Origin: an uncultured virus (IMG/VR IMGVR_UViG_3300033153_001312)
Taxonomy: Duplodnaviria > Heunggongvirae > Uroviricota > Caudoviricetes > Crassvirales
Virus record (IMG/VR): IMGVR_UViG_3300033153_001312
Reading direction: 5' to 3' (one strand)
Length of the DNA: 20,000 nt
Below are positions 1 through 20,000 of the stretch, one piece after another. A program made the translations under genes and the position numbers. The notes beneath the pieces were generated by a model that was not told the DNA's origin, did no database searches, and worked only from the letters and a program-made list of their open reading frames with translations. Within the stretch, counting starts at the first letter, position 1. Each line of letters begins with the position of its first letter.

Positions 1-855
1 ACTGTATTTAGATATTTCTTCTAAATCTTCATTAGTCAAGTCAGGCTTTATTTTTATCAATTCACCAATAGGTACAGTTTTAATTTCTCCCCAATAAAAA
101 CAATCTTTAAAATATGGGTTTTCAGTATAGCTATAAACTACATTGGCAGGATCAACATACTCTACTCTTATACCATCTCCTAACTGAAAATTATGTTTGA
201 CAACTGATAAACCTAAAGTCATTAAATCCATATCACATCTTTTACGAGTATGTGAATAATGATTTTCTTCTAATAATGTATTTATTGCAACTTCGTTTGC
301 AATTTCAATAGCAGGTTTATAATTCATTTGCATATAAAGCTCCATCTCTAAATCACTTTCTGGTAATTCATCAGGATTCATAGAAAATAACTTTACATCA
401 AAGTCTTTTTCTATTTGCTTGAATAAATCTTTTGATATAACATTTTTTTCAACCATGTTTTGAAACTCCCCTCTTTTTTCTGATGACATGGCATCTTGAG
501 CATATGCTTTTACTTTAAATAATCTATCAGACATTCCATTGACAACAATGTCAACAAATTTAGGAATGACAGGGACGGGTGTCCAATCTAAATTTAAATA
601 TGATAAATCTCCATCTACAGCTAATTCGTTTTTATATTTTGCTATTGATTGCTCACCTCTTGCGTACAATCTTAGACGATTAAACTCCCACCATTGACTG
701 TAAAATCTACACTGATTTACCCCTTCTTTCCTGAACCATTCATACTGAATAGCTTGACCCACTTGTAATCCAAATTCTTTTGTTTTCTTTTTTGAATCAG
801 ATACAAACTGATCGGGAAAAGCAGCGGATTTTATATCTATACTTATTCCTTTCAT
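1..855 (-). CDS. Phage portal protein, N-terminal 285 codons (runs off the left edge; not in the ORF track)
   Basis: ATG at 855 directly follows the TerL stop. My translation begins MKGISIDIKSAAFPDQFVSD...RLRLYARGEQSIAKYKNELAVDGDLSYLNLDWTPVPVIPKFVDIVVNGMSDR, which resembles portal N-termini of Bacteroidota phages. Its position next to TerL fits. Confidence 0.8.
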   Translation of the reverse strand, partial: MKGISIDIKSAAFPDQFVSDSKKKTKEFGLQVGQAIQYEWFRKEGVNQCRFYSQWWEFNRLRLYARGEQSIAKYKNELAVDGDLSYLNLDWTPVPVIPKFVDIVVNGMSDRLFKVKAYAQDAMSSEKRGEFQNMVEKNVISKDLFKQIEKDFDVKLFSMNPDELPESDLEMELYMQMNYKPAIEIANEVAINTLLEENHYSHTRKRCDMDLMTLGLSVVKHNFQLGDGIRVEYVDPANVVYSYTENPYFKDCFYWGEIKTVPIGELIKIKPDLTNEDLEEISKYS

Positions 856-3102
856 TTATCTTATTAATTGACTAATGGAACTCTTATTATCATATCTTGC
901 AAAGTTAACACTTATTTTTGATTTTTGTTTAGTAGGTGTGTACAGGTGCTTTTGATTTGCCATTATAGCTAACCCCGAACTAATTGCAGCATCAAATCTT
1001 GTTCTATTTGTTATATCAAACTTTGCCCAATCTTCTAAAGTACGTTGAAATGGCATAGTTCCCATTACATCTGTATCTCTAAAAGTACCATCTAAATCTA
1101 ACCCTATATGTTTTTCTATATAAGATTCTATTGCTGCAGCGTGTGATTGCTTTACGTCTTCAGATGAATTAGGTATACCACCTAACTCTCGTTCTGTTTT
1201 TGAAAGTTTATTATACCTTTTGTCTGGTCTATTCATACAAAAACCTCTATAACCTCTATTTTTAAAATGATACAATAATCTTGGTTTATTATTTTCACAT
1301 AAAATTGGCATACCGTAAAATACGCAAGCCATTAAAACTTCTTCAAAAAATATTTCTGCTGTTTGTGGCCGAGCTATATATTCTAAAAAAAATTCATTAG
1401 ACGGTGCGTCATCCATGTTAAATTTACACATTCCATGTAAAGCACCGTTAGAACCCTTACCCACTACAACTCCTGATATGTCATAACTATCACATCCAAA
1501 AGAACCAATATGATCATTACCAGGATATTTAATTCCTTGTTTTAAAAAAACTTTATTTTGCAAATGTTTTGCTGGTGTCCAAGATACTAAAAATCTACCA
1601 CTTTTATTTGGACTAAATATTACTTTGCTATCTTTTACTCCATTCTCCCATTGAAACGAACCCCTTGTTGTGTGTTGACCTAATATTAAAGAATCATTAT
1701 AATCTATTTGCTGATATATTTTAGTTAAATTAAATAATGATTGTTTGCTTTCATCTCTAAAAGCATGAGACTCTGTTCTTGGAAATTGTCTGTAAAATTC
1801 ATTTAAAGCATCGGGGTCAGAAGATAATGATTCTACTTCATTCTTCCAATAATTTATTGCACCTGTATTTATATCTTCACCATCCATTCCTATTACCGTT
1901 TTTTCTGGTGTAAATAAAACAGGCATACCATACTTATCAATATACCCTTCAAAATTCCATTCCATAGGTATAAATAAATTGTACAATCCTGATTTTGTTT
2001 GTCCGTTTTGATTTCTCTTTGCTGCATTAGAATCTTCAAATAATTTTTTAAAATTACCTCCTCCTTTATCTAATGCATTAGAGGTTGACCCCATCATACA
2101 CTTTCCTATAATTTTACTTCCTAATCGTAAACAAGTCTTTGTAACTCTCCAATTATTTAAAATGTTTTCGGGACGTTCCCATTTACCACTTTCATCATGT
2201 AATAAGTATTGTAATTTTTCACCATCATAAGAGTTGTCTGATGTGTTTTTCCAATCTATAGTTGTATCTAACCCGTCTAAATCTTCATTATCAGTTATAT
2301 ACATATTTTTTTTAGTAATCTTAGATGCAGGAACACGATAAGCTAATTCTGTTTTTGGTTTATCCATACCGTCTTGTATAGGTTTAAAAAAGAATGGATA
2401 ATTGTTTGATATTGGAACTACTTTATCAGTAAACATTTTTTTTGCATCAGCTCCTGTTTTTGATAAAATACCTATACGTGCATCTCTTGTTATCGTTGCT
2501 TGATTTACACCTTCAGATGAACTCATAAATGAAAATCCAGAACGTCTTATTTTTAAATAACACATACCAAAGCTACGACTGTCAGCCTTACAAGCTTCCC
2601 AAAAAATATAAAATATTCTATTAGCTTCTCTAAAATCAGGATGTCCTACGTCAATTTTTGTCCATTGTAAATACATATAATGTGTACCTGTAATATAAGT
2701 TGGTATGCCATTATTTAAAAACCAATAACCTTCTTCTCTTTTATCAAATTCTTTTTCTATATAATCTACCCAAGAATTTTTAAAATTAGAAGGCATTTCA
2801 TTCCATTGAAATATAGATTGTATTCTTTTTAATACTTTTGGTTGCACTGTAGGTGACCAAACTTGATTTTCTTTTTTTTCTTTTTGATTATCAAAAGTTT
2901 TAGGTGTTTTAGGAAGGCCTATTATTACATTACTGATTTCATAAATATCTCCTAAAGTTCCATCTTTGGATATAATTACTAATTTATATTTTTCATTATA
3001 TCCGTATTTCCATGTTTTAGCTTTATTTTTATTTGCCATAACACTATTTGGAATATAGTTTTTTAAAACTTTATATATTCTATTTTGATCTTGACTCTGC
3101 AA
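856..3102 (-). CDS. terL: Terminase large subunit
   Basis: 748 aa. Walker A-like LKIRRSGFS, Walker B LLHDESGK, coupling motif MGSTSN, and RNase H-like nuclease motifs FGCDSYD, LCENN and RFDAAIS. Confidence 0.92.
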   Translation of the reverse strand: MQSQDQNRIYKVLKNYIPNSVMANKNKAKTWKYGYNEKYKLVIISKDGTLGDIYEISNVIIGLPKTPKTFDNQKEKKENQVWSPTVQPKVLKRIQSIFQWNEMPSNFKNSWVDYIEKEFDKREEGYWFLNNGIPTYITGTHYMYLQWTKIDVGHPDFREANRIFYIFWEACKADSRSFGMCYLKIRRSGFSFMSSSEGVNQATITRDARIGILSKTGADAKKMFTDKVVPISNNYPFFFKPIQDGMDKPKTELAYRVPASKITKKNMYITDNEDLDGLDTTIDWKNTSDNSYDGEKLQYLLHDESGKWERPENILNNWRVTKTCLRLGSKIIGKCMMGSTSNALDKGGGNFKKLFEDSNAAKRNQNGQTKSGLYNLFIPMEWNFEGYIDKYGMPVLFTPEKTVIGMDGEDINTGAINYWKNEVESLSSDPDALNEFYRQFPRTESHAFRDESKQSLFNLTKIYQQIDYNDSLILGQHTTRGSFQWENGVKDSKVIFSPNKSGRFLVSWTPAKHLQNKVFLKQGIKYPGNDHIGSFGCDSYDISGVVVGKGSNGALHGMCKFNMDDAPSNEFFLEYIARPQTAEIFFEEVLMACVFYGMPILCENNKPRLLYHFKNRGYRGFCMNRPDKRYNKLSKTERELGGIPNSSEDVKQSHAAAIESYIEKHIGLDLDGTFRDTDVMGTMPFQRTLEDWAKFDITNRTRFDAAISSGLAIMANQKHLYTPTKQKSKISVNFARYDNKSSISQLIR

Positions 3103-3358
3103 ATCCTTTTAATGTATTGTTTTTACTGTCCGATATATTTCCTTCTAATAAATCTCTTTCTTCTTCTATTTTTTTTATAATCTCAAAAGCATCCATTATA
3201 CATAGTTTTTTTGTAGCTGCAGCATTTTTTAATCTGTCAGCTGCTAATTCATCTTCTGCATCATATTTAATAATATCTTCTTTAGCTACTTTTACTAATT
3301 GTTTTACAGCCTTTTCTCCTGCTTCAATAATTTGTAGTTTTAATTCTTTATTTGTCAT
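3080..3358 (-). CDS. Putative terminase small subunit
   Basis: 92 aa, charged and helical-looking. Lies immediately upstream of terL and overlaps it by 23 nt. Call is mainly positional. Confidence 0.55.
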   Translation of the reverse strand: MTNKELKLQIIEAGEKAVKQLVKVAKEDIIKYDAEDELAADRLKNAAATKKLCIMDAFEIIKKIEEERDLLEGNISDSKNNTLKGFAESRSK

Positions 3359-3920
3359 TTAATATTACTGTTATATTATTAGTAAACATTCTGTATAATA
3401 TTTCATCTTCTACGGTAAACTCATATTCGCTTTCAGGTTCAAAAATTACTTCGTCACCTTCTTTTACACCTAACTCCAAGAGTTGGTCGTTAATATATTT
3501 AATAACACCTATCAACGGTTCGTATTTTGTGTGTTTATCTAAAAAAGTTTCTTTTTTCTTTACAGGTTTTACAAAACAATATTTACCATGTGCTTTCCAT
3601 TTACCGTTTTGTTTGTATAAAAAAAACTGATCTTCTTCAATAAAAAACATATTTTCTTTAAAAAAACTTTTACCACTTTTTGTTTTACCATACATATCAT
3701 TATAAAACTTAAATACATTATGATGAACTAATAGTGTATCTCCAACTTTTACATCACCTTTATAATGAAGTGGTAAAGATAAAACTTCAGCATAACGATT
3801 AGATACAGTAAAGTCTTCTTCAGAAACACTTGTTACAAACTCTAAACCTCCAATAGATTTTATATTATCATATCTTCGGTTATTGTAAGGCTTTACGATA
3901 AACGAATATAAAGCTCTCAT
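3348..3920 (-). CDS. GroES/Cpn10-like co-chaperonin, apparently two tandem domains
   Basis: Two GroES-like patterns: FIVKP...AEVLSLP...VKVGDTLLV and YCFVKPV...GVIKY...GVKEGDEVIF...EFTVEDEILYRM. Confidence 0.7.
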   Translation of the reverse strand: MRALYSFIVKPYNNRRYDNIKSIGGLEFVTSVSEEDFTVSNRYAEVLSLPLHYKGDVKVGDTLLVHHNVFKFYNDMYGKTKSGKSFFKENMFFIEEDQFFLYKQNGKWKAHGKYCFVKPVKKKETFLDKHTKYEPLIGVIKYINDQLLELGVKEGDEVIFEPESEYEFTVEDEILYRMFTNNITVILNDK

Positions 3921-4144
3921 TAAAAGTTTATATTATATTCTAATGTAATAGGCAACGTATAAAGAAATTCTTTCCATATAAATATTTCTTGGTTTTTTTC
4001 TACCCAAAGTTTATAAGACTGAGTTTCTTCGCTTGCTTGTATTAAGTGTATTTTATATTCACCACCCAGAACAGGTTGATTTATTATATAGTGCATTGAA
4101 CCTGATTTATAATCAGAACCAACGGAAATCTTTCTAATATCCAT
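3920..4144 (-). CDS. Hypothetical phage protein (74 aa, IRKISVGSDYK...MHY motif)
   Basis: Clean ORF whose stop overlaps the GroES-like start (TAATG), with an A-rich leader. Confidence 0.75.
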   Translation of the reverse strand: MDIRKISVGSDYKSGSMHYIINQPVLGGEYKIHLIQASEETQSYKLWVEKNQEIFIWKEFLYTLPITLEYNINF

Positions 4145-4150
4145 TTAATT

Positions 4151-4285
4151 TTATTTTTTTTCGTCTACTAAACCTTTATTTATCTCAACGGTTATTTCTT
4201 CTACTATAGCTAATGTGCTAATAGGTAGTGATTGTAATAAGCGATTGATATTTTTAATAGATTCTTCATTTAATTCTACTCTCAT
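4151..4285 (-). CDS. Small 44-aa helical protein, possible fibre assembly chaperone
   Basis: Manual translation MRVELNEESIKNINRLLQSLPISTLAIVEEITVEINKGLVDEKK. It fills the gap after the 1559-aa fibre gene and has a TTAAATTAA-ATG leader like its neighbour. Confidence 0.65.
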   Translation of the reverse strand: MRVELNEESIKNINRLLQSLPISTLAIVEEITVEINKGLVDEKK

Positions 4286-4295
4286 TTAATTTAAT

Positions 4296-7200
4296 TTATA
4301 CTTCTACCATTGGAATTTTATAAGTAACTCCATTTATAATTACAGTCCATGTGTGGTCTGGAGTAATAGTACCAGAATTTACAGTTCCTACATTATAAGA
4401 AGATGATCCTACAACAAATTGATTTGCGTCTGTTGCTGTTGCTCCTCTTCCTAATGCTATTGAATAGTTAAATTGTGCAGAAGCTTGTAATCCTATTGCA
4501 ATACCTCCAATCTTTCCATTATCTCCTGCTACTGATAATCGTCCTATTGCTATAGATTCTTGTCCCTCAGCCATAGCACTTGTACCTATTGCTATTGTAT
4601 TACCTTGTACTACACCTCCTGATACCCCACTTGCTTGATATCCTATTGCTATATTACCTACACCTGATCTTGTTATACCTACTGTTTGAGTCGTTGTTCC
4701 TTCTGCTTCATATCCTAATGCAATACCAAATGTTGATGTGTTGTATGTATCTATATTAGCTGATGAACTACCTATAGAAGCTCCATGACCAATTGCTATA
4801 TACCCTTTTCTTCCTCCTGCACCATATTGCATTGCAGACGAACCAACAACAACGTGTTCTCCACTGTCATATACTGACCTAAATGCTGTAGTGTTTACAA
4901 CACCCTGTCCTGCTGTTGTACCTATATAAATACCATTTCCAGAAGAATTGGTATTTGTAGTTTTTTGATATGCAGCAGCTGCAGCACCAATCGCAATATC
5001 ACCATTATTGTATCTTATTCTTGTATCATTAGATGTGTTTTGTCCCGTCATTGCTTGATACCCAATAGCTATTCTATTCATTTGGACTGAAGAAGTAGGA
5101 TCAGCAGTGTTGTTAATCATATTAGAACCTGCTAAGTATCCCATAGAAATATCCATTGATCCGTAAGCATTTGCAGCAGCTGTGTTACCAATAGCTATAC
5201 TGTTATCAACAACACGATTCGCACTTATACCATTTCCATATGTGTTATCTCCTATTGCTATGTTATTTGAACCCGTTTGTAAATCTTGTAGTACTCTGGC
5301 TCCAATAGCTATATTATCATCACCTGTAGTTATACCTTGTAAACCTGAATGACCAATTGCTATGTTGTTTTGTGCTCCTGTACCAAACCCTGACTGTGCG
5401 TAACCTAATCTTATATTAGGAAAGTTTTTAGTAGTAACAGAACCAATATCTCCTTGAACATAAATTTGATGACCGTTTCTTGGAACAGCATTAAAGTTTC
5501 CAAATCTTAAACCTGTTTCTGTAAAAGAACCTGTCCCATCTCCGTCAATTTCTGAAAGACTACTACTGTATGCAATCAAATCAGACTCAAAACGAGGAAG
5601 ATTACTTGTTTTTACACCTGATTGGGTACTTGAAGCTATTCCTGATAAACCTCTCCAAGAATTAATTCCTATAGATGTAGTAGCTACTACACTAACCACT
5701 TGACATCTACATAGTGTTGTTCCAAAATCAATAGTAAAGGTATCTGTTGCAGTCCAATTTCTTCCTGCAGAATATAAATCAACACCTGTCACACCACCAA
5801 CTCCGTCAACTGAAGTAACTTTAACGACTATACCTTGAGCGTTTGAATCAGCTGCAACTAATTTTGTAGTAGGATAGTATTGACCAGCTACATAACCCGT
5901 TCCTAATTGACCACCAACTACAGCAATAGTAGCTGCAGCTTTTAACCCAACAACTGTATCTCCACTTTCATTTAATACTACATTACCTGTTAAAGTATTT
6001 AATGAAGATATACCCGTTGTTGATGCTGGTATTCCCCAAGTATTATCAGCTCTTAAAAAGTGTGTTACTTTAGTATTATCATCTAATGCTGAAGTATCAG
6101 CATTTAACCCAACAGAAAGTTGATTTGATGATGGAGCAATTGATAGAGATATATATTTTAAATTTGCTGATGAACCAATGGTTACTTCTTTTTCTTTAAA
6201 AGTTAATGCGTTATTTGTTGCATCTATTAATCCAACTTGTGTTGATGGTACTGTTCCTATATCAAATGAAAAAGTACCTAATGCTGAAATTTCTATTTGA
6301 TTAGCACCGTTATCTTTTAATACAATATTTGACCCTTCTTTTAGTATAACAGAGTCTGTTGTTCCTGTTGATGGTATTAAATTAACTTTAGCTGAAGCAG
6401 CTGAAACTTCACTAACCACACCAGTAACATCATTACCTGGACCATTTACAGTAAATGTGTCTCCAGGTGAATATCCCGTTCCTGCAGCAACAACTGTAAT
6501 TTGATTAGTTCCAATAACACCACCAGTTGTAACTGTTCCAACTAATACAGTTAAATTCCCATCACCTCCACCTGTAACAACTGATGTAGGAAGTGTTGAT
6601 CCCGCTATATAACCTGTTCCTCCTGATGGGTTTGTCATTAATGTTACAGGACCAGTTTGAGAAGATGTTAAATCATATGTTGTGTTTGAACCAGCACTAC
6701 CATTTGCAGCTGCTGTAATTCTACCATATGCATCAACTGTAAGATTAGTTGCTGTATATGAACCTGCAGTAACACTTGTAGCTGGAAGTTCTATATCTAA
6801 AGTACCTGATGTTGTAATTGGACTCCCTCCTATTAAAAGAGTAGAGTTGGTGCTTGTTGCACCTACTGAAGTAACTGAACCTCCTCCTGAACTTGAATTT
6901 ATTGTAACCTCACCACTGTTTATACTTCTTACAAATTCTATATTAGTTCCTTGTTTAAATGTTACTTCACTACTTCGTGTTCCATCTGAATTTCTTAATG
7001 TGCTATCTCCTTTTACAGTATCTACTACTACAGTAGTTCCTGAACCCGTACCTCCTGATAAACCTGAGAATGACGTACCTGCTGAATAGTTTGTTCCTGG
7101 AGTAGTAATTGTAGCTGTTTGTGCTACTCCACCTGATGTATTTAAAGTTACAACCAAACCATTTGAACCTACAGCTACTCCTGTAGTAGTTGGGTCAGAG

Positions 7201-8975
7201 TATCCTGAACCTCCTTGACCAGATGCTATTGAGACTGTAACAGGTATACCTGTAGCAGCATTTGTAAAAGCTAAATCCCAATCAGCTCCTTGAGGTAATG
7301 AAAATTTACCTCTATCGTCATAATATCTATCGGATGCAACATTAAAAATTTGTATTATAGCTGTTACACCTCCTGATGAACCAGGCACTTCTACTGTATC
7401 ACCATTAGCATATCCCGAACCTCCCGATACCATCTCATAGTCTGTAGTATTTTGAAGTGAAGTGCTTAATACGTTTATTGTAAATCCTGAACCTGAACCT
7501 GTAACTGTACCACATACAACATTGTTTGTTGGTGTATAATTTGTACCATTTACAGATATATCTGAACCAATAGCAACTCCTGTTCCTATCGCTGTTGAAG
7601 TTCCCGTAAGACTTAAAGATGCAAGTATTGTAGGGTCAGCTGCTGTTCCTCCTGTTGTTGTTGCTATGTAATTTGAATTAATTCCTGTTACACTATCAAC
7701 TGTTCCGCTTCCACTAACAGTTGTCCATGTTGGTGTTAAAAATGGTCCCGCTGATGTTAACACTTGACCAGCTGAACCTGGTGTAGCACCTAAATATATT
7801 GGAGTATAACTTCCTGTTAAATATAAAGCTCCTGCATTTAGTGTTAATATACCCTCAGTTGAAGCTACTGTTAAGTCTCCATTACCAGTTAAAGTAATAT
7901 TAGCGTTTGCACCATTAGCTGTGTTACCACTATCTAAAACACTTTGTAAATCTTGATTTAATCCTGATATGGTACTCCAAATTGGAGTTTGTAAACTTCC
8001 TTGTGAAACTAAAAGTTGACCTAATGTACCTGGATTACCTTTTAATCTAAACTCAGTGTAATCTCCTTTTATATCTATAGCACCCCCATTAATATTTAAA
8101 AAACCTTGTGTTGTTGGTACAGTTATATCAGCATTTCCTACTATATTAACAGTTCCTGTAGATTGTAGAATTGTATTTTCATCAAAATCAGTTGTGCTTC
8201 CCGCATTTGTACCTACAAAACTAATACCAACTCCTGTTAATACATTATCTCCTGATGAGGTAGGTGTGCATACATCTTGAAGTGTTGGAGAGGTTAATGA
8301 AGGTGCTGATGACCATTGTACACCAGTTGCTGTAGACATAAGAAATTGTCCTGCAACACCTTTGCTTTGAGTACCAGGCGTCACACCATCTTCCACCCAT
8401 AATTCTGTTAATTGTTGCAGTTGTAGTTTATAACCTCCTGCCGATCCCGTTGGATCACCAATTAAAACATTGTTTCTAAAGTCAGCAATTCCCGCCCAAT
8501 TTAATGTTGTATTTACATCTCCCGATAATTGAGCTGCTACTGAACCTGGTTGTGTAATAGTAAAACTACCATCAGATAAAAATATATTTTGTGAAGAAAC
8601 TGTATTTCCATTACTAACAGCATCGTTCCAAGTTACCGTACCTCCTGAAGGAGTATTCCATTGTAAACCTGTACCCGTAGACATAAGAAACTGTCCATTT
8701 GTACCATGTGCTCCTTGAACCCCTGCAGAAATAACAGTAGGGAATACATCAACTGCTGTCAGTATTCCCGTACCTGTTAGTGTTATATTGTTAGATGCAG
8801 TGTTTCCTACACCAAGAACAGAGGCTAAGTCTTGTGCTGCACCTCCTCCTCCTACTATATCGCTAATTTTAAATGTTACGGTTTTGTTGTTATCGCTTAC
8901 ATCTGTTCCTATTAATAAATCAGTTGCTGCAGGAACAATAGTAGGATATACCGTAGTATTGAATATTTTAGCCAT
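4296..8975 (-). CDS. Long fibre/adhesin protein (1559 aa) with C-terminal YadA-head-like repeats
   Basis: G/S/T-rich. Contains GxxGQxLxSxG...W repeats, QDLxSVLxxGNTA repeats, GG(S/T)GY modules, the fibre repeat GSYTxxNLTVDAYGRITAA, many xIAIGxxA repeats (about 4400-5370), and ends in WTVIINGVTYKIP. Confidence 0.85.
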   Translation of the reverse strand: MAKIFNTTVYPTIVPAATDLLIGTDVSDNNKTVTFKISDIVGGGGAAQDLASVLGVGNTASNNITLTGTGILTAVDVFPTVISAGVQGAHGTNGQFLMSTGTGLQWNTPSGGTVTWNDAVSNGNTVSSQNIFLSDGSFTITQPGSVAAQLSGDVNTTLNWAGIADFRNNVLIGDPTGSAGGYKLQLQQLTELWVEDGVTPGTQSKGVAGQFLMSTATGVQWSSAPSLTSPTLQDVCTPTSSGDNVLTGVGISFVGTNAGSTTDFDENTILQSTGTVNIVGNADITVPTTQGFLNINGGAIDIKGDYTEFRLKGNPGTLGQLLVSQGSLQTPIWSTISGLNQDLQSVLDSGNTANGANANITLTGNGDLTVASTEGILTLNAGALYLTGSYTPIYLGATPGSAGQVLTSAGPFLTPTWTTVSGSGTVDSVTGINSNYIATTTGGTAADPTILASLSLTGTSTAIGTGVAIGSDISVNGTNYTPTNNVVCGTVTGSGSGFTINVLSTSLQNTTDYEMVSGGSGYANGDTVEVPGSSGGVTAIIQIFNVASDRYYDDRGKFSLPQGADWDLAFTNAATGIPVTVSIASGQGGSGYSDPTTTGVAVGSNGLVVTLNTSGGVAQTATITTPGTNYSAGTSFSGLSGGTGSGTTVVVDTVKGDSTLRNSDGTRSSEVTFKQGTNIEFVRSINSGEVTINSSSGGGSVTSVGATSTNSTLLIGGSPITTSGTLDIELPATSVTAGSYTATNLTVDAYGRITAAANGSAGSNTTYDLTSSQTGPVTLMTNPSGGTGYIAGSTLPTSVVTGGGDGNLTVLVGTVTTGGVIGTNQITVVAAGTGYSPGDTFTVNGPGNDVTGVVSEVSAASAKVNLIPSTGTTDSVILKEGSNIVLKDNGANQIEISALGTFSFDIGTVPSTQVGLIDATNNALTFKEKEVTIGSSANLKYISLSIAPSSNQLSVGLNADTSALDDNTKVTHFLRADNTWGIPASTTGISSLNTLTGNVVLNESGDTVVGLKAAATIAVVGGQLGTGYVAGQYYPTTKLVAADSNAQGIVVKVTSVDGVGGVTGVDLYSAGRNWTATDTFTIDFGTTLCRCQVVSVVATTSIGINSWRGLSGIASSTQSGVKTSNLPRFESDLIAYSSSLSEIDGDGTGSFTETGLRFGNFNAVPRNGHQIYVQGDIGSVTTKNFPNIRLGYAQSGFGTGAQNNIAIGHSGLQGITTGDDNIAIGARVLQDLQTGSNNIAIGDNTYGNGISANRVVDNSIAIGNTAAANAYGSMDISMGYLAGSNMINNTADPTSSVQMNRIAIGYQAMTGQNTSNDTRIRYNNGDIAIGAAAAAYQKTTNTNSSGNGIYIGTTAGQGVVNTTAFRSVYDSGEHVVVGSSAMQYGAGGRKGYIAIGHGASIGSSSANIDTYNTSTFGIALGYEAEGTTTQTVGITRSGVGNIAIGYQASGVSGGVVQGNTIAIGTSAMAEGQESIAIGRLSVAGDNGKIGGIAIGLQASAQFNYSIALGRGATATDANQFVVGSSSYNVGTVNSGTITPDHTWTVIINGVTYKIPMVEV

Positions 8976-8987
8976 ATAGTTTCATTT

Positions 8988-9257
8988 TTATTTGGTTATC
9001 TTTAAATCAGGAGTTTCTTCTTGGTTTTCAGTTACTATACCTGTCTCTAAATTAATGGTAGCATTTTTTCCATACTTTTCCATTAATGGTCCTTCTTCTT
9101 CTGAAAAAGATTTTCTAATTTCTGCAACTTTTTCCATTAGTGCGTTTTGTTGTAATAAAGTATCGCCTAATTGCATTTTTATATTGTTATAATCTTTTTG
9201 AAGATTTTGTAATTTGTTTAATTCTTCTGTAGTTAATTTTACTTCTTTTTTTGCCAT
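8988..9257 (-). CDS. Coiled-coil phage protein (89 aa), possible fibre chaperone
   Basis: Heptad-like N-terminal helix followed by LMEKYG..INLETG. Lies directly upstream of the long fibre gene, behind a candidate promoter. Confidence 0.6.
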   Translation of the reverse strand: MAKKEVKLTTEELNKLQNLQKDYNNIKMQLGDTLLQQNALMEKVAEIRKSFSEEEGPLMEKYGKNATINLETGIVTENQEETPDLKITK

Positions 9258-9296
9258 TATATTATTATTTAAATTAATATTTAATTAGTTATTATT

Positions 9297-9312
9297 TTAA
9301 CAAAGATACAAA
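9297..9312 (-). promoter_or_regulatory. Bacteroidota primary-sigma -7 element (TATCTTTG)
   Basis: Minus strand reads TTTGTATCTTTGTTAA (core 9301-9308), matching the TAnnTTTG consensus. It lies in an intergenic gap 43 nt upstream of the ATG at 9257. Confidence 0.7.
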
Positions 9313-9330
9313 TAATTTTTTATGTAGTTA

Positions 9331-10202
9331 TTATGGAGTATTGGTACTCCAAGTTGGTGTATTGACTCCTGATCCAGTAAATGAATTGGTAGAACTATCT
9401 GCGTAAGAAGTCCCTGTTCCTTCATTAAATCTCCACCATGCTATTAGGTTAGCTGACTGATTATAATTACCTGAATCTGTACTTAAATCTATTGGAGATC
9501 CTGAATTATAAATAGCTGATATATTAGTAGCGTTAAGTGCTGAAGAAAATACTGCCATATTGTTTAACTCGCCATCAAAAAAGTTAACATTACTATTTCT
9601 TCTCCACACTCCTAAACTTGAATTACCATTGTATGCTAAAGTAACTGTTTGAAGTCCTGACTTAACATAAGTGCTTGGATTTACTACAGAACCATTTTTA
9701 TAAATACGCCATTCGTCTCTATCTTGTGTAGAACCCATGCTGCCTGATGGTATAACAATAGCTAAGTGGAATTAGCTGTTCTTATAGTATTTCTGTTATT
9801 ACTACCTGCACCTGCAAAACCTTGATTTAATCCCATAACATGAAATACTAAAGCTCCATTTCCGTTAACCACCATTTTTAATCCATAGTAATTATTAGTA
9901 CAACAATTTCCTAAATCATAAATAAAATCTCCACCACCCGTACCAAGAGTGTCTATGTATACCCAAGCTGTTAAAGTCAGTCCACTACTATTAATAGAAG
10001 CTTGAGATGGATTTAATACCGATGAAGTTTGATTTCCTAAATCAATATATTGAGAACTACCATTTAACTCTACAGAATAATCTACTGTAAAACTTGCAGG
10101 AGTTTCAATAGTATTAATTTTTTCTATACTTGTTAAATTAACCGAATCAACCTTATTGATAGCGGTTGTGGCTATAGTATTTAATTTAGATATAGTAGCC
10201 AT
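9331..10202 (-). pseudogene. LamG/concanavalin A-like lectin-domain virion protein, split by a frameshift into ORFs 9762-10202 and 9331-9738
   Basis: N-half: YSVELNGSSQYIDLG...LTLTAWVY. C-half in the -1 frame: HLAIV...WRIYKNG...FDGELNNMAVFSSAL...LIAWWRFNEGTGT. Together these make one LamG-like domain. The frame switch is at about 9762-9771. Confidence 0.75.
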
Positions 10203-10203
10203 A

Positions 10204-13086
10204 TTATGATAGCTCTATAAATGTATTGTCAGGATGGAAAAATATTTGACCGTTAGTTGCGTCTAACTGTGTACCTACAATTCTTACAAACTTACCTGTT
10301 CCAGATGGCGGCTCATGTGTTACTACTCCCGAGCTTGCACTTTCTATATATAAAGGTGATCCCCCAGATGAACCTGTTGAAACATAACTTAAAGTATAAA
10401 TACCTCTGGTTAACATACCAGCTGAAACTGAAGTTCCAAGTGCTATAGCTAATAATCCTGCTGTTTTACTTTGAGAATTTGCTTGAGCAGCAGCCCATTC
10501 AGCATCAGGTGTAGTTAGAACATATAGTTTTCCTTGAGTTAAGGTTCCTGATGCAGATCCAAAATAAACTACTTCACCTTGATAAGAGTAATCTGTGTTG
10601 TCAGTTAAATCTAATTGAGTATTAGCATTCCAAGTTCCACTTGTAACTCCTCCACCAGTGGCTGAAGATACTTTTGTTCCTGTTATCTGTCCTTGGTTTA
10701 GGTTTACTATTGGTGTTGTTGAAGCTGTACCCGAAATAAAAAGTGGAAATCCTGCCGCACCACCACTATTCGGGTTGGCTGCACTAACTGAAGTTACCGT
10801 ACCAGTATTTGTTGTATACCCTGCTCCGTTTGTTAATTGATTGTTATTAGTAATAGTATTTGTTATGGTAATACTTCCTGAAGAAGTTATCGGTGAGCCA
10901 GACACACTTATTCCTGTACCTGCTGTTATTCCTACCGAAGTAACCGTACCTTGAGGTGCAAGAGCTGTTATTTCTTGTATTTCATATGTTCGTGTTTCAC
11001 CTGATGCTGACGAATCTCTACCTACCATGATAAAATCGTTTTCATCTATTGACCCTGTACCTCCTGGACAGTCAGCAATTAATCCATTTGAACCATAGTC
11101 TACGGATACAGTTCCTGTACTTGTTATTGTTCCACCAGTTAGTCCACTTCCTGTAGCTACTGAAGTTACTCCTGCTGGCGGTATAGTTGGGAAAGTAGCT
11201 AAACCTCCGTCTCCTCTTACATATTGAGATGAAGTTCCTGCACCTGCTATTGTAAATGTCCCCGTTGTTGTTATAGGTGACCCCGAAACTGTAAAGGCCG
11301 ATGGAACAGCTAAGCCAACACTAACAACTGTACCTGATGCCTGTGAATTTATAGTTATATTATTTCCTGAACGATGTGTTGTTATATTTGAACCTCCAAT
11401 TATATCTATAGCATCACCATTAGCTATTGTTGCCGCACCACCAGTGTCAGCCTCAATAGTGAAATTAGTCATTTTATTATTGAAAGTTGTAAAATTTCCT
11501 GATGTTAAATATCCGTCAACCGAAGTAGTTGCCGCAGCCATAGAAATAGCAGGAGTTGTTCCTCCTGAAGAAACTACAGGTGCAGTACCCGTAACACTTG
11601 TAACTGTTCCTGTATTTGTGGTGTAACCCGCACCGTTTGTTATCTGATTGTTATTAATGTTAAAAGTTACGTTAGAAAGGCCAAGTCTTGAAAGGGTTAC
11701 TACTCCTGATGATATACCACCACCAGTAACATAATTATTTGTGTCAGTTGGAATAGATGGGAATGCTACTAAATCACCCTCACCATTTACATATTGAGAT
11801 GATGTTCCTTGCCACACTCCTGTCATAGTACCAGACCCTGTAACTGAATTTGATGCTACGTTTAACGAGTTACCATCAGTTTTAAAGTTTACACTTGTTA
11901 CTCCTACTGATGGCATTGTTACAGTTTTTGTATTTACATCTGTTACGTGACCAGTAGCATTAGTTGTCATTGAGTCTATAACAGCAAATGTACCTGCTGA
12001 ACCAGGAGATGCAGAACTTGTTGTATCAGTTCTTGTTGTAGCATCGTGATTTACTGTTAAGGTTCTTGATGACTCAGATGTTGTTATATAAGTTCCTCCT
12101 GCAACATCCATTGTTTGTCCGTCTGATACAGATGAACTACCTGAATCACCTTGAATTGTCCATGAAGACATTGATCCGCCTCCCCCCGTTGCAGCTATTG
12201 TTATTGTTCCACTACTATTTGTTGTTGTTATACCTGAACCAGCGGCTATTGTTATAGTTCCGTTATTTGATATTGTTGTACTACCACCTGAAGTTCCTGC
12301 AACTGCTATTCCATCAAAAGGTTTAGAATTTGTTATTGTTACGGTTCTTGAGCTTTCAGCAGTAGTAATACCTGTTCCTCCTGCAATATCTACTGTATTT
12401 CCACTTGATACTGTTGAGCTTCCTGAATCACCTTGTATGGTAAAATTAGACATTTTTCCATTAAATGTTGACCAATCTGATGATGATAAAGCACCTCTAT
12501 TAGCTGATGAAGCAGTAGGAACATTTAAAGTTATTACAGGGGTAGAGGTAGAGTTTGCTACTGAACTGGATAAGTCGGTTCCAGATGTTCCTAATGTTAA
12601 TGCCGCAACGCTTGTTACTGTTCCTGATCCTGCACCAATATCAGAAAGTACCTCAGCTCCTGTTCTGTACTTAACTACTCCTCCGTCACTAACTAAAAAC
12701 TTATCAGTATCACTGGTAGCATTATTTATAGTGCTTATGTCTAATTGACCAGTTATGTCAACTCCACTTGATGTTGTTAATAATCTATTTGTAACCCCAT
12801 TGTTAACGTGGTTAAGTGCAACTGCACCACCAGTAAAAGAAGCTAAAAGTCCATTAGCTGCGTGACCAGGAGATATTTCTTGACCTATGATCAATCCACC
12901 AGTATTGATACTCATAAGTTGATACTGATTCTCAAAATCCCAGTTACCTGAACCTGAATTACAACTCGCATGAGCTGTCCACTTAATGTACGGAAATCCT
13001 GTATATGAACCGCTACCATAGCAGACGTTACCAAATTGAACCTTTACATCATCGCCATAGATATTGTCAGATAAAAAAAGTGCCAT
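10204..13086 (-). CDS. Fibre protein (960 aa)
   Basis: G/S/T-rich with GTVTSV repeats, (W/F)TIxGDSG...VDIAGGTGITT modules and a duplicated NNNQxTNGAGYTTNTGTVTSV. C-terminal globular domain (GKLYVL...GLLAIALG...FVRIVG...FFHPDNTFIEL). Confidence 0.8.
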   Translation of the reverse strand: MALFLSDNIYGDDVKVQFGNVCYGSGSYTGFPYIKWTAHASCNSGSGNWDFENQYQLMSINTGGLIIGQEISPGHAANGLLASFTGGAVALNHVNNGVTNRLLTTSSGVDITGQLDISTINNATSDTDKFLVSDGGVVKYRTGAEVLSDIGAGSGTVTSVAALTLGTSGTDLSSSVANSTSTPVITLNVPTASSANRGALSSSDWSTFNGKMSNFTIQGDSGSSTVSSGNTVDIAGGTGITTAESSRTVTITNSKPFDGIAVAGTSGGSTTISNNGTITIAAGSGITTTNSSGTITIAATGGGGSMSSWTIQGDSGSSSVSDGQTMDVAGGTYITTSESSRTLTVNHDATTRTDTTSSASPGSAGTFAVIDSMTTNATGHVTDVNTKTVTMPSVGVTSVNFKTDGNSLNVASNSVTGSGTMTGVWQGTSSQYVNGEGDLVAFPSIPTDTNNYVTGGGISSGVVTLSRLGLSNVTFNINNNQITNGAGYTTNTGTVTSVTGTAPVVSSGGTTPAISMAAATTSVDGYLTSGNFTTFNNKMTNFTIEADTGGAATIANGDAIDIIGGSNITTHRSGNNITINSQASGTVVSVGLAVPSAFTVSGSPITTTGTFTIAGAGTSSQYVRGDGGLATFPTIPPAGVTSVATGSGLTGGTITSTGTVSVDYGSNGLIADCPGGTGSIDENDFIMVGRDSSASGETRTYEIQEITALAPQGTVTSVGITAGTGISVSGSPITSSGSITITNTITNNNQLTNGAGYTTNTGTVTSVSAANPNSGGAAGFPLFISGTASTTPIVNLNQGQITGTKVSSATGGGVTSGTWNANTQLDLTDNTDYSYQGEVVYFGSASGTLTQGKLYVLTTPDAEWAAAQANSQSKTAGLLAIALGTSVSAGMLTRGIYTLSYVSTGSSGGSPLYIESASSGVVTHEPPSGTGKFVRIVGTQLDATNGQIFFHPDNTFIELS

Positions 13087-14813
13087 AAAAATAGATTTTT
13101 ACAAATATACGAATTTAAATAAAAGCGTTTTGCTAATATTTAAACTCGTATATGTAATTTTTACTAAAGTATTTCAGTAATTAGTACTCTTGCCTCATTA
13201 GTATCTAAAGGTTCTACTGTACTAAGAGTAATTTGTGATGTAGAAGTTCTATCAACTTGAACACTTATATTGTCATAAGGAGATTCGTTACGGTAAACTT
13301 GCACCATAACATCTCTTGTTCCTAAATTATGAGTAATTGCATAAGAAGTTGCTGAATTATTACCTATGTTAGCTACAAAATTATGATTATCACCAATACA
13401 CGTTGTTACAGCAGAACAGAAATCTGTAATTTGTGATGCTGGAATTGCAATTGTATTTTCAGACATTGCAGTAACAAATCCTTTTGCATCAACTGTTGCA
13501 TTTAATGATTTAGTTACACCACCGTATGATGCGGCTGATACTCCTGAATTATCTATTGTTACAAATCCATTTGCTGTTACACCAAAGTTTGCCGAATCAA
13601 ATCCTGCGACCCCTTTATTAGTAGCACCGTCAGTTGCTCCTGCTCCTGCAATGTTTTCATCAGCTATTACAATAGTATAATCTGATTTAGAAGGAGAAGA
13701 ACTTGCTGCAATATTACTATTAGCAAATATAAAGTCTCCAGGTTCAAGTTGTGTACTAAAGAAAGCATTACCTGCTACACTTACTACATAGAAGTCACCT
13801 TGAGTTAACGCTACGTTAGATGCTCCCGATAAAGCAGGTGAGTTAGTGTTGGCATTATAAGCTCCTTGAAAAGCTCCAACTCCTGCAACTTGTGATAATA
13901 CATATCCTTTAGATGCTGCATCTGTTGATGCAGAAGGTGTTGCTGGTACAGTTAATTGACCTGCAACAGCTGATTGACCTGTGCTTGTTACATTTAATGC
14001 TCCTGTTGATTCTATTCCTCCACTCCCTACATTTAAACTTGACTGAATAGTTACATTACTTGGTAAACCAATAGTAATATCTCCACCATTTCCTGTTGAT
14101 GGTGTAGTAATTTCTATTTCAGAAGTTGTTCCTGAGAATTTAGCTGTCGTTGTAGAACCACCTGAAGAACCAACTAAAGATAATGTGGATTCGTTTGATG
14201 ACACCGCACCAACACTTAATGCATAATTAGCATCTGTATTAGTAGATGTGTTAGTTATTGTTACTGATCCTGTAGAAGCACTTACGCTAATACCTGTACC
14301 GCCTGTTAACGCAGTTACACCCGTGTTGGATATAGTAACATTTCCAGTTGCTCCACTTACTCCGATACCTGTTCCTGCAACATTACTTAAAACTCCTGAG
14401 TTAGTAATTGTTAAGTCATCGGTTGCTCCTACTGCAGTTGTTATACCTGAACCTCCAATAAAAGTTGCTGTATTACCAGATGCTATTGTTTGTGCAGATC
14501 CCGAATCTCCATCTAAAGTCCAACCTGCGTATACAGTTGGAGAAGTTGGCATAGTAACTGTTTTAACATTAATAGCTGTTAAGTGACCAGTTGCATTTGT
14601 GGATACACTATCAACTACGCTAAAAGTTCCTGCTGACCCAGGAGATGATGAACTTGTTGTGTCACTTCTTGATGTTGAATCGTGAGTAAGAGTTACAGTT
14701 CTTGTTCCTCCAACTGCACCTGTAATATATGTACCACCAACTATATCTACTGTTTGTCCATTTGTTACTGATTGATCAGTTCCCGATGTTGATCCAATCT
14801 TCCAAGAAGACAT
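11911..14813 (-). repeat. Paralogous block of about 88 aa shared by the 960-aa gene (about 11911-12171) and the 881-aa gene (about 14547-14813)
   Basis: MSSW...GQT.D..GGTYIT...HD.T.R.DTTSS.SPGSAGTF.V.DS..TNATGH.T..N.KTVTMP occurs in both proteins. Confidence 0.9.
13101..13113 (-). promoter_or_regulatory. Bacteroidota -7 element (TATATTTG)
   Basis: Minus strand TTCGTATATTTGT (core 13102-13109), in the intergenic gap 15 nt upstream of the ATG at 13086. Confidence 0.7.
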
Positions 14814-15809
14814 TGAACCTGAAGAACCACTGGATGCTGCAGTAATACGTCCTTGTTGGTCAACCGTAATACTTGCTAAGGTATATGAACCTGGTGTTAC
14901 AGCTGTGTCATCAAGAGTAATAGTTAAATCATCAGTTGCACTTGCAGCTGTTGTTAAACCAGTACCACCAACAAATGTTGCAGTGTTTCCATTAGTTATA
15001 CTTTGTGAACCACTGTCTCCAGCTAAAGTCCAAGAATCCATAGAACCTGTTCCACCTGTATAAGCAATAGTAACCGCACCTGTAGCACCTGATACACTAA
15101 TATTTGACCCCGCAACTGCAGAAGTTACCCCCGTGTTTGTTAAAGTCATTCCTGTTGCAGTTGTAGCTGAAGAAATTCCCGTTCCTCCCGCTATATCTAC
15201 TGTAGTTCCGTCAGTAACCGTTAAGTTTGTTCCCGAATCACCTTGAAGTGTCCACGAAGTATATCCTCCTGGAATAGATGCCCAAACATTATCACCTCTT
15301 AAGAACGTAGAACTACTTGGAGTACCAGTTGCAGATAAATCTATAGTACCCATAGTTACAGCACCAGTTGCTGCTGAGTTAGCTGTTCCTGCCGAAACAA
15401 ATGTTCCGTTTGCATTAGTAAATGAAGTTACACCTAATGTTGCTGTACCACTTGATGCTGCAGTAATAATACCTTGAGCATTTACTGTTATACTTGCATG
15501 AGTATAAGAAGTTGCAGTTACTCCAGAATTTGGCATATTAACTGATATCGTTCCACTACTTGTTATAGGTGAACTACCAATTGTCAAGTAATTACTTGAA
15601 ACACCTACCGAAGTTACAGAACCACCTGTACTTAATTCTTCCCAAGAATTTGATCCTTTGTGTAAATAAAGCTCATTTGTATCTGTTTTATATATTAACT
15701 GACCTTCTCCTGATAAACTTGAAGGAAGTGTACCTGTTAAGTTTTGTACCTTAAAGTTTGTTAACTGAGTATTATTTAAGGATACGTCTTGTAAAAAATT
15801 AATTGCCAT
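13164..15809 (-). CDS. Fibre protein (881 aa)
   Basis: N-terminus MAINFL...EGQLIYKTD. Contains SYTxASITVxxQGxITAASSG repeats, four WxxxG(D/S)-type modules and a TDAASKGYV neck-like motif. C-terminal THNLGTRDVMVQVY domain. Confidence 0.8.
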   Translation of the reverse strand: MAINFLQDVSLNNTQLTNFKVQNLTGTLPSSLSGEGQLIYKTDTNELYLHKGSNSWEELSTGGSVTSVGVSSNYLTIGSSPITSSGTISVNMPNSGVTATSYTHASITVNAQGIITAASSGTATLGVTSFTNANGTFVSAGTANSAATGAVTMGTIDLSATGTPSSSTFLRGDNVWASIPGGYTSWTLQGDSGTNLTVTDGTTVDIAGGTGISSATTATGMTLTNTGVTSAVAGSNISVSGATGAVTIAYTGGTGSMDSWTLAGDSGSQSITNGNTATFVGGTGLTTAASATDDLTITLDDTAVTPGSYTLASITVDQQGRITAASSGSSGSMSSWKIGSTSGTDQSVTNGQTVDIVGGTYITGAVGGTRTVTLTHDSTSRSDTTSSSSPGSAGTFSVVDSVSTNATGHLTAINVKTVTMPTSPTVYAGWTLDGDSGSAQTIASGNTATFIGGSGITTAVGATDDLTITNSGVLSNVAGTGIGVSGATGNVTISNTGVTALTGGTGISVSASTGSVTITNTSTNTDANYALSVGAVSSNESTLSLVGSSGGSTTTAKFSGTTSEIEITTPSTGNGGDITIGLPSNVTIQSSLNVGSGGIESTGALNVTSTGQSAVAGQLTVPATPSASTDAASKGYVLSQVAGVGAFQGAYNANTNSPALSGASNVALTQGDFYVVSVAGNAFFSTQLEPGDFIFANSNIAASSSPSKSDYTIVIADENIAGAGATDGATNKGVAGFDSANFGVTANGFVTIDNSGVSAASYGGVTKSLNATVDAKGFVTAMSENTIAIPASQITDFCSAVTTCIGDNHNFVANIGNNSATSYAITHNLGTRDVMVQVYRNESPYDNISVQVDRTSTSQITLSTVEPLDTNEARVLITEIL

Positions 15810-15829
15810 GTCGTTTCTGTTTTTTTATA

Positions 15830-16222
15830 TTAAAATTTATAGGTTAAACTTAATTTAAGTTCACCCTCACTGTCTTCGGATTCCATATCCATTAAATATG
15901 ATGGTTCAATGTATAAATTATTCCATACATTTAATGCATAACCTACTCCTAAAGAAATTTCTTCTTCTTCAGTCATTAGTCCGTATGCATATAAATGTTC
16001 ACCAAAAGAATATCTTGCTACTAAATTATAATCATCCCCATTCATCATTATACCTGCACTTATTTTATCCATAGAATACATTACTCCTATGTTGTCTGTT
16101 AAATTATCTAAACTTATTTCTTCACCTTCAGCTGGTGAACTTACCATACTTGTTACCATAAATTGTGCTGAAGCTACTGATGTAAATAAACTTAATAATA
16201 CTACTAATAATATATTTTTCAT
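15830..16222 (-). CDS. Secreted small outer-membrane beta-barrel-like protein
   Basis: Sec signal MKNILLVVLLSLFTSVASA|Q, alternating amphipathic strands (ISLGVGYAL, LYIEPSY), and a C-terminal beta-signal-like LKLSLTYKF ending in Phe. Confidence 0.7.
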   Translation of the reverse strand: MKNILLVVLLSLFTSVASAQFMVTSMVSSPAEGEEISLDNLTDNIGVMYSMDKISAGIMMNGDDYNLVARYSFGEHLYAYGLMTEEEEISLGVGYALNVWNNLYIEPSYLMDMESEDSEGELKLSLTYKF

Positions 16223-16234
16223 TTTTTTGTTTTT

Positions 16235-16954
16235 TTAGTTTAAGTATGCTTTTCCATTAGTTGGATCAGCAAATGTTATTGTTACTTGATTCAAAGAATC
16301 ATATTGTACATCACCGTAAACGGTTATATTAGCGTTATTGACTACACTTACTGATGGGTATTTATTTAATCCATGATTTACCACCCAAGGGTTTGCATTT
16401 GTTGCTTGAGTGAACACATAATTTTTATCACCAGCAGTTTGTCCATACGTCAGCAAAGATATAAAATAATCTTTGTTGTTTATTAAGCTACCTGACCCTA
16501 CTAAAGAGGTAAGTCCAATATCATAAAAAGTAGGTTCGGCACTGTCTTGACTTACGCTTGTAAAGGTAAATAACCCAAAACTTGATGGATCATCACATTG
16601 AGAAATTAACACAGAAGAGTTTAATAAAGGTACTGAATAATAAGAAGATACGTCTACTGAAGAGTTTAACGTAAATTGACTTAACATAAAAGTAGTAAGA
16701 CTTGTAAAATTAGGATTACCTGCGTCTGATGTTGCAAAAGAGATAGAACCGTTATTTCTTGTTTCTCCTGTTTTCCAATTTTGATATCTATACCTTAATG
16801 CATTTACCTCTATTTTGTTAAAGGTATTTAGAAATATCGCAACATCATTAGCTGTAAAGTTTTTTGTTGCATCAGCATTTGCAGCATCTGTCCCAATCCA
16901 TTTGTCTGCACCCAGAATTACACTTTGTATTGGATACGATGCTATTTTTGCCAT
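16235..16954 (-). CDS. Virion structural/fibre adaptor protein (239 aa)
   Basis: N-terminus resembles that of the 1559-aa fibre (MAKI..YP..D..IGTD..T..F). C-terminal WVVNHGLNKYPSVSVV...VTITF...GKAYLN domain resembles the 881-aa C-terminus. Confidence 0.65.
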   Translation of the reverse strand: MAKIASYPIQSVILGADKWIGTDAANADATKNFTANDVAIFLNTFNKIEVNALRYRYQNWKTGETRNNGSISFATSDAGNPNFTSLTTFMLSQFTLNSSVDVSSYYSVPLLNSSVLISQCDDPSSFGLFTFTSVSQDSAEPTFYDIGLTSLVGSGSLINNKDYFISLLTYGQTAGDKNYVFTQATNANPWVVNHGLNKYPSVSVVNNANITVYGDVQYDSLNQVTITFADPTNGKAYLN

Positions 16955-17358
16955 TACTTATTTTTTATTTTAGTTCCTTTTTCATATGAACGACCACCGA
17001 AGTAGGCCGCAACAGTTGTCATAAGTAAAAGTTTTAATAATTCCTTCCACTCATCATCTACTACAAAGGTAGTAAAACTTGAATCAATAAAAATAAGCAC
17101 GGTTGTACAGAAAATTAAAAAAATTAATACAGCTGGTCTTACTGATTTAGACAAAGCATTATCAGATGTCATATCACTATTCCATCTTTCACTAATATTT
17201 TTTTGTTCGTCAGCAACTGCATTATTAAAAACGTCTAACATTGCTTTTTTTGCTTCTATTTTTTCATCTGGTGTGTGAACAAAGCGATCAACCACGTCAC
17301 TAACCTTGTTAGCCACGTCAATTCCTTTGTTTCCGAGAATTTTTGCCCATATATTCAT
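16954..17358 (-). CDS. Holin, GTA-type 3TM family-like
   Basis: Motifs RWxSDMxSDxxLSKxVRP, hydrophobic segments and YFGGRSYEK. Adjacent to the endolysin. Confidence 0.8.
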   Translation of the reverse strand: MNIWAKILGNKGIDVANKVSDVVDRFVHTPDEKIEAKKAMLDVFNNAVADEQKNISERWNSDMTSDNALSKSVRPAVLIFLIFCTTVLIFIDSSFTTFVVDDEWKELLKLLLMTTVAAYFGGRSYEKGTKIKNK

Positions 17359-17771
17359 TTTATATCTTTATATTCTTCTTTTGCATCAAAACTTGGACAC
17401 ATTTTTGAGGAAAAATCACAATGTCCGTAAATTATAGCTTCTTTATGTGCTTTTTTTAACATTTTTAGCAAAATAATTAATGATTCTTTTTGTTTTTCTG
17501 TTCTTGTGTCTTCCCATTCTGTCATTTCTTTATCCATCCCTCCAATATAACAAATTCCTATGCTATCATAGTTGTGACTTGCAACGTGTGCTCCATATTT
17601 ATCCACCATTCGGCCATATTCTATTGAGCCATCAAGTCTAATAACAAAATGATATCCAATATCATCCCATCCATTTCCTTTTACGTGCCAATCACGTATA
17701 TCTTCTGCTGAAAAATCTTTATTGCGTGGAGTAGCCGAACAATGAACAATAATTTTTTTTATTGCTCTCAT
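17355..17771 (-). CDS. Endolysin, N-acetylmuramoyl-L-alanine amidase (Amidase_2, T7 lysozyme-like)
   Basis: IIVHCSAT, GWDDIGYHFVI, GAHV, SIGICYIGG and GH...KMCPSFD. The His/His/Cys zinc ligands are present. Confidence 0.93.
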   Translation of the reverse strand: MRAIKKIIVHCSATPRNKDFSAEDIRDWHVKGNGWDDIGYHFVIRLDGSIEYGRMVDKYGAHVASHNYDSIGICYIGGMDKEMTEWEDTRTEKQKESLIILLKMLKKAHKEAIIYGHCDFSSKMCPSFDAKEEYKDIK

Positions 17772-17774
17772 TCA

Positions 17775-18041
17775 TTATTTTCTTAGTTGATATATTCTGT
17801 CGTCTAACCTATTTAGAGTTTCTTTCATTTCTAACATTTCTGTTTTTATAAATACTAACTCTTTTTGAATTTCTATCATTTGCTCAGTAGGAGTCTGACT
17901 TGGTTTTGGTAATTCTTTTGCCTCTTCTATTTGGGCTTGCAAAGAATAATACATTCCCACCATACTTCCTACTAACACTATTATAGTAAAAAAGTTTTTA
18001 GGACTTAAACTAAATTTGGTGTTTTCAGAAATAACTGTCAT
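17775..18041 (-). CDS. Membrane-anchored coiled-coil protein (88 aa), lysis-associated candidate
   Basis: One hydrophobic segment (FFTIIVLVGSMVGMYYSL) followed by a coiled-coil C-terminus. Directly upstream of the amidase. Confidence 0.6.
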   Translation of the reverse strand: MTVISENTKFSLSPKNFFTIIVLVGSMVGMYYSLQAQIEEAKELPKPSQTPTEQMIEIQKELVFIKTEMLEMKETLNRLDDRIYQLRK

Positions 18042-18042
18042 A

Positions 18043-18582
18043 TTACCAAATACCTATTGTGTTATCTCTAACTGCAGCGGTTGTATTCGTTTCATAAACT
18101 TGTAAAACTTGTACAGGTAAATAATTACCAACTATAAAATTTGTAAATTGAATAACATTTCCAGCTACAGTTTTTACTTGTACATTAACATACTCTTCAC
18201 CAACATTAGATATCGTACCACTTTTTCCTATATATAATAAACATCCTTCTGAGGAAGCTATTCTTTCTGAAGCCAAAGGACCTCCTTGGAATATTGTGTA
18301 ATCTTCATCTGTCGCAAAAACATTAGCAGAAACTGATAAGACATTTGCAGAGTCAATTGCTGTTATTGTAGCGACTGTACCATCTGTTGTGTTGTATATA
18401 ATATCACCTACAACTACACCATTAGTTAAAAAGTTTTCTGATGCGTCAACTAATTTATCAGTTGTTGTTCCTGTAGTTCTTCCGGTTATTTGAGGTAATC
18501 CTGGATCAGGAATTGGAATTGTATCACTTGCAATTACAGGAATAGTTAATCCTGTATTGACTGTTATTTTTGGATATGCCAT
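18043..18582 (-). CDS. Probable spike-base/capsid decoration protein (RcGTA Rcc01079-like) with an inserted domain
   Basis: VIASDT...[insert]...LLYIGKSG...VKTVAG..F....G..LPVQV..V..T.T.A...W matches the Rcc01079 pattern as I recall it (ITPSD...L.V..GG...G...AG..LPV...V..TGT.A...W). Confidence 0.55.
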   Translation of the reverse strand: MAYPKITVNTGLTIPVIASDTIPIPDPGLPQITGRTTGTTTDKLVDASENFLTNGVVVGDIIYNTTDGTVATITAIDSANVLSVSANVFATDEDYTIFQGGPLASERIASSEGCLLYIGKSGTISNVGEEYVNVQVKTVAGNVIQFTNFIVGNYLPVQVLQVYETNTTAAVRDNTIGIW

Positions 18583-18612
18583 TTTTTTTATTTTAGAGGG
18601 TTAAAAATCTCT

Positions 18613-18786
18613 TTATTTATTATAAGGAAATACTCTATTTAAAGTATCTCTTCTTTTACCGCAACCGCAGTCTTCTTTACCTACAGCTTTGGCCATATTA
18701 TGAGCAACTTTATCTAAACCCGTAGCTTTAGTTAATTTTGCTATAGAATCACCAAGACCTCTGGATTTGTTATTTACATTTTGCAT
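18613..18786 (-). CDS. Small 57-aa phage protein with GLGD...DCGC motif
   Basis: Manual translation MQNVNNKSRGLGDSIAKLTKATGLDKVAHNMAKAVGKEDCGCGKRRDTLNRVFPYNK. Confidence 0.7.
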   Translation of the reverse strand: MQNVNNKSRGLGDSIAKLTKATGLDKVAHNMAKAVGKEDCGCGKRRDTLNRVFPYNK

Positions 18787-18893
18787 GAACAAGTTGAATT
18801 AGGACATTCTGTAACTTTAAAAGTTAAGTAATTCATTAAACCATTCCATTTACATTGTAAATAGCAATACATAGATTTTAGTCTTTCTATCAT
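18774..18893 (-). CDS. Small Cys-rich 39-aa protein
   Basis: Manual translation MIERLKSMYCYLQCKWNGLMNYLTFKVTECPNSTCSCKM. Starts 2 nt after the previous stop and overlaps the next ORF. Confidence 0.55.
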   Translation of the reverse strand: MIERLKSMYCYLQCKWNGLMNYLTFKVTECPNSTCSCKM

Positions 18894-18895
18894 AA

Positions 18896-19108
18896 TTATT
18901 TATTTCTTATTCTGTCGTTAATTGGAGTTTTAATTCTTGGCTTTACATATTGAATATGTGAGTCTGGAGTTAAAATTTCTGCTTTAGCGACTGTTTTTGT
19001 TTTTTTTATTTTTCCTGTAGTTTTTAATTCTACCTTTTCTTCGTAAGGCATATTAGGTGGAGCTACAGGGTCTTTTTTTAATAAGTTCTTGCGTTTCTTT
19101 TTTGCCAT
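18896..19108 (-). CDS. Small Lys-rich hypothetical protein (70 aa)
   Basis: In the ORF track, with an A-rich leader AATTAAATTAAATAAA-ATG. Confidence 0.65.
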   Translation of the reverse strand: MAKKKRKNLLKKDPVAPPNMPYEEKVELKTTGKIKKTKTVAKAEILTPDSHIQYVKPRIKTPINDRIRNK

Positions 19109-19129
19109 TTTATTTAATTTAATTATTGT

Positions 19130-19333
19130 TTATCCTTTAGTACTACAACCAAAGTTTTTTGCATAGTTAGCCATTTTTACAACTGACTCTGAGTATTTAT
19201 CAGTATTCTTCATAACAGCTGATGCTGCTGAACAAGTGCTTTTACCAGGCATATTGCTTTTGACCCATGCAGTAAACTTTCCTTCATTTCCTTTTTTAAT
19301 TTGTGGAAATGCTTTTTTAGTACGACCAGCCAT
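19130..19333 (-). CDS. Small basic protein (67 aa) with IKxxNxGKFT...YS...VKxANxAxN motif
   Basis: The likely start is the ATG at 19333 (TAATG overlap with the upstream stop), not 19360 as in the ORF track. Confidence 0.7.
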   Translation of the reverse strand: MAGRTKKAFPQIKKGNEGKFTAWVKSNMPGKSTCSAASAVMKNTDKYSESVVKMANYAKNFGCSTKG

Positions 19334-19527
19334 TACTTTAAATGATCGTGAGTTTTCCAAGATGAAGTATGTCTGTAAGACATTGACTTGTCAGCTCCGT
19401 AAGAGTGACCATACATCTTTTTAGACATTGCTTTAGACTCATCTCTTCTGTCTTTAAAAGACTGAGATTTCTTTCCGTTTCTTGCTCCTAAAGATTCGTC
19501 AAGTCTGTCGTTATATCCTTGTTTCAT
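19333..19527 (-). CDS. Small basic protein (64 aa), KQGYNDRLDESLG...KDRRDES motif
   Basis: The likely start is the ATG at 19527, after an A-rich leader. The track start at 19581 lies inside the upstream ORF. Confidence 0.7.
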   Translation of the reverse strand: MKQGYNDRLDESLGARNGKKSQSFKDRRDESKAMSKKMYGHSYGADKSMSYRHTSSWKTHDHLK

Positions 19528-19546
19528 ATTTTCTATTTTTTTAAAA

Positions 19547-19717
19547 TTAATATCCAGATTTAGTTTTCGCATCCATGCCATAACCAGGATTGTTCTTTAT
19601 AGAACCATTCATAGTTTTAGCAAATTCTACTGCTTGTGCTTTTCCAACAGCATTGTATGGAAAAGTTCTTTTCATTGTTTTACCCGTATTTGGGCATTTA
19701 TGTGTTACTGTAGGCAT
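19547..19717 (-). CDS. Small 56-aa basic protein
   Basis: Manual translation MPTVTHKCPNTGKTMKRTFPYNAVGKAQAVEFAKTMNGSIKNNPGYGMDAKTKSGY. Tightly packed with its neighbours. Confidence 0.65.
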   Translation of the reverse strand: MPTVTHKCPNTGKTMKRTFPYNAVGKAQAVEFAKTMNGSIKNNPGYGMDAKTKSGY

Positions 19718-19719
19718 AA

Positions 19720-19896
19720 TTAAGCTGTTTTCTTTTTTCCTTTCTTACCTTTTGTTGCACCAGCAATAACATCAGCTCGTGTAACTCCAGGATTATTATC
19801 TATACCATGCTTTATACTTAGCATTCCTAATCTATCAATATCTTTGTTTTTAAATGCTATGCTGTTATAGTCTATTTTCTTTTTCTTATTACTCAT
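19720..19896 (-). CDS. Small 58-aa Lys-rich protein, GMLSxKxGIDNNP...ADxIAGA motif
   Basis: Manual translation MSNKKKKIDYNSIAFKNKDIDRLGMLSIKHGIDNNPGVTRADVIAGATKGKKGKKKTA. Confidence 0.65.
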   Translation of the reverse strand: MSNKKKKIDYNSIAFKNKDIDRLGMLSIKHGIDNNPGVTRADVIAGATKGKKGKKKTA

Positions 19897-19898
19897 AG

Positions 19899-19910
19899 TG
19901 CAAATATAAT
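19899..19910 (-). promoter_or_regulatory. Bacteroidota -7 element (TATATTTG) just upstream of an ATG
   Basis: Minus strand ATTATATTTGCACT-ATG (core 19901-19908). Confidence 0.6.
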
Positions 19911-19920
19911 AATTAATTTA

Positions 19921-20000
19921 TTAGCATCTCCAACGTCTTAAAGCCATAGCTTTTCTGGTTGGCCTACCTTTTTTATCTTTTAATGGTCCTTTCATTCCTT
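19921..20000 (-). CDS. C-terminus of a DUF6321-like small basic phage protein (partial)
   Basis: ...GMKGPLKDKKGRPTRKAMALRRWRC-stop resembles the ...GPMKDEKGRPTRKALALRKWxC ending I recall for this family. Confidence 0.6.
   Translation of the reverse strand, partial: GMKGPLKDKKGRPTRKAMALRRWRC

What the first reader, a model, noticed from the sequence alone, without database searches (positions are those of the whole stretch)
9331..16954. Possible daisy-chained, extensible multi-gene fibre with matched C-terminal sockets and N-terminal plugs
Seen: the 239-aa protein ends in an NHGL..PSVSVV domain and the next fibre starts MAINFL. The 881-aa protein ends in a related THNLG..DVMVQV domain and the next fibre starts MALFL. 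The 960-aa protein ends in a different globular domain, and the next gene starts with a triple I.K(L/V/I)(N/D) repeat before a lectin-like domain. Inference: each C-terminal domain binds the N-terminal peptide of the next gene product, giving anchor > shaft > shaft > lectin tip in gene order. Fibre length and tip could then change by adding or swapping genes. I know of no characterised system of exactly this form.
Basis: inference. Interest (0 to 1): 0.72.

Follow-up and report, generated by a model that had tools for sequence, protein, structure and literature searches.

The report
Phage fibre genes with matching ends
A short-tailed phage of Flavobacterium-like bacteria encodes a small anchor protein and two long fibres whose matching end pieces recur in the same gene order in many unrelated phages, which suggests, but does not prove, that the fibres clip onto one another.

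Summary
The motifs are real, with three corrections. A 130-aa signal-peptide gene lies between the 239-aa and 881-aa genes. The lectin gene after the 960-aa fibre is split here by a 25-bp deletion and is intact (298 aa) in a 99.85%-identical record. The window's own MALFL start is only a degenerate copy of the usual peptide.

The two C-terminal domains are homologous (hhalign 94%, E 1e-7). The 239-aa protein carries this phage family's virion-anchor N-terminus; 881 and 960 do not.

The gene order recurs. 34 of 35 unique anchor-type proteins are followed within two genes by a fibre ending in the second domain type. In 8 of 10 clusters of that second domain, the next or next-but-one gene starts with the same kind of peptide. 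Thermus phage YS40 and Mycobacterium phage Myrna show the same three-gene order. AR9, Chidiebere and Mvi-JY20 stop after two genes.

Binding was not shown. The fold is a generic beta-sandwich, and one solved relative is a capsid decoration protein. Serial docking is my best reading (about 0.45). Branched docking on the anchor protein, or no docking at all, remain open.

This is closest to branched receptor-binding systems with docking peptides, and to the T4 long tail fibre. I rate it a new variant of a known kind.

The parts
16235..16954 (-). 239-aa adaptor with three parts: a family-type virion-anchor N-terminus, a middle beta-barrel (residues about 51-170), and a C-terminal beta-sandwich
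   Evidence: ORF. Anchor HMM E 1.6e-29. AlphaFold2 model, mean pLDDT 77.9. The C-terminus matches PHROG families of unknown function at E 1e-15.
16238..16450 (-). HNL-A domain (residues about 169-239), the proposed first socket
   Evidence: HMM and hhalign results. Invariant H194, L196, V202, Y218, F228, G234 and A236 in 20 sequences.
15830..16222 (-). 130-aa signal-peptide protein lying between the adaptor and the first fibre. It ends in an aromatic residue and is probably an outer-membrane-type protein, not a fibre part.
   Evidence: PorP_SprF, E 0.0071, below the cut-off. Present in the close clade only; absent in L019-L030, L042 and L043.
13164..15809 (-). 881-aa first fibre. It starts with a conserved N-terminal peptide, has no anchor motif, and ends in the HNL-B domain.
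   Evidence: It is conserved along its whole length in 18 relatives, with 0.48-0.85 identity per 40-residue block.
13167..13388 (-). HNL-B domain (residues about 808-881), the proposed second socket
   Evidence: hhalign to HNL-A, 94.2%. The core around H-N-L-G-T-R-D-V-M-V is invariant or nearly so in 27 sequences. AlphaFold2 model, pLDDT 85.0.
15789..15809 (-). N-terminal heptapeptide of the 881-aa fibre (MAINFLQ), the proposed plug
10204..13086 (-). 960-aa second fibre. It has a degenerate N-terminal peptide (MALFLSD), a variable body, and a conserved C-terminal domain.
10207..10689 (-). C-terminal domain of the 960-aa fibre (residues about 800-960), of a different kind from HNL
   Evidence: It is the most conserved part of second fibres, 0.47-0.72 identity. 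No Pfam family matches. The protein atlas gives a lead to small viral proteins, one cluster carrying Phage_cement_2 in 14% of members.
9331..10202 (-). Laminin_G_3 lectin-type gene. It is split here into 146-aa (9762-10202) and 135-aa (9331-9738) ORFs by a 25-bp deletion at 9768/9769.
10107..10193 (-). Triple 11-residue repeat at the N-terminus of the lectin protein
8988..9257 (-). 89-aa, probably coiled-coil protein (judged by eye). Look-alikes of 81-84 aa close the fibre module in relatives.
4296..8975 (-). 1559-aa further fibre. By eye it has an anchor-like N-terminus, but the profile match is not significant. Its C-terminal part carries YadA-head-like repeats. It probably attaches on its own.
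   Evidence: E 0.16. It sits where relatives have their single anchor-bearing fibre.

Best explanation
This is the fibre module of a podovirus related to Flavobacterium and Cellulophaga phages.

The 239-aa protein is an adaptor. Its N-terminus fixes it to the virion, and its C-terminal beta-sandwich of about 65 aa (HNL-A) serves as a dock. The 881-aa fibre has no virion anchor. It hangs on the adaptor by its conserved N-terminal peptide and the residues that follow, and it ends in a homologous beta-sandwich (HNL-B). That second dock holds the N-terminus of the 960-aa fibre, so the three products form one extended fibre in gene order.

The lectin-type protein may then sit on the conserved C-terminal domain of the 960-aa fibre. 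Its three N-terminal repeats could each contact one chain of a trimer. The 1559-aa fibre attaches separately.

What is shown and what is inferred:
- Shown: the homology of the two domains, the presence or absence of the anchor motif, the recurrent gene order, and protein-level conservation of the peptide.
- Inferred: every contact, the serial rather than branched order, the trimeric state, and the lectin link.
For: 1. HNL-A and HNL-B are homologous (94.2%, E 1.1e-7).

2. An anchor profile built from 20 adaptor N-termini hits the 239-aa protein (E 1.6e-29). It also hits the lone or paired fibres of related cultured and uncultured phages: MW202828.1 648 aa at 1.4e-12, and elemo 398 aa and 157 aa at 8.7e-14 and 5e-13. 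It hits 0 B-ending fibres and 0 ORFs of 400 aa or more in the fetched loci.

3. Of 35 unique A-ending proteins with at least two ORFs downstream, 17 have a B-ending fibre next and 17 next-but-one. The single exception is a fibre cut off by the end of the locus.

4. All five distant groups examined show an A-ending gene directly followed by a B-ending gene: AR9, YS40, Myrna, Chidiebere and Mvi-JY20. In YS40 and Myrna a third gene starts like the second.

5. After B-ending genes, 20 of 40 unique next-gene N-termini score above the 95th percentile of 333 background ORFs, using a matrix trained only on first-fibre N-termini. The four top background scores are themselves first fibres whose B domain is cut off or split away, or next-but-one genes.

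6. In 8 of 10 B-domain clusters (65% identity or more), the next or next-but-one gene has such a start.

7. The peptide is kept by synonymous codons (AGA/CGA, ATT/ATA/ATC, TTA/CTT/TTG), and the upstream DNA of the two genes is unrelated. The same peptide heads unrelated fibre bodies.

8. The module that follows the peptide in second fibres occurs in 63 unique ORFs elsewhere. In 56 of these it is internal with an upstream ORF present, and none of those 56 upstream ORFs ends in HNL. In 3 it begins within 6 residues of the start, and all 3 have an HNL-ending gene upstream.

9. One fibre of at least 2081 aa carries an HNL domain in line at residues 202-257, i-E 4.9e-8.

10. Where two or three peptide-headed fibres occur together, the B-ending ones always come first.
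Against: - No contact was observed.
- In the clade nearest the window, the B domain stays 73-89% identical while the start of the next fibre varies widely, and several starts lack the peptide. The window's own 960-aa start scores below background.
- B-ending proteins are last in the row in AR9, Chidiebere, Mvi-JY20, L031 and L040, so the domain must also work without a partner.
- The first and second fibres of one genome carry nearly the same heptapeptide (N/N, R/R, Q/Q at position 4). That fits a shared docking site as well as it fits two sockets.
- Structural neighbours are all at Z 6.7 or less and are mixed. They include C-terminal caps of tailspikes (Pam1, Sf6, phi297), N-terminal particle-binding domains (Carin-1, Kp7, LME-1), and CBA120 TSP4-N.
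- A profile of the B domain matches the C-terminus of a solved 'capsid decoration protein' (9nx3_A, E 1.1e-5).
- The loci are related to one another, so the counts are not independent events.
Confidence: 0.45

Rival explanations
1. Branched, not serial. Both the 881-aa and 960-aa fibres dock by their similar N-terminal peptides on the adaptor (HNL-A or its middle domain), or on one common tail site, as two receptor-binding proteins share one adaptor in K1-5-type phages. HNL-B would then be an ordinary C-terminal cap of the first fibre.
For: - The heptapeptides of the two fibres within one genome are near-identical.
- The HNL-B fold resembles the C-terminal caps of tailspikes.
- B-ending proteins can be last in the row.
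- Adaptor-based branching with peptides as short as 7 residues is established (PMC6872550, passages read).
Against: - It does not explain why HNL-B is homologous to the adaptor's own C-terminal domain.
- It does not explain why B-ending fibres always precede the fibre that lacks the domain.
- It does not explain why L034/L155 has three HNL-ending genes in a row before the last fibre.
- Residues 7-12 differ consistently between first and second fibres, so two distinct sockets are possible.
Confidence: 0.25
2. No docking between fibres. The HNL domains are exposed adhesion or decoration modules of the Ig-like kind. The N-terminal peptides bind the capsid or tail directly. The recurring gene order is inherited synteny plus tandem paralogy.
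For: - The solved relative is named a capsid decoration protein.
- Myrna- and Gordonia-type homologues are annotated as head decoration and lie beside head genes.
- 881 and 960 share internal repeats at 46% identity, so they are partly paralogous.
- The fold is generic.
Against: - Similarity between the first and second fibres at the N-terminus stops after about 7 residues, and the fibre bodies are often unrelated. That is not what simple duplication gives.
- The adaptor has no long shaft and no evident receptor domain of its own.
- The order A-ender then B-ender holds in phages of Thermus, Bacillus, actinobacteria, cyanobacteria and Flavobacteriia.
- The first fibre, including HNL-B, is conserved rather than variable, which is unlike a host-specific tip.
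Confidence: 0.2

Closest known systems
Anchor-branch receptor-binding protein systems (K1-5/SP6 adaptor gp37; G7C gp66 with gp63.1; CBA120 TSP1-4; Klebsiella KP32/KP34 groups)
   Same: A first protein carries the conserved virion anchor plus a small docking domain. Further receptor-binding proteins lack the anchor and start with a short conserved peptide, which can be as short as 7 residues. Some first proteins are cut down to a bare adaptor. (PMC6872550, passages read; PMC13352976, abstract only.)
   Different: In those systems the docking domain is T4gp10-like and sits near the N-terminus, giving side branches. Here the domain is at the extreme C-terminus, and it recurs at the end of a fibre of about 880 aa, which would give end-to-end extension. 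Homology to T4gp10-like domains was not established (Z 4.8-5.4 to CBA120 TSP4-N).
T4/T2 long tail fibre (gp34-gp35-gp36-gp37, with gp38 adhesin in T2); recalled, not from a call
   Same: Several gene products join in series, with gene order matching assembly order, and a small separate tip protein is encoded after the distal fibre.
   Different: T4 is a myovirus with a baseplate. There was no sequence match to those families in PHROGs or Pfam. The T4 joints are not a repeated homologous socket with a repeated peptide.
Chain-like fibres of podophages A1002, GP4 and VP1
   Same: A podovirus fibre built from more than one gene product.
   Different: Those are many small dimers strung on a rope protein by beta-sheet augmentation (PMC13730344, passages read). 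They are not long fibres joined end to end.
Capsid decoration protein of PDB entry 9nx3 (chain A, 242 aa)
   Same: Its C-terminal residues 172-240 match the HNL-B profile (E 1.1e-5).
   Different: Only that domain matches. Its place on the capsid and its partners could not be examined, and no paper naming the entry was found.

Membership tests
Anchor-branch receptor-binding protein system | The first protein carries the N-terminal virion anchor conserved in the phage group | tested here: met
   The anchor HMM hits the 239-aa protein at E 1.6e-29, and the fibres of MW202828.1 and elemo phages at 1e-12 to 1e-13.
Anchor-branch receptor-binding protein system | Further fibres lack the anchor and begin with a short conserved peptide | tested here: met
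   0 B-ending fibres and 0 ORFs of 400 aa or more hit the anchor HMM. The peptide recurs and is kept by synonymous codons. The window's own 960-aa copy is degenerate.
Anchor-branch receptor-binding protein system | The docking domain is homologous to T4 gp10 domains 2/3 | tested here: inconclusive
   VIA-align to CBA120 TSP4-N: Z 5.4, rmsd 1.8, 54 residues aligned; and Z 4.8. These lie among many unrelated beta-sandwiches. There is no Pfam or PDB sequence match to such domains.
Anchor-branch receptor-binding protein system | The peptide physically binds the docking domain | not testable with these tools
   Needs pull-down or a structure.
T4-type long tail fibre | Sequence homology to gp34-gp37 | tested here: not met
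   No such family appears among the PHROGs or Pfam hits of the 239-, 881-, 960- or 1559-aa proteins.
T4-type long tail fibre | Tandem fibre genes whose order equals the order in the fibre | tested here: inconclusive
   Tandem order is present and conserved. The order within the fibre is unknown.
Laminin_G_3 (Pfam PF13385) | Score above the curated cut-off of 27.6 bits | tested here: met
   The intact 298-aa protein of G001 scores 57.9 bits, E 1.7e-15. The window's two halves score 24.1 and 22.2 bits, each below the cut-off.
Capsid decoration protein as in PDB 9nx3 | Similarity over the whole protein | tested here: not met
   Only profile positions 48-118 (the HNL-B domain) match chain residues 172-240. 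Myrna and Chidiebere homologues do not find the chain by phmmer.

The most novel reading that the evidence does not exclude
The HNL beta-sandwich and the N-terminal peptide of the next gene form a transferable connector pair, undescribed as far as my searches reach. The pair lets phages build fibres end to end from separate genes, and lengthen or re-tip them by inserting a gene. It would be shared by podoviruses of Flavobacteriia and by myoviruses of Thermus, Mycobacterium, Gordonia, Bacillus and Microcystis. A monomeric lectin could cap the trimeric end through three repeated pegs.
Probability: 0.3. Interest if true: 0.75.

Novelty: new variant of a known kind. Interest (0 to 1): 0.55.

Why it matters
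If the domain-peptide pair is a real joint, it would explain how many uncultured marine phages attach fibres that have no recognisable anchor. It would give annotators a rule for reading fibre modules, since the domain has no Pfam family and only unknown-function PHROGs. It would also add an end-to-end joint to the side-branch joints now used to re-target phages. If it is not a joint, the result is still a widespread conserved domain pair with a fixed gene order that needs another explanation.

Tried and rejected
- **Complex prediction**. I submitted the 881 C-terminal 122 aa in 3 copies with the 960 N-terminal 120 aa in 3 copies, using my own alignments of 27 and 14 rows. The verdict was 'no answer': runs scored 0.32, 0.38 and 0.75, and a control with chain 1 replaced scored 0.47. 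I take nothing from it either way.
- **Pairwise BLASTP** of 239 against 881, and 239 against 1559, found nothing.
- **megablast** of the whole window against cultured phages found no match.
- **phmmer** of the three proteins against PDB sequences found no match.
- **Foldseek** of both models against the PDB found nothing at E 0.001 or better. A second look by VIA-align at Foldseek's best 1000 chains did not bring up 9nx3.
- **Pfam** at E up to 10 on the isolated domains gave only sub-threshold noise.
- **The first 'plug' HMM** was dominated by residues 10-45 and did not capture the shared heptapeptide, so I replaced it with an 8-residue matrix.
- **A regex locator** for the second-fibre module failed on 65 of 80 loci and was replaced by phmmer.
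- **Parallel changes in A and B domains** were looked for in the one lineage where both peptides have Q at position 4. There was too little data.
- **Promoter and terminator scans** of the region were at chance level.
- **Searching papers for '9NX3'** gave only unrelated hits.
- **The 'chain-like fibres' of A1002, GP4 and VP1** were considered and set aside as a different architecture.
- **Not used:** Genome contigs and metagenome-contig scans, the search for homologous proteins, the search of protein representatives, and the read-mapping tools.


Full report
**What the window is.** All long ORFs lie on the minus strand. PHROGs identifies a large terminase (E 1e-174), a portal, a GroES-like protein, an amidase and a holin. 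The terminase is 73% identical to that of an uncultured 'Podoviridae sp.' (MW202828.1) and 45% identical to Flavobacterium phages vB_FspP_elemo. Cellulophaga, Tenacibaculum and Maribacter phages follow. The window is the reverse complement of the first 20 kb of a 37.9-kb viral record, G001, at 99.85% identity. The rest of G001 encodes head and other virion proteins of that phage group.

In transcription order the finding's region holds:
- holin;
- a 239-aa protein;
- a 130-aa protein with a signal peptide;
- an 881-aa fibre;
- a 960-aa fibre;
- a lectin-type gene;
- an 89-aa protein;
- a 1559-aa fibre, followed by the GroES-like gene and the terminase.

**Checking the observation.** Three points need correcting.
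1. The 130-aa ORF (15830-16222) sits between the 239-aa and 881-aa genes.
2. The 'next gene' after the 960-aa fibre is broken here. A 25-bp deletion at 9768/9769 relative to G001 splits one 298-aa Laminin_G_3 protein into 146-aa and 135-aa ORFs. The intact protein scores 57.9 bits against a cut-off of 27.6. The halves score 24.1 and 22.2 bits.
3. The likeness of MAINFL and MALFL within this window is slight (see the section on order after the second domain).

The relatedness of the two C-terminal domains is real but distant. BLASTP finds nothing. Profiles built from each domain's own close relatives align with 94.2% probability, E 1.1e-7, over 57 columns. Iterated HMMs started from either domain end on the same 107 ORFs. 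I call them HNL-A (adaptor type) and HNL-B (fibre type). Neither has a Pfam family, and the PHROGs they match have no known function.

**Who carries a virion anchor.** In MW202828.1 a single 648-aa fibre lies between the endolysin and the GroES-like gene. In elemo phages two proteins of 157 and 398 aa lie there. Their N-termini resemble that of the 239-aa protein. A profile built from 20 adaptor N-termini, with the window left out, gives:
- the 239-aa protein at E 1.6e-29;
- the three relatives at 1e-12 to 1e-13;
- no B-ending fibre, and no ORF of 400 aa or more, in the fetched loci;
- the 1559-aa protein only at E 0.16, so its anchor-like look is by eye.

The 239-aa protein is therefore a short anchor-bearing protein. 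Its model has a disordered or low-confidence N-terminus, a middle beta-barrel, and the C-terminal beta-sandwich (pLDDT 77.9). The 881- and 960-aa fibres have no family anchor.

**Gene order after the adaptor.** Scans of viral contigs used the 881 C-terminus, its N-terminus and a B-domain alignment. They gave 35, 79 and 56 loci, many from the same contigs. ORFs were called with a simple ATG-only caller and de-duplicated by sequence. Of 35 unique A-ending proteins with at least two ORFs downstream:
- 17 are followed directly by a B-ending fibre;
- 17 are followed by one after a single intervening gene;
- the remaining case is a fibre cut off by the end of the locus.

The intervening gene is the signal-peptide protein, which is present only in the clades nearest the window.

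The only matches of the 881-aa protein in cultured phages are to its last 70 residues or so. There are 25 records in five groups, and I opened one record from each group. In AR9, YS40, Myrna, Chidiebere and Mvi-JY20 the B-ending protein (262-302 aa) is directly preceded by a protein ending in an A-type domain. That assignment is by eye on the printed C-termini. It is clear for YS40 and Mvi-JY20 and weaker for AR9.

**Gene order after the second domain.** A matrix was trained only on 15 unique first-fibre N-terminal octamers. It was applied to the ORF after each B-ending gene: 96 cases, 42 unique pairs, and 40 scored after two with X were dropped.
- 20 of 40 exceed the 95th percentile of 333 background ORFs, and 6 exceed the 99th.
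- The four best background ORFs are themselves first fibres whose B domain is cut off or split away, or the next-but-one genes of L036-L039.

Grouped by B-domain similarity (65% or more, 10 clusters), 8 clusters have a peptide-headed gene next or next-but-one. L040 has none, and L156-L158 have a different kind of start. L034/L155 carries three HNL-ending genes in a row before a last fibre. In YS40 and Myrna a third gene starts like the second. In AR9, Chidiebere and Mvi-JY20 none does.

Against the idea, in the clade nearest the window the B domain stays 73-89% identical while the next fibre's first residues vary greatly, and several starts lack the peptide. The window's own 960-aa start scores -6.8.

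**Is the peptide selected as protein?** The two fibre genes of one genome share the first six or seven residues. They use different synonymous codons and have unrelated upstream DNA. After the peptide, the second fibres fall into several unrelated families. Position 4 of the peptide matches between the two fibres of a genome (N/N, R/R, Q/Q, R/K). That can mean a shared site, or sockets that evolve together.

**A split-fibre hint.** The module that follows the peptide in many second fibres is common elsewhere: 310 relatives were found, 80 loci kept, and 63 unique ORFs analysed.
- In 56 ORFs it lies 39-864 residues inside a longer fibre, and the upstream gene does not end in HNL.
- In 4 more ORFs it is internal, and no upstream ORF lay in the locus.
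- In the 3 ORFs where it begins within six residues of the start, the upstream gene ends in HNL-B. Those 3 come from related phages.

One fibre of at least 2081 aa carries an HNL domain in line at residues 202-257. Both facts fit a domain that sits inside the line of a fibre, but they do not prove it.

**Conservation pattern.** The first fibre is conserved along its whole length in 18 relatives (0.48-0.85 per 40-residue block). This is unlike a host-specific tip. The second fibre is variable except for its last 160-300 residues or so (0.45-0.72). All 16 second fibres with that C-terminal domain in the closer clades are followed by the lectin-type gene, counting the window's split copy and one truncated copy. 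Eight with a more distant version of the domain are followed by other genes. The lectin protein is itself conserved, and its triple repeat pattern is kept in 15 of 15 sequences. This third link therefore rests on synteny within one clade.

**What the fold says.** The B-domain model is good (pLDDT 85.0). Its neighbours are all at Z 6.0 or less and are mixed. They include:
- a neuraminidase C-terminal domain;
- C-terminal domains of tailspikes (Pam1, Sf6, phi297, K64-1 S2-4);
- N-terminal particle-binding domains (Carin-1 Dpo31 D1, which attaches that spike to the tail according to PMC13317679, passages read; also Kp7 and LME-1);
- CBA120 TSP4-N.

The A domain gives the same mix. The fold is a common small beta-sandwich and does not decide function. 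By sequence profile, the B domain matches the C-terminus of a solved 242-aa 'capsid decoration protein' (9nx3_A, E 1.1e-5). I found no paper for that entry.

**Reading.** The safest statement is that this is a modular fibre cluster with three elements:
- a short anchor-bearing adaptor;
- two anchor-less fibres headed by a conserved peptide;
- a pair of homologous terminal beta-sandwiches arranged in a fixed grammar that recurs far beyond this phage group.

The most economical mechanism is docking of each peptide-headed fibre on the HNL domain encoded just before it. I give the adaptor-to-first-fibre step about 0.65-0.7 and the full serial chain about 0.45. Branching of both fibres from the adaptor (0.25) and no inter-fibre docking (0.2) remain open.

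**Comparison with the known.** Anchor-plus-branching systems, with docking peptides as short as seven residues and with first proteins reduced to bare adaptors, are described for Klebsiella, E. coli and Salmonella phages (PMC6872550, passages read; PMC13352976, abstract only). Serial multi-gene fibres are known from T4 (recalled). The particular feature here is a repeated homologous socket at the extreme C-terminus of a long fibre, and its wide spread. Earlier notes of this scan describe plug-and-socket ideas in other phages with other joints. They are unchecked leads and share no sequence with this one.

**Limits.**
- The loci come from related phages and from overlapping contigs.
- ORF calling was crude (ATG starts only).
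- Type A or B labels for the distant cultured phages were made by eye.
- The Bacteroidetes-type promoter motif upstream of the second fibre genes is recognised from memory only.

Noticed in passing
window 9768/9769; L002:9799-10695: A 25-bp deletion relative to the near-identical record G001 splits the Laminin_G_3 gene into 146-aa and 135-aa ORFs. It could be a natural knock-out variant or an assembly difference. Five single-base differences lie elsewhere in the 20 kb.
   Followed up: partly
window 15830-16222 (-): A 130-aa protein with a signal peptide and a terminal aromatic residue lies between the adaptor and the first fibre. It has a weak PorP/SprF match (E 0.007). It is present only in the closest clades, so it is possibly a host-membrane protein carried by the phage.
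   Followed up: partly
window 4296-8975 (-): A 1559-aa fibre with YadA-head-like repeats near its C-terminus (Pfam E 1.3e-4, below the cut-off). It sits where relatives have their single anchor-bearing fibre.
   Followed up: partly
window 13087-13163 (-) and the same place in L017, L042-L053: The spacer before the second fibre gene carries a conserved stretch that looks like a Bacteroidetes -7 promoter element (TAnnTTTG, recalled from memory). It is seen in 8 of 8 printed loci of the closer clades.
   Followed up: no
L010 and L016 (B domain and next gene): In these two relatives the variable loop of the B domain holds a cysteine, and the next fibre's first 13 residues hold two cysteines. This may be a hint of a matched pair.
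   Followed up: no
L154, ORF of 197 aa between the B-ending fibre and the next peptide-headed fibre: By eye this is an HNH-endonuclease-like protein inserted between two fibre genes.
   Followed up: no
L201:903-7145: A fibre of at least 2081 aa has an HNL-type domain in line at residues 202-257 (i-E 4.9e-8). It is a natural fused form.
   Followed up: partly
L018-L027, gene after the second fibre: A 187-189-aa protein that by eye looks like a methyltransferase follows the second fibre, where the window's clade has the lectin gene.
   Followed up: no
window 3348-3920 (-): A 190-aa GroES-like protein (PHROG co-chaperonin GroES, E 7e-25) lies just upstream of the terminase. Relatives also carry GroEL.
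   Followed up: no
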